A stretch of 64,000 nt of DNA, from positions 202,068-266,067 of the forward strand of contig QCNO01000001.1 of NCBI GenBank assembly GCA_003213165.1, given 5' to 3'. The notes under the pieces are model-generated. The model was not told where the DNA came from. It saw only the letters and a program-made list of their open reading frames with translations, and searched no databases. The stretch comes from OCS155 cluster bacterium AG-426-D23 (GTDB taxonomy: Bacteria > Actinomycetota > Acidimicrobiia > Actinomarinales > Actinomarinaceae). Shown here piece after piece: positions 1 to 64,000 of this stretch; position 1 is the stretch's first letter, and the number at the start of each line of letters is the position of its first letter. The translations under genes were made by a program, and so were the position numbers.

Positions 1-2
1 AT

Positions 3-473
3 CATCATATAAGTTTGCTGGCAGATGTAAAAGACTCAAAAAAATTGTCTCCAAAAAAAAGGAATTCTATTTTTGAATTAGTTCAGAAAAATGAAATTGA
101 ATTCTCCTACATGGAACGTGATAACAAATTTATAGATCTTTATGGAATAAAATTGGCAAATGAAAAAGTTTTAGAGGATTCTATTTCTTCAATATTCCAT
201 CATGGAGATATTGTATATGTTGATCATTTTAAGATATCAAAATTTAATGCTGTTTCACTTATTAGAGGTGAAGATAATTGTAGGCCTATCGCTCTTGCAA
301 GTATTATTGCAAAAGTTCTTAGAGACAAATTTATGGTTGAGATATCAAATAAGTATAACAAATATGCATTCGAAAAAAACAAAGGTTATGGAACTAAAGA
401 GCATAGATTAGCTATTCAAAAATATGGTCTTTCAGATATTCATCGTAAATCTTTTAACTTAATGCCCAAATGA
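3..473 (+). CDS. rnhB: Ribonuclease HII (5'-truncated by window edge)
   Basis: Frame is open from base 3. DSKKLSPKKR, IALASIIAKVLRD, KGYGTKEH and HRKSF are RNase HII motifs. Confidence 0.92.
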   Translation, partial: HHISLLADVKDSKKLSPKKRNSIFELVQKNEIEFSYMERDNKFIDLYGIKLANEKVLEDSISSIFHHGDIVYVDHFKISKFNAVSLIRGEDNCRPIALASIIAKVLRDKFMVEISNKYNKYAFEKNKGYGTKEHRLAIQKYGLSDIHRKSFNLMPK

Positions 474-561
474 CAACAATAATAGTAAGTAACAACGCTG
501 CAATAATATTTAAGTAGTCTGTCTTATTAGCTTTGTAAGGTTTGTTCGGATCAAATCCCAT
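454..561 (-). CDS. Small 35-aa single-TM membrane protein (not in ORF track)
   Basis: ATG at 561; MGFDPNKPYKANKTDYLNIIAALLLTIIVVIWALS*; TAGAAT -10 lies 6 nt upstream of the ATG (568-573). Confidence 0.6.
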   Translation of the reverse strand: MGFDPNKPYKANKTDYLNIIAALLLTIIVVIWALS

Positions 562-599
562 AACTACATTCTAAATAGATTTGTATTAAACTTTCTTAT

Positions 600-1355
600 A
601 TGACACTTGAATCAAATATCGTAAACGAGATTAAATTTTTACAATTCAATGATGAAAAAGCTCGTAACGCTATAAGTGCAGAAGATTGGATAAATCTACA
701 AGAAGAAATTGAATCATTTGAAAATAGTGACTTAAAGTACTTAGTCATAAAGCATATTAATGGAAACTATTCTGCAGGTGCTCAGTTGGGAGAGACTGTC
801 AGTGCGCTAATGGATGATGTTTCAAAAGCTGCTGTAAAAATGTGGAATTGTAAAAAACCGATTATTTCACTTGTTGATGGAATTGCAGCTGGTGCTGGAG
901 CAAACATGATGCTTTTAAGCGATTTTATTATTGCTACACCTGAAACAAGATTTATTGAGGTTTTTGTTAGAAGAGGATTAGTTGTTGATTTTGGAGGTTC
1001 TTGGGTATTGCCAAGAATAATTGGCATACAAAAAGCAAAAGAATTAATGATGACATCGAATGAAATTAATGGTGAAGAATTAAACAAATTGGGAGTTTTG
1101 TACAAACTTACTAACGCTGAAAATATGGACACTGTATTTAAAGAATTAATAGAAAAATTAAATGAACAAAGTTTTATATCTATTTGTATGGTTAAACAAC
1201 AAATTAGAGATGGATTAAATTTAACTTTTGAGAAATCAATAGAAAATGAAACTGTAAATCAAAATAGTAGATTTCAACACCAAGATGTTGTAGAAGGAAT
1301 GACTGCTTTTTTTGAAAAAAGGCAACCAAATTATAAAAATACATTAGATGAATAA
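600..1355 (+). CDS. Enoyl-CoA hydratase/isomerase family protein
   Basis: KARNAI, YSAGAQL, VDGIAAGAGANMMLLSDFIIA and LPRIIG are crotonase-fold motifs. Confidence 0.9.
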   Translation: MTLESNIVNEIKFLQFNDEKARNAISAEDWINLQEEIESFENSDLKYLVIKHINGNYSAGAQLGETVSALMDDVSKAAVKMWNCKKPIISLVDGIAAGAGANMMLLSDFIIATPETRFIEVFVRRGLVVDFGGSWVLPRIIGIQKAKELMMTSNEINGEELNKLGVLYKLTNAENMDTVFKELIEKLNEQSFISICMVKQQIRDGLNLTFEKSIENETVNQNSRFQHQDVVEGMTAFFEKRQPNYKNTLDE

Positions 1356-1429
1356 AATTATTGAATAAAAATTCATTTATTTGTATATTTATGCAATACT
1401 TTAAACTTAAGACACTGGAGGTTTATTAA

Positions 1430-2326
1430 GTGAAAACAAAAAAATCACTCCTGTTAATTTTTATTTTAGCAATGGTCGCTGCAGCTTGTTCAACAACAGC
1501 AGTTCCTTGTGATGAAGTAGAAATTACTACTGGAGAAAATGGATTACCTGATTTGGGTGGTTGTGAATTTACATTTGCAGTAGAAAATGCATATTTACCA
1601 TTCAACTATATTGATGCATCTGATGGTGTAGCAAAAGGTTGGGATTATGATGTATTTAATCATATGGGGGAACTGATGAATTTTGTCCCTGTGTATGTAC
1701 CAGCAGCGTGGGATGGAATGATTCAAGCCGTAGCTGATGGACAATTTATGGTCGCTGGTGATGGAATCACAATTACCGAAGAAAGAGACAAAATTATTGA
1801 TTTCTCTGATGGTTACATAAATCTTGCTCAAAGAGTGCTTGTAGCAGTTGGTAATGACGATATTAAAAGCATTGATGATCTTAAAAGTGGAGATTACATA
1901 GTTGCAACACAAAAAGGAACTACAAACTATGAGTTTGCAGTTGCTGAATTAGGCGAAGACAAAGTTAAAGCATTTGATGATTTTAACTTTGCAATTCAAG
2001 CTGTAATTTCTGGTGATGCAGATGCATCAATTATCGATGAAACTGCTGGTTTAGGTTATATGGGTGCAAATAAAGACCAAGTTAAATTGGTAGGTGGAGA
2101 TTTGACATCTGAACAATTAGGATTCGCTTTTCCAAATGGAAGTCCATTGGTAGATGTTGTTAATCAAGGCCTTGCAGCTATGGAGGAAAGTGGAAAACTT
2201 GCAGAAATTAATGCAAAGTTCTTTTCACCAGATTTCTCAGTAACTTATGATGATATAGCAGAGTGTGATGAAAACATTCCTGAAGAATATCTTCCTGAAG
2301 GTTGCGATCCGGGAAGTGATGGTTAA
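1430..2326 (+). CDS. Polar amino-acid ABC transporter substrate-binding lipoprotein (SBP family 3)
   Basis: Lipobox AAAC; AYLPF..GWDYD, AWDGMIQAV, ITITEERDKIIDFSDGY; SD GGAGGT upstream of GTG. Confidence 0.9.
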   Translation: MKTKKSLLLIFILAMVAAACSTTAVPCDEVEITTGENGLPDLGGCEFTFAVENAYLPFNYIDASDGVAKGWDYDVFNHMGELMNFVPVYVPAAWDGMIQAVADGQFMVAGDGITITEERDKIIDFSDGYINLAQRVLVAVGNDDIKSIDDLKSGDYIVATQKGTTNYEFAVAELGEDKVKAFDDFNFAIQAVISGDADASIIDETAGLGYMGANKDQVKLVGGDLTSEQLGFAFPNGSPLVDVVNQGLAAMEESGKLAEINAKFFSPDFSVTYDDIAECDENIPEEYLPEGCDPGSDG

Positions 2327-2355
2327 GTAACTTAATTACTTATATATTAATTTGT

Positions 2356-2381
2356 AATAGGCACGGAAAACCGTGCCTATT
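2356..2381 (+). terminator. Strong stem-loop between SBP and permease genes (attenuating or mRNA-stabilising)
   Basis: AATAGGCACGG-AAAA-CCGTGCCTATT is a perfect 11-bp stem followed by GCTTTATT. Confidence 0.7.
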
Positions 2382-2402
2382 GCTTTATTATTAGAAAAAA
2401 GC

Positions 2403-3158
2403 ATGAAAGTTAAAAATTTATTCAAGCCAGATAATTGGTGGCTCTTGATATTGATTGGAATTATAGCATGGATGATATATGTCATATTTTCAAACCCAGA
2501 ATACAACAAAGCATTTTATTTTATTCTTCCTGGACTTTCGATAACATTTCTATCAACAATTATTTCATTTGTTATCGCTTTATTCTTAGGTCTTATATCT
2601 GGCATTGGTCGCATCTCAGATAACAAAATAGCGAGTACAATCTCAAGAACATATATTGAGTTCATAAGAGGTGTTCCTGTATTAATTTTGATTTTTACAA
2701 TTGCTTTTGTAGTTGTTGTTAGAGGTGCTGAATTTTTTAACATTAATAACGGTAATGTACCAATGCTCGTGAGAGCAATAATTGCTTTGTCAGTATTTTA
2801 TGGTGCATATATTGCAGAAGTTTTTAGAGCTGGAATTGAATCAGTTAATGTTGGACAGCGAGAGGGTGGTGCATCACTTGGGTTAACAGACAGACAAGTG
2901 ATGAGATTTATTGTGCTCCCACAAGCTTTTAGAAATATGCTTCCAGCTTTAGGAAATGACTTTATATCAATGATGAAAGATTCTTCATTATTATCAGTAT
3001 TAGCAGTTGAAGATTTAACTTACAGAGGAAGATTGTATTCAGGAAGCACATTTAGATTTGCAGAAACCTACTTGGTGCTTACAGTTTTATATCTAATAAT
3101 TACTCTGATATTGTCTGGATTACAAAGAAGGCTTGAAAAAAGACTTGAATCTAAATAA
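2403..3158 (+). CDS. Polar amino-acid ABC transporter permease (HisM/GlnP type)
   Basis: [38 protein letters not shown] (EAA loop), [12 protein letters not shown] 2403 is preferred to GTG 2373, which lies inside the hairpin. Confidence 0.9.
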
Positions 3159-4002
3159 TCAACTAGACAGAGAAAACATTATTAAAGAATATTTAATTTA
3201 TATTAAGGATGTTAAAAATTACTCACCCAATACCGTTAAGTCATACAAGTCTGATATAAATCACTATATTAAAAATAGTCAAAAAATTGGAGAATTCTCT
3301 GATTACCTTAGACAGCTAAATAAGAATCAATACTCAAAAACTTCCATAAATAGAAAAATCACATCAATAAATTTATTTTTATCTTGGGCAGTTGAAAACA
3401 ATTATCTTAACAAAAATAAAATTAAAAAAGTTAAAAGTCTTAAGGTTGAAAAAAAATTACCAAATGTTTTAACTTCCTCATACATTAATAATCTCTTGGA
3501 TAACCTTCCTGAATTTTCTGAAAAGGATTTGAGGGATAAAGCTATTTTAGAGCTCATGTATTCATCCGGTTTAAGAGTAAGCGAAGTATCAAATTTGAAT
3601 ACAAACAGTATAAACAATAACAACTCTGTCAGAGTTATTGGGAAGGGAAGTAAGGAAAGAGTATTGCCAATAACAGGTAGAGCTTTTAAATGCTTAAAAA
3701 AATATATTGAAATCTCAAGACCAAAATTAGAAAATGAGAAATCAAATTCTTACCTTTTTCTTGGAATTCGGGGCGGGCAATTAAGTGATAGAGAAATTAG
3801 AAGAATTGTTAAATTAAGAACCGGAACATTCCCGCACAGTATTAGACATACTTTTGCGACTCATTTATTAGAAGGTGGTGCAGACTTGAGAATTGTGCAA
3901 GAACTTCTTGGGCATAATGATCCTGCTACAACACAAATATATACACATGTTTCAAAGAAGCAATTACAAAAAAAATACAAACAATCTCATCCGAGAGGTT
4001 GA
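3133..4002 (+). CDS. xerC: Tyrosine recombinase XerC-like
   Basis: [36 protein letters not shown] give the catalytic R-K-H-R-H-Y set; the position upstream of rpsB is typical of actinobacterial xerC. Start uncertain. Confidence 0.85.
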
Positions 4003-4040
4003 ATAATATTTGTTTGATATTAGAATTTGAAAGAAAATAG

Positions 4041-4105
4041 ACACCATATTTGCAAGTTTCCTTGGTGAACGAAAGTTTGGAAACCGCTTAGGCATGAAAT
4101 ATGGG
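4041..4105 (+). promoter_or_regulatory. Structured rpsB 5' leader (putative S2 autoregulatory element)
   Basis: CCATATTT(4044-51)/AAATATGG(4097-104), GTTTCC(4056-61)/GGAAAC(4079-84), apical AAC-GAAA-GTT with a GNRA loop; TAGAAT at 4021-26 upstream. Confidence 0.55.
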
Positions 4106-4128
4106 ATGAAATAACCAAAGGAGAAACA

Positions 4129-4839
4129 TTGAGTACAACAATGAAAGAGCTGCTGGAAGCAGGTGTACATTTTGGTCATCAAACACAAAGATGGAATCCC
4201 AAAATGGACAAATTTATATATGGCGCTAAAAGCGGTGTTCATATTTTAGATCTAAGAATCACTTATGATGCAATCGAACAAGCTCAAGAATACGTACAAA
4301 AGACAGTTGCAAATAGTGGAAAAATTTTATTTGTTGGAACCAAACCACAAGCTCAACAAGTGATTGAAGACCAAGCTCTGCGTGCTGGAATGCCTTACGT
4401 TAATTTCAGATGGTTGGGCGGTATGCTTACAAACTTCAAAACAATTATCAAAAGAGTTGTTTACTTAAAAGAATTAAAGTCATTAGAGTCATCAGGTGAA
4501 ATAAATGCATACACAAAATCTGAAAGGCTTCGAATCAAAAGAGAAATTGAAAAACTCACAAAATCAATTGGTGGAATTGTCAATTTAAACAAACTTCCAG
4601 ACGCGATCTTTGTTGTAGATCTTGCAAACGAATCAACCGCCATAACAGAAGCACAAAAATTAGGCATTCCTGTTATTGGTTTAGCAGACTCAAATGTAGA
4701 CCCTGAAGGAGTCGAAATTGTAATTCCTGGTAACGACGATGCGATCAGGTCAATTGAATTAATTGCTTCTGCAATTGCTGATGCATGTCTAAAAGGCTCA
4801 GGAAAAAGAAGTGAAGTAGAGAATAAGGAGAACGAATAA
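4129..4839 (+). CDS. rpsB: 30S ribosomal protein S2
   Basis: MKELLEAGVHFGHQT.RWNPKM, RWLGGMLTNF, IPGNDDAIRS; SD AAGGAG. Confidence 0.99.
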   Translation: MSTTMKELLEAGVHFGHQTQRWNPKMDKFIYGAKSGVHILDLRITYDAIEQAQEYVQKTVANSGKILFVGTKPQAQQVIEDQALRAGMPYVNFRWLGGMLTNFKTIIKRVVYLKELKSLESSGEINAYTKSERLRIKREIEKLTKSIGGIVNLNKLPDAIFVVDLANESTAITEAQKLGIPVIGLADSNVDPEGVEIVIPGNDDAIRSIELIASAIADACLKGSGKRSEVENKENE

Positions 4840-5447
4840 TGTCAATTTCAGCAGCTGATGTGAAAAAATTACGCGACATGACTGGTGCTGGAATGATGGA
4901 TGCCAAAAAAGCCCTTTCAGAAACTGATGGAGATTTCGATAGTGCTGTTAAGTATCTGAGAGAAAAAGGTCTAGCAGACTCAAAAAAACGAGCGGATAAA
5001 GAGGCCAATCAGGGAACAATTGGTGATTATATACATTTCCAACAAGATAGAGCTGTTGCAGGTGTTCTTGTTGAGCTTGCCTGTGAAACTGATTTTGTAG
5101 CTAAATCAGAAGAATTCAAGAATGTTGCTAAGCAGGTGGCAATGCACATTGCAGCTTTAAAACCTGAATTCTTAAATGTCGAAGATGTGCCTGAAGAAAG
5201 AATTGATGAAGAAAAAGAGATTATCGAAAAGCAATCCGAAAATGATGGAAAGCCATCTGATGTTATATCAAAAATTGTTGAAGGGAAAATATCATCTTTT
5301 TATAAAGACAATGTTTTAAATGAGCAAACTTTTTGTAACCCAGAATTTTATGAAGGTCAAGTTGGTACAATGATAGAAGAGCTTTCAGGTAAATTAGGCG
5401 AAAAAATTTACATTAAGAAGTTTTCAAGAATTGAGGTTGGTACATAA
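4839..5447 (+). CDS. tsf: Elongation factor Ts (short form)
   Basis: VKKLRDMTGAGMMDAKKAL, ELACETDFVA. Confidence 0.98.
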   Translation: MSISAADVKKLRDMTGAGMMDAKKALSETDGDFDSAVKYLREKGLADSKKRADKEANQGTIGDYIHFQQDRAVAGVLVELACETDFVAKSEEFKNVAKQVAMHIAALKPEFLNVEDVPEERIDEEKEIIEKQSENDGKPSDVISKIVEGKISSFYKDNVLNEQTFCNPEFYEGQVGTMIEELSGKLGEKIYIKKFSRIEVGT

Positions 5448-5449
5448 TA

Positions 5450-6151
5450 ATGACTAGGGTTCTACTAAAACTGTCTGGAGAATCCTTTGCCAATCCCAAT
5501 ACTAATTTTGGTATTGATCCAAAAGTTATTGAAAGAATAGCTTCTGAGATAACTAAAGCGAATAATGAGAATATACAAATAGGTGTTGTAGTTGGTGGTG
5601 GCAATTTTTTTAGAGGAGTACAAGAATCGGCTAAAAATATGGCACAAGCAAATGCAGATTATATGGGAATGTTAGCTACAGTTATCAATGCAGTTGCTCT
5701 AAAAGATGCATTAGATAAAAATGGTACACAAACGAGAGTTCAATCAGCTATAACAATGACTTCAGTTGCCGAACCGTATATTAGACTACGAGCAATTAGA
5801 CATCTTGAAAAAGGTAGAGTTGTAATTTTTGCTGCAGGTACGGGTAATCCGTATTTTACGACAGATACTGCGGCTTCTCTAAGAGCAGCAGAGATAGAAG
5901 CAGATTTAATGTTGAAATCAACCAGAGTTGAAGGTGTTTTCAACAATGATCCAGAAGTTGATGATAAAGCAGAATTGTTTAATGAAATCTCATACAAGGA
6001 TGTAGTGTCTAGCAAATTAAAAGTTATGGATTTAACCGCTATAACTTTATGTGAAGAGAATGAAATGCCTATAAGAGTATTTGATGGAACTAAAGATCAG
6101 AATATCTACAAAGCTCTTACCGGAGAACAGCTGGGAACTTTAATTAAATAA
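5450..6151 (+). CDS. pyrH: UMP kinase
   Basis: RVLLKLSGE, VVGGGNFFRG, GTGNPYFTTDT, VMDLTA. Confidence 0.98.
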   Translation: MTRVLLKLSGESFANPNTNFGIDPKVIERIASEITKANNENIQIGVVVGGGNFFRGVQESAKNMAQANADYMGMLATVINAVALKDALDKNGTQTRVQSAITMTSVAEPYIRLRAIRHLEKGRVVIFAAGTGNPYFTTDTAASLRAAEIEADLMLKSTRVEGVFNNDPEVDDKAELFNEISYKDVVSSKLKVMDLTAITLCEENEMPIRVFDGTKDQNIYKALTGEQLGTLIK

Positions 6152-6702
6152 TGAGTGAAAAACTTATAAAAGATGTTGAGCAAAAAATGATTAATTCAAT
6201 AAATCATCTAATAGATGAATTTTCAACAATAAGAACAGGAAGAGCAAATCCATCATTAGTGGATAAATTGAATGTCGAATATTATGGTACAAAGACACCT
6301 CTACAGCAACTCGCAACAATATCTGTTCCAGATCCTAAATTGTTAGTTATACAACCTTTCGACAAAACAGCTTTAGAAGAAATAGAAAAATCAGTTTTAA
6401 ATTCAGATATTGGATTAAATCCAACAAATGATGGAGAAGTAATTCGTATACCAATACCTACACTATCGGAAGAAAGAAGAAAAGAGCTTGGTAAAGTAGC
6501 ATCTAAATCATCAGAAGATGCAAAAGTTTCAGTAAGATCACACAGAAGATTTGGTATTGATGAAATCGCAAAATTAAAAGATGAAAATTCCGCTGATGAA
6601 ATAAAAAGGCTTGAATTAAAAGTACAAGAATTGACTGATAAGTTTGTAAATAAAATAGATGAATTACTTTTGGTAAAGCAAAATGAATTACTTGAGGTAT
6701 AA
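6151..6702 (+). CDS. frr: Ribosome recycling factor
   Basis: IRTGRANPS, YYGTKTPL, IGLNPTNDG, LSEERRKEL. Confidence 0.98.
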   Translation: MSEKLIKDVEQKMINSINHLIDEFSTIRTGRANPSLVDKLNVEYYGTKTPLQQLATISVPDPKLLVIQPFDKTALEEIEKSVLNSDIGLNPTNDGEVIRIPIPTLSEERRKELGKVASKSSEDAKVSVRSHRRFGIDEIAKLKDENSADEIKRLELKVQELTDKFVNKIDELLLVKQNELLEV

Positions 6703-7600
6703 AAAATTATATCAATCAGATAATGATGGAACGTTCTGGCCTGGATATGTTGAACTTCCTGATGAAGATGACTCCTCTCAAATAAATAAGGACCAAGAAG
6801 AGGGAACATTTTTTTCGACAAATCCAAGAATTGTGACTGGTATAGTATTGCTAATTCTTGTTGCAGTAATGTTTATAAATAACACCTCTGCATTGATTTT
6901 GCTAATTATTGTCTCTCTTTTAGCAACAAAAGAATGGTTTGATATGTTTGAATACGGGCAAATACTTCCATACCCATTATTACTTTATGCTTCACTTGCT
7001 CCTTTACTTGTTGTCTATTTCTTTGGTTTAAACAACTTTCACGTTCCATATTTGATATTTCCCATAGGTGTGATTATTTATACTGGAACTTTTGTAAATT
7101 ATGGAGTTTATGATAAATTCGGTAGCTCATTTTTGTTTCTTATTTGGTTTGGTACGGGTTTGGCATCAATTGGATTTATTTTAAATAATTTTGGATCTTT
7201 ATTTACTTTTCTCTTGTTAATTTCAATTTCAATAAATGATGTTTTCGCATATGAGTTTGGGAAAAGATATGGCAAAAGAAAGCTTTCAAAAAATATCTCA
7301 CCCAACAAAACAGTAGAAGGATTTGCTGCTGGAATGTTCATTGGGACTGTGGTTGTTTTCTTTATGTTTAATTATTTTTTAGATATTACTTTTTTGCAAA
7401 AAATATTAATTTCCTTTTTATTTATTATATTTGGAACCTTAGGAGACTTATTTGAATCAAAAATAAAACGCTCTATTGAACTTAAAGATACAAGCACTTT
7501 ATTGCCTGGGCATGGTGGTGTACTAGATAGAATTGATTCACAATTACTAAGTTTTCCAATTCTTGTCCTATTCGTACATTTTTTAGATTTAATCCAATAA
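6683..7600 (+). CDS. cdsA: Phosphatidate cytidylyltransferase
   Basis: ISPNKTVEG, GDLFESKIKR, KDTSTLLPGHGGVLDRIDS; acidic N-terminal extension, start uncertain. Confidence 0.93.
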   Translation: MNYLRYKKLYQSDNDGTFWPGYVELPDEDDSSQINKDQEEGTFFSTNPRIVTGIVLLILVAVMFINNTSALILLIIVSLLATKEWFDMFEYGQILPYPLLLYASLAPLLVVYFFGLNNFHVPYLIFPIGVIIYTGTFVNYGVYDKFGSSFLFLIWFGTGLASIGFILNNFGSLFTFLLLISISINDVFAYEFGKRYGKRKLSKNISPNKTVEGFAAGMFIGTVVVFFMFNYFLDITFLQKILISFLFIIFGTLGDLFESKIKRSIELKDTSTLLPGHGGVLDRIDSQLLSFPILVLFVHFLDLIQ

Positions 7601-7616
7601 GTGTAATAATTAATAT

Positions 7617-8720
7617 ATGAATGCTGTTTTAACTATTTTGTTACTTACTTTGTTTGTAGTGCTGCACGAGTTAGGTCATTACATTTCCGCAAAAAGATCA
7701 AAAATTGCAGTATCAGAGTTTTTTGTTGGTTTTGGACCAAAAATATTTTCTTTCAAAAGAAACAATACTGAATATGGACTAAAAGCTATTTTGTTGGGTG
7801 GATATGTGAAAATACCAGGAATGGATGAAAACGAACCTGTATCAAACTATAAAAAAGAGGAATTGTTTCATACAGCATCTTGGAAAAAAAAGCTCTATAT
7901 TGCCTCCGCCGGAATATTGGTCAATTTTTTTCTCGCATGGATAATCTTATTTTCTATTTTTGCTTTTTATGGGATAGATCAACCTACGCTCGAAATAGCT
8001 ACTATTGGAAATTCGATATCCAATCCAAATGATGACTCTCCATCTAAAAAAGCAGGTCTGATGCCTGGAGATTTCATTTATTCATTTAACGGCTTGGAAG
8101 TAAAGAGTTGGGAAGAGTTAGTTTCAATTATTGAATTGAATCCTGAAAAAGATGTATCTATTGGATATATTAGGAATTCCCAGCTGTACTTGACAACCAC
8201 TAAATTGGAGTCAAGAAATTTAAATAATAAACCTTCAGGTTACTTGGGCGTATCACCTGTACTTGAGAGACAAACTCTTGGCTTACTTCAAGCTATACCT
8301 GCAACAACACTTGTAGAAATCGACATGACAAAGGCTGCTGTTAAAGGTATATTTACTTTATTCAATCCATCTACTCTTGGAGCTTTACTTGGTACTTACA
8401 TAGGTGAAGAAATTCCCGATGAAGTAAGACCTTTGAGTCCTATTGGTTTAGCACAAGCGGGAGACCAAATAGCTGAGGGAGGCTACGTAAATTTATTTAG
8501 CTTGCTTGCTTTTGTAAATATTTTCTTAGCTGTTTTCAATTCAATACCTTTAGTTCCATTAGATGGTGGAAGAGTTGTTCTAGCATTATATGAAGGAATA
8601 ACAGGTAAAAAGGTAGAAGATAAAAAATTATATCCAATAGCTGCTGTTGTTATTGTTATCTTTGTATTCTTAGGAATAACTGCATTTTATCTTGATATTA
8701 CGCAGCCGATAAGATTATGA
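7617..8720 (+). CDS. rseP: RIP metalloprotease RseP (M50, PDZ)
   Basis: LHELGH (HExxH), GGYVKIPGM, PDZ with AGLMPGD, FNSIPLVPLDGG. Confidence 0.93.
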   Translation: MNAVLTILLLTLFVVLHELGHYISAKRSKIAVSEFFVGFGPKIFSFKRNNTEYGLKAILLGGYVKIPGMDENEPVSNYKKEELFHTASWKKKLYIASAGILVNFFLAWIILFSIFAFYGIDQPTLEIATIGNSISNPNDDSPSKKAGLMPGDFIYSFNGLEVKSWEELVSIIELNPEKDVSIGYIRNSQLYLTTTKLESRNLNNKPSGYLGVSPVLERQTLGLLQAIPATTLVEIDMTKAAVKGIFTLFNPSTLGALLGTYIGEEIPDEVRPLSPIGLAQAGDQIAEGGYVNLFSLLAFVNIFLAVFNSIPLVPLDGGRVVLALYEGITGKKVEDKKLYPIAAVVIVIFVFLGITAFYLDITQPIRL

Positions 8721-9940
8721 AATTTAATAGAAGAAAAACACGACAAATTAAACTAGGAAAGGTTGGAGTTGGTTCTGACTTTCCTATATCTGTTCAATCT
8801 ATGACTACGACAAAGACCAAAGATGTGGAATCTACGCTCTCACAGATTTATGAACTTGCTTCTAATGGTGCTGATATTGTGAGAGTAACATGTAATGAAG
8901 TTGATGCTGCAACAGGATTGGTAGAAATTACTCAAAGAAGCCCAGTACCAGTTGTTGCCGATGTCCACTTCCAGTACAAATTAGCACTTGCAGCTATTGA
9001 TGCAGGAGTAAATGGCTTGAGACTTAACCCTGGAAATATTAGAAAAGAACAGCAAATTAAGGAAGTGGCTAAGGAAGCTTTGTCAGCAAGCATACCAATT
9101 CGAATCGGTGTTAACGGTGGTTCTCTTGATAAAGATTTACTTGAGAAATATGGTGATGCTACTCCGGAAGCTCTTGTTGAATCAGCACTAAAAGAATTAA
9201 AATATCTAGAAGATGTTAATTTCTATGATATAAAAATTTCAGTAAAACATTCTAACGTTCAACTAATGATTGAATCATATAGGCTATTAGCTGAAAAAGT
9301 TGACTATCCATTACACCTTGGTGTTACAGAAGCTGGACCATTACCCGGTGGATTAATTAAATCAACAGCAGGAATTGGTACTTTATTAAGCGAAGGAATT
9401 GGTGACACGATTCGTTATTCTTTGACAACTGATCCAGTCGAAGAAGCGAAAAGCGGTAGGGCATTGTTAGAGTATCTAGGACTCAGAGAAAGAAACTCTT
9501 TGGATTTAATTGCTTGTCCCAGTTGCGGAAGAGCCGAGGTGGATGTTATAAAAGTTGCAGAACAAGCTCAAGATGTATTAGATAATGAGAATATCCCATT
9601 ACAAGTTGCTGTTATGGGTTGTGTTGTCAATGGTCCTGGTGAAGCCAGATCTGCAGACTTAGGTATTGCAGCAGGGAAAAACAAGGGACACTTATTTATA
9701 AAAGGTGAGGTAGTAAGGGTAGTAAATGAAAATGAAATGGTAGATGCCTTACTATCAGAGGCAAGATTAATTGTTGAGCAGGGGATAGATGCAAGACTTG
9801 CAGCTGCAGATGAAAATGCAGCAGATATCGCACGTAAAGACGCAAACGACCTTATAAATTCTCAGGGAGATATAAATAAATTCTTAGAAAGAAAAAAATC
9901 AGTTGTGGAGATATCTGCAAATACTGATATTGAAAGTTAA
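8717..9940 (+). CDS. ispG: HMBPP synthase (MEP pathway)
   Basis: VQSMTTTKT, VADVHF, RLNPGNI, LHLGVTEAG, CPSCGR...GCVVNGPGE. Confidence 0.98.
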   Translation: MKFNRRKTRQIKLGKVGVGSDFPISVQSMTTTKTKDVESTLSQIYELASNGADIVRVTCNEVDAATGLVEITQRSPVPVVADVHFQYKLALAAIDAGVNGLRLNPGNIRKEQQIKEVAKEALSASIPIRIGVNGGSLDKDLLEKYGDATPEALVESALKELKYLEDVNFYDIKISVKHSNVQLMIESYRLLAEKVDYPLHLGVTEAGPLPGGLIKSTAGIGTLLSEGIGDTIRYSLTTDPVEEAKSGRALLEYLGLRERNSLDLIACPSCGRAEVDVIKVAEQAQDVLDNENIPLQVAVMGCVVNGPGEARSADLGIAAGKNKGHLFIKGEVVRVVNENEMVDALLSEARLIVEQGIDARLAAADENAADIARKDANDLINSQGDINKFLERKKSVVEISANTDIES

Positions 9941-9958
9941 AACCTTTAATATAAAGAC

Positions 9959-11389
9959 ATGGTTGAAAAAATTACACCTATGTCTGAAGACTTTAATGAA
10001 TGGTATACCGATATAATTCAACAAGCACAATTGGCTGACTATTCCCCTGTAAAAGGCACAATGGTTATAAGACCTTATGGTTACTCGCTTTGGGAGGGAG
10101 TTCAGGGGTATTTAGACAAAAAATTTAAAGAAACAGGCCATGAAAATGCATATTTCCCACTGTTTATACCTAATTCATTTATCAAAAAAGAAGCAGAGCA
10201 TGTTGAAGGTTTCTCTCCTGAATTAGCTACAGTTACGCATGCTGGTGGTAAAGAACTTGAAGAACCGCTAGTCGTAAGACCAACATCTGAGACAATTATT
10301 AATCATATGTTTGCAAGATGGATAAAAAGCCATAGAGATTTGCCAATGTTAATAAACCAATGGGCAAACGTAGTTAGATGGGAAATGAGAACACGATTGT
10401 TCCTGAGAACTTCAGAATTTCTCTGGCAAGAAGGTCACACTGCACACAAAACTCAGGAAGAAGCAACAAGTGAAGCTTTGCAAATGCTAGATATATATGC
10501 TGAGTTTGCAGAAAATGCAGCCGCAGTTTCCGTGGTCAAAGGCATCAAGTCTGCCAATGAAAGATTTGCAGGCGCTACAACAACTTATTCTATTGAGGCA
10601 ATGATGAAAGACATGAAAGCATTACAAGCAGGTACATCACATGAGTTAGGACAAAATTTCTCAAAAGCTTTTGAGATTCAATATTCTGATGAAAATAATG
10701 AGTTACAACATCCATTTCAAACAAGTTGGGGTGTTAGCACTCGATTGATTGGGATGATTATTATGGCTCATGGTGATGATAAAGGTTTACAACTACCTCC
10801 AAACCTGGCACCTACTCAGTCAGTCTTAATTCCAATAATCCCTAACGAAGATAGTAAATCAATTGTTTTAGAAACTGTTAATAATTTACATGAAGAATTA
10901 CGTAAAGATTACCGAATAAAAATAGATGATAGAGATAATATATCACCCGGCTTTAAATTTAATGAATGGGAATTAAAAGGTGTGCCTTTAAGAATTGAAA
11001 TTGGGCCAAAAGATATAGAAAATAATTCTGTTATCTTTTCTAGAAGAGATGGTGTTAATGGCAAGAGTTCAATATCTATAGATGACGTATCTCAGAAATT
11101 AAAAGAAAATTTAGATGATATTCAATCCAATTTATTAGAGACTTCAAAGAATTTTAGAAAAGAAAACACAATTCATGTAGATAGTAAAGTTGAACTAATT
11201 GATACTTTGAATTCAACTCCAGGTTTTGTTACATGTTATTGGGACGAAAATACCTCTGATGAAATTGAGATTAAGGACTTAACCAAAGCTACACTAAGAT
11301 GCTATCTCTTAGACAATGAAGATTCCGCCAAGTCTGTAAACAATGAATCTGTTGAGGGTAAAAAAGCAATTTTTTCTAAAGCATATTAA
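9959..11389 (+). CDS. proS: Proline-tRNA ligase (eukaryote/archaea-like family, no INS editing domain)
   Basis: VRPTSET, RWEMRTRLFLRTSEFLWQEGH, QAGTSHELGQNF, C-terminal KAY; 476 aa. Confidence 0.97.
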   Translation: MVEKITPMSEDFNEWYTDIIQQAQLADYSPVKGTMVIRPYGYSLWEGVQGYLDKKFKETGHENAYFPLFIPNSFIKKEAEHVEGFSPELATVTHAGGKELEEPLVVRPTSETIINHMFARWIKSHRDLPMLINQWANVVRWEMRTRLFLRTSEFLWQEGHTAHKTQEEATSEALQMLDIYAEFAENAAAVSVVKGIKSANERFAGATTTYSIEAMMKDMKALQAGTSHELGQNFSKAFEIQYSDENNELQHPFQTSWGVSTRLIGMIIMAHGDDKGLQLPPNLAPTQSVLIPIIPNEDSKSIVLETVNNLHEELRKDYRIKIDDRDNISPGFKFNEWELKGVPLRIEIGPKDIENNSVIFSRRDGVNGKSSISIDDVSQKLKENLDDIQSNLLETSKNFRKENTIHVDSKVELIDTLNSTPGFVTCYWDENTSDEIEIKDLTKATLRCYLLDNEDSAKSVNNESVEGKKAIFSKAY

Positions 11390-11416
11390 AAAAGGGTTTA
11401 ATTAAACTCTAATGTT

Positions 11417-11425
11417 TGGTACAAT
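11417..11425 (+). promoter_or_regulatory. Extended -10 promoter (TGnTACAAT) of the rimP-nusA-infB operon
   Basis: TGGTACAAT in the intergenic region, 55 nt before rimP. Confidence 0.6.
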
Positions 11426-11451
11426 AGGCGTGAGACAATTTAACTAAGTAT

Positions 11452-11476
11452 AGTGGGTTTCAAACCCGCTTTTTTT
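11452..11476 (+). terminator. rimP leader terminator/attenuator hairpin
   Basis: AGTGGGTTT-C-AAACCCGCT followed by TTTTTT, just upstream of the rimP ATG; matches the position and form of the known rimP-leader terminator. Confidence 0.75.
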
Positions 11477-11480
11477 ATGA

Positions 11481-11966
11481 ATGGAGGTTTTTATGGTTTC
11501 TGAAGAGGAAATCCTAGCAGCTTTCGATTTGTATCTAACTGAAGAAAATCTCGAACTTTATGACCTAAACATTGCAAATTACCCTGCTATCTCCAGAGTT
11601 GAGGTTTTCATAGTTAGTGATTATGAAATAGATGTAGATTTAACCTCAAGATTAAATAAACAACTTCAAAGGCTTCTCGATAATATGGGTATCGAAAAAG
11701 GATCGTATGAAATGATTGTTTCAAGTCCAGGAATTGAAAGAAAATTAAAAACAAACAGACATTTTGAATTAGCTCTAGGTCAACTTGTAAAAATTAAATT
11801 ATTTGAACCTATAAAAGGTAACTATGTCTTAGAAGGTTATATAGGATCTGTTAGCGAACAAGAAATCAAATTAATTATCGACTCAGAAGACATTGTAATT
11901 AATTTTTCTAACATAAAAAATGCGAAAATTGAATTTAAACAATTTAAAGAAAAAGTAAAAGGATAA
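11481..11966 (+). CDS. rimP: Ribosome maturation factor RimP
   Basis: YEMIVSSPGIERKL motif; upstream of nusA. Confidence 0.92.
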   Translation: MEVFMVSEEEILAAFDLYLTEENLELYDLNIANYPAISRVEVFIVSDYEIDVDLTSRLNKQLQRLLDNMGIEKGSYEMIVSSPGIERKLKTNRHFELALGQLVKIKLFEPIKGNYVLEGYIGSVSEQEIKLIIDSEDIVINFSNIKNAKIEFKQFKEKVKG

Positions 11967-11968
11967 AA

Positions 11969-13003
11969 ATGAAATTAGGTAATGAGAGCAAACAAGCAAT
12001 TGAGGCATTAGCACTAGAAAAAGGTGTAGCTGTTGAAAGCATGTATGAAGCACTTGTTTCAGCATTTAGGTCAGCCTATATGAGAATACCTGGAGCTGCA
12101 GAGGAAGCACGTGTTACTTTAAATCCAGATTCCGGAGAAGTTCTTATATATGCTCAAGAGCTAGACAACGAGGGAAATGTCATTGAAGAATGGAAAGTTG
12201 AATTAGATGAAGATGAATTTGGAAGAATAGCTGCACAATCTTTTAAACAAATGATGACTACAAAAATTAGAGATGCAAAACGAGCAACTGTGCTTGATGC
12301 TTATATCGGCAGAGAGGGAGAACTTGTCACTGGTATAGTAACTCAATTTGATCCTAGATTTAATCAAACAATACTTGATCTTCAAGATGCTGAAGCAGTT
12401 ATACCAGCTGGCGAAAGGGTGCCATTTGAAAGATTAGAAAGAGGCAATAGGGTAAAGGCACTTATTACAGAGGTAAGAGAAGATGCTAAAGGAGTACCAA
12501 TTATTGTCAGTAGAAGTAGGGCCGAATTTGTACAAAGAATGCTAGAACTTGAAGTTCCTGAATTGACAGATGGAACAGTAGAATTACGAGCTATTGCAAG
12601 AGAACCCGGCAGCCGAACAAAAATTGCTGTATTTTCAAACGACCCAAATGTAGATCCCAAAGGTGCTTGTGTTGGATCAAGAGGTAATAGAGTAAGACAA
12701 ATTGTAAACGAGTTAAGAGGCGAGAAACTAGATGTTGTTGAATGGAGAGAAGACAAAGTAAGGTTCATCAAAGAAGCTCTTGGGCCTGCTGATATTGATG
12801 AAGTTGAGATAGATGAAGATTTAAAAACAGCAAGAGTAGTTGTAAAAGATAGCCAACTTTCTCTAGCAATAGGAAAAGAAGGGCAAAATGCTCGCTTAGC
12901 TGCGAAATTAACTGGTTATAAAATAGATATAGAAGGACTTGGAGACTCTCCACAAATAGAGGAATCTGACGAAGAAGAGAGTGCGTCAAAAGAGGAAGAG
13001 TAA
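11969..13003 (+). CDS. nusA: Transcription termination/antitermination factor NusA
   Basis: FGRIAAQ, S1 and KH domains, AREPGSRTKIAV, LSLAIGKEGQNARLAAKLTG. Confidence 0.98.
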   Translation: MKLGNESKQAIEALALEKGVAVESMYEALVSAFRSAYMRIPGAAEEARVTLNPDSGEVLIYAQELDNEGNVIEEWKVELDEDEFGRIAAQSFKQMMTTKIRDAKRATVLDAYIGREGELVTGIVTQFDPRFNQTILDLQDAEAVIPAGERVPFERLERGNRVKALITEVREDAKGVPIIVSRSRAEFVQRMLELEVPELTDGTVELRAIAREPGSRTKIAVFSNDPNVDPKGACVGSRGNRVRQIVNELRGEKLDVVEWREDKVRFIKEALGPADIDEVEIDEDLKTARVVVKDSQLSLAIGKEGQNARLAAKLTGYKIDIEGLGDSPQIEESDEEESASKEEE

Positions 13004-15013
13004 ATGGCTAAAAAGCGAATTCACCAAATCGCAAAGGAACTTGATTTAGCATCAGCTGACATATTACATCAAGCAAAAGTGCTTGGTATAGAAGTAAAAA
13101 CTGCTTCATCTGGCTTAACGGAAGAGGAAGAAGAATTAGTCAAGTTAGCTTTAACACCAGCGAATGAACCAGAAGCTGAACCTGAGGAAGTCTCTGAACA
13201 AGAAGAATCTAGTCAGGATGAACCAGAAGCTGAACCACAACAAGATGTAGAAGATGATGTACAGATTATTGAAGTGTCTAGGAATTCATCTCCAGAAAGA
13301 ATTAGCTCACTTATAGAAGTTGAAGCCACACAAATCGTAGGTGATTTAATGGGTCTAGGAATAATGAAAGCTATAGATACACCTTTAGATGATAGTGATA
13401 TCGAAAAACTTTTTGAAAAGTACAATCTGATTCCTGATTTGATAGATGAAGTAACAGTCTCAAGAGAAGATATTATTGAATTTCAAGACTTTGAAGATGA
13501 TCCAGATAAATTAAATTTAAGAGCACCAATAATTACAGTTATGGGTCATGTGGACCACGGTAAAACTAGCTTGTTGGATTATATAAGAAATGAAAAAGTT
13601 GCAGATGGTGAGGCTGGCGGTATAACACAACACGTTGGAGCTTATAAAGTAGATACTGGAGAGTCAGGAATTACTTTTATTGATACCCCTGGTCACGAAG
13701 CATTTACACAAATGAGAGCTAGAGGTGCAAATGTTACTGATATAGTTGTCTTAGTAGTAGCTGCTGATGATGGAGTCATGCCTCAAACAATTGAAGCGAT
13801 CAACCACTCAAAAGCTGCAGATGTACCTATAGTTGTCGCCATAAATAAGTGTGATTTACCTGAAGCTAATCCATCTATGATTAAAGCTGAGCTTACAAAA
13901 TATGAAGTAATTTCTGAAGACTTAGGTGGAGATACACCTGTAGTTGAAGTTTCCGCACTTAAAGGTGATGGAGTTGATGATTTGCTTGAAACACTTGCAC
14001 TCGTAGCAGAAATAGAAGAACTAAAAGCAAATTATAATACAAATGCATCTGGGTATATTGTTGAATCACGCATGGAAGTTGGTAGAGGTAATGTTGCTAC
14101 GGTAATAGTTACGAGAGGTACTCTAAAACAAGGTGATTTTCTTTATGCTGGTCAGGCATTTTGTAGAGTGAAGTCAATGTTTGATCACAACAATAAAACA
14201 GTAAAGTCTGTAGAGCCAGGTTCTCCAATAGATATAATTGGCTGGGATGAATCACCAACTGCTGGTGATCAATTTGTTTCTGTTAAAAATCAAAAAGAGG
14301 CTAAGGCAAAAGCTGAAGAAAATAAAACAAAATTAAAAGAGCATGACAACTCATCATTTTCAGTTGAGTCACGAGTTAGTGACATGATGAAACTTTTACA
14401 AGAAGGTGAATTAAATACAGTAAATATAATTTTAAAAGCTGACACCAACGGTTCAGTTGAAGCAATTAAAGATGGTATTAACAAATTAGCGACAGATGAT
14501 GTAAATATTCAAGTTGTTCACTCAGCAGTAGGGGGAATTGTATTATCTGATGTTGATTTAGCCAGTGCCACAGATTCTCTTATCATTGGTTTTAATGTTA
14601 GACCTGATAGTCAGGCAAGAAATATGGCTCAGAGCAAAGGTATTGACGTAAGAACATACAATATCATTTATGAATTGCTAGACGATATTTCTGAAGCGGT
14701 ACTTGGACAAATGACTATAAAAACTGAAGAAGCAATTATTGGCATGGTTGAAGTTAAAACTACATTTCGTGCACCAAAAGTTGGTGTAGTTGCTGGTTCT
14801 GTAGTTTCTGAAGGTAGAGTAGAGCTTGACGCAAAGGCACGACTGCTAAGAGACGGTGTAGTAATTTATGAAGGCACCATAGTTTCATTAAGAAGATTTA
14901 AAGACAATGTTGAAGTTGTTAACGAAGGTCTTGAGTGTGGTATTGGTCTTTCAGATTATAAAGATATTAAGGAAGGCGACACAATAGAGATACTTGGAGA
15001 AGTAGAAGTTTAG
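13004..15013 (+). CDS. infB: Translation initiation factor IF-2 (compact, 669 aa)
   Basis: MGHVDHGKTSLLD, GGITQHVGAY, DTPGHEAF, ECGIG; N-terminal KRIHQIAKEL. Confidence 0.99.
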   Translation: MAKKRIHQIAKELDLASADILHQAKVLGIEVKTASSGLTEEEEELVKLALTPANEPEAEPEEVSEQEESSQDEPEAEPQQDVEDDVQIIEVSRNSSPERISSLIEVEATQIVGDLMGLGIMKAIDTPLDDSDIEKLFEKYNLIPDLIDEVTVSREDIIEFQDFEDDPDKLNLRAPIITVMGHVDHGKTSLLDYIRNEKVADGEAGGITQHVGAYKVDTGESGITFIDTPGHEAFTQMRARGANVTDIVVLVVAADDGVMPQTIEAINHSKAADVPIVVAINKCDLPEANPSMIKAELTKYEVISEDLGGDTPVVEVSALKGDGVDDLLETLALVAEIEELKANYNTNASGYIVESRMEVGRGNVATVIVTRGTLKQGDFLYAGQAFCRVKSMFDHNNKTVKSVEPGSPIDIIGWDESPTAGDQFVSVKNQKEAKAKAEENKTKLKEHDNSSFSVESRVSDMMKLLQEGELNTVNIILKADTNGSVEAIKDGINKLATDDVNIQVVHSAVGGIVLSDVDLASATDSLIIGFNVRPDSQARNMAQSKGIDVRTYNIIYELLDDISEAVLGQMTIKTEEAIIGMVEVKTTFRAPKVGVVAGSVVSEGRVELDAKARLLRDGVVIYEGTIVSLRRFKDNVEVVNEGLECGIGLSDYKDIKEGDTIEILGEVEV

Positions 15014-15022
15014 AAAATAACA

Positions 15023-15373
15023 ATGAGTAATCAAACACGTGGTGGAAGAATAAATAGAATAAACCCCCTCATTCAAAAAATTATCTCAAGCGCACTTTTA
15101 AGAAATTCTGATCCAGTCCTTAACAAAGCAACTATTACTCATGTTTCTACTTCACCCGATTTAAAGAAATCAATGGTATTTGTTTCAACACTCGATGGTA
15201 ATGAAGGGTCTTTAAAAACTGCACTCGAGAAAAATAGAACAAAAATTCAAAAAGTATTAGCAAGAGAAATGACAACAAAAAATGTACCCAAAATCATTTT
15301 TGAAGTTGATAGTACATTTAATAATGTTCTAAGAATTAACGAACTGTTAGATAGGACTATTGAGAATGAGTAA
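15023..15373 (+). CDS. rbfA: Ribosome-binding factor A
   Basis: ITHVSTSPDL..S.VFVS, VPKIIFEVD; follows infB. Confidence 0.88.
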   Translation: MSNQTRGGRINRINPLIQKIISSALLRNSDPVLNKATITHVSTSPDLKKSMVFVSTLDGNEGSLKTALEKNRTKIQKVLAREMTTKNVPKIIFEVDSTFNNVLRINELLDRTIENE

Positions 15374-16307
15374 ACTTTTTGAAGATATTAAAGATTCCTC
15401 TAATTTAATTACAGGCCATATAAACCCTGACGGCGACGCTTTGGGTTCTGCCTTAGCATTTAAATTAATACTGGACAACAAAGGCATAGATTCCGACGTA
15501 TCTTTTCATATTAAAGGTAACGTTCCCTCTAATTTAAATCACTTACCTATTGAATTAATTATGGATAAGCCAAAGGAAAATTATGACAATATATATGTTT
15601 TTGATTGTGGAAACTCGGAAAGACTTGGTGATTTAGAAGATTTAGCATTAAATGCTAAAAGAGTCATTGTTGTAGATCACCATATCAATCCTTCCTTTGG
15701 TGATATTCAGGTTATTGATTCAAATGCTGCCAGCACTACACAAGTACTATTCAGAGAAATTCTTTCTGCAAACATAGACATTGACAAGAATATTGCCAAT
15801 TGTCTTATGACAGGATTAATCACTGATACAGGTAGATTTCAATATTCAAATACAGATAATGAAGTATTTGAAATCGCATCAAAACTAATGTTAAGTGGTG
15901 CTGAGCTTACAAGTATAAGTGATAACATTTATGGGTCTATTCCTATGAATGCAATCAAGCTACAAAGTAAAGTTTTAAACAGAATTGAATTATATGAAGA
16001 AGAAGAATTAGTTGTTTCGTATGTTTTACAAGAAGATTATCTTAATTACAATATTGCATCTTCTGAAACAGATTTTTTAATTGATTCAATTAGATTAGTG
16101 AAAGAATCAAGTGTGGCTTTATTGTTAAAAGAACAAGAAGATAAATCATTTAAAGGAAGCTTAAGGTCTCGTAATGCATTAGACGTTCAACAGATTGCTT
16201 CTCTGTTTGGTGGCGGTGGACATAAAGCAGCGTCTGGATTTTCTACAAATTTAAGTATGGAAGAAATAAAGAATAAAGTTAAGAATGCAATTAAGTCACA
16301 AGTCTAA
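15366..16307 (+). CDS. nrnA: DHH/DHHA1 phosphoesterase (NrnA-like oligoribonuclease/pAp phosphatase)
   Basis: GHINPDGDALGS, VVDHH, TDTGRF, GGGGHKAASG. Confidence 0.9.
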   Translation: MSKLFEDIKDSSNLITGHINPDGDALGSALAFKLILDNKGIDSDVSFHIKGNVPSNLNHLPIELIMDKPKENYDNIYVFDCGNSERLGDLEDLALNAKRVIVVDHHINPSFGDIQVIDSNAASTTQVLFREILSANIDIDKNIANCLMTGLITDTGRFQYSNTDNEVFEIASKLMLSGAELTSISDNIYGSIPMNAIKLQSKVLNRIELYEEEELVVSYVLQEDYLNYNIASSETDFLIDSIRLVKESSVALLLKEQEDKSFKGSLRSRNALDVQQIASLFGGGGHKAASGFSTNLSMEEIKNKVKNAIKSQV

Positions 16308-17166
16308 CTTTTATCTATTAGACAAACCAAAAACATGGACCTCTCAAGATCTATGTACTAAATTAAAAAAAAATTTTAAATTTAAAAAAGTAGGTCACTC
16401 AGGTACCTTAGATCCAAACGCAGATGGCTTAATGCTCCTTGCTACTAATGGGTATACAAAATTATTTGATTACATAGATAACACAAATAAAACTTATAAA
16501 GTAATTGCAATATTAGGTTACTCTTCTCCAACTCTTGATGTTGACTCAGAAATTACAAAACATGATGATATAAGTGTGGAACAGTTGAAACCTCAAATAC
16601 AAGAATTTCTTACTAATTTGGTTGGTGAGTCTACCCAGACTCCACCAATTTATTCAGCGATTAAAGTAAAAGGAAAACGATTATATAAATATGCACGTCA
16701 AAATCAAGATGTAGAAATTCCTGATAGAAAAATATTTGTAGAAAGAACAGAATTGTTAGAACTATTAGATAATAAAGTCACTTTTGAGATAACAGTAAGT
16801 AAGGGAACATATATTAGAAGCATTGTTCAACAATTAGGTGAGTATCTAAACACTTATGCAATAGTATCAACACTCACAAGGATAGCTGTTGGTAATTTAA
16901 ATATTAATCATAAGTGTCTAAATACAAATGTTGAAGCTATAAATCACAACTCAAAAATAGTGTCAATAGATTGGGCAGAGGTTTTAAATTTACCAAAAAT
17001 TGAACTAGATGTAGAAATGCATAAAACAATAAAAAATGGTCAACTTCTACCTAGAAATATGTTTTCAAATGAAGAAAATTATATAATATCTATCGAGAGC
17101 AATATTGTGGCAATTTATAAACCTTTTAATGAGAAATATTACAAACCAGAAAAAGTACTCTCATGA
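16285..17166 (+). CDS. truB: tRNA pseudouridine(55) synthase
   Basis: KVGHSGTLDP, QTPPIYSAIKVKGKRLY, VSKGTYIRS. Confidence 0.96.
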   Translation: MQLSHKSNFYLLDKPKTWTSQDLCTKLKKNFKFKKVGHSGTLDPNADGLMLLATNGYTKLFDYIDNTNKTYKVIAILGYSSPTLDVDSEITKHDDISVEQLKPQIQEFLTNLVGESTQTPPIYSAIKVKGKRLYKYARQNQDVEIPDRKIFVERTELLELLDNKVTFEITVSKGTYIRSIVQQLGEYLNTYAIVSTLTRIAVGNLNINHKCLNTNVEAINHNSKIVSIDWAEVLNLPKIELDVEMHKTIKNGQLLPRNMFSNEENYIISIESNIVAIYKPFNEKYYKPEKVLS

Positions 17167-18056
17167 GAATATATGAAAATTTTACTTCCGATAATTTTAT
17201 TGATGATTTCATTACAGATGTGTGTATTGGTGGATTTGATGGAGTACATTTAGGCCATCAGGAACTATTAAAATTTACAAAAGAAGCAAGTAATTTATTT
17301 CAAATAGTTACTTTTGATATACTTCCAAAAAAATTATTCAATAATGAACATAAGCTACTTACAACCAATAATGAGAAGATTGAATTATTTAAAAAATTTG
17401 AACCTAGTAATTTAGTATTTATTAATTTTGAACATGTAATGAAGTTTTCACCTAAATCTTTTTGTGAGATGTTAAAAAACAATATGAAAGCTAAAAATAT
17501 ATATGTAGGTAATGATTTTAAATTTGGTGCAAACCGTGAGGGTGACGTAGATTACTTAATTAAATATTTTGGTGAAGATTCTGTACATACTATTGCTGAT
17601 TATGAACACAACAACGAAAAAATTTCTTCAACCTTAATTAAGTCATTTTTGAGTGAAGGTTTTGTTGAACAGGCTAATCAAGCTTTGGGTTATGAATATT
17701 CTATAAGTGGAACTGTTATCAAAGGTGATCAAAGAGGTTCTAAGATTGGATTTCCTACTGCAAATTTGAACATAGATAAGAATATTCAAATACCCAAAAA
17801 TGGAGTATACAAAGTAGATGTGCTTTTAAATGGAAATCTTTATCAAGGAATTATGAATATTGGATATAAACCTACTGTATCTGAAGGTGTCAAGCAAAGT
17901 TTTGAAGTACATATTTTTGATTTTAACGACGATATTTACGGTGATGATTTAACTGTACAATTTAAAAAATTTATAAGAGATGAAATAAAATTCTCAAGTA
18001 TTGATGATTTAACTCAACAAATATCTAAAGATATTGAAGATATTAATAAAAATTAA
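17163..18056 (+). CDS. ribF: Bifunctional riboflavin kinase/FAD synthetase
   Basis: GGFDGVHLGHQ, VGNDFKFG, ISST, GFPTAN, EVHIFDF, IRDEIKF. Confidence 0.97.
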   Translation: MRIYENFTSDNFIDDFITDVCIGGFDGVHLGHQELLKFTKEASNLFQIVTFDILPKKLFNNEHKLLTTNNEKIELFKKFEPSNLVFINFEHVMKFSPKSFCEMLKNNMKAKNIYVGNDFKFGANREGDVDYLIKYFGEDSVHTIADYEHNNEKISSTLIKSFLSEGFVEQANQALGYEYSISGTVIKGDQRGSKIGFPTANLNIDKNIQIPKNGVYKVDVLLNGNLYQGIMNIGYKPTVSEGVKQSFEVHIFDFNDDIYGDDLTVQFKKFIRDEIKFSSIDDLTQQISKDIEDINKN

Positions 18057-18098
18057 ATAATCTCACATTAGACATAGCAGCTACTATTATTATCTCGA

Positions 18099-18356
18099 AT
18101 GAAAACAAAGCAAGAAATTATAAAAGAATACGGTAAATCCGATACAGATACTGGTTCTGCTGAAGTTCAGGTTGCTTTATTGAGTAATAGAATCGATCAT
18201 TTAACAGATCATTTGAAAACACATAAAAAAGACCACCACACAAGAAGAGGATTATTAATGCTTGTTGGTAAAAGAAAGAGATTACTTCAGTACCTTCAGA
18301 ATCAAGATGTACAAAGATATCGTGATCTTATAGATAAACTTGGCTTAAGAAGATAA
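18099..18356 (+). CDS. rpsO: 30S ribosomal protein S15
   Basis: [24 protein letters not shown]. Confidence 0.99.
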
Positions 18357-18362
18357 TAAATT

Positions 18363-18422
18363 TGACCTTGCGTTGTTAATTGAGAGCTTTTGTTGAAAGC
18401 TGACAATTAATAACCTTGGTCA
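18363..18422 (+). promoter_or_regulatory. Long rpsO-pnp intergenic hairpin (candidate RNase III site)
   Basis: Nested inverted repeats TGACC/GGTCA, GTTGTTAATTG/CAATTAATAAC and AGCTTT/AAAGCT. Confidence 0.65.
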
Positions 18423-18435
18423 CGAAAGAGGTTAT

Positions 18436-20742
18436 ATGTCGATCGATAATGTAAAAGTAAATATTGGTAATGCAGAAATTGGATTTGAAACAGGTAAATT
18501 AGCTCTGCAAGCACCTGGTTCTGTAGTTGTTACATCAGGTGATACTACAGTTTTAGTGACAACAGTTTCTAATAAAAGTGTAAGGGATGGTATTGATTTT
18601 TTCCCATTAACAGTGGATGTAGAAGAAAGAATGTATTCTGCTGGAAAAATTCCTGGAGGATTTTTCAGAAGAGAGGGTAGGCAAACGGAAAAAGCTATAT
18701 TAGCTTGTCGATTAATAGATAGACCTCTGCGACCTTCTTTTAAAGATGGTTTTAGATGTGAAACACAAATAATTGCAACGGTTTTAAGTGTTGATAGCGA
18801 AAATGAATATGATATTTTAGCTCTCAATGCTGCATCATTAGGTCTTCAATTAGCAGGGGTTCCACTTGAGTCAGCTGTAGGTGCTGTGAGAATGTCTTTA
18901 ATTAATGACAACTGGGTAGTTCAAGCTACAAATACTGAATTAGAAGAATCAGTTTTTGATATGGTTGTTGCAGGAAGCCTAAACCCTAAAGGTGAAATAG
19001 ATATTGTAATGGTTGAGGCTGGAGCAACAGATAATGCTTTTAATAAAATTGATGAAGGTAGTGCTGCACCATCTGAAAATATTGTTGCTGATGGAATTGA
19101 TATGTCCAAAGAATTTATTTCGAAATTAATAGAAGCTCAAAAAGAATTAGTTGCTCAAAGAGATGTTCCTGAGATTGACTGGCCTATTGTTGAAGACTAC
19201 TCAGATGAACTAAAGTTACAAATTAGTGATGCATTTGGTTCCGATATTGAAAGAGCAGTGGCTTTAACAGATAGATCTGAAAGAAGTGAAAAGCAAAATG
19301 AGCTTGAAGAGCTAGCTGTTAAGAAATTCTTAGATGAAGAAGATGACAATACTAAAGCAATTAAATTAGCTTTCAAGTCTATTGTTAAAAACACAGTCAG
19401 AGATAGAGTTTTAAGTGGTGGTGCTAGATTAGATGGACGAACACCAACTGATATTAGAAATATATCTGCTGAGATAAATTTACTTCCAACTGTTCACGGT
19501 TCTTCATTATTTTTAAGAGGAGAAACACAGGTTTTGAATGTTACAACCTTAGGTATGTCAAGGCTTGAACAGATGTTAGATACTATTGATACAGTGACAT
19601 CAAAAAGATATATGCATCATTATAATTTCCCTCCATACTCAACAGGAGAAGCTTATCCAATGAGAGGCCCAAAGAGAAGAGAAATTGGTCATGGTGCTTT
19701 GGCTGAAAAGGCATTAGTTCCTGTCATTCCTCCAAAAGTTGACTTTCCATACACTATCAGAGTTGTAAGTGAAGCAATTTCATCAAATGGTTCTACTTCT
19801 CAGGCTTCAGTTTGTGCATCTAGTTTGTCATTAATGGCTGCGGGTGTTCCTATTAGAGAACATGTTGCAGGTATCGCTATGGGGCTTATTTCTAAAGATG
19901 ATACCTATGTTACTCTTACAGATATCTTGGGTGCTGAAGATGCTCTTGGCGATATGGATTTTAAAGTTGCTGGAACAAGAAATGTCATTACTGCATTACA
20001 ACTAGATATGAAAATAGAAGGTCTGCCTGCTGATGTATTAAGAAAAGCATTAAATCAAGCTATGGATGCAAGACATCACATACTCGACATTATGGAAGAT
20101 ACCATTGCTGAACCAGCAGAAAGTCTCTCTGGTAATGCACCAAGACTTGAAACTATCGAACTTCCTAAAGACAAAATTGGTGAAGTCATTGGACCAAAAG
20201 GTAAAAATATCAAGAAAATCGAGGAAGAAACTGGATGTTCTGTCGAAATTGACGATGATGGTATTTTAACTCTCGGATCAACTGAAGAAGAAGCAATAGC
20301 AGCAGGTAAAGAAATGGTTATGTTAATAATCGATCCACCTGAAGCGGAAGTTGGGGCAGAATATGATGGAGAAGTTGTAAGTGTTGCAACTTATGGTGCA
20401 TTTGTAAATATTTTGCCAGGTAGAGATGGGCTTTTACATGTTTCAAAATTTCACTCTACAAAACGTGTAAACAATACAGAATCAGTTGTAACAGTGGGAG
20501 ATAAGATCAAAGTCAAAGTAGATTCAATTGAGAATGGAAAAGTTAGCCTTTCTCCTGTTGAAGATTTAGATGTTCCCGATGATGCTGTCAGCGAGGGTAA
20601 CAATAAATCCAACGATCGAAGACCCCCAAGAAACAGATCTAATAACAGAAACAACAGGGGTGAAAGAAACTCTAAAAATAGTGGTAAGTCTTCAAATCGA
20701 AAGAGAGTATCTTTTGAAGACGATTTTGAAAAGGGTCTCTAA
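18436..20742 (+). CDS. pnp: Polynucleotide phosphorylase
   Basis: Two RNase PH domains (RLIDRPLRP, RREIGHG, DALGDMDFKVAGT), KH (IGPKGK) and S1 domains. Confidence 0.99.
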   Translation: MSIDNVKVNIGNAEIGFETGKLALQAPGSVVVTSGDTTVLVTTVSNKSVRDGIDFFPLTVDVEERMYSAGKIPGGFFRREGRQTEKAILACRLIDRPLRPSFKDGFRCETQIIATVLSVDSENEYDILALNAASLGLQLAGVPLESAVGAVRMSLINDNWVVQATNTELEESVFDMVVAGSLNPKGEIDIVMVEAGATDNAFNKIDEGSAAPSENIVADGIDMSKEFISKLIEAQKELVAQRDVPEIDWPIVEDYSDELKLQISDAFGSDIERAVALTDRSERSEKQNELEELAVKKFLDEEDDNTKAIKLAFKSIVKNTVRDRVLSGGARLDGRTPTDIRNISAEINLLPTVHGSSLFLRGETQVLNVTTLGMSRLEQMLDTIDTVTSKRYMHHYNFPPYSTGEAYPMRGPKRREIGHGALAEKALVPVIPPKVDFPYTIRVVSEAISSNGSTSQASVCASSLSLMAAGVPIREHVAGIAMGLISKDDTYVTLTDILGAEDALGDMDFKVAGTRNVITALQLDMKIEGLPADVLRKALNQAMDARHHILDIMEDTIAEPAESLSGNAPRLETIELPKDKIGEVIGPKGKNIKKIEEETGCSVEIDDDGILTLGSTEEEAIAAGKEMVMLIIDPPEAEVGAEYDGEVVSVATYGAFVNILPGRDGLLHVSKFHSTKRVNNTESVVTVGDKIKVKVDSIENGKVSLSPVEDLDVPDDAVSEGNNKSNDRRPPRNRSNNRNNRGERNSKNSGKSSNRKRVSFEDDFEKGL

Positions 20743-20743
20743 G

Positions 20744-21253
20744 TCACTTTCTGTTTAATTTTGTTGGGCTAGTAGGTTCTGTTGTCACATAAGCTTCTGG
20801 GCAAATACTTTCAACAATACTGATTACTTTTCTTAATTTTTTTCTTGGTGTTACACACCATGAGATTACAACTTCTCCATCCATGCCTTTTCCATTTATA
20901 ACTGTGACTCCAAATCCGGCTACTCTAAGTTCATCAGACAATTTTCTACTTTTTTCATTTTTGGATGTAAATATTCTTACCACAACATCACCTATTGCAA
21001 TAGATGATTCTATGTAAGATCCAACAATTGTTCCAGCTGCAAATCCAAGTGCATAACCAAATATTAAGAGTGGATCATTCAAATCTTGAATAACTCTTGA
21101 TATTGCAACAACCCAAATAGCAGATTCAGCAAATCCCAAAACTGCACCTAAACCCGGCCTACCTTTATTAACATATAGTAATCTCAGTGTTCCAAGAGTT
21201 TGATCGAGTAACCTAAGCAAAAAAATAGACAAAGCCGCAATAATTATGTTCAT
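20744..21253 (-). CDS. DUF2179/DUF5698 (YebE-like) membrane protein
   Basis: N-terminal TM helices, YALGFAAGTIVG, LRVAGFGVTVINGKG C-terminal domain. Confidence 0.75.
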   Translation of the reverse strand: MNIIIAALSIFLLRLLDQTLGTLRLLYVNKGRPGLGAVLGFAESAIWVVAISRVIQDLNDPLLIFGYALGFAAGTIVGSYIESSIAIGDVVVRIFTSKNEKSRKLSDELRVAGFGVTVINGKGMDGEVVISWCVTPRKKLRKVISIVESICPEAYVTTEPTSPTKLNRK

Positions 21254-21274
21254 GCTTTTATTGTAAGTTTTAAT

Positions 21275-22006
21275 TTATTTTATTGAATCAGTTAATTCTT
21301 TATAAATCTTTGCCATTTTTTCTTGCGTTTCAAATACGAGTTCATCAATAGTATCTTTGGTATATTTTGTAATATCAATTGGATCTAGAGTATTAATTAT
21401 AGCTTTGCCACTCTTCATAAATTTACTTCCTTTCGGCCAAATATCTCCAGTTCCTGCAATTACAACGGGAAGAATTGGAACATTATTTTCAAGTGCGATA
21501 TGAAAAGCACCACTTTTAAATGGAAGAAAGTTTTCTTTTTGTGCTCGAGTACCTTGTGGATAAACCATCAAAGACCAACCATTTTTGAATAAATTTCTAG
21601 CCTGAGTATTTATATTCTCATTGTCATTTTTTATTGATCTATCTACTTTTATAAAATTAAATGCTCTGGCGGCAGTTTTGAAAACAGGAAGTTTATAAAC
21701 TTCTTTTTTAGCCATAAAAACCCATTTAATTTTTAGGAATCTAAATAACAACATTGAGTCAAGGTTTGATAGATGATTAGAAATGACTACATAAGGTTCA
21801 TTTTTTTTATATTCAAAATTTTTTATAAATGTAGTTTTTGCTCTTGCAGCCCACATCCATGGAGAGACCCAAGTTTGTGCAATGTAATATTTAATTTTTG
21901 TATATTTGTTAAAAAGACTAACAAACCAAATTGAATAAGTAACTGGGATAGTATAAATTGCCATAATTGTTAGATTTAACCACGTAAGAACTTTATTCTT
22001 TAACAT
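21275..22006 (-). CDS. plsC: 1-acyl-sn-glycerol-3-phosphate acyltransferase
   Basis: NHLSNLD (NHxxxxD), MAKKEV, YPQGTR, FKSGAF. Confidence 0.9.
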   Translation of the reverse strand: MLKNKVLTWLNLTIMAIYTIPVTYSIWFVSLFNKYTKIKYYIAQTWVSPWMWAARAKTTFIKNFEYKKNEPYVVISNHLSNLDSMLLFRFLKIKWVFMAKKEVYKLPVFKTAARAFNFIKVDRSIKNDNENINTQARNLFKNGWSLMVYPQGTRAQKENFLPFKSGAFHIALENNVPILPVVIAGTGDIWPKGSKFMKSGKAIINTLDPIDITKYTKDTIDELVFETQEKMAKIYKELTDSIK

Positions 22007-22044
22007 ATGAATATTGTAACCTACAACTAAAAACAGGAATAATT

Positions 22045-22557
22045 ATGATTTCAAAAAATAAATTAAGAGGGAAACTTAAATCAACACCATACAGTCATGA
22101 AAATTATTCTGGAATAGTGTTAAAAGAAATAAATAATCTTATAACAAACAAGACAGTTTGTACATACATCCCATTACCATCAGAAATTAGGTTTAATGAA
22201 TATCTTTTAAATTCAAAATTATTGACTACCTCATGTTTGATAGGTAATAAATTTAGTATTTGTGAGTTGTCCGAACCTTACGAAAAAAATAAATATGGAA
22301 TATATCAACCTGTAAAAATTAGTTTAGTACAAGATGTTGACATTTTTTTTATACCTGGATTAGGTTTTGATATGAATGGTACTAGGCTTGGCAGAGGTAG
22401 GGGTATATATGATTCTATTTTATCTAATTATTCAGATTCTGTTTTTATAGGTGTTACAGATGAAAATCACATATGTAAATCAATTCCTTTTGAGGACCAT
22501 GATGTACCAATGAATGCTTTAGTCACACCTAAAAGGTTTATACCAATTAATTTATAG
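22045..22557 (+). CDS. 5-formyltetrahydrofolate cyclo-ligase (short)
   Basis: IPGLGFDMNGTRLGRGRGIYD, HDVPMNALVTP. Confidence 0.9.
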   Translation: MISKNKLRGKLKSTPYSHENYSGIVLKEINNLITNKTVCTYIPLPSEIRFNEYLLNSKLLTTSCLIGNKFSICELSEPYEKNKYGIYQPVKISLVQDVDIFFIPGLGFDMNGTRLGRGRGIYDSILSNYSDSVFIGVTDENHICKSIPFEDHDVPMNALVTPKRFIPINL

Positions 22558-22569
22558 TATCCTTAATTT

Positions 22570-23610
22570 ATGGATGTAAGTGTAAACGTAGGTTATTTTG
22601 GTCCGCATATCACTGGTGAAAAACAATTAATAAAAGATCTCGATGATTTAGGTATTTCATGTATATGGACAGCTGAGGCTTATGGTTACGATGCTGTAAC
22701 CCCTCTGTCTTATTTTGCTGCTTTGACAAATCGAATTGAGTTAGGCTCCGGAATTATGCAGATACCTGGAAGATCTCCCGCGATGGCTGCTATGACGGCA
22801 GTTACAATTGATAAACTCTCAAATGGAAGATTTAGATTGGGATTAGGCGTGTCTGGTCCTCAAGTTGTTGAAGGCTGGCATGGAGTATCTTATGGGAAAC
22901 CACTAAAAAAAACCAGAGAATATGTTCAGATTGTAAAAGATATTTTAAATCGTGAAACAAAAACTACATTCCAAGGAGAATTCTACAATCTTCCATATGA
23001 TGGACCTGATTCAACTGGCTTAGGAAAACCATTAAAATTAATTGAAGAGCCACTAAGAAAAAATATACCCATCTACTTAGCTGCAATAGGACCAAAAAAT
23101 ATTGAACTCACTGCTGAGATTGCTGATGGTTGGTTACCATTTATGTATTCACCGACACTTGGTGATAAGTTTTTTAATAAATTTTTAGAGAATGGTTTTG
23201 AGAAATCTGGTGACCTAGATAAGAAAAGTAAATTTAATATTTCTGCTCCTGTATTTGCCAAACTTTGTGATGAATCTGAAAGAGAGATTTATTTGAGTAC
23301 TGCAAGAAATAATTACACTCTTTACGTAGGTGGCATGGGAGCAAAAGATAAAAATTTTTATTTCAATTTAATGTGTGAATATGGATATGAAGATATCGCA
23401 ACTCAAATTCAAGAGTTGTATTTAAAAGGAAGTAAGTTAGAAGCTGAAGCATTATTTCCATCACAATTATTAGATGATCTAACTTTGGTTGGCTCTAAAG
23501 AGCGTATAAAAGAAAAAATTGAAGATTGGAAAAACTGTAATGTAACTGAAATATCAATTTCAATACCTCTGGATATTGATACAATTCGCTTTGTGAAAGA
23601 GTGTATGTGA
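22570..23610 (+). CDS. LLM-class F420-dependent oxidoreductase (Rv3520c-like)
   Basis: WTAEAYGYDA, IMQIPGRSPAMAAMTA, LGLGVSGPQVVEGWHG, AEIADGW. Confidence 0.88.
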   Translation: MDVSVNVGYFGPHITGEKQLIKDLDDLGISCIWTAEAYGYDAVTPLSYFAALTNRIELGSGIMQIPGRSPAMAAMTAVTIDKLSNGRFRLGLGVSGPQVVEGWHGVSYGKPLKKTREYVQIVKDILNRETKTTFQGEFYNLPYDGPDSTGLGKPLKLIEEPLRKNIPIYLAAIGPKNIELTAEIADGWLPFMYSPTLGDKFFNKFLENGFEKSGDLDKKSKFNISAPVFAKLCDESEREIYLSTARNNYTLYVGGMGAKDKNFYFNLMCEYGYEDIATQIQELYLKGSKLEAEALFPSQLLDDLTLVGSKERIKEKIEDWKNCNVTEISISIPLDIDTIRFVKECM

Positions 23611-24117
23611 ATGAGTGAGTTACAGCCTGAAGATATTAATGTCTCTACATGGAAGATACCAAGCCCGTTAGGAATTATTGGTAGCCATTCTGATGGTGAA
23701 TTTAATGGCATGACTGCAAGTTGGATCACTCAAGTGAGCATGGAACCAGCGTTAATTGGTGTTGGAATCGATAATAAGAGTGTCACATTTAAGCTAATGA
23801 ACTCAAGCGATTATTTTACATTAAATATGTTTTCACCGGAATATACAAAAGTATTTGTAAAATTTTCAAAACCAGCTGAATATTCTGAAGGTTTTTTAAA
23901 TAAAGAACCAATTCATTTAACAAAAAACACCGTACCTATATTTCAAAATGCATCAGTTTGGTTTGAATTAAAAACAACAAATAAAATTGATTTAGGAACC
24001 CATACCTTTTTTATTGGAGAAATAATTGATTGTAAAACTAAAAATCCTGATGAAAGAGTAGCGTATATGGGGGATACTCGAATGAAATATGGCGGCGTTC
24101 CAAGAGGTGGGCATTAG
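23611..24117 (+). CDS. Flavin reductase family protein
   Basis: GMTASWITQVSMEP, GTHTFFIGEI. Confidence 0.88.
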   Translation: MSELQPEDINVSTWKIPSPLGIIGSHSDGEFNGMTASWITQVSMEPALIGVGIDNKSVTFKLMNSSDYFTLNMFSPEYTKVFVKFSKPAEYSEGFLNKEPIHLTKNTVPIFQNASVWFELKTTNKIDLGTHTFFIGEIIDCKTKNPDERVAYMGDTRMKYGGVPRGGH

Positions 24118-24177
24118 TTCACAATATTTTAATATTTTAGCTTTTGTAAACTTTGATAAATTTTTTATAATTTAATT

Positions 24178-24717
24178 ATGAAAATTAGAATAGGTGACAC
24201 AATTGATGAATTGTCACTTCCAGCTATAGATGGTTCCGTGTTTGACCTTGAATCAGTTAAAGGTAGTAAAATGCTTATAACTTTTTACAGATATTCATCA
24301 TGTCCATTTTGCCATCTCAGAATTAATGAAACTATTAACAATAAATCCAAGTTTGGTGAAAATTTTCAAAAAATTGCAATATTTAACTGTAAACTTGAGA
24401 GCCTTCAAAAAGCATCAAATAAACATGACGATTCTGTATTCATACTTGCAGATGAAAATCGATATTATTTTGATATGTATAACGTTGAAAAAAGTGGTTT
24501 TGGTGTATTTTTAGGTTCGATTGTTGGTTTTTTTAGATTTATGAAAGCAATTTTCATAAAAGGATACAACCCTTTTACGAGCATGAGTGGAGCATTTACA
24601 GGACTTCCTGTTGATATTCTTATTAATGAAAATGGGATAGTTGAAACCGTAAAATATGGAAAAACAACAATTGATCATATTCCAATGTCAGATGTTATTG
24701 AATTTTCAAATAGTTAG
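24178..24717 (+). CDS. Peroxiredoxin-like AhpC/TSA redoxin (CxxC)
   Basis: TFYRYSSCPFCHLR, LPVDILINENG. Confidence 0.8.
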   Translation: MKIRIGDTIDELSLPAIDGSVFDLESVKGSKMLITFYRYSSCPFCHLRINETINNKSKFGENFQKIAIFNCKLESLQKASNKHDDSVFILADENRYYFDMYNVEKSGFGVFLGSIVGFFRFMKAIFIKGYNPFTSMSGAFTGLPVDILINENGIVETVKYGKTTIDHIPMSDVIEFSNS

Positions 24718-24728
24718 TTAAGAGACTA

Positions 24729-25421
24729 TTGAAAAAATTTGTATTTAAATTTAGTACGTATGTTTCAATATTTTTAATACTTCCTGTTCTTAAATTATTT
24801 GGAAAAAAATTTTATGAGTCTAAAGTACTTCCAAAACTTTTAACAGTTCTTTGCAATACAAAACCAAATCACTATCAAAGAAAAAAAGTAGTTCCACTAG
24901 CGATTGGTGATGTTGTTGAAATAGGTGTAGGCCCAGGCTTGAATTTGCAATATTACAATTTAGATAATGTAAATAAAATAATTGGAATAGATCCATCTGA
25001 TGAACTTAACAAAATCGCTAAAAAAAATGCCAATAAAGTTAATTTAGATATCGAATTTAATTTATCTTCAGCAGAGAGTATTGATTTGCCAACATCATCT
25101 GTCGATTCTGTTGTGTGCACATTTTCACTATGCTCTATTCCAAATCCTCAAAAGGCCCTTAAGGAGATTTATAGAATTTTAAAACCAGGAGGTAAGTACT
25201 ATTACTGCGAACATGGAATCTCGCCAGATTTATCAACTAGAGTTTTTCAAAATGTAACGAACATATTTTATCCAAAGTTGTCAGGTGGATGTCATGCAAA
25301 TCGAGATATACCAAAACTGATAAGTGAATCAGGTTTAAAAATTCTTGAGAAAGATACTATGTACTTACCTGGTTCTGTAAAGTTTCTTGGCTTCAATTAT
25401 TGGGGTGTAGCTATTCGTTAA
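24729..25421 (+). CDS. Class I SAM-dependent methyltransferase
   Basis: VVEIGVGPG, IDPS, DSVVCTFSLCSIP, ILKPGG, GGCHANRDI. Confidence 0.88.
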   Translation: MKKFVFKFSTYVSIFLILPVLKLFGKKFYESKVLPKLLTVLCNTKPNHYQRKKVVPLAIGDVVEIGVGPGLNLQYYNLDNVNKIIGIDPSDELNKIAKKNANKVNLDIEFNLSSAESIDLPTSSVDSVVCTFSLCSIPNPQKALKEIYRILKPGGKYYYCEHGISPDLSTRVFQNVTNIFYPKLSGGCHANRDIPKLISESGLKILEKDTMYLPGSVKFLGFNYWGVAIR

Positions 25422-26317
25422 AGTTCTTTTATCGATAAAATCGCTTCAACACAAGCTTCAGGTTGATCCTCTTGTAAAAAATGACCTGCATTTTCAATTG
25501 TAACGTGCGGCATACCTTTGCATCCGGGGACTAACTTTAAAAAAGAATTCTCAACACCTTCAAAAATTGGATCTTTGTCACTAAATGCACACAAAAAAGG
25601 TTTTTCCCATTGTCTTAAAATATTCCAGGCTTCTTTGTTAGGTTCAGCGCTCGGAGTTCTTAGTGTTGCTGGAACTAAATTTGGAAATTGTCTTACGCCT
25701 TGCTTATGGCTCTCATCTGGAAATGGAGCATTGTATGCTGCTAGAGCATCATTATTTATCCCTTTTGTAGTTCCATTTCTTACTTGACCTCCTACGTGTA
25801 AATCAGGTTTGATTTGTAAAAATTCTCTAAAAATTCCAAAAGCATCGCTTAACTGAACTTTTCCAGTTGGAAGTCCAGTATTTGCAGTGATTATTTTATC
25901 AAATCTATCAAAGTATTTTGTAGCTAATCTTAAACCAATTAACCCACCCCAATCTTGACAGAAAAGTGTAATATTTTTTAAATCAAGTCCTTCAACAAAT
26001 TGTGACATCCAATCAACAAAACCTTCATATGTGTAGTTATACCTTATTGCAAATTTATCTGATTTTCCAAAACCTGGTAAATCAGGAACAATAACTCTAT
26101 AACCATTTTCTTTTAAAGGGTTTATCATATTTCTGTAAAGATATCCCCAAGTTGGATTCCCATGCATTAATAATGCAATCTCATCACTATCTTGATTTTC
26201 ATCTACATAGTGAATATTTATCTCACCAAATTCTGAAGCAACTGTCAAAAAATTTTCTTTAAATTCCCAACCAACGATATTGTTAAATAAACTTAAATCA
26301 GTTTTTAATATTGTCAT
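25418..26317 (-). CDS. Haloalkane dehalogenase
   Basis: HGNPTWGYLYR, PDLPGFGKSDK, nucleophile QDWGG, GHFLQED. Confidence 0.9.
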   Translation of the reverse strand: MTILKTDLSLFNNIVGWEFKENFLTVASEFGEINIHYVDENQDSDEIALLMHGNPTWGYLYRNMINPLKENGYRVIVPDLPGFGKSDKFAIRYNYTYEGFVDWMSQFVEGLDLKNITLFCQDWGGLIGLRLATKYFDRFDKIITANTGLPTGKVQLSDAFGIFREFLQIKPDLHVGGQVRNGTTKGINNDALAAYNAPFPDESHKQGVRQFPNLVPATLRTPSAEPNKEAWNILRQWEKPFLCAFSDKDPIFEGVENSFLKLVPGCKGMPHVTIENAGHFLQEDQPEACVEAILSIKEL

Positions 26318-26406
26318 TGTTCATATATTAGTTTTAAACATTCTATTTTTCACCTCAATCCTTTTTTAACTACCAACTGTCTTTGGTTTTAATTAATATA
26401 TATGTA

Positions 26407-27033
26407 ATGAACAAGTCATTAAAAAAACTAGCTCCATATTTAGTTGGAGTTACTCTAGGAATATTAAGTTTTATACCTTTTACCAGACAAACAACAATCG
26501 CTTCTTTTCTGACTGGTTTTGGAAGCAATACTGTCAATCAATGGAATTACTTTTTAGATTATGGTTCTGAATCTCAAAATATGTGGCAAAGAGCATATGT
26601 ATCGCTTCTTGGCTTACTTCCCAGCGCAAGTCCAGAAGTTATTTATCTATCAGCTTCGGTTGACGACAATGGCGATGGACTTGTTGGTAATTGTGAATAT
26701 ACATTAAATGGTGTTGTTCCAAAAGCACGATATTGGAGTTATGCAATATATGGAAATGACAATTATTACCTACAAGATCCGAATAATTTAAAAGATGATC
26801 CAACTTACGAAGATTTATTTGCTCAGGTTGCAAATGGTTACGAACTTACAACAGATATTGGTGAAAAATATGAAATTAAAATAGGAAATAATTTCATAAA
26901 TCAAGAAGGTTCCTTGAGTCATTTTGGAAATGATTTTAATTTAATTCTAAGAATTTACGGACCAGACTTAATATATTATGACGATCCAAGCTTGATACCA
27001 GTTGCAAAAATATTAAAAGGAAGTTGTAAATGA
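26407..27033 (+). CDS. DUF1214-like protein with N-terminal membrane anchor
   Basis: GLL...PEVIY, YTLNG..PKARYWSYAIY, LILRIYGP. ATG 26407 preferred (TAATAT 7 nt upstream). Confidence 0.72.
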   Translation: MNKSLKKLAPYLVGVTLGILSFIPFTRQTTIASFLTGFGSNTVNQWNYFLDYGSESQNMWQRAYVSLLGLLPSASPEVIYLSASVDDNGDGLVGNCEYTLNGVVPKARYWSYAIYGNDNYYLQDPNNLKDDPTYEDLFAQVANGYELTTDIGEKYEIKIGNNFINQEGSLSHFGNDFNLILRIYGPDLIYYDDPSLIPVAKILKGSCK

Positions 27034-27569
27034 AAAATTCTTACTCAAAAATTTTATTAATTGCATTATTAACTCATCTACTTTTAATTTTCTTCGGACC
27101 CTACATTGTAATGAATCAGTTAGATAGAAATATTGCAGATGCTATCGCTAATCCTTATGAGGGGTGTGAAGATACTTACGATGGTATCGTAGGTAATTTA
27201 GATCAAGTATGTATATCAAGAAGATCTGCTGCTCGTATGCCCAATTATGATTTTATTTACACTATGTGCAGGTATGACTTGTCTAGTGGTAATTTGTACG
27301 TATCAATGCCAGTTCCCGAAGACGATAGATATTGGGTTGTTCACGTCCATAACAATAATACAAACGTAGTATTTAAAATCAATAATTTAGAAATTGATAC
27401 AGACAGATATGAATTATTAATTACTAATGATGAAAATAATAAAAGCTCCATTAAAACAATTAATACAACAAACAAAGGAACTGTTTTTTGGAGGTTGTTA
27501 GTAAATAGTGCTGATGAAATAAGCATGCTGGATAATCAAAGAAGGAGTACAGTTTGTGAGTACAGATAA
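27030..27569 (+). CDS. DUF1254-like protein with N-terminal membrane anchor
   Basis: PNYDFIYTMCRYDLSSG, VPEDDRYW; coupled to the upstream gene (ATGA overlap). Confidence 0.72.
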   Translation: MKNSYSKILLIALLTHLLLIFFGPYIVMNQLDRNIADAIANPYEGCEDTYDGIVGNLDQVCISRRSAARMPNYDFIYTMCRYDLSSGNLYVSMPVPEDDRYWVVHVHNNNTNVVFKINNLEIDTDRYELLITNDENNKSSIKTINTTNKGTVFWRLLVNSADEISMLDNQRRSTVCEYR

Positions 27570-28794
27570 TATTTATGATCCTATTCAAATCTCAAACGAA
27601 TTTTTGTCAGGACAGGAAATCTCCAATCAAGTAAGCATTGAACAAGGATTCAATGTAGAGATTTTTGAAGTTTCCAAAAATTTGTCATTCATCAAAAATT
27701 TTGGCAACGTTGCGGTCTTTAAGTATGGCACCAAAGCTCTTTTAATAGATACGGGAATGGCTATCTCATCAAATCAAGTAGTTAAAATACTTAAGCAGTG
27801 GGGAATAGAGGAAATTGAATACATAATATACACACACGGACATGTGGATCATGTTAGTGGAACTGATATTATCCTAAACGCTTTTAAAACCGATCTTCTT
27901 AAAATAGTTAGTCATGAAAAAGTAGTTGAACGATTTGATAGATATAAAAAAACCATTGGATACAATGGAATAATCAATCAAAGACAATTTGGTCTGCCAA
28001 CGCCAGTTTTTCCAGAAGACTTTAGATATCCCGATATTACTTACCAAGACACATTTGAGATTAACTTTAATGACAGTGTGATAAATCTCATACATGGAAA
28101 AGGTGAAACAGATGATGCTACATATGTATATTCAAGTAAAGAAGATGCAATCTTTACGGGTGATTTTTTTATATGGTCATTACCTAATGCTGGTAATCCA
28201 TCAAAGGCACAAAGATATGTTGGATCATGGGGAGAGGTTTTAAGTGACATCTCAAAATATAATGCAGAATATTTGTTTCCCGGTCATGGACCATTGATTA
28301 AAGGGAAAAAAATTATTAAAGAGATACTTTTGAATACAAGTGATTGTTTATTATGGATTGAAGAAAATGTCTTGAAACTTATGAATCAAGGAAATTCATT
28401 ACGAGATATCCAAAACAAAATTAGACTGCCCGATAAATACAATCTACCTTATCTTCTATCTTCTTATGACGATTTCACTTTTTTGGTAAATTCTGTTTGG
28501 AGACAATACGGAGGATGGTACTCAGGTATTCCTTCTGAACTAAAACCCCCAAGTTTATTTGAGATGGGTTGTGCTTACATAAATATGGCTGGAAGTAATG
28601 AGAATCTAGTATTGTTTTTGAAGTCATTATTATCTGACAAAAAATACAAAGAAGCTAGTGTAATAATCGATTCTGTTTCCGCTGTTGAGCCAGATATTTA
28701 TCAAGATTTAAAAAATTTAATTTATTCGTCTTTATCAGATGAAGAGTCTTCGCTTATGGCAAAGGGTATATATAATTTTAATGTCGATATGTAA
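27556..28794 (+). CDS. MBL-fold hydrolase, alkyl-sulfatase (SdsA/BDS1)-like
   Basis: YTHGHVDH (HxHxDH), GETDD, FTGDF, PNAGNPSK..RY, PGHG, WRQYGGWY. Confidence 0.8.
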   Translation: MSTDNIYDPIQISNEFLSGQEISNQVSIEQGFNVEIFEVSKNLSFIKNFGNVAVFKYGTKALLIDTGMAISSNQVVKILKQWGIEEIEYIIYTHGHVDHVSGTDIILNAFKTDLLKIVSHEKVVERFDRYKKTIGYNGIINQRQFGLPTPVFPEDFRYPDITYQDTFEINFNDSVINLIHGKGETDDATYVYSSKEDAIFTGDFFIWSLPNAGNPSKAQRYVGSWGEVLSDISKYNAEYLFPGHGPLIKGKKIIKEILLNTSDCLLWIEENVLKLMNQGNSLRDIQNKIRLPDKYNLPYLLSSYDDFTFLVNSVWRQYGGWYSGIPSELKPPSLFEMGCAYINMAGSNENLVLFLKSLLSDKKYKEASVIIDSVSAVEPDIYQDLKNLIYSSLSDEESSLMAKGIYNFNVDM

Positions 28795-29310
28795 TTAAAG
28801 ACCATGTATCACGTTTGTAACAACACCCCATACCTGTGCATCTGCATTTTCATTTAATATAATTGGTTCGAAATCATCATTTTCAGGTTGTAATATAATC
28901 TTAGAATTTTTCTTTATGTATCTTTTGACTGTTAGTTCACCATCAATGACTGCTATCACTACTTTTCCATTTTCTGCTTTTAGACTTCTGTCTACAACTA
29001 AGATATCATCTGGAAATATTCCCGCTCCTTTCATCGATTCTCCAGATGCTCTTACTAAAAATGTTGAAGCAGGATGCTTTATTAGGTACTGATTGAGATC
29101 TATTTTGTCTTCTAAATAGTCGTCTGCGGGAGAAGGAAATCCAGCAGCTACTTTATTGCTATATAATGGAATTTCATTAAGCCCTTTGCTAACTACCTCG
29201 GATACGTACTTAATTTTACTTACAGGAATTCTTAAGGCTTTTGTTTCCTCTCCATACTGACCTTGACCTTTGGGTCTACCAGCGCCTTTTCTTGCTCCAC
29301 CTCTTGGCAT
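28795..29310 (-). CDS. umuD: UmuD/LexA-family S24 peptidase with extra N-terminal RGG/AGRP segment
   Basis: Cleavage site VAAGFPSPA, catalytic GESM and LTVKR; N-terminus MPRGGARKGAGRPKG. ATG 29310 preferred to the track start at 29352. Confidence 0.88.
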   Translation of the reverse strand: MPRGGARKGAGRPKGQGQYGEETKALRIPVSKIKYVSEVVSKGLNEIPLYSNKVAAGFPSPADDYLEDKIDLNQYLIKHPASTFLVRASGESMKGAGIFPDDILVVDRSLKAENGKVVIAVIDGELTVKRYIKKNSKIILQPENDDFEPIILNENADAQVWGVVTNVIHGL

Positions 29311-29332
29311 AAAATGTCTTTCTTTTTTCTTA

Positions 29333-29350
29333 GAATAGTGTACAGTATTC
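29333..29350. promoter_or_regulatory. 18-bp palindrome in the umuD/umuC divergent intergenic region
   Basis: GAATAGTGTACAGTATTC; overlaps -10-like hexamers on both strands. Confidence 0.55.
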
Positions 29351-29364
29351 AAAGGAGTAAGTAA

Positions 29365-30630
29365 GTGAATAATAAAATTTTTGCCTTAGTGGACTGTAAT
29401 AATTTTTATGCTTCTTGTGAGAGGGTATTTAATCCGAAGTTAGAAGGAAAGCCTATCGTTGTGCTTTCCAACAATGACGGATGTGTAGTTGCTAGATCGA
29501 ATGAGGCGAAAGCTTTAGGCATACCAATGGGAGCTCCATACTTTAAATACAAACAACTTATTACAAGAAACAAAGTTCACGTTTTTTCATCAAACTATAC
29601 TTTTTATGGCGATATGTCAGCTAGAGTAATGACTTCACTAAAGTCTCTTGTAAGCGATATAGAAATCTACTCAATCGATGAAGCATTTCTTGATATCAGT
29701 AGTTTTTACTACTGCGACTTAGAAGAGACGGCTCAAGAGATACGAAGATTAATAAAACAGTGGACAGGGATTCCAGTTTCAATAGGTATAGGTCCAACAA
29801 AGACATTGGCAAAAGTAGCAAACAGACAAGCTAAAAAATACACAACATCTAATGTCTTTGATATACGAGATCAGAGTGTAAGAGACGAGATTTTAAAAAA
29901 GTTGCCACTTGAAGAGATATGGGGAATCTCAACAAGATGGGGAAGAAGGATTCGAAAGATTGGAATAAATACTGCTTATGATTTAACACAGGCAAATGCT
30001 CGTCATATCAGAAAAACTATCAGCATTGTAGGGGAGAGGATACATCATGAACTAAATGGCGTTTCCTGTATCGGTATAGAAGAAGTGAAGAATAAGAAAA
30101 ATATCATATCTTCTAAATCATTTGGTAGAAAAGTAATGTTAGTAAGTGAGTTAGAGGAAGCTGTTTCTAATTATGTTGTCAGAGCATGTGAGAAGTTAAG
30201 GGCACAGGGTTCTAGAGCACAAGGCTTGTATGTATTTTTGAGGACAAGTCCATTTGTCGATCCAGAGAAAAGATACAGTAACGGTATGAGTACATTTTTT
30301 TCAATACCAACAAGCAATACGTCAAAAATTATCAAAGAAGCGAAACATTTAACACGAAAACTCTTTGTGTACGGATATGAATACCAGAAAATTGGTGTAA
30401 TGCTGCTAGATATCACTGATGCAGAGAACGAACAGTATAGTTTTTACGAATATGAGAATTACGATCAATCCGACCGTGTTATGGAGGTACTGGACGGCGT
30501 TAATAGCAGGTATGGATCAAGCACATTGACATTGGGAGCACAGGGTATAAAAAAAGACTGGAGAATGAAGTCTGAAAGAAAGTCTGCTGCTTACACAACA
30601 AATATGCTTCAAATACCAGTTGTGAAGTAA
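29365..30630 (+). CDS. umuC: Y-family DNA polymerase V subunit UmuC
   Basis: [49 protein letters not shown]-terminal W.MKSERKS..YTT; SD AAGGAG. Confidence 0.95.
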
Positions 30631-30664
30631 GAAAAGTGTGAAGTAATCTGTTTAAATTATAGTT

Positions 30665-31528
30665 ATGGTTTTAGAGAATCCATATGCACACTCACTAGAT
30701 GGTCTTGAAATAGAAGACCCTGTTCAAAGTTTTTTTGATTACTGCAAGAAACGTGAAGCTGTACGAGTAAAAAGGGAGGAAGGAGAAGAATATCCTTGGA
30801 GTGATGATCCAATTTTACAAAAAGGACGTTTTTTAAATGTTTTCAGAGAAGATGATAAAGTTAGTAAATCGATTATTAAATTTGCTGAACAAGCTAGAGA
30901 AGACTTACCTTTATTAATCCAAGCTTTATTTTTTAGTAGATGGTGCAATAGAGATTCAACTATTGATCAGTTAACGATAAATGATTTAGTTAATCCAGAA
31001 GCTTTAAAAGAGAAACTTCTTGGTTTGGAGCAATGGGAAAATTATACAGCTTACCCAGTGGAAGACTCTTTTTGGAATGAAAAGCGATATAAACGCATTG
31101 ATGCAGCAACACATAAATTTTATGAAATAAAAGAAGAGTTAGCTGAAGTAATTTTAGATTCTAATAAAGATGTTATTACCGCTACAAATAATGTGAACAA
31201 GCAATTTAAGATGAATAATGACTTTCCAATATTTATGGCATTAATTGATATTGCTTGGTTTAGAGAAGATGTCATACCAATAACCACTGATGTTCCTACT
31301 GGTATAGGGGCAGAACCATACTTGGATAGGCTCCAAAAATTTCTTAATTTAAATAGCCACCAAGAAGTGGGAAATAAGATGATAGAACTTCAAAATGAGT
31401 ATTGGCCTGATGCTAAAAGAGAGTTTTATCCTATTGACATAGAGTATCAATCTTGTGAATGCAGAAAATACTTTAGTTATGTGAATGGTACAAAAAAATT
31501 TGAAGGAAAAAATCTTTTTTCCTTGTGA
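30665..31528 (+). CDS. Homolog of the 5-hmdU DNA kinase helical domain (former aGPT-Pplase1 family), function unknown
   Basis: FF.YC..RE..R..RE.G..YPWSDDPILQ..RFLNVFREDD and C-terminal DIEYQSCECRKY match the family pattern as recalled; HMM not run. Confidence 0.62.
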   Translation: MVLENPYAHSLDGLEIEDPVQSFFDYCKKREAVRVKREEGEEYPWSDDPILQKGRFLNVFREDDKVSKSIIKFAEQAREDLPLLIQALFFSRWCNRDSTIDQLTINDLVNPEALKEKLLGLEQWENYTAYPVEDSFWNEKRYKRIDAATHKFYEIKEELAEVILDSNKDVITATNNVNKQFKMNNDFPIFMALIDIAWFREDVIPITTDVPTGIGAEPYLDRLQKFLNLNSHQEVGNKMIELQNEYWPDAKREFYPIDIEYQSCECRKYFSYVNGTKKFEGKNLFSL

Positions 31529-31536
31529 TAAACCTT

Positions 31537-32775
31537 TTAGGATCTATCTAGATTCTTCCAGATATTTCTGGTGGATAAATACCATACAAATCCAAATATA
31601 AAACCTAGTACTGGGAATAGCTTAAAGACAAAAAGCACACCATATACAGTTGCAAGGTATCCAATCAATAGTGTTGAAATTGTATTCATAAGGAAATAAA
31701 GTGAGTAATCAATCCCAGCAATTCTTCCCCTGAGCCTATCCGGTGTCAGTACTTGTAATCCATAGGTAGAAAATGCCCACTGTGACCCACCACCAGAATG
31801 TCCAAGAATTAATAACAAAACTGTAAGGTATAGAGATACTGAGAACGGTATAAAGAAATAAAATAAACCCCAGGCCATGATAGTTATGCCGATTGTATTC
31901 AGCAGTTTTCCATCTGTCCTTCCAAAAAAATATCTAATTGCAATTGGACCAATCAGTGCACCAACGCCTCTTGCACCGAACATAAGGCCTGTTCCAAAGT
32001 CACCAGTTTTATAAATATCATATGACAGAACAGTAAACAAAGAAAGTAAACCGCTTGCTGAGATACTAAAAGTTGCTTTCGTAATAATTAAAGAAAAGAT
32101 TTCTTTTTTAGATGCAGCATATTGAAGACCTTCTTTATAACTTATATCTTCTTCTTTATTTTTATCTTCATTTTTTTCACTCAAATTTTTCTTTATTGAA
32201 AAGACAATTAAAGCAGAAAGAACAAAAGTTAAACTATCTAATGCAAATAACATATTTCTACTTATGACTGTTGTTAAGTACCCACCAAGGCCTGCACCTA
32301 GACCAGCCATAACACCCCAACTTGAAAAAAATATAACATTAGCTTCTGCCAAATTTTCCTTTTTTACAACATTTGGTAGAGCTGCATCCGAAGTAGGCAT
32401 ATATGGAGAGCCAACAACTGATAGTAGTCCAAATGAAAACAATATAAATGGGACATTTTCAGTTGTGACGGCATAGAGTATAAACAAAACAGTCATTCCT
32501 GACAAGAACTCTGAAATTGCTATAATTTTTTTTCTATCGAATCTATCAGCTAAATAACCTCCAAAACTTCCAAGTAAAAATAATGGTGCACTTTGAACTA
32601 CTAATACTAGAGAGGTAATAAATGGATTTTCAGTCAACTCATAAATTATCCCCAATAGGGGCACAGTCAATAACCAGTCACCACCAAGAGTGATTAATCG
32701 TGCAGCAAAAAGTTTACGAAAATTCTGGTTTTGAGTTAGTAATACTTTATATTTTTGATAGTTTTCCATTAGCAT
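31537..32775 (-). CDS. MFS transporter (H+ antiporter/TMS-type)
   Basis: About 12 TM segments; GYLADRFDRKKII motif A; LRGRIAG in the second half. Confidence 0.9.
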   Translation of the reverse strand: MLMENYQKYKVLLTQNQNFRKLFAARLITLGGDWLLTVPLLGIIYELTENPFITSLVLVVQSAPLFLLGSFGGYLADRFDRKKIIAISEFLSGMTVLFILYAVTTENVPFILFSFGLLSVVGSPYMPTSDAALPNVVKKENLAEANVIFFSSWGVMAGLGAGLGGYLTTVISRNMLFALDSLTFVLSALIVFSIKKNLSEKNEDKNKEEDISYKEGLQYAASKKEIFSLIITKATFSISASGLLSLFTVLSYDIYKTGDFGTGLMFGARGVGALIGPIAIRYFFGRTDGKLLNTIGITIMAWGLFYFFIPFSVSLYLTVLLLILGHSGGGSQWAFSTYGLQVLTPDRLRGRIAGIDYSLYFLMNTISTLLIGYLATVYGVLFVFKLFPVLGFIFGFVWYLSTRNIWKNLDRS

Positions 32776-32821
32776 CTCAACTGTAACTGAAACAAGAAAT
32801 AACTAGTATACTTTAACAATA

Positions 32822-33529
32822 ATGAAAACAGCACTTGTAACTGGTGGAACAAGAGGAATAGGGCTTTCAACAGCTCAAAAATTTATTAATCAAGGCTGGA
32901 ATGTTTACATCACATCCAGAAAACAAGAGAATTTAGAAGCGGTACTTTCTGACAATTCACAATTAAAGGGTTTTGTTGCCAGAGCTGATGACCTTGCTGC
33001 TGCAACTGAGACTTGTGAAAAAATTATACATGAGACAGGTTCACTAGATGTCTTAATAAATAATGCGGGCACAAACCCTTCTGGAGGTAGCTTGTTAGAG
33101 GTTGATTTATCAGCTGTTCAAAAAACATGGGATGTAAACCTGATGGGTCCTTTAATGTGGACTAGAGAAGCAGTAAAATCCGGATTAAAAGAATCAGTAT
33201 TGAATGTTTGTTCTGTCGGCGGGATTAAACCATCTCACTACATGGGTGCTTATAACATCTCAAAAGCTGGATTGATTTATATGACAAAACAATTGGCAAT
33301 GGAACTTGCTCCTGACATAAGGGTAAACGGAATAGCCCCCGGAGTTGTAAAAACTAAATTATCGGAGATGCTCTGGGCAGGAGATGAACAGGGAAGTGCA
33401 GACCTCCACGCTCTTAAAAAACTAGGTGAACCTAAAGATATTGCAAGTTTAATTTATTTTCTTTCAAGTGAAGATGCTTCATGGATTACTGGAGAAGTGG
33501 TAACAATTGATGGTGGCTTTCTTCTTTAA
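32822..33529 (+). CDS. Short-chain dehydrogenase/reductase
   Basis: TGGTRGIG, NNAG, YNISK (YxxxK), RVNGIAPG, ITGEVVTIDGG. Confidence 0.93.
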   Translation: MKTALVTGGTRGIGLSTAQKFINQGWNVYITSRKQENLEAVLSDNSQLKGFVARADDLAAATETCEKIIHETGSLDVLINNAGTNPSGGSLLEVDLSAVQKTWDVNLMGPLMWTREAVKSGLKESVLNVCSVGGIKPSHYMGAYNISKAGLIYMTKQLAMELAPDIRVNGIAPGVVKTKLSEMLWAGDEQGSADLHALKKLGEPKDIASLIYFLSSEDASWITGEVVTIDGGFLL

Positions 33530-34468
33530 TTAGCTAATAAAGAACTTGGCTAATTCATTATATAGCGGTATCCCGAAAATTATATTAAATGGAAAAGTTA
33601 CACCTAAACTTAACCCAAGGTAGATTGCAGGATTTGCATTTGGTATAGCATCTTTAACAACTGCTGGTACTGCAATATAGCTTGCACTTGCAGTTAACAC
33701 CATTAATAGAGTTGAATTACCAACTGAAAGATTAAAATTTATAGCAGCGAATAGTGCCAAGATTGACCCAACAATTGGAGTAACAAGTGCGAAAATTATC
33801 AAGTTTTTGCTTTTACCAGTTAATTCACCTATTCTTCTTGCAACTCTTGTTCCCATAACAAATAAAAAAACAAATAAAACATACTCGAATATAGTTTTAG
33901 TTAGTAACTCTGTTTGTAATCCAGAATTTAAATTTAAAAAATATCCAATAAATAATGATGAAACTAAAACTATATTTGGTATTTCCATAAATGCAGTTTT
34001 TATAGTTTCAATGTTATTTTTGTTTATGGAACTTTTGCTAGTAACAAAATACAATGCCATAAAAATAGCTGGAAATTCCATGACTACAAGAACAGCTGAC
34101 ATAAAATCATCAAAATTTTGATTACTTGTTGATAAATAAGTCAATGCGGTGACATATGTTACCGCACTAACAGATCCATAGGTTCCTGATAAAGCTGCTG
34201 CATCGTCTGTGTTGAGTATGTTTTTAAGATACAAATATGAAATTAGGGGAATAAGTATTGCGAAGAATGTTCCTAGTGATAAAACGCTTATTACCTCATC
34301 TGTAAAACCATTATTTTGCAAACTTTGCCCACCTTTTAGGCCCAAAGCAAAAAGTAAGTAATATCCCAAAAATTTTGATAATAAATCAGGAAACATAACT
34401 TTAAAAACTAAACCAACTGCAATACCTAACAAAAATAAAATTAATGCGGGATTGAATAAGGATTCCAT
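33530..34468 (-). CDS. SbtA-family (DUF897) sodium-dependent bicarbonate transport permease
   Basis: YLLFALGLKGG, TYGSVSAVTY, VLVVMEFPAI, ASASYIAVPA, LGVTFPFNI. Confidence 0.85.
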   Translation of the reverse strand: MESLFNPALILFLLGIAVGLVFKVMFPDLLSKFLGYYLLFALGLKGGQSLQNNGFTDEVISVLSLGTFFAILIPLISYLYLKNILNTDDAAALSGTYGSVSAVTYVTALTYLSTSNQNFDDFMSAVLVVMEFPAIFMALYFVTSKSSINKNNIETIKTAFMEIPNIVLVSSLFIGYFLNLNSGLQTELLTKTIFEYVLFVFLFVMGTRVARRIGELTGKSKNLIIFALVTPIVGSILALFAAINFNLSVGNSTLLMVLTASASYIAVPAVVKDAIPNANPAIYLGLSLGVTFPFNIIFGIPLYNELAKFFIS

Positions 34469-34517
34469 TCAAGTAAAAATGATAGTAAATAAATAAATTA
34501 TTATGTGCTATTTATAA

Positions 34518-35279
34518 TTATTTTACTTTTCTTACGATCTCTTCAACTCTATTGATATCAACTTTTTTAGAAACAATGTTATCAAATTTAAAGCTTGTTC
34601 CAATTATTAAAATATCTGCTATGTCTTGATATGCCCCTACATTTGCAGCATTCACTCCTGAACCAATTGCAAGTTTACCTTCAGGAACTATGTTTCTTAC
34701 TTTTTCCAAGTCGTCCATGTTAATTTCATGACCAGTACCATCACCAGTAACAATAACAACATCTGCACCTGCTCTATGTATCAATTCTGCAGCATGATTC
34801 TCAATCTTTGAACCTGGAGCAGGTACTGCGTGTTTAACAAATACATCTGCATAAATTTCGACTACATTGTTAAGAGTTGATTTAAATTGATTAATTTCAT
34901 GAGATTTTCCCTCAATTATTCCTTGGTCTGTGAACATAGTATTGTTAAGCACATTAATTCTGACAAAATTAGATTTAGTTGCTTCTGCTATTGACAAAGC
35001 AGCTATTCCATCATTCCGCAGCACATTAATACCAACTTTTATATCTCTTTCAATTGATAGATTTTCTACAACTGTTGTAAAGCTTGCTAGTGTTCTTTTT
35101 GAAATATCATCCTTAACAAATGGAGTATCACCAAAATTTTCTATAATTATTCCATCAACTCCTCCAAAAATAAGATTATTTACATCTTCTTGCGCGAGAT
35201 CAATTATTTCATCTAGTGATATTCGGTTGGAAGGAGATCCTGGAAGACTTTGTAGGTGGACAACTCCGTAAACTAACAT
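34518..35279 (-). CDS. BtpA/SgcQ family TIM-barrel protein
   Basis: GVVHLQSLPGSP, DGIIIENFGDTPF, GINVLRND, ADVFVKHA, VTGDGTG, IGSGV. Confidence 0.88.
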   Translation of the reverse strand: MLVYGVVHLQSLPGSPSNRISLDEIIDLAQEDVNNLIFGGVDGIIIENFGDTPFVKDDISKRTLASFTTVVENLSIERDIKVGINVLRNDGIAALSIAEATKSNFVRINVLNNTMFTDQGIIEGKSHEINQFKSTLNNVVEIYADVFVKHAVPAPGSKIENHAAELIHRAGADVVIVTGDGTGHEINMDDLEKVRNIVPEGKLAIGSGVNAANVGAYQDIADILIIGTSFKFDNIVSKKVDINRVEEIVRKVK

Positions 35280-36016
35280 TATATTTTTACTTGATTAAAT
35301 TTAAGAAATTTAGGTGCAAAGACTCCCTCTGTTGACAAAGTTGGTTTAAAACCTTTCGAAGTTCTACCAGTCACAACTCTACACCAGTCACTTGCACTTC
35401 CTTTGATACTATTTTCTGCATTTATATCACCGAATTGCCAGGCTTTATATTCAGGTCCAATCAACTCAATTCTTAAATCTTCAAATTTAGATTTATTCAA
35501 TTTAGTTGCATGTTCAGCATTCAACCATCCATAAAGTGCAACGTGTTCAATTCTTACGGTATCTTCATAGTCTTTATTCATACTCTCATAAACGTCTAGG
35601 CTGTGTGCCCAAGTTTCGGCTAATTTTGTTACTGCAAACGTTCTACAATCTATTTCATTTTTCCACCAAGTTAATTTTTTACCAGGAGAACACTTAGCTA
35701 ATGTTTCAATAACTGAGGCCCTTGAAATTCTCCACCACTCAATAACATCTTGTGGTCTCATATCTTTACCTTTGGCGATAGCCTCTTTTTCAAATTTTTC
35801 TAAACCTTTAGGTCCTTTATATTTATTGAAATCTGAGCCCTTTTTTTTAAGTGCATTATAACCTAAATCCTCCATTGCTGATAAGTAGCTTACATGCGCT
35901 GTAATGTCCCAGTTTTTAAAAGTAGTTTTTGTGTTCCAATTTCTAACAGGAATACTCTGTAGATACTGATCAAGCAGTTGTTGCTCAGCTACTAAATTAC
36001 TTAAAATATCTTGCAC
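35279..36016 (-). CDS. Maleylpyruvate isomerase family mycothiol-dependent protein (MDMPI N-terminal)
   Basis: W.I.AHVSYL, ETWAHSLD, GSASDWC.VVTGR. Confidence 0.75.
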   Translation of the reverse strand: MQDILSNLVAEQQLLDQYLQSIPVRNWNTKTTFKNWDITAHVSYLSAMEDLGYNALKKKGSDFNKYKGPKGLEKFEKEAIAKGKDMRPQDVIEWWRISRASVIETLAKCSPGKKLTWWKNEIDCRTFAVTKLAETWAHSLDVYESMNKDYEDTVRIEHVALYGWLNAEHATKLNKSKFEDLRIELIGPEYKAWQFGDINAENSIKGSASDWCRVVTGRTSKGFKPTLSTEGVFAPKFLKFNQVKI

Positions 36017-36108
36017 ACTTCAAGTTTACTTGTGTAAAGTATTAACTCCAATGCTATTTGCTAGTAAAAAAACTTTTTTTAATACAAATTAAGCCTTAAT
36101 ATGTCCTT

Positions 36109-36324
36109 ATGAAGAAATTAGTAAAATTTGTCACTTTTATTGTTGGGTTTAGATATATTTTAAAAATCTTGTCTGAAAATGTAGATGTAAAAATCCAAAT
36201 AGAAAAGTTAAGAAATGAAATAGCTAATTTAGAAACAGATGATTTAGAAAATAAGCTGAAAGACTTCTTTAAAAAGTATGATCCTAAGTTCAAAGACAAA
36301 GAAGAAAATCAAGAAGATATCTAG
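36109..36324 (+). CDS. Small hypothetical protein (N-terminal hydrophobic segment plus coiled coil)
   Basis: 71-aa ORF filling the gap; TAATAT 6 nt upstream of the ATG. Confidence 0.6.
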   Translation: MKKLVKFVTFIVGFRYILKILSENVDVKIQIEKLRNEIANLETDDLENKLKDFFKKYDPKFKDKEENQEDI

Positions 36325-36332
36325 ATTATTTA

Positions 36333-36782
36333 ATGTGGAGACTTCTAGGAAAAACTGCTCACTTATGGCCTAGTTGGCTTTATAAAATAATTTCAAAGAC
36401 TCATTCCAAGATTATGAGACTCAATCATACATATTTAGGTGAAATGATTATTGGCGATCAAATTCTTTTATTAGAAACTTTAGGAAATAAAACTAACAAA
36501 ATTCGAAAGACACCACTTACTTATGCCAACCATAATGAAGATTACATTGTTGCGGCATCGTATAGTGGCAATGATAAAACTCCAGATTGGTTTTATAATC
36601 TTTCTTCTAATAATCTATTCATCACAATAAACAACAAAAGATTTCAAGCTAGCTATGAATTAATTGGGTCTTCAGAAAAAGAATATTTTTGGAATTTATT
36701 AGATGAAGTTTATCCTACTTTTCAAATGTATAGAAATAGAACTGATAGAGATATACCTTTAATAAAATTTTCTAAAGCTTAG
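36333..36782 (+). CDS. Deazaflavin (F420H2)-dependent nitroreductase family (Ddn-like)
   Basis: LLLETLGNKT..IRKTPL, AASYSG..KTPDWFYNL, YRNRTDRDIPLI. Confidence 0.85.
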   Translation: MWRLLGKTAHLWPSWLYKIISKTHSKIMRLNHTYLGEMIIGDQILLLETLGNKTNKIRKTPLTYANHNEDYIVAASYSGNDKTPDWFYNLSSNNLFITINNKRFQASYELIGSSEKEYFWNLLDEVYPTFQMYRNRTDRDIPLIKFSKA

Positions 36783-37761
36783 GTTTTATGGATGGCCCTT
36801 TTCTAACTATTGTATTCCATAATGTTTTGTAATGGTCTAAGTCTTCTTTATTAACATGTGGTAATACAAAATTTTCCCAAGTGTCTTTTAAAGGATCTGG
36901 TGAGTTTACGTAGACATCTAAGCCAATAGGTATTCTTTCTACGATTGTTCTTAAACTCATAGGAGTTTCTATATTTACGCTTATATCATCTGATATAAAT
37001 GAATTATTTACCTCTGTTGCTAACTTGATTATAAGTTCCCTGTATTCTTTTTGAAGCTTGGGATATCTTTTTTCAAAGATTGCATCTAGTTGTTCTTTAT
37101 TTGGAAAGGGTTTGTCCCATATGACCCACCTATCGGCAAAAGCCTTATTTAGTGACTGGGTACCCGCATAATCTCTTAAACTTGTTGGGTTCATGGTACC
37201 AAAAATATATGTATCTTCTCTTAATGATAGAACTTCTCCATTTGGTAGCTCTAATTTTCTATGTCTATCAAGTAATGAATGAAGGGCAAACAAAACTTCT
37301 GGACCTGCTGCATTTAGTTCAGATAGATTAACAATTGCTGGTCCTCTTAAAGCTCTTGTAAGTTCGCCATCTTGCCATCTGCTTTCAGTTCCACCTTTAC
37401 CATCTCCATACAATTGAACAGACCCTAGAAGTGTTACATCTCTTACTTCTCCAGATAAAGGAATCCTGTAATATGGAAACTTAAGCTTTGCTGCGAATTG
37501 CTCAATATCATGATCTTTGCCTGTACCCATATGCCCCATCAAAGCAATATGTATAGGAATTTCATTCTTAAATGATTTACTTTTTGAATTCATAACCTGA
37601 GCAAGACGGTACTGCATACCTAAATCTACATAATATTCATCAACATCAGGAATTCGGTTATTACGTGAGTCAAAATCTTCTATTTTTTTATCTAATTTAC
37701 ATTCCTCTATTTCAACAGATTGTTTTTCATTATCAGGATTTATAAATTTTTGTGCACCCAT
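36772..37761 (-). CDS. MoxR-family AAA+ ATPase (CbbQ/NorQ/CobS-like)
   Basis: Walker A GHMGTGKD, WQDGELTRA, Walker B-like VNLSELN, GTMNP, LNKAFADRW. Confidence 0.82.
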   Translation of the reverse strand: MGAQKFINPDNEKQSVEIEECKLDKKIEDFDSRNNRIPDVDEYYVDLGMQYRLAQVMNSKSKSFKNEIPIHIALMGHMGTGKDHDIEQFAAKLKFPYYRIPLSGEVRDVTLLGSVQLYGDGKGGTESRWQDGELTRALRGPAIVNLSELNAAGPEVLFALHSLLDRHRKLELPNGEVLSLREDTYIFGTMNPTSLRDYAGTQSLNKAFADRWVIWDKPFPNKEQLDAIFEKRYPKLQKEYRELIIKLATEVNNSFISDDISVNIETPMSLRTIVERIPIGLDVYVNSPDPLKDTWENFVLPHVNKEDLDHYKTLWNTIVRKGPSIKPKL

Positions 37762-39713
37762 TATGCAACTCCAGATGTTAATTTAATGTTTTTAATAAGT
37801 ATATCCTTTGTGATGTTTACTATGGAATGAATTAACTGTTCAGGTTTTTCAATTTGTACATTATTAATATATTCCCTCCAAGAACCTCTGTTACCAATTC
37901 CTATGCCTATTACATCAACACCATTTTTGGTCGCAAAGTTAATACTATTTTGAAGTTCACTCAATGACCCTCTAGTCATACCATCAGACAGTACAACCAA
38001 CATCTTTGTATTCGAGGGATGGTTCAGTAATCTTTTTGTTGCATGCATGATATTTATTTCATCGATGTTAGTACCTTTTTCAAACATACTCACTGGTGGA
38101 ATTGAATCATCACTTATTCCTATATCAATGGAATCTCTTAAGTTTCTTGAAAATTCAATTAGTCCTATAAATTGCTGGTAATTTTCTCTCCATGAGTCTT
38201 TAAATTCTTTAATAAAATAATGATTTGCCGTACTGTACAGCTCTTGTGCTGAAGACCCGTAGGTTCTATTTAACATTGATGAAACTGCAAATTTTCTCTT
38301 ATTATAAGTTTCTTCATTTTCAGTATGCTCTGATGCGAAGGCTCTGTTAAATATAGAAACTTCAAAATCGATATCAAGTTCAAAACATATTTGAGACAGA
38401 TAACTAGCACCAATTAATGCCGAAGCTAAAGACCAGGGATGAAGTTCATCTTTATTTTTCTCAATCATCGAACCACTTCCATCAATTAAAAGAGATATTG
38501 CATATGATTTGTTGGATAGTCTTTGTTTCTGTTCAAACATTCTCTCATATCTCCCAGATGCGAGCATGATTGGAACGTGTGGTGACAAATCTCCTTGATC
38601 AAATCCACTAATTCTTTGTCGTTTTTGATTGTGTATAAAGTAGGGTTTTATCTTGTTTGTAACTTTATAGATAGGTAAATTCCATTGTTGCAATAAGGAT
38701 TCATATGTTTCTAAACCGTTTTTGTATAAATTTTTGTAATTGTTTGGAATTTTATTTTCAACAACTTTTGCAGTATTTCCCGATGGAAAATATATTGTAG
38801 TTGATGCACCCACTTTAGATATATGATCATCCATAAAATTTAATTTATCATCAGTTGATTTAGTCTCTGTCTGACCAAGAAATTTCTGCAAAGTATTGCC
38901 CGTCGTCACATTGTTAGAGGAGGGGATAAGAACTTTACTCAAATCGTTTACCACACTTTCATCAAGCGACTCCTCAATTTCTTTTTGTTCTCCAAGTGTG
39001 TAGTTGCTTAAGTCTGGAAGTATATTGTAACGTCTACATATATCAACCATCTGAACTGTAGCTTCTATTAATTCAGATACATTCACATTTTCATAGTTCA
39101 AGGTTTTTAGAATATGTAAAGATTCATTTAACGAACTTACGACAGACTTTTTATAGTTTTCAAATTCAGGATCTATATAAGAAGTTATTGAGTGAAATAA
39201 TAATGAAAGATACTGACTAAAATTACCAAGCTTTTTTATTTCTGAAAATGACTCAGTGTAAATATCTTCAAGAATTGAATTTAAACCTTCATATTGTTTC
39301 ACAAAGATTTTTTCTTCGATTGAGTGAATTAAGATGTCAAAAACATATTTTCCAAAAGGACCTGTGAGTATTTCGAGAACATCTTCAATATCTTCTACAT
39401 CATCGAGTTCGTCTGGGAATAGTTTGTTTAAGGATTCAGAGTCTAAGCTATAGTTATTTGTTGCATGTATAGCTTCGTGCACAACTGTACCAATCATAAC
39501 CTCATCTCTATCAAGATTTGTTTTTGAAATTGTATTAACAAGTATTGATGGATTTATTACAATATCATTCTTACTGTTTGATTTTGACCTTCCATATCTT
39601 AGAGATAAATCATCATTTTTCATTTGAGTCTGCAATAGCCTAGTAATTGCAGGTCTGATTTTCTCAAAATCTTCTACTATTTGGGCTTCGATGTTTTTTT
39701 TCTTTGAATTCAT
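37761..39713 (-). CDS. vWA-domain protein with N-terminal HExxH (CobT/NorD-like partner)
   Basis: MIDAS LLIDGSGSM, KGTNID, VLSDGMT, IGIGIG; VVHEAIH near the N-terminus; TAATG coupling to the AAA gene. Confidence 0.8.
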   Translation of the reverse strand: MNSKKKNIEAQIVEDFEKIRPAITRLLQTQMKNDDLSLRYGRSKSNSKNDIVINPSILVNTISKTNLDRDEVMIGTVVHEAIHATNNYSLDSESLNKLFPDELDDVEDIEDVLEILTGPFGKYVFDILIHSIEEKIFVKQYEGLNSILEDIYTESFSEIKKLGNFSQYLSLLFHSITSYIDPEFENYKKSVVSSLNESLHILKTLNYENVNVSELIEATVQMVDICRRYNILPDLSNYTLGEQKEIEESLDESVVNDLSKVLIPSSNNVTTGNTLQKFLGQTETKSTDDKLNFMDDHISKVGASTTIYFPSGNTAKVVENKIPNNYKNLYKNGLETYESLLQQWNLPIYKVTNKIKPYFIHNQKRQRISGFDQGDLSPHVPIMLASGRYERMFEQKQRLSNKSYAISLLIDGSGSMIEKNKDELHPWSLASALIGASYLSQICFELDIDFEVSIFNRAFASEHTENEETYNKRKFAVSSMLNRTYGSSAQELYSTANHYFIKEFKDSWRENYQQFIGLIEFSRNLRDSIDIGISDDSIPPVSMFEKGTNIDEINIMHATKRLLNHPSNTKMLVVLSDGMTRGSLSELQNSINFATKNGVDVIGIGIGNRGSWREYINNVQIEKPEQLIHSIVNITKDILIKNIKLTSGVA

Positions 39714-39761
39714 CTATTTATCATTATCATTAACAACTATAAGTATAAGGAATTATCAAAG

Positions 39762-40511
39762 ATGAATGAAATCGCACAAAATACTGTTTTGATATCTGGT
39801 GGCGCGGGCTCAATGGGTCTAATCGTTTCAGATTACATAAACTCAAGAGACGATTTTACTTTAACAGCAATTCATGATCCTAATTACAAAGGACAAGAAT
39901 ATAAAAGCTATGAAGATTTAACAAATATAGAAGAAGACATTGTCTTAGAGTTTTCTCCTGCCTCGGTAATTAACGAAAATATAGATTCTCTACTTAATTC
40001 AGATGCAGATTTAATTATTGGTTCATCTGGTGTTAGCTCAGAGATGTTATCAAAATTAAAAACAATCACAGATAGAAAAGTTATAGTGATACCAAACTTT
40101 TCTATAGGCGCAGCATATCAAAAGCTTTTCTCGCTAGCTCTTTCTGATAATTTTAATTCTTTAAATATTACTGAAAAACATCATGGAAAGAAACAAGATG
40201 CTCCATCTGGTACTGCAATAGATTTAGCAAATTCTTTGCCATCAGAAATAAACTCTCACGAACAAGATGGAAACTTTTATCAAATGAACAACGTGAACAA
40301 CAAAAATATTTATTCTTTAAGAGATGATAAATTTCTAGCTGAGCAAGAGGTAGATTTCGTAAATGAATATGAATCTTTTAATTTAGATCATAAAGTATAT
40401 GATAGGAAAGCATACCTCTATGGAGTAAAAGTTGTTCTTGATCTTTATCACGATTTAGAGGGTTTTAATCTAGGTTTAGAAAATTTAATAGCTAAGAAGA
40501 TTAATATCTAA
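39762..40511 (+). CDS. dapB: 4-hydroxy-tetrahydrodipicolinate reductase
   Basis: GGAGSMG, PNFSIG, EKHHGKKQDAPSGTA. Confidence 0.9.
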   Translation: MNEIAQNTVLISGGAGSMGLIVSDYINSRDDFTLTAIHDPNYKGQEYKSYEDLTNIEEDIVLEFSPASVINENIDSLLNSDADLIIGSSGVSSEMLSKLKTITDRKVIVIPNFSIGAAYQKLFSLALSDNFNSLNITEKHHGKKQDAPSGTAIDLANSLPSEINSHEQDGNFYQMNNVNNKNIYSLRDDKFLAEQEVDFVNEYESFNLDHKVYDRKAYLYGVKVVLDLYHDLEGFNLGLENLIAKKINI

Positions 40512-40513
40512 GT

Positions 40514-41395
40514 ATGAGCGATTTCGGTAAGCTATTAACAGCAGTCATAACTCCCTTTGATAACAATGGGGTGCTTAATACCGATACTTTGTGGAGACTA
40601 TGTAAAAAATTAGTTCACGAAAAATCGGACGGCTTAGTTTTATCAGGAACAACTGGTGAATCACCAAATTTAACAAAAGAAGATAGAAAAATTATCTATT
40701 CAACTGCTAAAGACTCTGTAGGAGATAAGGCAAAGATAATTGCTGGAACTGGTACATACTCTACTAAAGAATCTATAGAGTATACAAAAATGGCTAATGA
40801 CATAGGTGTCGACGGCATAATGATTGTTACACCATATTATTCAAAACCATCTCAATTTGGAATTTTGAAGCATTTTGAAGAGGTTTCTAATAACACTGAC
40901 TTACCAATTATGGCATACAACATTCCTGGTCGAACAGCAACTTTAATTGAAATTGATACTTTAGAAAAACTTGTTGATGATATTGGAATACATTCCATCA
41001 AAGATGCGGTAGGGGATTTGGAATTCTCTAAAAATGAACTAGAAGCACTAAAAGATAAAGTTGATATTTATTCAGGTAATGATGGTGAGACTATAGAGTT
41101 CATGAAGATGGGTGGAAAAGGTGTTGTCTCAGTTGCTTCCCATGTTGTCGGAAATAAAATTTACGATTTAATAAACCATGTACTTAATGATGAGGTTGAA
41201 TCGGCTGAACACTTGCAAAATCAACTTTTACCTCTTTTTGATTTATTATTTGAAGAACCAAGTCCTGGTCCAGTTAAGTACTTACTTACGCAAACGTGGG
41301 AAGATGTTGGATCACCATTAATGCCTATAACGGACATTTCTAGTGAATTAGCCAATAAATTATTGGATAATTTCCAAAAAATTAAGAATAATTAA
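40514..41395 (+). CDS. dapA: 4-hydroxy-tetrahydrodipicolinate synthase
   Basis: GTTGESP, VTPYYSKP, YNIPGRT, IKDA. Confidence 0.96.
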   Translation: MSDFGKLLTAVITPFDNNGVLNTDTLWRLCKKLVHEKSDGLVLSGTTGESPNLTKEDRKIIYSTAKDSVGDKAKIIAGTGTYSTKESIEYTKMANDIGVDGIMIVTPYYSKPSQFGILKHFEEVSNNTDLPIMAYNIPGRTATLIEIDTLEKLVDDIGIHSIKDAVGDLEFSKNELEALKDKVDIYSGNDGETIEFMKMGGKGVVSVASHVVGNKIYDLINHVLNDEVESAEHLQNQLLPLFDLLFEEPSPGPVKYLLTQTWEDVGSPLMPITDISSELANKLLDNFQKIKNN

Positions 41396-41415
41396 GCTTT
41401 TTCTCCACTTTTTTA

Positions 41416-41424
41416 TGGTATAAT
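41416..41424 (+). promoter_or_regulatory. Extended -10 (TGnTATAAT) 6 nt before the ftsK GTG (leaderless geometry)
   Basis: TGGTATAAT at 41416-41424; start codon at 41431; no SD. Confidence 0.65.
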
Positions 41425-41430
41425 TCATTC

Positions 41431-43794
41431 GTGGCTGTGAAGACATCCACTCGCAAAAGGGTAAATGGGCGTAAGCGGGTGTCTAAACAAAACAAGTTAA
41501 TAAACGTAGACAGGGCAGTAACTACACTTAAATCTACAACTTCTAGTACGCTATCAAAATTCGTCCAATCTTATCAAGCAGTAGCAATTTTTATGTTTAC
41601 ATTTGCTACTTTGATTACTTTATCAATATTTCAAAAAGGCGGACCAGTTGGGGAAATTGTTTACAGAACTCTTGAATGGTGCTTTGGTTATGGAATTTAC
41701 GCAATGCCTGTTCTTTTCTTGTATGGTTCAGCAATATTGATTCGTGATAAAGAGACAGTAAAATCAGAAAAAGTTTTAACGGGAACTTTCTATGTACAAA
41801 TAATATCATCAGCTGCATTTCATTCCCTCATTCATACTGAGCCCGTCCCGATAAGTGCTGGTTCAGAATTGATAACTAAATCAGGAGGACATGTCTCAGC
41901 TTTTATTGTTCATCCATTAACCAATTTTTTTGGATTGGAAATGACCCATACCTTACTCCTTATTTCATTAGTTATGTCAGTTTTATATATGACTGACATT
42001 GAATTAAAAGATCTTATCGGAGGAGTGCAAGCAGTTTTTAAATATATTTATAAATTTATTTTTGCATTCTTCCTTGCAAGAAAAGAAGCGAATAGTTTAC
42101 AAGTTGAAAATATATTTGAATCTGGTGAATCACCAAAGAATAATAAAACTGTTAAAAATATTGAAAGTGGAAATAATAAAATAAAAGATAAAGTTAAAAA
42201 TATTTCAAATTTCACAGATTTCAAACAAAAAAAAGTTGTATCTTCATCAAAAAATAATACTAAAACAAAATCTTCAAAAGAATACAAATTGCCCCCAGTT
42301 AGTTTATTAAAGCAAGGATCTTCACTCTCTACTTCTAAAAAGTTACTCCAACAAACAGCAAAGGATTTAACACAATTACTAAATGAGCATGGTGTTGAAG
42401 CCGAATTAACGAATGTTGTTCCTGGACCTACTGTTACTAGATATGAAATTGAGTTAGCTCCTGGTGTTAAAGTCTCAAAGGTTACATCATTGTCTCATGA
42501 TATTGCGTATGCCTTGGCAACACCAGATGTTAGATTACTTGCTCCTATACCTGGAAGAAGCGCGATTGGGATTGAAATTCCAAATAGACAAAGGAAACTC
42601 GTATCACTTGGAGATGTACTATCGTCATCCGAAGCATCTAAATTATCACATCCTTTAAATGTTGGATTAGGTCTTGATATTGCAGGCAAACCAAGGCTAT
42701 TAAATCTTTCTGAACTTCCACATGTTTTAATTGCAGGACAAACCGGTGCTGGAAAATCATCCTGCATTAATTCAATTGTGACATCATTGTTGATTCGCAC
42801 AAATCCTGATGATGTAAAAATGGTCATGGTCGACCCAAAGAGAGTAGAACTAGGTCAATATAATGATGTTCCTCATTTACTTACAAAAGTTATTACTAAT
42901 CCAAAGAAAGCTGTTGATGCATTAAGTTGGGCAGTAGCAGAAATGGATAGAAGATATGATTTATTAGCAGATGGTCAAGTCAGAGATATAAATGGATATC
43001 ATGAAAAATATGATGCAGGTCTTTTAGATGAAGAAAAGTTTGACAGATTTCCTTACATAGTTCTATTTATAGACGAATTAAACGATCTCATGATGGTAGC
43101 TGGAAGAGAAGTCGAATCAGCGATAGTACGTTTAGCACAAATGGCTAGAGCAATAGGCATTCATTTAGTAGTTGCCACTCAGAGACCTTCCGTAGATGTT
43201 ATCACAGGAGTTATGAAAGCTAATATTCCTTCAAGGTTAGCTTTTTCTGTAGCCTCAACAACTGACTCAAGAGTAATACTTGATCAGTCTGGTGCAGAAA
43301 AACTTATTGGTTTAGGCGACATGCTTGTTGTAACTGCATCTAATCCAAGATTAGAGAGAATTCAAGGAGCTTGGGTAACTGAAGGCGAAATTAAAGACGT
43401 TGTTTCATGGGTGAGAAAGCAAAAAGCAGCACAATATAATCCTGCTGTTACAGAAGAACAAAAAAAATCAAGCAGCACAATACAAGATGATTTTGGAGAA
43501 GATGAAGAGCTTATTTCTTCAGCCAAGGAACTAGTTGTTAGATCTCAATTAGGATCTACATCAATGCTTCAAAGAAAACTTAGAGTAGGATTTGCAAGAG
43601 CAGGCAGGTTAATGGACATACTTGAAGCTCAAGGTATTGTCGGCCCTTCAGAAGGATCTAAAGCTAGAGAGGTTTTAATTACTGTTGAAGAATTTGAGAC
43701 AGGTAATTTATCATCCATTGAAGTAAATGAGGATAGTCAAGATGTATCTTTAGAAAATACAGATTCTGAAGATGATGAATCTTGGTATGAGTAA
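41431..43794 (+). CDS. ftsK: DNA translocase FtsK
   Basis: N-terminal TM region, GPTVTRYE, AGQTGAGKS, IDELNDLMM, LATQRPSVDV-like, gamma domain LQRKLRVGFARAGRLMD. Confidence 0.97.
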   Translation: MAVKTSTRKRVNGRKRVSKQNKLINVDRAVTTLKSTTSSTLSKFVQSYQAVAIFMFTFATLITLSIFQKGGPVGEIVYRTLEWCFGYGIYAMPVLFLYGSAILIRDKETVKSEKVLTGTFYVQIISSAAFHSLIHTEPVPISAGSELITKSGGHVSAFIVHPLTNFFGLEMTHTLLLISLVMSVLYMTDIELKDLIGGVQAVFKYIYKFIFAFFLARKEANSLQVENIFESGESPKNNKTVKNIESGNNKIKDKVKNISNFTDFKQKKVVSSSKNNTKTKSSKEYKLPPVSLLKQGSSLSTSKKLLQQTAKDLTQLLNEHGVEAELTNVVPGPTVTRYEIELAPGVKVSKVTSLSHDIAYALATPDVRLLAPIPGRSAIGIEIPNRQRKLVSLGDVLSSSEASKLSHPLNVGLGLDIAGKPRLLNLSELPHVLIAGQTGAGKSSCINSIVTSLLIRTNPDDVKMVMVDPKRVELGQYNDVPHLLTKVITNPKKAVDALSWAVAEMDRRYDLLADGQVRDINGYHEKYDAGLLDEEKFDRFPYIVLFIDELNDLMMVAGREVESAIVRLAQMARAIGIHLVVATQRPSVDVITGVMKANIPSRLAFSVASTTDSRVILDQSGAEKLIGLGDMLVVTASNPRLERIQGAWVTEGEIKDVVSWVRKQKAAQYNPAVTEEQKKSSSTIQDDFGEDEELISSAKELVVRSQLGSTSMLQRKLRVGFARAGRLMDILEAQGIVGPSEGSKAREVLITVEEFETGNLSSIEVNEDSQDVSLENTDSEDDESWYE

Positions 43795-43795
43795 A

Positions 43796-44599
43796 TTAAA
43801 CTCTTATATCTCTACCTTTAATAATTCTTCTTCTTATTGCAGCAGAAATAGCATCAACAATTAAAACCATAACTATAGTCACTACTAAAACAGTACCTGC
43901 ACGAGGAAAATCTCTAAAACGTAATTGATTAATTAATTCAGCACCTACTCCGCCAGCACCAACTACACCAAGTACAGCTGACGCTCTTAAATTAATTTCA
44001 AATCTATACAACCAATATGATGTAATAGTTGGCATTACTTGTGGTATAACTCCAAAAAAAAGTTCATTCAGTTTGGATCCACCAGAGGATTTAATTGATT
44101 CAAGAGGACCTTCGTCAATTCCTTCAATAACTTCAGACGATAGCTTTCCCAATGTACCAATAGAATGTATTCCTACAGCCAAAGTACCTGTTAAAGGTCC
44201 TAACCCCGTAATTGGCAAGAGAACAAACGCAAGAATTAATTCGGGAAATGCTCTTATCACATTTAATATTTGTTTAGTAACTCTGCTGAAAGCATTTAAT
44301 GAAAAATTATTTGCTGCTAAAAACGCTATTGGAAAGCTAAAAAATGCTCCGATAACGGTTCCAGCCCAAGCGATAAATAATGACTCACCAACTTTAGGTA
44401 CAATTCTGTCAATAGCTTCCTGGGAAAGGTCTAGAGGAAACATAGCTGTTATAAGAATCCAAACTTTACTTGGGGCTGTTAAAAATCTTTCAGGAGTAAT
44501 TTCAAGCCCAGAGGCAGACCACAAAGATCCGGCGATGATTAGAAATGTAATCACATATTTCAGAACTCTTTGGTTTAGTGGCTGTTTTGGAATACTCAT
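43796..44599 (-). CDS. phnE: Phosphonate/phosphite ABC transporter permease
   Basis: IRAFPELILA, LGKLSSEVIE, YRFEINLRASAVLGVVGAGG. Confidence 0.92.
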   Translation of the reverse strand: MSIPKQPLNQRVLKYVITFLIIAGSLWSASGLEITPERFLTAPSKVWILITAMFPLDLSQEAIDRIVPKVGESLFIAWAGTVIGAFFSFPIAFLAANNFSLNAFSRVTKQILNVIRAFPELILAFVLLPITGLGPLTGTLAVGIHSIGTLGKLSSEVIEGIDEGPLESIKSSGGSKLNELFFGVIPQVMPTITSYWLYRFEINLRASAVLGVVGAGGVGAELINQLRFRDFPRAGTVLVVTIVMVLIVDAISAAIRRRIIKGRDIRV

Positions 44600-45345
44600 A
44601 AAATTTTTCTTCTTAACCAGACACTAAATTGTTCGATTGCTATTACCGCTACAAGTATTAAAACAATAATTGGCGAAATCCTATCAAATCTTAAAAATAT
44701 TCTTTGTGTTTCAATAATTCTTCCAACACCACCAGCACCAACCAATCCTAAAATTACAGAAGCTCTAATACATAGTTCAAAAATATATAAAAAATAAGCT
44801 GTAAAGTTTGGCAAAATTTGTGGAAGTGCAGATGTAAATACAGCTTGTGTATGTTTTGCTCCGCTTGCTTTTGCTGCTTCTAGTGGCCCTAAATCAATAC
44901 TGTCAATTGTTTCAGATAGTAACTTTCCCATTATTGCTAGCGAAAACATTACTAATGCCAGTACTCCTGCAAATGGACCTAAACCAACTGCAACTGTAAA
45001 TAGCATTGCCCAAAACAAATCTGGAATAGTTCTTATGAAATTTAAAAAGGATTTATATACAACATAGGTCAATGTTGATTGGTTAGTGGCTCTTGATGCG
45101 TAGAAAGATAAGGGTAAAGCTATAAAACAGCCAAGAATACTCGCAAGAATTGCAATTTGTATAGTTTCGAGCAAAGCTAGAGATGCATTTTCAATTGCCC
45201 AATCCCATTTTGGATCAAAAAGTGTATCAGTGACTAGTTTTCTATTTTCCCAATTTCTTTTAAAATCGTCAATATTAAAACCAACTTGAAAAAAAGAAAA
45301 TATTGAAAAAAATAGAGCAAAAGGATATCCGACAACAGTCAACAA
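44596..45345 (-). CDS. phnE: Phosphonate/phosphite ABC transporter permease (second copy)
   Basis: IRTIPDLFWA, GKLLSETID, FELCIRASVILGLVGAGG. Confidence 0.92.
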   Translation of the reverse strand: MLTVVGYPFALFFSIFSFFQVGFNIDDFKRNWENRKLVTDTLFDPKWDWAIENASLALLETIQIAILASILGCFIALPLSFYASRATNQSTLTYVVYKSFLNFIRTIPDLFWAMLFTVAVGLGPFAGVLALVMFSLAIMGKLLSETIDSIDLGPLEAAKASGAKHTQAVFTSALPQILPNFTAYFLYIFELCIRASVILGLVGAGGVGRIIETQRIFLRFDRISPIIVLILVAVIAIEQFSVWLRRKIL

Positions 45346-45370
45346 TGAAGGAAGGGGTTTTCTTGGGACT

Positions 45371-46141
45371 TTAATCGTCTTCCCCTAATAAATCTGAAGA
45401 TTTGATTGCTCTACCATAAATATTTTCAAAGTCCTTGTCACTTACATCATCAACTTTTCCATCGTACACAAGCTCACCATCTTTTAAACCTATTAATCGT
45501 TCACCAAACTCTTTAGCTAGGTCTAAGAAGTGAAGATTTACAATAGTTGTTATACCTAATTCTTGATTAATTTCCTTAAGATACTTCATCACAACTCTTG
45601 AAGTAATCGGATCTAATGATGCAACAGGTTCATCTGCGAGCATAACTTTTGGTTTTTGAGCAAGGGCACGCGCTATTCCAACCCTTTGCTGTTGACCTCC
45701 GGATAAATTTGAACCTCTTACATAAGCCTTTTCTAATATTCCTACTTTGTTTAATGATTCAAAAGCAATATCCTTATCATTTTTAGGCCAGAGACCAAAT
45801 ACAGATCTTAGGGTCGAAACTTGGCTTAGTCTCCCAGTCAATACATTTTTTAATACAGATGAGCGATTTACTAAATTAAACGTTTGGAATATCATACCTA
45901 TATCTGATCTTATTTTTTTAAGTTCCTTTTTTGAAGCGCTAGTTACATTTTGTGAGTCAATAAAAACATTTCCATCGGTTGGTTTGACTAGGTTATTAAC
46001 AGTTCTTAACAAAGTTGATTTACCAGCACCAGACATGCCAACAATAATTACAAAATCACCCTCATCAATATTCAGAGAGACATTGTTTAGTGCATTTACT
46101 CCACCAGGATATACAACACTTACATTTTTGAATTCAATCAT
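45371..46141 (-). CDS. phnC: Phosphonate ABC transporter ATP-binding protein
   Basis: GMSGAGKST, LSGGQQQRVGIARAL, ADEPVASLDP, VNLH. Confidence 0.95.
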   Translation of the reverse strand: MIEFKNVSVVYPGGVNALNNVSLNIDEGDFVIIVGMSGAGKSTLLRTVNNLVKPTDGNVFIDSQNVTSASKKELKKIRSDIGMIFQTFNLVNRSSVLKNVLTGRLSQVSTLRSVFGLWPKNDKDIAFESLNKVGILEKAYVRGSNLSGGQQQRVGIARALAQKPKVMLADEPVASLDPITSRVVMKYLKEINQELGITTIVNLHFLDLAKEFGERLIGLKDGELVYDGKVDDVSDKDFENIYGRAIKSSDLLGEDD

Positions 46142-46150
46142 ATTAATTAT

Positions 46151-46188
46151 AAAAAAAACTAGGGCAGTTTTACCTGCCCTAGTTTTTT
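46151..46188 (-). terminator. Intrinsic terminator-like hairpin between phnD and phnC
   Basis: AAAAAACTAGGGCAG(46153-67)/CTGCCCTAGTTTTTT(46174-88); followed by T8 on the minus strand. Confidence 0.8.
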
Positions 46189-46193
46189 ATTAA

Positions 46194-47315
46194 TTAGTCG
46201 TCGTAAAGACCAAATTCTTGTGCTGCTTCTCTAACAACATCAAACTCAGAGTTATCTGCAGGTACTAAATCAGTCCATCCATAAATTTCGTCCATTAATG
46301 CTCTACCATCTTCAGTAGCAATAAATTCTGACAAAATGTCATAAATTTGTTGTTTAATATCTTCTGGCAAATCTGTTCTTACTGCAATTACGTCATTAGG
46401 AATTTCCTCAGTTATCGCAAATGCTATAACTTTTTCACCTACATCAGGATTTGTTTTTCTTAATGTTCTTCTTGCGTCATCATATGTAACGCCAAATTTA
46501 GCATCACCATTATAAAGACCAGCAATAACACCATCATGTGAACCAGCAAATCTTTGTGTTATGTCACTTGTATAATCAATACCAGCTTTTTTAAGTTGAA
46601 GTGATGGATATAAATATCCAGATGTTGAACCTTCCTCAACAAAAAGTACTTCTTCTCCTAACATAACAGATAGATCAGCTTCACAAGCAAGACCCGGGCT
46701 GGTAGTAACACCATCTCGGACTTCCGGGATTAACCCATCATCACCGAATCCCCAACCTACTTGGAGTGCTTTTACGTCTGGGGGTGAAGTTTCTGTTCCA
46801 GTAACTAAAGTAGGAACTCCATTTATATTTTCAAAAGCTCCAATTACAGGTGTGGAATTACATATACTCGCATCTGTTGTCCAAAATGTTCCATGATAAG
46901 ATCCTGAACCGTATCTAACAGACTTAGCAATTGCTTCAAATCTTCTTGGAAAAGCGTCCATTGCTGTTACATACCCTAAGGTTGCAAAAGCACCAACATC
47001 AGCTTGTCCAGATCCCATAGCAACAAGGAGACCTGAATAGTCGCTTGTTACAATACCTTCCACTTCAATACCCAAACCATCAGATAAAAGTTGCATCATT
47101 GGTTGAATGTTATCTAATAATTCGGCTTGTTCCGCGCTAGGTACAAAGCCAAAAACAATTTTGTCTAAAGTTGGCGCAGCTGTTGTTGCTGGCGCTTCTA
47201 ATGTTTCGACTTCTTCCATAGCAACGGGTTCTTCTACTGTCTCTTCAGCAGTACCACCACAAGCAGTAGCTACTAATGTAAGACAGAGAAGAAGTAGTAA
47301 TGATTTTTTCATCAT
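46194..47315 (-). CDS. phnD: Phosphate/phosphite/phosphonate ABC substrate-binding lipoprotein
   Basis: Lipobox ATAC; FGFVPS, STSGYLYP, GSHD, IPND.IAVR; SD GGAGGA. Confidence 0.9.
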   Translation of the reverse strand: MMKKSLLLLLCLTLVATACGGTAEETVEEPVAMEEVETLEAPATTAAPTLDKIVFGFVPSAEQAELLDNIQPMMQLLSDGLGIEVEGIVTSDYSGLLVAMGSGQADVGAFATLGYVTAMDAFPRRFEAIAKSVRYGSGSYHGTFWTTDASICNSTPVIGAFENINGVPTLVTGTETSPPDVKALQVGWGFGDDGLIPEVRDGVTTSPGLACEADLSVMLGEEVLFVEEGSTSGYLYPSLQLKKAGIDYTSDITQRFAGSHDGVIAGLYNGDAKFGVTYDDARRTLRKTNPDVGEKVIAFAITEEIPNDVIAVRTDLPEDIKQQIYDILSEFIATEDGRALMDEIYGWTDLVPADNSEFDVVREAAQEFGLYDD

Positions 47316-47376
47316 TATCCTCCGCTAGCTTATAATTCTATATTACATATTCAGGATTTAAGAGACTCTAATTAAG

Positions 47377-47844
47377 TTAAAAATTTGTAAACTTTATTTC
47401 ACCAAAATCTCTAAAAATTATTTCGCCATTTGTATCAAGTACAATAGTTATCGGTTGACCAACTACTTTAAAATAATCTCTTAATTGTGGTGTAGAAAAT
47501 CCAATTCTAAGATTTCCTTTTAAGTTTTCTTTTACCCATTCTAAAGTGGGTGTGTACTCACTATGCGCAAGTGCAATAACATCATATTCTCCCTCTAAAT
47601 TTTCTAATTCAGCCTCCAAGACAGGTAACTCCTGTCTGCAAAGGCCTCAGTAATCGGCCCAGAAAATTATGATTGTTTTTTTGTCTGTAAAATTCTCAAT
47701 AGCAACAACTTCAGATGTATCTATATACTCAAAAGAATTCTCAGTAATAGCATCTTTAGATTCTCCAACCTTTACCAGTTCTTCACTAGCCCCATATGAA
47801 CAAGTAATAAATAACATTATCAATATTGGTAGGTATCGTCTCAT
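47377..47844 (-). CDS. TlpA/redoxin-family thioredoxin-fold selenoprotein (UxxC), 155 aa with UGA recoding
   Basis: Track ORFs 47647-47844 and 47377-47619 are in one frame, separated only by TGA (47647-49). Joined protein reads IIIFWADY-U-GL-C-RQELPVL...VVGQPITIVLDTNGEI. Confidence 0.85.
47611..47646 (-). promoter_or_regulatory. Bacterial SECIS-like stem-loop immediately 3' of the in-frame UGA
   Basis: mRNA GGCCUU-UGC-AGACAGG-AGUUA-CCUGUCU-UG-GAGGCU: perfect 7-bp upper stem, lower stem GGCCUU/GAGGCU, loop 16 nt from UGA with G at loop position 2. Confidence 0.8.
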
Positions 47845-47891
47845 ACACTAATCATAATATTATTGATGAATAACCTTGCTATCCTAAATAT

Positions 47892-49085
47892 GTGAATATT
47901 GCACTTTTAAGCGTTGGAACTGAAATTTTACTTGGTGACACTATTAATACTAATCTTGCATCACTTGGACAAGCTTTATACAACAATGGTTTTATTCTCT
48001 CAACTGAAAAAACTGTTCCTGATGATAAAAAATTAATACAAGATGCTGTTAATGAATTACTTCAAAGTAATGATGTAATTATTACATGTGGAGGTATTGG
48101 ACCCACTGAAGATGACTTTACAAAAGAAGTTATCTCTGAAATGTTTAACTTAACACTTGTTGTTGACGAAGATCATCTGAGTTGGATGAAATCTAGATGG
48201 GAGAGTAGAGGAATGACTATGCCCGTAACAAACGTTAAGCAAGCAGAAATCCCAGCAGGTGCGACTAAATTAAACAACACAAACGGAACCTCACCAGGAA
48301 TTTATATTGAATACAAAAGTAAACATGTATTCATACTTCCAGGACCACCAAGAGAGTTCATACCGCTTGTAACAGATGAGTTAATACCATTTTTAAAAGA
48401 TAATTTTACAAAAGTTGAAAAAGATTATGAATTTATTTTATTTTTTAACGAAGCAGAGTCTGCTTTAGCTGAAAAAATTGACAAGTTTAAACCTAAAGGT
48501 TTAGATATTGCTTATTTAGCGAGCAGGGGAATAATTAAATTACGAATCGATAAAAATTCAGTCAGTGTTGATGCGTTGAAAGACTTTAAACATCTTATAA
48601 AAGAAACATTAAGTGACAATGTATTAAGTTATGAAAATATCCCTGCTTCGAAAGTTTTATTAAGAGAACTAAAAGCTAGGAATTATACAATATCAATAGT
48701 AGAGAGCATTACTGGGGGATTATTTTCTAAAGAGCTTGTTTCTCATCCAGGTGCAAGCAAAACACTACTTGCATCTAATGTTTTGTATTCTATGGATGCA
48801 AAAAAAGAACTATTAAATGCTGAACCTAACGAGGACTGGGCGCTACTCGCTGAAGAGTTAGCAGTTGCGTCTATGAAAAAATATAATTCTTCAGTCGGTT
48901 TAGCAGTATTGGGTGAAGCTGGTCCCGTTCCTTCGAGTAAATATAAAATAGGTCAAATATTTATATCCATCTGTATCAATGGTGAAATATCTAATTTCAC
49001 ACACAATTTACGTGGTAATAGGGAAGATATCATAAATAGAGCAGTAAATAACTGTATATGGGATCTATTAAATTTAATTAAATAG
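47892..49085 (+). CDS. cinA: CinA (MoCF-like domain plus NMN deamidase PncC domain)
   Basis: VGTEILLGDTINTN, GGIGPTEDD.T, LPGPPRE, VESITGG. Confidence 0.92.
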   Translation: MNIALLSVGTEILLGDTINTNLASLGQALYNNGFILSTEKTVPDDKKLIQDAVNELLQSNDVIITCGGIGPTEDDFTKEVISEMFNLTLVVDEDHLSWMKSRWESRGMTMPVTNVKQAEIPAGATKLNNTNGTSPGIYIEYKSKHVFILPGPPREFIPLVTDELIPFLKDNFTKVEKDYEFILFFNEAESALAEKIDKFKPKGLDIAYLASRGIIKLRIDKNSVSVDALKDFKHLIKETLSDNVLSYENIPASKVLLRELKARNYTISIVESITGGLFSKELVSHPGASKTLLASNVLYSMDAKKELLNAEPNEDWALLAEELAVASMKKYNSSVGLAVLGEAGPVPSSKYKIGQIFISICINGEISNFTHNLRGNREDIINRAVNNCIWDLLNLIK

Positions 49086-49091
49086 TTGTAT

Positions 49092-49107
49092 TCGAACAAA
49101 TGTTCGA
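49092..49107. promoter_or_regulatory. LexA (SOS) box upstream of recA
   Basis: TCGAACAAATGTTCGA is a perfect actinobacterial TCGAAC-N4-GTTCGA. Confidence 0.92.
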
Positions 49108-49172
49108 TTAAAATTTGTCATATAGAGATGTTTAAATAGTTATTAATTATTGTTAATAAATAGGAGAAAATA

Positions 49173-50225
49173 ATGGATAAAGACAGGGCAAAAAAACTTG
49201 ATACAGTTTTTTCGCAGATAGAAAAACAATTTGGTGAAGGCTCTTTGATGAAACTTGGATCTGACCAAGTCAGAAAGATACCTTCTATATCTACAGGAGC
49301 ACTATCAATAGACCTTGCATTAGGTATAGGTGGTGTGCCCAAGGGTAGAGTTATAGAAATTTATGGTCCTGAAAGCTCAGGTAAAACAACATTATCTTTA
49401 CACATTGCTGCAGAAGCTCAGAAAGCTGGTGGAGTAGCAGCATTTATTGATGCAGAACATGCTCTTGATCCGATCTATGCAAGCGCTCTTGGTGTTGATG
49501 TTGATGAATTACTTGTATCACAGCCTGATACAGGAGAACAAGCTCTAGAGATCGCAAATATGTTGATTGATTCCGAAGGTGTCGATGTAGTAGTTATTGA
49601 CTCTGTTGCAGCTTTAGTACCCCAAGCTGAGATTGATGGAGAGATGGGTCAATCCCATGTTGGATTACAGGCAAGATTAATGTCACAGGCGTTAAGAAAA
49701 CTAACATCATCTATCAATAAAACACAAACGACTGTTATATTTATCAATCAAATTAGAGAAAAAATTGGTGTTATGTGGGGTTCTCCTGAAACTACAAGTG
49801 GTGGTAGAGCACTTAAATTTTATGCATCAGTAAGAATTGATATTAGAAGAATTGAAACTCTTAAAATTGGAGCGGAAATGATTGGTAATCGCGTACGTGC
49901 AAAAATTGTAAAGAACAAGGTTGCACCACCATTTAAAGAAGCTCAATTTGATATTATGTTTGGTCAAGGAATTTCTAGAGAAGGTAGCTTGCTAGATGTA
50001 GGTGTAGATCATGGAATAGTTAGAAAAGCTGGTGCTTGGTTTACTTATGATGAGATTCAATTAGGACAAGGTAAGGAAAATTCTAAGAGATTTTTAAGAG
50101 AAAATGCTGATATTGCTTTGCAGTTAGAAACAGACGTGTACAAGGCAGTTGGCATGATTGAGTCTGATGATGCTACAGAAGAGGTAACTGTAGAAGATTC
50201 AGAGGATGCAACACCTGAAAAATAA
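49173..50225 (+). CDS. recA: Recombinase A
   Basis: [41 protein letters not shown]; no intein. Confidence 0.99.
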
Positions 50226-50263
50226 TATAGAGATTATTTAAAAAACAAATTTATAATTCAATT

Positions 50264-51640
50264 GTGGAACAAACAGTTGTAATTAAACCAAAAATGATTT
50301 TTACTCCTTCGCGTGAGGGTAAAAAGTATTTTGTTAAAACATTTGGTTGCCAAATGAATGAACATGATTCGGAAAAAATAGCAGGCCTGTTTGAACTAGA
50401 TGGTATGACAAAAGCAACCATTGAGGATTCTGCAGATATTATGTTTATCAATACATGCACAATTAGAGAAAATGCTGATGATAGGTTATATGGAACACTT
50501 GGACAGTTAAAAAAATGGAAAGATGAAGGAAACGATCGAAAGCTACTTGTAGGTGGATGTGCCGCACAGAAAGATAAAGAACTAGTTAGAAAGAGAGCTC
50601 CATGGGTAGATGTCGTAATTGGAACTCATAATTTAACCAATATCATTAATCTACTAAATCAATCTGAAGACTGGGGCCCAATCACTGAAATAATTGATGA
50701 GATAGAAGATCTTCCAACAGATGCACCTTCAATAAGAGAGTCTGAGCATTCTGCATGGTTAACAATTCAAATCGGTTGTAATAATTCTTGTACATTTTGT
50801 ATTGTTCCGTCTGTCAGAGGTCCAGAAATAAGTAGGAGGCCAAGTGACATCATCAATGAAGCACAGGAATTAGTAGAGTCAGGGATTAAAGAAATAACAT
50901 TATTAGGACAAAATGTAAATTCCTATGGTAGAGATTTAAAAATTGATAATAAAAGTAGGCCATACTTTGCTCAGTTGTTACATAAGCTTAATGGAATAGA
51001 CGGACTTGAAAGAATTCGTTTTACATCACCACATCCAAAAGATTTTAAAGAAGAAACTATAAATGCAGTCAAGTCACTAAGTAAAGTATGCAATCAGATA
51101 CACGTACCATTACAAAGTGGAAGTAGTGATATTCTTTCAAAGATGCATCGTGGATACAATAAGGAAAAATTTTTACAAAAAGTTGACATGATTAGAGGCA
51201 TTATTCCAGATGTTTCATTAACAACAGATATAATAGTTGGCTTTCCTGGTGAAACTGATGATGATTTTCAAGACACTATGGACATTGTAAAATATGTTGA
51301 ATTTGACTCCGTATATATGTTTCAATTTTCACCAAGACCAGGTACAAAGGCATATGATATGCAGGATGAATTTGTTGACCAAGATATTATTAAAAAAAGA
51401 TTTCAACACTTAAAAGACGTCCAGACAAATATTAGTGAAAAAAGATTGAATAGATTTGTTGGAACGAATCAACTTTTGTTAATTGAAAAACCTTCGAAAA
51501 AAAATAACATGGTTCTAACAGGCAAAATTGATAGTGGTCAGATTACACACATTGACAAAAAGAATGTTTCTATTGGGGATATTGTTCAAGTTAGAATTAC
51601 TGACTCAACACCTTTCTATTTAAAAGCAGAATTAATTTAG
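50264..51640 (+). CDS. miaB: tRNA-2-methylthio-N6-dimethylallyladenosine synthase
   Basis: TFGCQMNEHDS, radical SAM GCNNSCTFC, DIIVGFPGET, TRAM-like C-terminus. Confidence 0.96.
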   Translation: MEQTVVIKPKMIFTPSREGKKYFVKTFGCQMNEHDSEKIAGLFELDGMTKATIEDSADIMFINTCTIRENADDRLYGTLGQLKKWKDEGNDRKLLVGGCAAQKDKELVRKRAPWVDVVIGTHNLTNIINLLNQSEDWGPITEIIDEIEDLPTDAPSIRESEHSAWLTIQIGCNNSCTFCIVPSVRGPEISRRPSDIINEAQELVESGIKEITLLGQNVNSYGRDLKIDNKSRPYFAQLLHKLNGIDGLERIRFTSPHPKDFKEETINAVKSLSKVCNQIHVPLQSGSSDILSKMHRGYNKEKFLQKVDMIRGIIPDVSLTTDIIVGFPGETDDDFQDTMDIVKYVEFDSVYMFQFSPRPGTKAYDMQDEFVDQDIIKKRFQHLKDVQTNISEKRLNRFVGTNQLLLIEKPSKKNNMVLTGKIDSGQITHIDKKNVSIGDIVQVRITDSTPFYLKAELI

Positions 51641-51641
51641 T

Positions 51642-52466
51642 TTGTTATATTTTCTCACAGGCATAACAGCATCTGGAAAGTCGGATTTAGCACACAAAAT
51701 TGCTATTGAAAATAATATGTCCATCCTCTCAGTTGATTCTATGGCTGTCTACAAAGGTCTAGATGTGTTGACTGCAAAGCCATCTGACGTAATGCAAGCT
51801 CAAGTAAAATATTACGGTTTAGACATTGCAGATTGTGATCAGAATTTTTCAATAATTGATTATTTAAATTATCTTATTGATCATGATATCCCAGAAAAAT
51901 CTTTTAAAGAGGATATATTAGCTGTTGGAGGTTCTGGATTATACGTTAAAGCAATAATTGATAGGTATGAGTTTAAACCAACCGACCCAACAATAAGATC
52001 GGAATTAGAACAATTAAATTTTGATCAATTATTGAAATTTCATGATCTTAATGGGATACCAATTCCTGATATGGAATTAAATAAAAGGAGATTAATGAGA
52101 AATATTGAAAGCTTTATGTTGGAGGAATCCAAGTATGTTTTTCCAGAAGTAAATCTGCCTTTAGATAAAGTTGGCATTTTTTGGAATCATCCTAATCATA
52201 AGAATAATATTGAAATTAGAACCAAGAAAATGATTGATAATGGTTTGGTAGAAGAAATAAACAAAATTAACAATCCATCTAAAACAGTTCTTCAAGCTAT
52301 TGGAATGAATTTATCTGATAATCTTGAAGAAAATATAAATATAAAAACAAAAAGATTAGCTAAAAAACAAATTACTTGGTTTAAAAAAGAACCAAAATTA
52401 CATATGATTGAAACAGATAACCAAGACCTTGTATACAATTCAATGATGGAGATTATTAATGGCTAA
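51642..52466 (+). CDS. miaA: tRNA dimethylallyltransferase (compact)
   Basis: GITASGKS, SVDSMAVYKGLDV.TAKP, VGGSGLY, LAKKQITWF. Confidence 0.9.
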   Translation: MLYFLTGITASGKSDLAHKIAIENNMSILSVDSMAVYKGLDVLTAKPSDVMQAQVKYYGLDIADCDQNFSIIDYLNYLIDHDIPEKSFKEDILAVGGSGLYVKAIIDRYEFKPTDPTIRSELEQLNFDQLLKFHDLNGIPIPDMELNKRRLMRNIESFMLEESKYVFPEVNLPLDKVGIFWNHPNHKNNIEIRTKKMIDNGLVEEINKINNPSKTVLQAIGMNLSDNLEENINIKTKRLAKKQITWFKKEPKLHMIETDNQDLVYNSMMEIING

Positions 52467-53193
52467 TTTTGCTTACATGTCTGGAACAGGAAATGATTTT
52501 ATAGTTGGTAAGTATGAAGGGGAAGTTTCTGAAATTCAAATTATTGCACTTGTCAGTGATGCAGAATACGAAGTAGATGGAGTTATATTTGTTGAACCAT
52601 TAAAAAATAATTCTGTAAAAATGCATTATTACAATAATGATGGTTCTGATGCAGAGCTTTGCGTAAACGGTGTACGATGTGTTGCTAAATACGCACTCGA
52701 CAATAATTATTTAAGTGCTGTGAGATTTACTGTTAAAACACCGGTTGGGAACTTAGATGTATATGTCGATGACAATATAGTTGAAGTATCAACTCCTATT
52801 CCTTCCTATGAAGAAGAAAAAATTAATGTAAATATTTATGAAGGTGTAAAATCTTCAATTGGCAATCCTCATTTTATGATAGAAGTAGATAATGTAGACG
52901 TAATAGATTTAGAAAAATTGAATGCTGAAATAGTTAATGAAAAATTATTCCCAGATGGTGTAAATGTTGAAATATATCAAATAGTTAATAGAAATTATAT
53001 TAAAGCTAGAGTCTTCGAAAGAGGAGTAGGTGAGACAGATGCTTGTGGATCAGGCGCTCTATGCATATTTAACTATCTAAATAAAACAGATCAAATAGAT
53101 AATAATTCTTATGTAATGTACCCAGGTGGTGACTTAAATCTAAGATTTGAAAATAATAATTTATATTTATTAGGAGAAGTTAGATATCTCTAA
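52459..53193 (+). CDS. dapF: Diaminopimelate epimerase
   Basis: GTGNDF, DGS.AELCVNG.RC, GNPH, GVNVE, ERGVGETDACGSG. Confidence 0.95.
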   Translation: MANFAYMSGTGNDFIVGKYEGEVSEIQIIALVSDAEYEVDGVIFVEPLKNNSVKMHYYNNDGSDAELCVNGVRCVAKYALDNNYLSAVRFTVKTPVGNLDVYVDDNIVEVSTPIPSYEEEKINVNIYEGVKSSIGNPHFMIEVDNVDVIDLEKLNAEIVNEKLFPDGVNVEIYQIVNRNYIKARVFERGVGETDACGSGALCIFNYLNKTDQIDNNSYVMYPGGDLNLRFENNNLYLLGEVRYL

Positions 53194-53770
53194 ATAAACT
53201 AACCACTTTGCCAATAGGCTGTATATTCGAATTAATTTCTTGATTATTGTAATTTTTATTTGCTGGTATCAAATATCTTTTGCCTGAAATTGTATCTAAA
53301 TATTTAACAGTTGCTTCTGTATCATTTATCATAAATGCACCAATATCACCATTTTTTGGCTCAACTCCTTTATCAATAACAACAATATCTCCATCATGAA
53401 TTCCAGCATCCAGCATTGAATCTCCATTAACTTTTAATGCAAATAGATTTTGATTAAATTTTTCTTGTGGGACAGATATTTCTCCAATTTTATTTTCTTC
53501 AGCTAATAATGGTGAACCAGCTGCAATTTCACCAACAATAGGCACTGTTTTAAAACTCGTGATTATTTTATTACTTGTTAACGTCCTTGGTTGATTAGCT
53601 TTTTTACTTAATAGACCCTTTTCAATTAAATTATTTAGATGATGATGAACAGAACTTGTTGATTTGAGATTAACTTTTTCAGCAATTTCTCTAATCGAAG
53701 GGGAGTAACCTTCATTTTCTATCTTATATTGTATAAATTCCAATATTTCTGTTTGTTTATTTAATTTCAT
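53180..53770 (-). CDS. lexA: SOS repressor LexA
   Basis: GYSPSIREIA wHTH, IAAGSP cleavage site, GDSM, ATVK. Confidence 0.96.
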   Translation of the reverse strand: MKLNKQTEILEFIQYKIENEGYSPSIREIAEKVNLKSTSSVHHHLNNLIEKGLLSKKANQPRTLTSNKIITSFKTVPIVGEIAAGSPLLAEENKIGEISVPQEKFNQNLFALKVNGDSMLDAGIHDGDIVVIDKGVEPKNGDIGAFMINDTEATVKYLDTISGKRYLIPANKNYNNQEINSNIQPIGKVVSLFRDI

Positions 53771-53789
53771 ATTGAATTATATCATAAAT

Positions 53790-53805
53790 TAGAACAAATG
53801 TTCGA
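53790..53805. promoter_or_regulatory. LexA (SOS) box between divergent lexA and LysM gene
   Basis: TAGAACAAATGTTCGA, same core as the recA box. Confidence 0.88.
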
Positions 53806-53840
53806 AAAAAAATGTCATACACGATTATTAAAATCAAAAT

Positions 53841-54113
53841 ATGAAAAATTTTATAAAACTTTTTGTAATTATGTATTTTTTAAGTGGCTTTGTCTCATAC
53901 CATGTAAAAAAACCTTTGAATTCAGATATCTTAAATCATGAAATTTCATTAATTCACTACAAAATCCGATCAGGTGATACATTATGGGGAATTGCTGATA
54001 ATTTTAATCCATCAAATAAAGAAAGTTTTATAAAAAAACTAATGGTAATAAACAATTTGGATTCTTATCTATTAGAAGTTAACAAAATTATAGTTATTCC
54101 AAAAAATATTTGA
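53841..54113 (+). CDS. TM-LysM protein, YneA/ChiZ-like SOS division inhibitor candidate
   Basis: N-terminal hydrophobic segment plus YKIRSGDTLWGIA LysM; lexA/LysM/nrdR synteny as for mycobacterial chiZ. Confidence 0.72.
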   Translation: MKNFIKLFVIMYFLSGFVSYHVKKPLNSDILNHEISLIHYKIRSGDTLWGIADNFNPSNKESFIKKLMVINNLDSYLLEVNKIIVIPKNI

Positions 54114-54156
54114 TACTATATTTAGGAGTTATTATAATTGATACTATATATGGTAT
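54113..54156. promoter_or_regulatory. Two tandem NrdR-box-like sites
   Basis: ATACTATATTTAGGAG (54113-28) and ATACTATATATGGTAT (54141-56) versus consensus acaCwAtATaTwGtgt. Confidence 0.5.
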
Positions 54157-54587
54157 GTCCTTATTGCAATAAGCAAGAAACAAATGTTGTAGATTCTAGA
54201 AAAAATAATGAAGGTAACTCTATTCGTAGAAGAAGAGAGTGTCCAAAGTGTAATTTAAGATTTACTACTTATGAAAAGGCAGAAATCGGTTTGTTTGTTC
54301 AGAAAAGAAGCGGTGAATTGCAAGAATTTAACTACGAAAAATTGTATAAGGGTATAGAAAATGCATTTGGTGGACTAGATTTGAATGAAAAACAGCTAAA
54401 AACTCTTGTTGATAACATTTTTATTGATATAAAAGAAAAAGGTGCAAAAGTTAAAAGTGAATTTATTGGAGAAACTGTATTAAATCACCTTAAGGAGATA
54501 AATAAAGTTGCATATTTAAGATTTGCATCAGTATATAAAGAATTTTCAGATGCATCTGATTTTGAAAAAGAGGTTGCTGAACTATAA
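54150..54587 (+). CDS. nrdR: Transcriptional repressor NrdR
   Basis: CPYC...VVDSR..IRRRRECPKC..RFTTYE, ATP cone, AYLRFASVY. Confidence 0.96.
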   Translation: MVCPYCNKQETNVVDSRKNNEGNSIRRRRECPKCNLRFTTYEKAEIGLFVQKRSGELQEFNYEKLYKGIENAFGGLDLNEKQLKTLVDNIFIDIKEKGAKVKSEFIGETVLNHLKEINKVAYLRFASVYKEFSDASDFEKEVAEL

Positions 54588-54588
54588 T

Positions 54589-55656
54589 TCAGGGCAAATC
54601 ATCAAAATTATTGTATGCATTTAAACTTTTATTATTAAAATCTTCCAATGCATTTTCAAAAGCTTTAATCTCGGTTGATTTATTTAAATTAATTGTCGAA
54701 ACTATAGATTTTGCTACATCAAATTCATTATTCCTTAAAGAAGCTAGATAACGTCCATGCAGATCTTCAGCTGTAAGAATTGCTACTTCAACTAAGTTTC
54801 TGTGGTTGTTAAATTCCTCAATTTCAGGTAAATTTGAAAAATTAACTTTACTTTGTGCGATTATACCTGATAGTTCAATCGTTATTTCATCAATATTTAT
54901 TTCACCATCTTCAGTAGGCAAATTACCATATACAAGGACCTCAGATATCAAAATTCTATACGTTATTACTAGGTCAAGTTCGTTTACTAATATAAAAATA
55001 TCATTTAAATTATTGAGAACTTCCTCTTTATTTTCAATGTCATTTCTAGATTCTAAATTTGTCCTGTATTCAATTAATGATGACTCTATTTGCTGTAAAT
55101 TGGCACTTGCATTTGAAACGTCGTATTTTGAATAAAAAGTATTTGTGGAAATTTCAATTAGAGTTGGTAGCATATCAATTAGTTCATTTGAGTTTGATGT
55201 AACTATTATTGAATCCTCTATAATTTCAGTTTGAGTATTCCTATAATCTATGTAGCTATTTACTGAAATAATGATTATTAGCAAAGTTGATATTCCTATA
55301 AAAGTTGGAAGAACCCATTGTCTACGACTTTCTAGATCAGACCATACTTTTTGGATTTGCTCAGTTATTCTGAGAGGATTAAATGTATCAGTTGGTGTTT
55401 CTGTGGAATTTGATTCAGCAGTATCTAGATATGTCTCAATACTGGGTTTTTTAACTTCTACAACAAGATCCTCCGTTGCGGAAATTAATTCTTCAAAAGA
55501 CTGTTGTTCTGTACTAATAGAATCAACTGGGACATTTGCATTATATTGTAATGAATCAATTTCAATGTCAGGTTCGAAACCTAATAAATCAAGAATTTTA
55601 ATTTTATTAGTTGTTTTAGTTTTATTTATTGAAAAATAATCTCTAATATTCATCAT
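54589..55656 (-). CDS. Hypothetical bitopic membrane protein
   Basis: Long ORF; acidic N-terminal region, one TM (WVLPTFIGISTLLIIIISV), helical C-terminal region. Start uncertain. Confidence 0.7.
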   Translation of the reverse strand: MMNIRDYFSINKTKTTNKIKILDLLGFEPDIEIDSLQYNANVPVDSISTEQQSFEELISATEDLVVEVKKPSIETYLDTAESNSTETPTDTFNPLRITEQIQKVWSDLESRRQWVLPTFIGISTLLIIIISVNSYIDYRNTQTEIIEDSIIVTSNSNELIDMLPTLIEISTNTFYSKYDVSNASANLQQIESSLIEYRTNLESRNDIENKEEVLNNLNDIFILVNELDLVITYRILISEVLVYGNLPTEDGEINIDEITIELSGIIAQSKVNFSNLPEIEEFNNHRNLVEVAILTAEDLHGRYLASLRNNEFDVAKSIVSTINLNKSTEIKAFENALEDFNNKSLNAYNNFDDLP

Positions 55657-55669
55657 TGAAAGGCTACCA

Positions 55670-56113
55670 CTGAAAGACAATTTTAATATAAAAATAAAAA
55701 TTCTTAATGAGTTTGGCAAAATTCCTGAAAAAAGTCATGAGGATGATATTGGGTATGATTTATATGCAGATAATGACTATTTAATAGAACCTGGAAAAGT
55801 AGAGTTAATAAATCTTGGTATCTCTATACAATTACCAAAAAATTTGGGTGGTTTTGTACTCCCGAGATCTGGACTAGCAACAAAACATTTAATATCGCCA
55901 ATAAACTCTCCAGGACTTATTGATCCAGGATACACAGGGGAGCTAATGGTGCCTTTAATGAACTACTCAGAAATTAGTTACACAGTAAAAAGACATGATA
56001 GAATTGCACAGCTAGTAGCTATTACAACCAGTGATTTAATATTCTATGAAGTTGATAGTTTAGATTTATCAGACAGATCTCATGGGGGCTTTGGTTCTAC
56101 TGGAAAAAAATAA
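55670..56113 (+). CDS. dut: dUTP diphosphatase (probable CTG start)
   Basis: All five motifs (GYDL, RSG, GLIDPGYTGE, IAQL, RSHGGFGSTG). Motif 1 lies upstream of the track start 55844; the frame has no ATG/GTG/TTG back to TAA at 55637. Confidence 0.9.
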   Translation: MKDNFNIKIKILNEFGKIPEKSHEDDIGYDLYADNDYLIEPGKVELINLGISIQLPKNLGGFVLPRSGLATKHLISPINSPGLIDPGYTGELMVPLMNYSEISYTVKRHDRIAQLVAITTSDLIFYEVDSLDLSDRSHGGFGSTGKK

Positions 56114-56150
56114 TTTTATTATTTATATAATTTATTAAGATATTACTAAT

Positions 56151-56224
56151 GCGGTAGTAGCTCAGCTGGCTAGAGCGTCTCGTTGCCAACGAGAAGGTCG
56201 AGGGTTCGAATCCCTTCTACCGCT
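56151..56224 (+). tRNA. tRNA-Gly (GCC)
   Basis: Acceptor GCGGTAG/CTACCGC, anticodon arm TCTCG-TTGCCAA-CGAGA, GTTCGAAT, U discriminator; CCA not encoded. Confidence 0.97.
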
Positions 56225-56230
56225 CTTCAC

Positions 56231-56304
56231 GGCGACGTGGCGGAGTGGCTACGCAGAGGTCTGCAAAACCTTGTACACCGGTTCGATTCCGGTCGTCGCC
56301 TCCA
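56231..56304 (+). tRNA. tRNA-Cys (GCA)
   Basis: Acceptor GGCGACG/CGTCGCC, anticodon arm GAGGT-CTGCAAA-ACCTT, GTTCGATT, U discriminator, CCA encoded. Confidence 0.97.
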
Positions 56305-56310
56305 ATAATT

Positions 56311-56982
56311 ATGATTGCTATTACAGGATCCGGAGAGTTTTTACCATCTATTCTTGATGTTGATAGAAAGCTATTAAATTACCTGGATGATATTCCATAT
56401 GTGCTTACATTCTCTACAGCTGCTGGTAAAGAATCTGATGCAAGACTTTCTTACTGGGAAAATCTTGCAATAGACCATTTCAAAAATTTAAATGTTAGGC
56501 ATACGCACATAGATGCAAGGAATAGAGAAGATTTAAATCAAGATTACGTACTTGAAGAGATGAAACAATCAAATTTTGTATTTTTTTCTGGGGGTTCACC
56601 AAATCACCTATACGACTCTATACATGATTCAGACTTCTCTACTGAGCTGCATCATTTAGAAAAGAGAGGGATTATTGCTGGATGTAGTGCTGGTGCGATG
56701 ATTATGGGAGAGAAAATGATCAAAGGGGTTGGTTTAAATTATTTACCAAACACAATTGTTATCCCACACTATGGAGAGAGTTTTTATTCATGGATCTCCA
56801 ATACTGTAAAGCTTTTAAACAGAGGCAAGTACAAATTACTTTGTTTAGAAAAAGACACATACTTTGTTAAAGATGCTGACCAACTAAGTGTTCTGGGAAA
56901 GCAAAATGTACACATCATATACAAGAAAGAACATCACACATTTTCTGATGGTGACAGAATAGACGTATCATTATTACAATAA
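56311..56982 (+). CDS. Peptidase S51 family (peptidase E/cyanophycinase-like)
   Basis: ITGSGE, FSGGSP, AGCSAGAM, IPHY. ATG 56311 used because the track start overlaps tRNA-Cys. Confidence 0.82.
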   Translation: MIAITGSGEFLPSILDVDRKLLNYLDDIPYVLTFSTAAGKESDARLSYWENLAIDHFKNLNVRHTHIDARNREDLNQDYVLEEMKQSNFVFFSGGSPNHLYDSIHDSDFSTELHHLEKRGIIAGCSAGAMIMGEKMIKGVGLNYLPNTIVIPHYGESFYSWISNTVKLLNRGKYKLLCLEKDTYFVKDADQLSVLGKQNVHIIYKKEHHTFSDGDRIDVSLLQ

Positions 56983-56986
56983 ACAC

Positions 56987-57631
56987 ATGTGTGGAAGATA
57001 CTATATTGACATTGCAAATGATGAACTTTCCTTTGTAAATAACTTTTCTGAAATTGAATATGAACAAAATTTTAACGTAGCACCACAAGCTCATGCACCG
57101 TGCATAATTGATAACAATTTAGTAATTGCTAACTGGGGATATTTTCCAGACTGGTTAAAGAGTCAATCAAATCCAAGGCCTTTATTTAATACAAGGTATG
57201 AGTCGTTGCTTGTGAAAAAAACATTTACTTCAGCATTTAAAAACTCAAGATGTTTAATTCCAATTTCAGGATGGTATGAGTGGAAAGAAGAAGAGGGTAT
57301 CAAACAACCATATTATTTTTTTGACACTTCTGGAAGCTTGTTATTTGCTGCCGGTCTTTATTGGAATAGAAGTAGTGGCGATATTGAAACTTCTATAATC
57401 ACAAGAGAAGCTGTAGATTCCTTACAGTTAATACATAATAGATCTCCATTACTACTAACTAGTGAGCAAAGAGACATATGGTTGTCTGATTTATCTAGTG
57501 AAGAGATTTATTCTGAGATTTTAGATTACACATATGATGATATAGAATTTCATAAAGTGGACAGAGCAGTAAATAATCCCAAAAATAATAATGATTCTCT
57601 TATACAAAAATATGAAGAGGTTCCTTTTTAG
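56987..57631 (+). CDS. SOS response-associated peptidase (SRAP/YedK/HMCES abasic-site crosslinker)
   Basis: N-terminal MCGRY, NVAP, FNTRYE, RCLIPISGWYEW, IHNRSPL, VNNPKNN. Confidence 0.92.
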   Translation: MCGRYYIDIANDELSFVNNFSEIEYEQNFNVAPQAHAPCIIDNNLVIANWGYFPDWLKSQSNPRPLFNTRYESLLVKKTFTSAFKNSRCLIPISGWYEWKEEEGIKQPYYFFDTSGSLLFAAGLYWNRSSGDIETSIITREAVDSLQLIHNRSPLLLTSEQRDIWLSDLSSEEIYSEILDYTYDDIEFHKVDRAVNNPKNNNDSLIQKYEEVPF

Positions 57632-57834
57632 TGAATAGTCAGTCACCTATATATTCCTTAAAATTTACCATTACATGGATTTTTGTATACGGATTTATTG
57701 TGTTTGTTCTGTGGCAGTTTATACAAATATTTTTAGCCTTATATTTAGGACTTTGGGCGTTAAATCTAATTATTGAAATTATTGAAAGGTTATTTTTAAG
57801 GTTCGGCAAAAGAATTATTACTGTAGAGAAATAA
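57631..57834 (+). CDS. Small hydrophobic membrane protein
   Basis: 67 aa, two hydrophobic segments; TAGTG coupling to the SRAP gene. Confidence 0.55.
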   Translation: MNSQSPIYSLKFTITWIFVYGFIVFVLWQFIQIFLALYLGLWALNLIIEIIERLFLRFGKRIITVEK

Positions 57835-57876
57835 TCAATTTATAAAAACTTTAAATGATGCTATATTTCTAAATAC

Positions 57877-57950
57877 GGGAGATTAGCTCAGTCTGGCAGA
57901 GCACTTGCTCGACACGCAAGGGGTCACAAGTTCAAATCTTGTATCTCCCA
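57877..57950 (+). tRNA. tRNA-Val (GAC)
   Basis: Acceptor GGGAGAT/ATCTCCC, anticodon arm CTTGC-TCGACAC-GCAAG, GTTCAAAT; TGnTATATT at 57859-67 upstream. Confidence 0.96.
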
Positions 57951-57954
57951 CAAA

Positions 57955-58452
57955 TTACTCTTTTTCCTTATTTATTACAAAATTAACGTAGGGTGTATTT
58001 AATCCAAGAATTTTTTGTTGTTCATAGTCAAACTTCTCAGCAAAACCTGCAATGTAATAATGTTCATTTAAATTTTCATCACCTTCTGTAAATGCATTTA
58101 GTGCATTATCTCTTCTCTTCCAATATGACTTTTTAAAATCTGGATTGCCTTCATAGAAAAGTGGATTGTATGTAATATTTGAATTTTCTTTTGGAATCAA
58201 TTCATCGCAAACCCCTTTATACTCGTCACCTATTTGTACTTCATATCCACCAAGTCCATATTTATATGCTTTTATGACACAGAATTTATGATATTTGTAT
58301 TCAATAGAATTCCAGATTGACTCTACATGGGAGGTATCTATAAACTCATAATTCTTATTTTCTTTAAATACAATTTTTAATAAATACAGAGCATCAAAGT
58401 AATTAATATATAATTTTTGGTTATTTTCAGATGCGTAGTAATTATCTTTCAT
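57955..58452 (-). CDS. Hypothetical protein
   Basis: 165-aa ORF, aromatic-rich, no recognised motif; TAATGT 7 nt upstream of the ATG. Confidence 0.6.
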   Translation of the reverse strand: MKDNYYASENNQKLYINYFDALYLLKIVFKENKNYEFIDTSHVESIWNSIEYKYHKFCVIKAYKYGLGGYEVQIGDEYKGVCDELIPKENSNITYNPLFYEGNPDFKKSYWKRRDNALNAFTEGDENLNEHYYIAGFAEKFDYEQQKILGLNTPYVNFVINKEKE

Positions 58453-58525
58453 ATCGTATACATTAATATTGTTAAGTTGTAAATAGTTTAAGAAGTATCT
58501 CTAAATAGGCGTATATACTTTGGAT

Positions 58526-59404
58526 ATGAGTAGACAGATTAAGAACATTATTGCAATTACAGTTTTCCTTATTTGCATTAGCTTAATAAATGTTGCAGGT
58601 CAAAATATTGAAATTGAAATAAGAGGGATGAATGCTTTTACGTTTATTTTGATTATCGCTGTACTACTGCAGGTAATATTTTTTATTCCTTCGTTTCTAC
58701 TGAAAACAGAAAAATATTATGACATAGTTGGTAGCTTAACTTACATCATAACTATATCGATTGCATATTTTTCTGTTGAGAATAAAACAATGATAGATTC
58801 AATAATTTACTTCTACGTTATGGTCTGGGCTTCAAGACTTGGGATCTATTTATTTAGAAGAGTAAGAAATGATGGTAAAGACATTCGGTTTGAAAAAGCA
58901 AAAAGACATTTTTTCTGGTTCCTTCAATACTGGATGGGACAAGCACTTTGGGTATCACTAACTGCATGCGCTGCAATTATTGCTATCTTATCACCTGAAG
59001 ATAACACACTACCTGTGTTTGCAATGATTGGTATGGCACTTTGGCTCTCTGGTTTTGCTATTGAATCTATATCTGACTATCAAAAACGAGTATTTAGAAA
59101 AGAAAATAATCCAAGTGAATCCTTCATTCATACAGGCTTATGGGCAAGATCAAGACACCCTAATTATTTTGGCGAAATAACACTTTGGACAGGTATTGCT
59201 GTAATTGCTTTAAATACTTTAACTGGCATTGAATACATAACTCTTATATCACCTGTTTTTGTATATATATTATTAACACGAATGAGTGGTATTAATTTAC
59301 TTGAACGAATAGCAGATGAGCGATATGGTCATTTAGAGGAGTATCAAAGATATAAAAGCACTACTCCTGTACTAATTCCCAATCTATATAAAAATAAGAC
59401 TTAA
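58526..59404 (+). CDS. DUF1295 / steroid 5-alpha reductase family membrane protein
   Basis: EKYYDIVGS, WASRLG.YLF.R, KDIRF, GLWARSRHPNYFGE. Confidence 0.88.
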   Translation: MSRQIKNIIAITVFLICISLINVAGQNIEIEIRGMNAFTFILIIAVLLQVIFFIPSFLLKTEKYYDIVGSLTYIITISIAYFSVENKTMIDSIIYFYVMVWASRLGIYLFRRVRNDGKDIRFEKAKRHFFWFLQYWMGQALWVSLTACAAIIAILSPEDNTLPVFAMIGMALWLSGFAIESISDYQKRVFRKENNPSESFIHTGLWARSRHPNYFGEITLWTGIAVIALNTLTGIEYITLISPVFVYILLTRMSGINLLERIADERYGHLEEYQRYKSTTPVLIPNLYKNKT

Positions 59405-59408
59405 GCTT

Positions 59409-60239
59409 CTAAAAACTATCGAGTCTTTCAAGGAGAACATCTTTTTCCCCAGGCAACATTTCTACAGTATGTTTACTATTTGGAAACTTACCTGAACCTA
59501 CATCGTCTTTGAATCCTTTTAATGCTTTGGATCTCTCTTTGTTCAATTTATTTTTAATCTCTTGACCATTTCCCCAAGATTTAGCATGTCGTGGCATTTT
59601 AATTTCTGATGTTTCGCCACATATATCTTCAAAGAATAAAAACATTACGTCTCCACCAGAACCTGAACCAAGAGAATTTATTACTAGGGATGTATGTTTT
59701 TTAATTTCAATTAATGCATCCTCTGCAACGCACTCAACTTCTACACCAAAAGCGCCTGCATCTTCTAGTCTCTTCATATCTTTCAGTATTGATAAAGCCT
59801 CTTCGGCTGTTTTACCAACAGTCCTAATACCACCATATTTAGTTGCCATTGAAGGTACCATCCCTACATGACCTTGTACTTGCATGCCTTCTTTTGCTAG
59901 CATTTCTACCACATCAAAACTTCTTGGTGTAAGTACGGAATCAGCCCCTGCCATCATTACATCAAATGCACCACGGAGTATTTCTTCATTTGTAATAAAT
60001 CTTCCAGCAAAAAGTGCAGCTGTGATAAATGTGTTCGGTGCTCCATTTCTTACATCTTGATACCAATCACTTCCAGTAATAATCATATCTATACCTTGGT
60101 TAGCAATTATTTCAGCTTCCACTTTATTGGCAGCTGTAACTTGAGTCATTATTTTATTATTTTTTTTATTTTCTAATATGTCACCAACAGTTATATTTCT
60201 TTCAACTTGCTCATGACCAAATGTATAGATACGTTTCAT
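59409..60239 (-). CDS. Divergent PanB-like (ketopantoate hydroxymethyltransferase family) TIM barrel
   Basis: QGHVGMVP, GGIRTVGKTAEEA, LEDAGAF.VEVECV, GSGSGGD; N-terminal metal-binding motifs altered. Confidence 0.72.
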   Translation of the reverse strand: MKRIYTFGHEQVERNITVGDILENKKNNKIMTQVTAANKVEAEIIANQGIDMIITGSDWYQDVRNGAPNTFITAALFAGRFITNEEILRGAFDVMMAGADSVLTPRSFDVVEMLAKEGMQVQGHVGMVPSMATKYGGIRTVGKTAEEALSILKDMKRLEDAGAFGVEVECVAEDALIEIKKHTSLVINSLGSGSGGDVMFLFFEDICGETSEIKMPRHAKSWGNGQEIKNKLNKERSKALKGFKDDVGSGKFPNSKHTVEMLPGEKDVLLERLDSF

Positions 60240-60364
60240 TTGTATAAGTATAAATACATTTAAATATCAATAATTATATTTTCTTAAACCTGTCATTCAC
60301 CAAGGTATAAATTTTTTAAATTGACTACATTTCCTGAATCAGATTCTTCATTACCATATTTAAA

Positions 60365-60565
60365 CTAACAGTTAAATTGTATGAAAAAACAACTATATCT
60401 CCAAAATATGAACGTAAATACTAAAAACATTGCTGCAATAATCATTTTGTAATTTTTAATAAATAAATCATCCAACCAATTATTGTTTTCTTTTTTTTGT
60501 ATCTTTGTAATGTAATTTGTATAAAAAACAATTATAAATATCGCTATCAATAAGATGTACAGCAT
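60365..60565 (-). CDS. Small membrane protein
   Basis: 66 aa, two hydrophobic stretches, 6 nt downstream of the DoxX-like gene. Confidence 0.45.
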   Translation of the reverse strand: MLYILLIAIFIIVFYTNYITKIQKKENNNWLDDLFIKNYKMIIAAMFLVFTFIFWRYSCFFIQFNC

Positions 60566-60571
60566 TAATCT

Positions 60572-61015
60572 TTATTCGTTATCTCTAACTGTGGAGCCAA
60601 CTACTAATGCTGCAGATATAATTATTAGATTTTTTATTATGTATTGACCTTCAAGAGTTAGACCGAATGGAAAGTTTGTAAAACAAATTTCGGGGAATAA
60701 TACAAGTGGCAGAAAAGTACCAGGCATTTGAATAAATAGTAAAATTATAGATATTCTAATCATAGGTTTTATACACATTGTTATACCAATAACGACTTCC
60801 CACCAACCTAGTATGGGTACAAAGGTTTTTGGATTTTCAAACCAGTAAACAGTATTTTCTACTAATTCTTGAGCAGGACTTAATCCGAGTGGCTTAAGGA
60901 TTCCAAACCAAATATATATAATGCCTAGAGAATATCGAAGCAAGGTTATTCCCCATTTTTGCATAAAACTTGTTATGAATATATCTATGTCATTAATGCT
61001 TTTTATGTTTTTCAT
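60572..61015 (-). CDS. DoxX-like membrane protein
   Basis: LLRYSLGIIYIWFGILK, LEGQYIIKNL. Confidence 0.78.
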   Translation of the reverse strand: MKNIKSINDIDIFITSFMQKWGITLLRYSLGIIYIWFGILKPLGLSPAQELVENTVYWFENPKTFVPILGWWEVVIGITMCIKPMIRISIILLFIQMPGTFLPLVLFPEICFTNFPFGLTLEGQYIIKNLIIISAALVVGSTVRDNE

Positions 61016-61071
61016 AACTCAACTTTACGTAAAAAATAAATTTATAAAGAATCAATAAAATAATTTTAAGT

Positions 61072-61989
61072 TTATTGAACTTTTAATGGGTCTCCATACT
61101 CCCATGTGATACTTCCACCCATGTCAAGAGTTCGTACATAATCCATATCATTTTGACTTATTTCAAAATTGAAATCAAAATTTTCTTTCATCCTATCTAA
61201 ATTTACAGTTTTAGGAAGGACTGCAAAATTTTGTTGTACTGCCCATTGCAGTAAGAACTGAGCTTCGGTGCAATTATACTTTTGTGCTAACAACCTAAAG
61301 GGCGAATTTTCACTTTCTCCAATTTTGTACATTTGATCTGTTTTTTTACTATTTTCTCCATCTTTATGCCTCCATGATGACAGTGGAACTAAACTGCTGT
61401 AAGCAATGATATCAATATCATTCTCTCTCAGATATTTAACTAATTCGGGTTTTTGTGACCAGGGATGTATTTCAATTTGATTAGCATCTGGTAAAGGTAA
61501 ATTATTCTCTTTTAATTCATTAATATGATTTATTCCCCAATTTGATACTCCGATATATTTAACTTTCCCAGATTCTTTCAAATTCATTAATGATTTCCAT
61601 TGTTCAATTCTTTTGCTTTTCCCATGCGGTGAATGAATTAAGTAAAGGTCAATATACTCTAGGTTCAATCTCATTAAACTTTTTTCAAAAGATTTAAATG
61701 TGTCTTTATAATCTCTTACTCTATCTAATTTAATAAGACCACCAGGCCAAAGTTTTGTAGTTATAAAAATTTCTTCTCTTTTTAATTGGGTTTCATTGAA
61801 AATTCTTTCTAATGCTCTTGATACCCCATCTTCATTTTTATAAACAGCCGCAGTATCTATATGCCTGTATCCATATTTGATTGCTTCATATGTCATAAAT
61901 TCAGATTCTCTAGAATCCATATTGTATGTACCTAAACCAACTTTCGGTATAATTTGGTCATAACTATTATCCATACAATACAATATCAT
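61072..61989 (-). CDS. Aldo/keto reductase
   Basis: GLGTY, GYRHIDTAAVY, FITTKLW, YIDLYLIH, IGVSN, NQIEIHP, LPKTVN. Start may be ATG 61974. Confidence 0.93.
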   Translation of the reverse strand: MILYCMDNSYDQIIPKVGLGTYNMDSRESEFMTYEAIKYGYRHIDTAAVYKNEDGVSRALERIFNETQLKREEIFITTKLWPGGLIKLDRVRDYKDTFKSFEKSLMRLNLEYIDLYLIHSPHGKSKRIEQWKSLMNLKESGKVKYIGVSNWGINHINELKENNLPLPDANQIEIHPWSQKPELVKYLRENDIDIIAYSSLVPLSSWRHKDGENSKKTDQMYKIGESENSPFRLLAQKYNCTEAQFLLQWAVQQNFAVLPKTVNLDRMKENFDFNFEISQNDMDYVRTLDMGGSITWEYGDPLKVQ

Positions 61990-61994
61990 AAACT

Positions 61995-62108
61995 ATGGTT
62001 GAAAAAGAAATTAGAGAAGCAAGAAGGAATAAGCGTAAACAGAAACACGTTGCAAAACGTAAAGGCCGTTTAGATTTTAGAACAAACAGAACTGGTAAGA
62101 GAAAATAA
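61995..62108 (+). CDS. Small very basic 37-aa peptide (not in ORF track)
   Basis: MVEKEIREARRNKRKQKHVAKRKGRLDFRTNRTGKRK*; fills the gap exactly, its stop abuts the ogt stop; TATCAT 5 nt upstream. Confidence 0.55.
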   Translation: MVEKEIREARRNKRKQKHVAKRKGRLDFRTNRTGKRK

Positions 62109-62375
62109 TTAAATCTCCATCCTTAACAATTGGCTTTTTTTGTCAACGCCACCAGTAGGACTATATCCACCGATAGTTCCATCAGATTTTACGACTCTGT
62201 GACATGGTATTGTTTCAGGATATGGATTTTTACCACAAGCATTAGCAACAGCTCTATAACTTTTTGGATGTCCTATTGCTTCAGCTATTTGCTTATATGT
62301 CCTTGTTTTTCCATATGGTATTTTTGATATTTCTTTCCATACTTTAATTTGAAATTCAGTTCCTTTTAATTTCAT
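62109..62375 (-). CDS. ogt: Minimal O6-methylguanine-DNA methyltransferase (C-terminal domain only)
   Basis: FQ.KVW, IPYGKTRTY, RAVANAC..NP, active-site PCHRV. Confidence 0.88.
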   Translation of the reverse strand: MKLKGTEFQIKVWKEISKIPYGKTRTYKQIAEAIGHPKSYRAVANACGKNPYPETIPCHRVVKSDGTIGGYSPTGGVDKKSQLLRMEI

Positions 62376-62380
62376 ATAAA

Positions 62381-63721
62381 TTATTTATCTATTTTTTTCA
62401 AAAAATCATTTTCATTTATTTTAGTTCCCTTTAAAGCTGAAATATTAAAATAATTGTTTGTTCTTAATGAGTCTTCATATTCAATAGATCCTTTTAAAAA
62501 AGTAAACTTTGTAAGTGGACTTATACTTCCGAACGCCACAAAATCATAGTGTGCAGAATTTTCTAAATAAAAGCCTTCTAATTTTTTTTCGCTATCAATA
62601 AATTCTTTATAAACTTTGATCTCGGTGAGATTATCGTCACCAAAATTTCCGTTGTACCAATCTTCACTGTATATAAAATATGAATTAGAATTTAATAAAA
62701 TCGATCTTTCAAATTTATTAATAATTGGAGTTAAGTAAGGGTCTTGATAGATTACATTATTACATTCAATTCTTTCACAAAATAAATATGCTGAACCACC
62801 TCCAGTAGAATGACCGACAATTGATATATCCTCATAGTCAAATTCATAGTCATTTACTTTCAAAAAATTTAATGTGTTTTCTATGTCTATAGACATTTCG
62901 TTCATAACATTAAACACACTCGAAGAATCTGAACCGTCATTGTATATTGTTCCTGATGGAAGTTCAGTAAACATTGCTAATCCAGTATGATCAATTGCTA
63001 CAACTGCGAAACCTTCTGATGCTATTTTAATTAATTGATCCGTTGCAAATACCTTTTCTCCAGACCAACCATGAGTATAGAATACTATTGGAATGTCACC
63101 TTGAATTTTCTTTAAACCAGTACCAATATCAATAAACGAGAGATTAAGGTGACTAAATAAAAACTTTGGTAAACTTAAATTCCAATTTCTATTCAAATAT
63201 TCAATAACAGGTTCACCCCAATTAGTAGATGCATTTCGAAATATTTGTGTGGGTTCTGTTTCATTGTTACTAGGCAAATAAATATCAACAAGTAATTCTC
63301 TAACTCCGGACTCTTCTAAATTACTTAATTCACTAAAAGCTAATGGTTGTTTTCTATCATCTATGACAATATGTACTTCGTGGTAATCTACTGAATATTT
63401 CTTATCTTCTAAAGTAAATTCTGGAATGGGTAAATAATAGATAATTAAAAAAGATGAAGTAAATAATATAAAAATAAATAAACCAGTAAAAACCTTCAAA
63501 TATCTATTAGACAATGTAAAATTTGTCGTATATTTCACAGCAAAAATGAAAATTATAAAATATAAAGGCATGTACTGCCACTTATAACCCACAGTAAAAA
63601 ATTGTATAATTGCTGTTATCACAGCAAGATATAAAGAATATAGAAATACTCTTTCTGAAATATATCTGTTGAATATTAGTTCCAAAGTAAATAAGAGAAT
63701 GGCAATATCAAAAAAATTCAT
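62381..63721 (-). CDS. Membrane-anchored alpha/beta hydrolase (PAF-acetylhydrolase-like)
   Basis: N-terminal TMs, YTHGWSG, ASEGFAVVAIDH, GHSTGG nucleophile, SAHYDF. Confidence 0.78.
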   Translation of the reverse strand: MNFFDIAILLFTLELIFNRYISERVFLYSLYLAVITAIIQFFTVGYKWQYMPLYFIIFIFAVKYTTNFTLSNRYLKVFTGLFIFILFTSSFLIIYYLPIPEFTLEDKKYSVDYHEVHIVIDDRKQPLAFSELSNLEESGVRELLVDIYLPSNNETEPTQIFRNASTNWGEPVIEYLNRNWNLSLPKFLFSHLNLSFIDIGTGLKKIQGDIPIVFYTHGWSGEKVFATDQLIKIASEGFAVVAIDHTGLAMFTELPSGTIYNDGSDSSSVFNVMNEMSIDIENTLNFLKVNDYEFDYEDISIVGHSTGGGSAYLFCERIECNNVIYQDPYLTPIINKFERSILLNSNSYFIYSEDWYNGNFGDDNLTEIKVYKEFIDSEKKLEGFYLENSAHYDFVAFGSISPLTKFTFLKGSIEYEDSLRTNNYFNISALKGTKINENDFLKKIDK

Positions 63722-63840
63722 ATATTTTTACAATTTAACAGTAATTAAAGATTTAATAAAATCTCATTATTTTAAAAATTATAACGGAACTTCTGTATAG
63801 TTAAGATGTCTTATTAAGACATAGTTAATTAAGGAGATAT

Positions 63841-64000
63841 ATGCCGAAAGGCAAAGTGAAATGGTTTAACTCAACTAAAGGATATGGATTTATTGAACCT
63901 GAAGAAGGCGATAAAGATGTATTTGTTCATATCACAGCTGTAAGAAGCGCTGGTATGCAAAATCTTGATGAAGGTCAGGAAGTAGAGTATGACTTAGTAG
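63841..64000 (+). CDS. Cold-shock protein (3'-truncated by window edge)
   Basis: [27 protein letters not shown] (RNP1/RNP2); SD AAGGAG. Confidence 0.95.

Follow-up and report, generated by a model that had tools for sequence, protein, structure and literature searches.

A candidate LexA-independent umuD/umuC switch of the UmuDAb family in Actinomarina

Control of umuDC operons by LexA is the textbook rule. An exception is UmuDAb of Acinetobacter baylyi and A. baumannii (ACIAD2729 and A1S_1389, respectively), a self-cleaving repressor that controls genes for error-prone polymerases independently of LexA. UmuDAb is cleaved at A83-G84 (PMC4807011), binds an operator mapped as TTGA-N4-GTWAC-N4-TCAA, in which the core counts more than the arms, and requires the co-repressor DdrR for full repression (PMC11332147). 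Its N-terminal domain has been modelled as a LexA-like (winged) helix-turn-helix, and the protein is treated as peculiar to Acinetobacter or Moraxellaceae (PMC13010146, PMC8565304). Self-cleaving S24 repressors over error-prone polymerases also include HdiR of Streptococcaceae and the non-canonical LexA of Bacteroidetes, but these carry phage-repressor-type helix-turn-helix domains and use other motifs (PMC8565304).

Here we compare with these systems a umuD/umuC locus found in a 64,000-nucleotide stretch of an Actinomarina genome (the window). Candidatus Actinomarina ranks among the most abundant bacteria in sunlit ocean waters, and this umuD/umuC cassette supplies the only translesion polymerase of its genome, which measures about 1 Mb. 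We consider it highly probable that the locus is a self-contained, LexA-independent, RecA-dependent Pol V switch of the UmuDAb family. The UmuDAb-type design itself is already known; what is unreported is the breadth of the family, which is far wider than the literature says.

Layout of the locus and its control region

The earlier note on this DNA described umuD and umuC as divergent across 54 bp, and the coordinates bear this out: umuD occupies 28795–29310 on the minus strand (171 amino acids, ATG at 29310) and umuC occupies 29365–30630 on the plus strand (421 amino acids, GTG start). The umuD reading frame encodes an N-terminal head of the UmuDAb type followed by a UmuD-like S24 autopeptidase domain. 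Its product matches Peptidase_S24 (PF00717) in Pfam at 5e-32 and the NCBIfam model for the autoproteolytic subunit of Pol V (NF007621) at 166 bits, where the cut-off is 110. The umuC product, the Y-family catalytic subunit of Pol V, carries the Pfam domains IMS, IMS_C and DUF4113 (PF00817, PF11799 and PF13438) and scores 426 bits with the NCBIfam UmuC model NF002955, slightly below the cut-off of 431. UmuD is present in a single copy, and UmuC is the sole Y-family polymerase that the genome encodes. The divergent arrangement is a peculiarity of Actinomarina; nearly all other members with a head-bearing UmuD have co-oriented umuD-umuC operons.

The divergent control region (29311–29364, 54 bp) contains candidate promoters in both directions and the umuC ribosome-binding site AAGGAG (29352–29357, plus strand). 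This gap is under purifying selection, with 86–96% identity between Actinomarina lineages compared with 46–53% at the third codon positions of umuD. The conservation covers the entire gap, palindrome and rest alike. The earlier note had pointed to -10-like hexamers on both strands. These are present within the 22-bp site discussed below, where the plus strand reads TAGAAT at 29331–29336 and TACAGT at 29341–29346 and the minus strand reads TATTCT and TACACT, but a sigma-70 promoter scan found no -35/-10 pair at the umuD/umuC gap. We therefore treat the hexamers as actinobacterial-style TANNNT candidates only, from which promoter positions are tentatively placed.

The LexA (Cheo-type) box GAACAAATGTTC occurs exactly twice in the window. 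One copy lies at 49094–49105, 68 bp upstream of recA (49173–50225), and the other at 53792–53803, 22 bp upstream of lexA (53180–53770, minus strand), whose product scores 168 bits with its model, over the cut-off. The claim that the GAAC-N4-GTTC box is present at recA and lexA and absent from the umuD/umuC gap thus holds. Between positions 29150 and 29500 the search returned only a site with two mismatches, at chance level and inside the umuD coding sequence. With no Cheo box within the gap or close to it, LexA control of umuD/umuC was rejected. Full-length LexA accompanies the cassette in the Actinomarina genome studied here and in one other genome (G002), and none was found in the cassette-bearing assemblies of Legionella antarctica and of G003 and G004.

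The N-terminal head and the autopeptidase core

Residues 1–47 of UmuD (29170–29310, minus strand) make up the head, which consists of a basic, Gly-rich arm (MPRGGARKGAGRPKGQGQYG), an extended segment (E21-TKALRIP-29) and a helix (residues 30–42). An N-terminal extension of about 40 residues had been proposed. The extension is real, but its length is better given as 32 residues beyond E. coli UmuD, which has 24 residues ahead of the cleavage site compared with 56 here. Seven head residues (G4, G5, R7, G11, R12, E21 and P29) are invariant among 79 sequences.

Comparison of profiles connects this head with UmuDAb. A profile covering residues 1–56, made from 11 non-Acinetobacter sequences, matches 891 clusters and detects the N-terminus of A. 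baylyi UmuDAb (sequence taken from the S3 Fig text and mutagenic primers of PMC4807011) at 34.3 bits, with an E value of 1e-12. In the control, 1000 shuffles scored no higher than 6.8 bits, and the N-terminal domain of E. coli LexA gave no match to the profile. The two heads share the pattern HGGARxxAGR...EPTKxIRVPES followed by a helix. Residue E24 of UmuDAb, where the change to lysine derepresses, aligns with the invariant E21, and K40/R41 of UmuDAb fall within the helix. By this computation the head is a homologue of the N-terminal domain that UmuDAb needs for repression, and the parallel with UmuDAb first drawn as an analogy becomes one of descent. A word-based search with residues 1–48 matched Legionella and no Acinetobacter.

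The two proteins differ in build. The Actinomarina protein has 171 residues compared with 203, with nearly no linker and 56 rather than 83 residues before the cleavage site. Its arm is three residues longer, whereas UmuDAb has six more residues before the GG motif.

In an AlphaFold2 monomer model based on 79 sequences, residues 21–29 are extended and residues 30–42 form a helix; confidence is only moderate over residues 21–42 (mean pLDDT 78–80 for the blocks 21–30 and 31–40), and arm residues 1–20 are low in confidence or disordered. With 16 sequences, the N-terminal domain had low confidence. Because the model is monomeric and its arm is of low confidence, the mode of DNA binding is a guess. 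Searches of the head against Pfam, PHROGs and PDB sequences returned nothing significant, and the ribbon-helix-helix models of Pfam gave no match even at E values up to 5. The ribbon-helix-helix assignment of the earlier note was not confirmed, since the monomer model consists of an arm, an extended stretch and one helix and the head has no Pfam or PDB match. There is an analogy of fold with Arc, MetJ and CopG, whose strand and first helix resemble the extended x-R-x-P-x-S stretch and succeeding helix of the head, but ribbon-helix-helix proteins have two helices after the beta-strand and the head has one predicted helix (30–42). Two heads in a dimer may nevertheless pair their strands in a ribbon-like manner. 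The suggestion of an AT-hook-like segment survives in part: a GRP core flanked by basic residues is there, but the canonical RGRP core is absent and GAGRPKG stands in its place. A LexA-type winged helix-turn-helix with three helices likewise finds no support in the head, given its length of about 47 residues, its single helix (predicted with moderate confidence) and the lack of a match to LexA.

The remainder of the protein resembles a true UmuD, which, joined to a head of no known family, sets it apart from HdiR and the Bacteroidetes LexA proteins. The predicted autocleavage site Ala56-Gly57 (VAA/GFPSPADD; 29140–29145, minus strand) is the counterpart of the UmuDAb site, and both residues are invariant or nearly so. 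The catalytic Ser92 (GESM; 29035–29037, minus strand) is invariant in every alignment (16, 22 and 79 sequences), and the catalytic Lys129 (TVKR; 28924–28926, minus strand) is invariant in the alignment of 16 and conserved in at least 90% of sequences in those of 22 and 79. Judged from these alignments, the protein retains an intact cleavage site and an intact Ser/Lys dyad. The best structural match of the C-domain model is E. coli UmuD' (1UMU; TM 0.90, 43% identity), and the model is closer to UmuD' than to LexA.

The predicted operator and its distribution

The palindrome GAATAGTGTACAGTATTC that the earlier note placed at 29333–29350 was found there, symmetric in 16 of its 18 positions. It falls within a predicted 22-bp operator, TAGAATAGTGTACAGTATTCAA (29331–29352), which is divided as TAGA-ATAGT-GTAC-AGTAT-TCAA and has its GTAC core at 29340–29343. 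On the umuD strand the site (TTGAATACTGTACACTATTCTA) reads TTGA-N5-GTAC-N5-TCTA. Scanning of the genome with a position weight matrix (PWM) gave this site 27.3 bits, unique in 964 kb; the runner-up scored 14.6 bits, and PWM matches up to that value were taken as chance. Across the window and 52 other Actinomarina loci the 22-bp site is unchanged in 51 of 53 copies, and two Actinomarina loci have one substitution each in it.

Like the mapped UmuDAb operator, the site is palindromic, with TTGA/TCAA-type arms and a GT(W)AC core, and it lies in the promoter region of umuD itself. It differs in its right arm, which is TCTA here and TCAA there, and in an arm-to-core spacing that is one base off in each half-site. 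The result is 22 bp in all, built from N5 spacers around an even GTAC core, compared with the 21 bp, GTWAC core and N4 spacers of UmuDAb. When 401 genomes were scanned at class level for the operator pattern of A. baylyi, none gave a match.

Head and site occur together in Actinomarina, on chromosomes and plasmids of Legionella, in a Coxiellaceae metagenome-assembled genome (MAG) and other gammaproteobacterial MAGs, and in marine Pseudomonadota. Among the Legionella examples, the site lies upstream of a head-bearing umuD on the chromosome of L. antarctica and on plasmids that include pLPL; a tblastn search of plasmids with the head returned Legionella, Fluoribacter and Bradyrhizobium only. An independent metagenome set, with a site called at 10 or more of 12 template matches no more than 150 bp upstream, had the site in 20 of 26 head-bearing loci and in 2 of 36 headless loci (Fisher p = 4e-9). 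The search for a shared motif upstream of head-bearing UmuD in other genomes, which had been put forward as a check, thus shows a site that recurs across phyla. The best operator score at short-UmuD loci was 10.7 bits. Throughout, the symmetry and the GTAC or GTWAC core are retained and the spacer bases vary, and the operator subclass (22-bp GTAC or 23-bp GTWAC) appears to follow the protein subclade. As far as such computations reach, head and site have been co-inherited across phyla.

A proposed switch and its alternatives

Head homology, likeness of the operator and co-occurrence of the two support, by comparison, the earlier reading of umuD/umuC as self-repressing and independent of LexA, and they do so with more strength than the note gave it. 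LexA-free self-induction after DNA damage seems most likely because a UmuDAb-type head is combined with a matching operator between umuD and umuC. In the circuit that we infer, with DNA binding, repression, RecA-induced cleavage and a dual role for the protein, dimers of uncleaved UmuD would bind the single 22-bp operator through their N-terminal heads. The conserved E-x-TK-x-x-R-x-P-x-S stretch and the helix after it may read the GTAC core, and the Gly/Arg-rich GRP arm may extend to the TTGA/TCTA arms and to the flanks rich in A/T. Since the operator overlies candidate -10 hexamers for each of the two divergent promoters, repression would fall on umuD and umuC at once. Upon DNA damage, RecA filaments would stimulate self-cleavage at Ala56-Gly57 by Ser92 and Lys129, which would remove the head, lift repression and leave a UmuD'-like core. 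UmuC is the probable user of that core, since the genome, about 1 Mb in size, has a single UmuD and a single Y-family polymerase. Our confidence in the repressor role predicted from sequence is high, as it is for the switch as a whole; the additional role as a Pol V subunit we hold to be probable, with distinctly less assurance.

This proposed circuit shares with UmuDAb the UmuD-like S24 C-domain with its Ala-Gly site and Ser/Lys dyad, the use of one operator for a divergent promoter pair (umuDAb-ddrR in Acinetobacter, umuD-umuC here) and a regulon that would be restricted to error-prone polymerase genes. It differs in that no ddrR partner is evident, the divergent neighbour being umuC and not a small ddrR-like gene, although a divergently encoded DdrR is a trait of the Acinetobacter system and does not define the protein family; in that the Actinomarina host retains a canonical LexA; in that this UmuD is the only one and so probably still serves UmuC; and in its setting, a streamlined marine genome of Actinomycetota. 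With the LexA-regulated umuDC operon of E. coli and many other bacteria it would have in common UmuD and UmuC, RecA-stimulated cleavage of UmuD and damage-inducible expression, but here a LexA box is lacking, the two genes diverge, and UmuD has a head and an operator of its own. The locus would thus exemplify a damage-inducible circuit that bypasses LexA where LexA persists.

The head-bearing UmuD could instead be purely a regulator that represses umuC and itself, with a core that provides no UmuD' subunit, so that UmuC acts alone or with another partner. We regard this as unlikely, if deserving of some weight, as an A. baumannii umuDAb null mutant retained induced mutagenesis (PMC4807011). 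Acinetobacter, however, has extra ordinary UmuDs and the Actinomarina genome has none, pairing a single UmuD with a single Y-family polymerase. Also contrary to a purely regulatory role, the C-domain passes the model for the autoproteolytic Pol V subunit (166 bits against 110) and is nearer to UmuD' than to LexA, and in nearly all other members the gene is in a classical umuD-umuC operon.

Two further explanations would dispense with UmuD as the protein that binds the palindrome. LexA or another host regulator might bind there, leaving the extension to do something else, for example to tether Pol V unspecifically through its AT-hook-like arm. The genome does encode LexA, LexA control is the usual rule for umuDC, and a GRP arm on its own would attach to A/T-rich DNA with no specificity for sequence. 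We nevertheless think this very improbable, as the gap has no Cheo box and the palindrome, missing from short-UmuD loci, tracks the head across phyla that differ in their LexA motifs and into genomes in which no full-length LexA was found. We give marginally less credence still to the idea that the gap holds no operator and is conserved because 54 bp must accommodate a ribosome-binding site together with two divergent promoters that overlap. The same palindrome precedes co-oriented umuD-umuC operons that have no divergent promoter, and where spacer bases vary it retains both its symmetry and the GTAC/GTWAC core, although the TANNNT hexamers do sit within the palindrome and conservation does extend beyond it to the entire gap.

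Returning to the self-regulated switch, its UmuDAb-type head and operator are frequent across many phyla and also on plasmids of Legionella, which raises the question of where the design arose. We are evenly divided on whether UmuDAb is a derived member of an old portable cassette and not an Acinetobacter invention. Such a cassette would combine a head of about 45 residues and unclassified DNA-binding type (a Gly/Arg arm, an extended strand and one helix) with a true UmuD core and with an operator of the form TTGA..GT(W)AC..TCAA, and would have spread with umuC (or dinB). Its basic form would be one polypeptide that is a repressor of Pol V and then a subunit of it, in parallel to LexA. The cassette would range across at least Actinomycetota, Gammaproteobacteria (Legionella chromosomes and plasmids, and Coxiellaceae), other marine Pseudomonadota, Rickettsiaceae and cyanobacteria. 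The short, 171-residue forms of UmuD offer a minimal model for the reading of DNA by the head, and with them nature provides a test of whether the roles of repressor and polymerase subunit can be united in one protein. The operator motif is ready for use in annotating such cassettes. It also exposes gene calls in which the operator is wrongly translated as an N-terminal extension.

The umuD-umuC locus and its intergenic site

In the Candidatus Actinomarina assembly (OCS155 marine Actinomycetota; 964 kb, ~33% G+C), umuD (28795-29310, minus strand, ATG at 29310) encodes a 171-aa protein that Pfam and NCBIfam assign to Peptidase_S24/Pol V autoproteolytic subunit, with 166 bits against the NCBIfam Pol V model (cut-off 110). 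On the plus strand, umuC (29365-30630; 421 aa, GTG start) carries IMS, IMS_C and DUF4113/UmuC matches (Pfam, NCBIfam) and is preceded by the ribosome-binding motif AAGGAG at 29352-29357. These coordinates bear out the claim of the earlier note that the two genes diverge across 54 bp. The note also described a UmuD extended at its N-terminus by about 40 residues. The extension is present but smaller: 56 residues precede the Ala56-Gly57 cleavage site, compared with 24 in E. coli UmuD, so it amounts to 32 residues.

The palindrome reported in the gap, GAATAGTGTACAGTATTC at 29333-29350, is there, with 16 of 18 positions symmetric. Also as claimed, GAACAAATGTTC LexA boxes lie ahead of recA (49094) and lexA (53792), and the gap holds no LexA box; a single site with two mismatches, inside coding sequence, is at chance level. 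Some public gene calls place the umuD start at an upstream TTG or ATG (29311-29352, minus strand). Such calls translate the putative operator (…NTVHYSK… or …NNVHYSK…) and yield false products of 185-194 aa (proteins P0067, P0087 and P0104); the recurring peptide VHYSK is the operator read as protein.

Among 52 further Actinomarina loci, all that reach far enough upstream have umuD and umuC head to head with a gap of 54-59 bp. The 22-bp near-palindrome TTGAATACTGTACACTATTCTA (umuD strand; 29331-29352) is constant in these loci save two, each with one substitution. Lineages in which third codon positions of umuD agree at only 46-53% still share 86-96% identity in the gap, which is therefore under strong purifying selection.

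Relation to UmuDAb

A profile built on residues 1-56 of 11 non-Acinetobacter members matched the N-terminus of A. baylyi UmuDAb (MSQQNKNEHGGARTNAGRKAKYQEPTKVIRVPESQVAFIKRW..., from mutagenic primers and S3 Fig, PMC4807011) with 34.3 bits (E 1e-12). None of 1000 shuffles scored above 6.8 bits, and there was no match to the N-terminal domain of E. coli LexA. The UmuDAb change E24K derepresses ddrR and umuDAb, and E21, invariant in the family, aligns with this residue. Changing K40/R41 to proline also derepresses, and these positions fall in the single helix of the head, the putative DNA-binding segment ahead of the S24 core. On this homology, the UmuD of the window belongs to the UmuDAb family, for which it has been demonstrated that the N-terminal domain represses, that the operator is bound and that cleavage depends on RecA.

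The predicted operator resembles that of UmuDAb too. The mapped UmuDAb operator is 21 bp long; its arms are TTGA/TCAA and its core is GTWAC, which weighs more than either arm (PMC11332147). The window site shares these arms and this core, with each half-site spacer one base longer. Its right arm, TCTA, deviates and counts against a UmuDAb-type reading, as does the lack of an evident partner at the locus resembling DdrR, the UmuDAb co-repressor. In the literature searched, UmuDAb is portrayed as unique to Acinetobacter or Moraxellaceae, with no mention of homologues outside those groups.

In an AlphaFold2 model from 79 sequences, residues 1-20 of the head form a disordered arm, residues 21-29 are extended and residues 30-42 make up the only helix; mean pLDDT is ~78-80 for blocks 21-30 and 31-40. 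The model lends support neither to a full ribbon-helix-helix nor to the LexA-like fold with three helices that has been proposed for UmuDAb. The UmuD'-like core is confident (top PDB match 1UMU, TM 0.90). The head had no family match in Pfam, PHROG or PDB.

The head and the site in other lineages

In a search of 1.84 billion representative proteins, the head profile hit 891 clusters with E no higher than 0.001. Some members have 171 aa; others, of ~200-217 aa, have a longer linker, and this group includes Rickettsiaceae and Limnothrix proteins named 'LexA family protein'. A few short proteins were hit as well, along with proteins whose C-termini are of other types. Relatives that align over their full length, N-terminus included, are 51-64% identical and come from gammaproteobacterial MAGs, a Coxiellaceae MAG, the Legionella antarctica chromosome and marine Pseudomonadota. 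Just upstream of each lies a palindrome of the same kind (TTGATTATTGTACTTTATTCAA, TTGATTATGGTACGATATTCAA, TTAATTAGTGTACACTAATCAA and TTGAATAGTGTACATTATTCAA, with the variant TGATTATTGCACCGATAATCA in L. antarctica). This type of site also precedes a head-bearing umuD-umuC operon on Legionella plasmids, pLPL of strain Lens among them.

A weight matrix built from seven of these sites gave a single strong hit in the Actinomarina genome (27.3 bits; runner-up 14.6); in 22 loci whose UmuD is of the ordinary short type, it scored no higher than 10.7 bits. Weak secondary matches in the genome (C3:96781, C6:35479 and C8:18003; 12.7-14.6 bits) were taken as chance. As an independent test, 80 metagenome loci were fetched; a site was counted if 10 or more of the 12 positions of TTGA-N5-GT(W)AC-N5-TCAA matched no more than 150 bp upstream. 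The site was present in 20/26 head-bearing loci versus 2/36 without the head (Fisher p = 4e-9). Full-length LexA occurs in two head-bearing genomes, that of the window and one gammaproteobacterial genome, and was not found in L. antarctica or two further genomes examined. The occurrence of the module with or without full-length LexA argues that the site follows the head rather than the host's LexA.

Operators fall into two classes, which track protein subclades (L096, L098 and L108-L111 versus the remaining loci): the core is GTAC in 22-bp sites and GTWAC in 23-bp sites. At L105 and L114 the arm is three residues shorter, as in UmuDAb; the site at L105 has a GTAAC core and uneven spacers, and no operator was found at L114. 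There is thus a hint of co-variation between arm length and site spacing.

Three of the Legionella plasmid loci are on pTUM19329-1, pLPL and an unnamed plasmid (L089, L090 and L091), and some of these plasmids are conjugative or mobilizable. Immediately upstream of the pLPL operon is a gene for an SOS-response-associated peptidase. L. antarctica has two head-bearing copies, one chromosomal and one plasmid-borne, whose sites are nearly identical.

Proposed switch and gene neighbourhoods

We propose that uncleaved UmuD dimers would bind the operator, covering TANNNT hexamers on both strands and keeping both genes silent. RecA filaments would trigger cleavage at Ala56-Gly57, releasing the head and opening both candidate promoters. 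Because no second UmuD or second Y-family polymerase occurs in the genome (86% complete), the core that is left probably associates with UmuC. Counting against this subunit role, UmuDAb itself does not act as a Pol V subunit in E. coli. Of wider interest is that the cassette is widespread, portable and possibly bifunctional, and that its putative DNA-binding head is unclassified.

Outside Actinomarina, umuC is downstream of and co-oriented with umuD in nearly all loci. The divergent orientation in Actinomarina is thus a local rearrangement that left a single operator between both genes. Two gammaproteobacterial MAGs, of which one is labelled Coxiellaceae, have a DinB-type Pol IV (L056:3482-4555 and L058:3497-4540; NF002677, 471 bits) after the head-bearing UmuD in place of UmuC, an unusual pairing. 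On a marine metagenome contig, a DCC1-like thiol-disulfide oxidoreductase gene (L082:4526-4912) sits between head-bearing umuD and umuC.

Elsewhere in the window, 47892-54587 is an SOS neighbourhood of the usual actinobacterial kind, in a genome of 33% G+C. It reads cinA-like, recA, miaB, miaA, dapF and lexA, followed by a small LysM-like ORF in divergent orientation and by nrdR; between recA and miaB, no recX ORF can be seen. A 287-aa ORF (30665-31528, plus strand), 34 bp 3' of umuC and in the same orientation, matches Pfam HMUDK_hel (helical domain, 5-hydroxymethyl-dU DNA kinase; 1e-17) and may be co-transcribed with umuC. Roughly half of the Actinomarina loci, which form one subclade, have this ORF after umuC; in those without it, an MFS transporter gene comes directly after umuC.

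Follow-up and report, generated by a model that had tools for sequence, protein, structure and literature searches.

A TlpA-like redoxin gene of Candidatus Actinomarina with an in-frame UGA that almost certainly encodes selenocysteine

The window, the whole stretch of 64,000 nucleotides that was analysed, belongs to a Candidatus Actinomarina genome with 33% GC, the assembly of which is 86% complete. A complete coding sequence of 155 codons plus TAA is found on its minus strand (47377..47844), from the start codon ATG (47844-47842) to the stop codon TAA (47379-47377). Under translation table 11 it appears as two open reading frames of 65 aa (47647..47844) and 80 aa (47377..47619), and both have one frame in common. 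With U in place of TGA, the translation gives a 155-aa product of the TlpA/ResA-like, thioredoxin-fold redoxin type with a UxxC active site. The sole interruption is U66, in the context ...IIIFWADY-U-GLC-RQELPVLE... A sequence-only reading of this DNA had described a single frame broken by TGA alone, at the first Cys of a thioredoxin motif, with a GQPITIVLD segment downstream, and the open reading frames and their translation bear out each of these points. The UGA codon (47647..47649, minus strand) lies at the N-terminal, nucleophilic position of the CxxC motif and is read here as selenocysteine. The UGC codon of Cys69 (47638..47640, minus strand) would provide the resolving Cys of U-G-L-C and is invariant in two alignments (A2 and A4). 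Pro131, in G-Q-P (47452..47454, minus strand), occupies the cis-Pro position of thioredoxin folds and is invariant across 30 sequences, distant Cys forms included.

A number of family models recognise the product. The Pfam models Redoxin, AhpC-TSA, and Thioredoxin were matched at E about 1e-5, PF13905 was also matched, and the NCBIfam models ResA, StoA, TlpA, and DsbE were matched at E 1e-7 to 6e-6. No curated cut-off was reached in Pfam (Redoxin 26.1 vs 26.6, AhpC-TSA 25.3 vs 26) or in NCBIfam (ResA 32.4 vs 170, TlpA 28.9 vs 230, DsbE 26 vs 123), so the subfamily placement rests on fold and motif. An AlphaFold model with a pLDDT of 82.9 overall, exceeding 90 across most of residues 41-140, was built from an alignment deepened by distant Cys and Sec forms; a shallow run with close orthologues reached a pLDDT of 40 and was discarded. 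The model has N-terminal strands at residues 37-42 and 47-51, a helix from residue 67, and the invariant P131. In these features the model agrees with the TlpA-like fold (cd02966), which is marked by extra N-terminal strands, a central insert, CxxC at the start of helix 1, and a cis-Pro loop. In a Foldseek search of the PDB, the top 50 matches were all of the TlpA-like family (cd02966), the best being ResA, DsbE, Etrx1/2, TlpA, DsbF, and CcmG at a TM of about 0.7. In alignment, the U66 column is the first Cys of WCxxC in PDB 2lja and 3ia1. It is also Cys in 10 distant homologues that encode FWA[ST]WCxPCR[QR]ELPVLE, and thus Sec and Cys form a pair at this position. The redoxin belongs to the TlpA-like superfamily and is not an equivalog of any named member.

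Its structural kin are ResA of B. subtilis, TlpA of Bradyrhizobium, CcmG/DsbE, DsbF of M. tuberculosis, and Etrx1/Etrx2, the lipoprotein thioredoxins of S. pneumoniae. These match the model at a TM of 0.70-0.75 (target-normalised) and an rmsd of 2.0-3.8 A, with an identity of only 16-23%. All are thioredoxin folds outside the cytoplasm, with a membrane or lipid anchor, and they contain W-C-x-x-C, x-E-L-P, and a cis-Pro. Their nucleophile is Cys, whereas that of the redoxin would be Sec. A ResA/TlpA-like selenoprotein family with a U-G-C motif, described by a 354-position model, begins its motif with W-A-x-x-U-G as the redoxin does. The redoxin was rejected as a member of that family, given its U-G-x-C motif, its length of 155 aa, and a score of 22 bits against a cut-off of 300.

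The N-terminus of the product, MRRYLPILIMLFITC, agrees with the signal- or lipoprotein-like character that had been proposed for it. A hydrophobic stretch followed by Cys is present in all orthologues, and the final Cys (C15) is invariant in 20 aligned orthologues. The putative signal peptide with its lipobox-like end, LFIT-C15, is encoded at 47800..47844 (minus strand) and would serve as a lipoprotein anchor. One of the distant U forms (L090) has a lipobox-like VAASC-GG. LspA was found in 18 of 21 genomes of the genus. The redoxin is most likely exported and lipid-anchored at Cys15, as judged from these sequences. Some orthologues have an atypical lipobox with F or T at position -1, so a signal anchor or cleavage by signal peptidase I is possible. 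Ahead of the gene, the -10-like TATGAT noted earlier was confirmed at 47856-47851 (47851..47856, minus strand), 6 nt from the ATG. Orthologues repeat a TAnnnT-type -10-like box at the same spacing together with an upstream TAGCAA. A consensus promoter scan made no call at TATGAT. The short spacing and the lack of a Shine-Dalgarno sequence suggest a leaderless mRNA.

The gene is always between cinA and a binding-protein-like gene in the genomes examined. It is flanked by cinA/recA and, on the opposite side, by genes for a 373-aa binding-protein-like lipoprotein, which has two internal cysteines, and for an ABC ATPase; these neighbouring genes gave no pointer to a substrate. The surroundings of the distant U form L090 (trpD, a large membrane protein, and an ABC ATPase) gave no functional hint. 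A CcmG-type Cys paralogue of 163-176 aa is encoded about 2 kb from ccmF in congeners (G014:C6, G016:C1, G022:C4, G013:C3, G007:C4, G010:C5, and G009:C1). Because this separate Cys paralogue adjoins ccmF in relatives, the redoxin was rejected as the thioredoxin of cytochrome c maturation (the CcmG/ResA role).

CcdA is the usual electron donor of ResA/TlpA-type reductases, and it was found in 30 of 41 genomes of the genus. Searches for CcdA and ccmF/C, and likewise for LspA, were negative in the window's own 86%-complete assembly. This is read as an assembly gap and not as loss, since congeners hold these genes on one contig (G014:C6) and since the ccdA neighbours, nth and a ygfZ-like gene, are also absent from the window's assembly; presence of the missing genes is inferred from the congeners. 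A DsbB-like protein is encoded in the genome as well, with an adjacent Cys-type thioredoxin partner on contig C7. It could be argued that the redoxin is a true selenoprotein with an oxidising or detoxifying role, as a DsbA-like disulfide former or a selenol peroxidase at the cell surface. The Pfam scores of AhpC-TSA and Redoxin on par with that of Thioredoxin, the DsbB-like protein, and the habitat in sunlit, peroxide-bearing surface water are all compatible with such a role. However, the best structural matches are all of the reductase type (ResA, DsbE, Etrx, TlpA, CcmG), the DsbB-like gene already has its adjacent thioredoxin, and the donor of the reductase class is present in the genus. An oxidase or peroxidase is thus a minority reading, held to be unlikely, and a reductase is the preferred one.

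A hairpin of the bacterial SECIS (bSECIS) type is found inside the coding sequence directly 3' of the UGA (47611..47646, minus strand), as indicated by its fold and by the conservation of a 6-bp upper stem. The RNA reads GGCCUUUGC-AGACAGG-AGUUA-CCUGUCU-UGGAGGCU, which matches the version given by the sequence-only reading. The lower stem is formed by 47646-47639 and 47618-47611, the upper stem by 47637-47631 and 47625-47619, and the loop AGUUA by 47630-47626. The apical loop starts 16 nt past the UGA, its second base is G, and G-U stands at positions 2-3. Published criteria for bSECIS elements are a loop of 3-9 nt, an upper stem of 4-16 bp, a G within the first two loop positions, a distance from UGA to loop of 16-37 nt, and an MFE <= -7.5 kcal/mol (PMC13188914, Fig. 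2). The hairpin fits this consensus throughout, with a 5-nt loop, a 7-bp upper stem of which 6 bp are conserved, G2, and the 16-nt spacing. Its MFE of -20.8 kcal/mol (z = -3.4) was equalled by 0 of 200 shuffles.

The UGA and the hairpin were followed through 69 U-form genes, all of which have TGA in one shared column. They comprise 63 Actinomarina loci (30 orthologues of 43-73% identity and 33 named loci) and six distant U forms from Acidimicrobiia and Anaerolineae with TGA at the same column. The loop AGUUR is present in 69 of 69, as are the Glu codon GAG and a Leu codon UUR. An MFE <= -7.5 kcal/mol was found in 37 of 38 distinct orthologues. In the 6-bp upper stem, 98.4% of cells are paired among 42 distinct sequences, vs 45-66% in slid controls. 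Changes on both sides of the upper stem were seen in 13 cells, C-G to G-C in eight sequences and A-U to G-C in five, and this compensation probably traces back to a small number of evolutionary events. The expectation of a covarying hairpin in relatives thus holds for the upper stem. The geometry and sequence of the hairpin stand as first described; the lower stem (GGCCUUUG/UGGAGGCU) proved to be lineage-specific, and conservation is limited to the 6-bp upper stem and the loop. The extra stability of the window's copy comes from this lineage-particular lower stem.

The hairpin is built from the codons of R-Q-E-L-P-V-L, a peptide motif that is typical of the whole TlpA-like family. The Cys-form homologues with the same CR[QR]ELPVLE peptide can serve as a comparison. 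They are 55% paired and without the hairpin (n=10), and they use UUR for the Leu in 2 of 10 cases and CUN in 8 of 10 (Fisher p = 1.7e-9 vs U forms). The hairpin is kept beyond the needs of the encoded peptide, and the SECIS is under purifying selection at synonymous sites. This selection bears on the possibility that translation mostly terminates at the UGA, so that a 65-residue lipopeptide is the main product and Sec read-through is minor and selenium-dependent. RF2 competes with bacterial Sec insertion in studied systems, and selenium is scarce in the surface ocean, both of which count for termination. Yet the 89 downstream codons, resolving Cys and cis-Pro included, are conserved like the upstream part, and the 65-residue stub has no conserved feature except the signal peptide. 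Downstream conservation and selection on the SECIS argue that the full-length product is the selected one, and a mainly terminating gene is very unlikely.

The sequence-only reading had predicted Sec machinery for this genome, and selA, selB, selD, and tRNA-Sec were all identified in the same assembly. SelA scores 376.6 bits, above its cut-off. The selA stop overlaps the start of selB, the next gene; selB encodes 557 aa with a SelB-wing_3 domain at 42 bits and scores 199.9 bits against TIGR00475, under the cut-off of 242. A UGA is likewise present at the active site of SelD (HGAGUACK), which scores 363 bits. The tRNA-Sec scores 75.4 bits, is 93 nt long, and has the anticodon UCA. Alternatively, the UGA might be read as tryptophan (code 4) or by a general suppressor to give W66. 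Among the 120 best full-length database proteins, W is at the U66 column in all 120 and Cys in none; 119 are in a WxxC context, and the 120th has W with its downstream Cys replaced. The low GC (33%) is also like that of some code-4 lineages. These W calls, however, stem from short contigs (the longest 7.4 kb), where the publicly called proteins are full-length and carry W at this residue, as expected from gene calling under code 4. In the genome, TGA is an ordinary stop that closes 153 of 693 open frames of >= 200 codons (22%), tRNA-Trp has the anticodon CCA, and UCA was found in no tRNA other than the tRNA-Sec. Solved structures and the Cys-form homologues, moreover, have the catalytic Cys of CxxC at this position, and W66 is scarcely credible.

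If a former Cys codon (TGC/TGT) had turned into TGA, in a pseudogene or through a mistake in sequencing or assembly, this would account for the split frame under table 11 and for the public calls of 65-70 aa and 80 aa halves on long contigs (the splitting by pipelines that had been foreseen), but it has next to no chance given that 63 of 63 Actinomarina loci examined, at 43-94% protein identity and with strong conservation on both sides, carry TGA rather than TGC, TGT, or TGG, that the 120 best database matches hold neither Cys nor another sense codon there, and that an assembly error is ruled out by the recurrence of the same TGA in dozens of independent single-cell and metagenome assemblies and in Sanger-era Sargasso Sea contigs of 2005. 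The in-frame TGA almost certainly stands for selenocysteine, and this residue would form part of the active site of a ResA/TlpA-like redox enzyme that is probably anchored at the cell surface. With high confidence, the locus can be regarded as one intact 155-residue selenoprotein gene of Candidatus Actinomarina, with the decoding, anchor, and redox role proposed here.

The genome was also scanned for more genes with UGA and a SECIS, as had been advised. A generic scan for an in-frame TGA with long open flanks was too noisy; its 94 and later 17 candidates were for the most part antisense frames or genes lying side by side. A clean candidate set was obtained once the scan was limited to redox motifs and the AGUUR hairpin, and an in-frame UGA with an AGUUR loop was found in two other redox-motif genes. 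Only 48 AGUUR-type hairpins are present genome-wide. The candidate site at C1:261476-262363 was rejected as panB with upstream junk, and those at C1:267749-268144 and C12:134-319 were rejected as low-complexity and unsupported. The selD hairpin gave no convincing fold (z = -0.25). The redoxin, a 157-aa UxxC protein, and a SelW-like gene have a lineage-specific AGUUR-loop SECIS in common. It is a speculative and rather improbable proposal that Actinomarina displays selenol chemistry outside the cytoplasmic membrane via two universally conserved UxxC thioredoxin-fold selenoproteins; the second would be the membrane-anchored 157-aa product at G000 C4:1041-1514.

The novelty of the finding had been overrated, as the family (PMC1088965) and the machinery of the genus (bioRxiv 10.64898/2026.04.03.716425) have both been reported. 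The supplement to the Sargasso Sea selenoproteome lists the family as a Sec "Thioredoxin" (Zhang, Fomenko and Gladyshev 2005; PMC1088965). Entry AACY01095051, FWADYuSVCRQELPVLEAELENLQEEYD..., is letter-identical to the orthologue at locus L026 and 68% identical to the window's copy, and five more FWADYu sequences in that supplement have the TGA at the same position as here (PMC1088965). These 2005 entries are anonymous metagenome reads without host, anchor, genomic context, or machinery (PMC1088965). The 'Thiol-disulfide isomerase-like protein' family of prokaryotic selenoproteome catalogues (cd02966 TlpA-like/PF13905) matches the redoxin in its described TlpA-like thioredoxin fold, UxxC motif, and marine-metagenome origin, and may be related to it (PMC9312934, PMC13188914). 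The preprint 'Actinomarina, resolved' reports selA, a divergent selB, selC, and a Sec-form selD across Actinomarina, and the Sec machinery found here is that set in the same genus (bioRxiv 10.64898/2026.04.03.716425). It also reports about five deep-Sep selenoproteins per genome, with most families called uncharacterised, and its Rfam models found no SECIS in Actinomarina (bioRxiv 10.64898/2026.04.03.716425). Redoxin, thiol, disulfide, TlpA, and lipoprotein are not mentioned in the preprint, and its supplement is without selenoprotein sequences (bioRxiv 10.64898/2026.04.03.716425). The additions here are the host and the predicted anchor, the AGUUR-loop SECIS common to three genes, and the Cys-form control.

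A possible mechanism can be put together from these features. The UGA at 47647-47649 would be decoded as selenocysteine. SelA and SelD would make the Sec-tRNA(UCA) for this, and SelB, recruited by the hairpin beginning 10 nt after the UGA (6-7 bp upper stem, AGUUA loop), would deliver it. The product would be exported and would act as an extracytoplasmic reductase, probably lipoprotein-anchored, with a ResA/TlpA/Etrx-like thioredoxin domain whose active site, U66-G-L-C69, faces cis-Pro131. The selenolate may attack a substrate disulfide, or an oxidised Cys/Met repair enzyme, outside the cytoplasmic membrane, and Cys69 would resolve the intermediate to a selenenylsulfide. This could then be re-reduced by the membrane protein CcdA with electrons of cytoplasmic thioredoxin.

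The family is already known, selenoprotein knowledge is in principle unchanged, and the annotation fix is sound. Hundreds of public contigs have this core gene as two "hypothetical" halves or as a Trp mistranslation, and the correct record is one 155-aa selenoprotein. Every Actinomarina lineage examined retains the redoxin gene together with its RNA signal. The AGUUR-loop hairpin offers a simple, lineage-tuned search pattern, and Sec vs Cys within one peptide motif provides a clean natural control for a SECIS written into codons. A use also appears for the costly Sec machinery of a roughly 1-Mb genome, since a surface-anchored redox enzyme would be among its products. If it is true that surface UxxC selenoproteins are an essential anti-photooxidant defence or repair, selenium would be an obligate trace nutrient of Actinomarina, and it could be the missing ingredient in culturing these bacteria, which are among the most abundant in the ocean.

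The gene at 47844..47377 (-) is divided under table 11 into two ORFs of one frame, of 65 aa (47647..47844, -) and 80 aa (47377..47619, -). When TGA is translated as U, a product of 155 residues is obtained that reads MRRYLPILIMLFITCSYGAS...KKTIIIFWADY-U-GLC-RQELPVLEAELE...VVGQPITIVLDTNGEIIF...FTNF, and U66 is its sole interruption. This is what the sequence-only reading had described, and its motif, coordinates, GQPITIVLD segment and N-terminal ...LFITC were all found again, as was TATGAT 6 nt 5' of the ATG. The upstream layout (window 47845-47885, -) is kept in the orthologues: TAGCAA, about 19 nt, a TAnnnT box, 6 nt, and the ATG. A Shine-Dalgarno sequence is absent both here and from the orthologous upstream regions. 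The sequence suggests a leaderless transcript from a 47-nt gap that the gene has in common with the divergent cinA.

Selenocysteine (Sec) insertion requires machinery that had been implied for this genome, and all of it was found in the window's assembly (964 kb, 18 contigs, 86% complete, 33% GC). These genes are selA (376.6 bits, above its cut-off), selB (557 aa, with a start overlapping the selA stop and a SelB-wing_3 domain), selD (363 bits, with its own active-site UGA, HGAGUACK), and tRNA-Sec (75.4 bits against a gathering score of 47, anticodon UCA). The organism is capable of reading UGA as Sec. A preprint on Actinomarina reports selA, selB, selC, and selD in 84/84 complete genomes (bioRxiv 10.64898/2026.04.03.716425).

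The orthologues carry the same codon. Among 60 relatives searched in six frames, 32 congeners have an orthologue; identities are 43-73%, and exactly one TGA lies inside each. The TGA column is identical in 30/30 fetched loci (FWADY-U-[GS]xC-R[QRE]ELP), and TGA was also present in all 33 additional Actinomarina loci found by scanning named genomes, a scan that identified the organism as Candidatus Actinomarina (OCS155). In public databases, the best 120 full-length proteins, which come from short contigs, have W at the Sec site (120/120) and none has Cys. Such a W is what a gene call under code 4 (UGA = Trp) would give. Gene calls from long contigs divide it into pieces of 65-70 aa and 80 aa, of which one was seen on 351 contigs; pipelines thus do split the gene as had been expected. 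Code 4 itself can be removed for this organism, since UGA is otherwise an ordinary stop that terminates 153/693 open frames of at least 200 codons, tRNA-Trp has the anticodon CCA, and no second UCA tRNA besides tRNA-Sec was found in the assembly.

More distant homologues at 17-25% identity include both Cys and Sec forms, and the predicted alignment of the TGA with Cys was recovered. Homologues with Cys (FWA[ST]WCxPCR[QR]ELPVLE) come from Anaerolineaceae, proteobacteria, Terriglobia, and Nocardioides, and those with Sec from Acidimicrobiia, one "Actinomycetes" bin, and one Anaerolineae bin. As aligned, these are a classic Sec/Cys pair. The distant Sec forms (loci L087-L090, L094, and L098, from MAGs) have the motif FWAEWUxxCR[QR]ELPVLE. 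Their genomes look GC-rich by codons, the hairpin core GGAGUUGCC is retained, and their Leu codon is UUG (CUN in 8/10 Cys-form relatives). Within the redoxin gene, Sec codon and SECIS thus seem to be passed on as a unit in two phyla, owing to either age or transfer.

The hairpin after the UGA has an upper stem of AGACAGG/CCUGUCU, the loop AGUUA, and a lower stem of GGCCUUUG/UGGAGGCU. The computed fold agrees with the structure drawn from sequence, at -20.8 kcal/mol (z = -3.4), and was equalled by 0/200 shuffles. The bSECIS consensus (PMC13188914) has a loop of 3-9 nt, an upper stem of 4-16 bp, a G within the first two loop positions, a UGA-to-loop distance of 16-37 nt, and an MFE <= -7.5 kcal/mol. 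With a loop of 5 nt, G second, a stem of 7 bp, and a spacing of 16 nt, the hairpin agrees with this geometry on every point. The MFE is <= -7.5 kcal/mol in 37/38 distinct orthologues. The lower stem responsible for the unusual stability of the window copy was not conserved in the orthologues checked. Among 42 distinct U-form sequences, 98.4% of cells in the 6-bp upper stem are paired, as compared with 45-66% when the partner is slid. Compensatory changes were observed at pair 19-31 (C-G to G-C, 8 sequences) and pair 20-30 (A-U to G-U to G-C, 5 sequences), and no shuffle matched the observed pairing or switch values. These switches probably reflect few evolutionary events and are thus given modest weight.

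The Cys forms serve as a natural control, which is a stronger argument for a SECIS than the compensatory changes. The stem and loop are encoded by the codons of R-x-E-L-P-x. In 10 Cys-form genes with the same peptide, only 55% is paired, and 9/10 have at most two consecutive loop-adjacent pairs. The Leu codon is UUR in 69/69 U forms, including six from high-GC genomes, and CUN in 8/10 Cys forms (Fisher p = 1.7e-9). The Glu codon GAG is invariant among the U forms.

The redoxin matches Pfam Redoxin, AhpC-TSA, Thioredoxin, and Thioredoxin_8 (E 8e-6 to 2e-4), each slightly below its gathering score. It also matches NCBIfam ResA, StoA, TlpA, and DsbE (E 8e-8 to 6e-6), where the equivalog cut-offs lie far above its scores, and it cannot be taken as an equivalog of any named member. 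In PDB sequence matches, the first Cys of WATWCGPCRGELP (2lja) and WASWCTVCKAEFP (3ia1) aligns with U66. An AlphaFold model from close orthologues alone was unusable (pLDDT 40); with distant relatives in the alignment, pLDDT was 82.9 and exceeded 90 over most of residues 41-140. The nearest PDB structures are ResA, a Bacillus thiol-disulfide oxidoreductase, DsbE, Etrx1, Etrx2, TlpA, DsbF, CcmG, and StoA (TM 0.70-0.75 on target, rmsd 2-4 A). Etrx1 and Etrx2 are pneumococcal lipoprotein thioredoxins. The fold class is thus that of the TlpA-like extracytoplasmic membrane-tethered reductases.

In all orthologues, a short basic N-terminus is followed by a hydrophobic segment and an invariant Cys, and one distant Sec form (L090) carries a textbook lipobox, VAASC-GG. 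The Sec redoxin is thus predicted to be lipid-anchored at the membrane. LspA was found in 18/21 congeners and CcdA, the probable partner of the redoxin, in 30/41. LspA, CcdA, the ccm genes, and the CcmG-type thioredoxin were not found in the 86%-complete assembly. In congener G014, lspA, ccdA, a ccmC/ccmF cluster, and a CcmG-type thioredoxin lie on one contig (C6:12000-63000), and the neighbors of ccdA are likewise missing from the window's assembly. This suggests one missing block of at least 50 kb, within the unassembled 14% of the genome, and not gene loss. The genus uses system I for cytochrome c maturation. In seven genomes, a separate Cys paralogue of 163-176 aa is encoded about 2 kb away from ccmF, and the Sec protein is therefore not CcmG. 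At C7:72-993 (+), the gene for a DsbB-like protein (PCRFCWYQRY, cut by the contig end) immediately precedes that for a third thioredoxin-like protein, of 208 aa (HWCGFC), and the two presumably form an oxidizing, disulfide-forming pair. Two genes resembling menaquinone biosynthesis genes by sequence (UbiE-like and MenA-like) follow.

On one side of the Sec gene there is always divergent cinA-recA, and on the other, 61 nt downstream, a gene in the same direction for a 373-aa lipoprotein (46194-47315, -; lipobox VATAC, two internal cysteines). Judged by sequence, this lipoprotein resembles a phosphonate-type substrate-binding protein. Its adjacency is kept in 30/33 Actinomarina loci, in a genus whose gene order has been reported as fluid. 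This neighborhood indicated no clear substrate.

The predicted selenoprotein genes of the genome total five. Only 48 AGUUR-loop hairpins with a stem of at least 5 bp occur genome-wide on both strands, and three sit 3' of an in-frame TGA within a redox motif and long open flanks. These belong to the UxxC redoxin, a 78-aa Rdx/SelW-like protein, and a 157-aa membrane-anchored thioredoxin-fold protein. The Rdx/SelW-like protein (C2:10030-10266, -; CVVU; PF10262 E 5.8e-16; loop AGUUA 17 nt after UGA) is probably the "78 aa, uncharacterised, most abundant" family of the preprint. The 157-aa protein (C4:1041-1514, +, and loci L102-L121; FYSDY-U-LGC; Pfam Thioredoxin E 6e-6) carries transmembrane segments at its N-terminus, and its SECIS combines an 8-bp stem with the loop AGUUG, 26 nt downstream of the UGA; its single TGA is kept in 35/41 congeners at 44-90% identity. 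The others are a 186-aa CMD/AhpD-like protein (C1:38914-39474, -; C-E-Y-U...H; Pfam CMD E 4e-7), whose hairpin about 25 nt after UGA, UCUCC-GGUC-GGAGA, has the loop GGUC and not AGUUR, and selD (C8:14295-15335, L007:1498-2538; MRLTEYSHGAGUACK). The selD hairpin is weak (z = -0.25) and lacks an AGUUR loop; a small candidate, UCAG-GUA-CUGA, lies about 30 nt downstream. A TGA nine codons into the extended frame of panB (59409-60296, -; ketopantoate hydroxymethyltransferase, Pfam E 2e-32) was rejected as a Sec site, having no redox motif and looking like upstream junk.

The Sec machinery, UGA conservation, SECIS, and Sec/Cys pair support the reading as a Sec redoxin, and on sequence evidence a real selenoprotein gene has gone unannotated here. 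The family is already known, having been predicted as a selenoprotein in 2005. Zhang, Fomenko and Gladyshev (2005; PMC1088965) filed it in their supplement under Sec-containing "Thioredoxin". The entry AACY01095051, MKRFILIFLVFIACSQGAEV...FWADYuSVCRQELPVLE...KFTNF, is identical to the L026 orthologue, and there are five further FWADYu entries. A cd02966 UxxC "thiol-disulfide isomerase-like" family also appears in selenoproteome catalogues (PMC9312934, PMC13188914). The 2026 preprint (bioRxiv 10.64898/2026.04.03.716425) predicts about five selenoproteins per genome; no redoxin is named in it, and its search for a SECIS was negative. The present analysis adds the host and predicted anchor of the redoxin, its distinction from CcmG, the Cys-form control, and an AGUUR-loop SECIS that three genes share and that distant Sec forms have retained.
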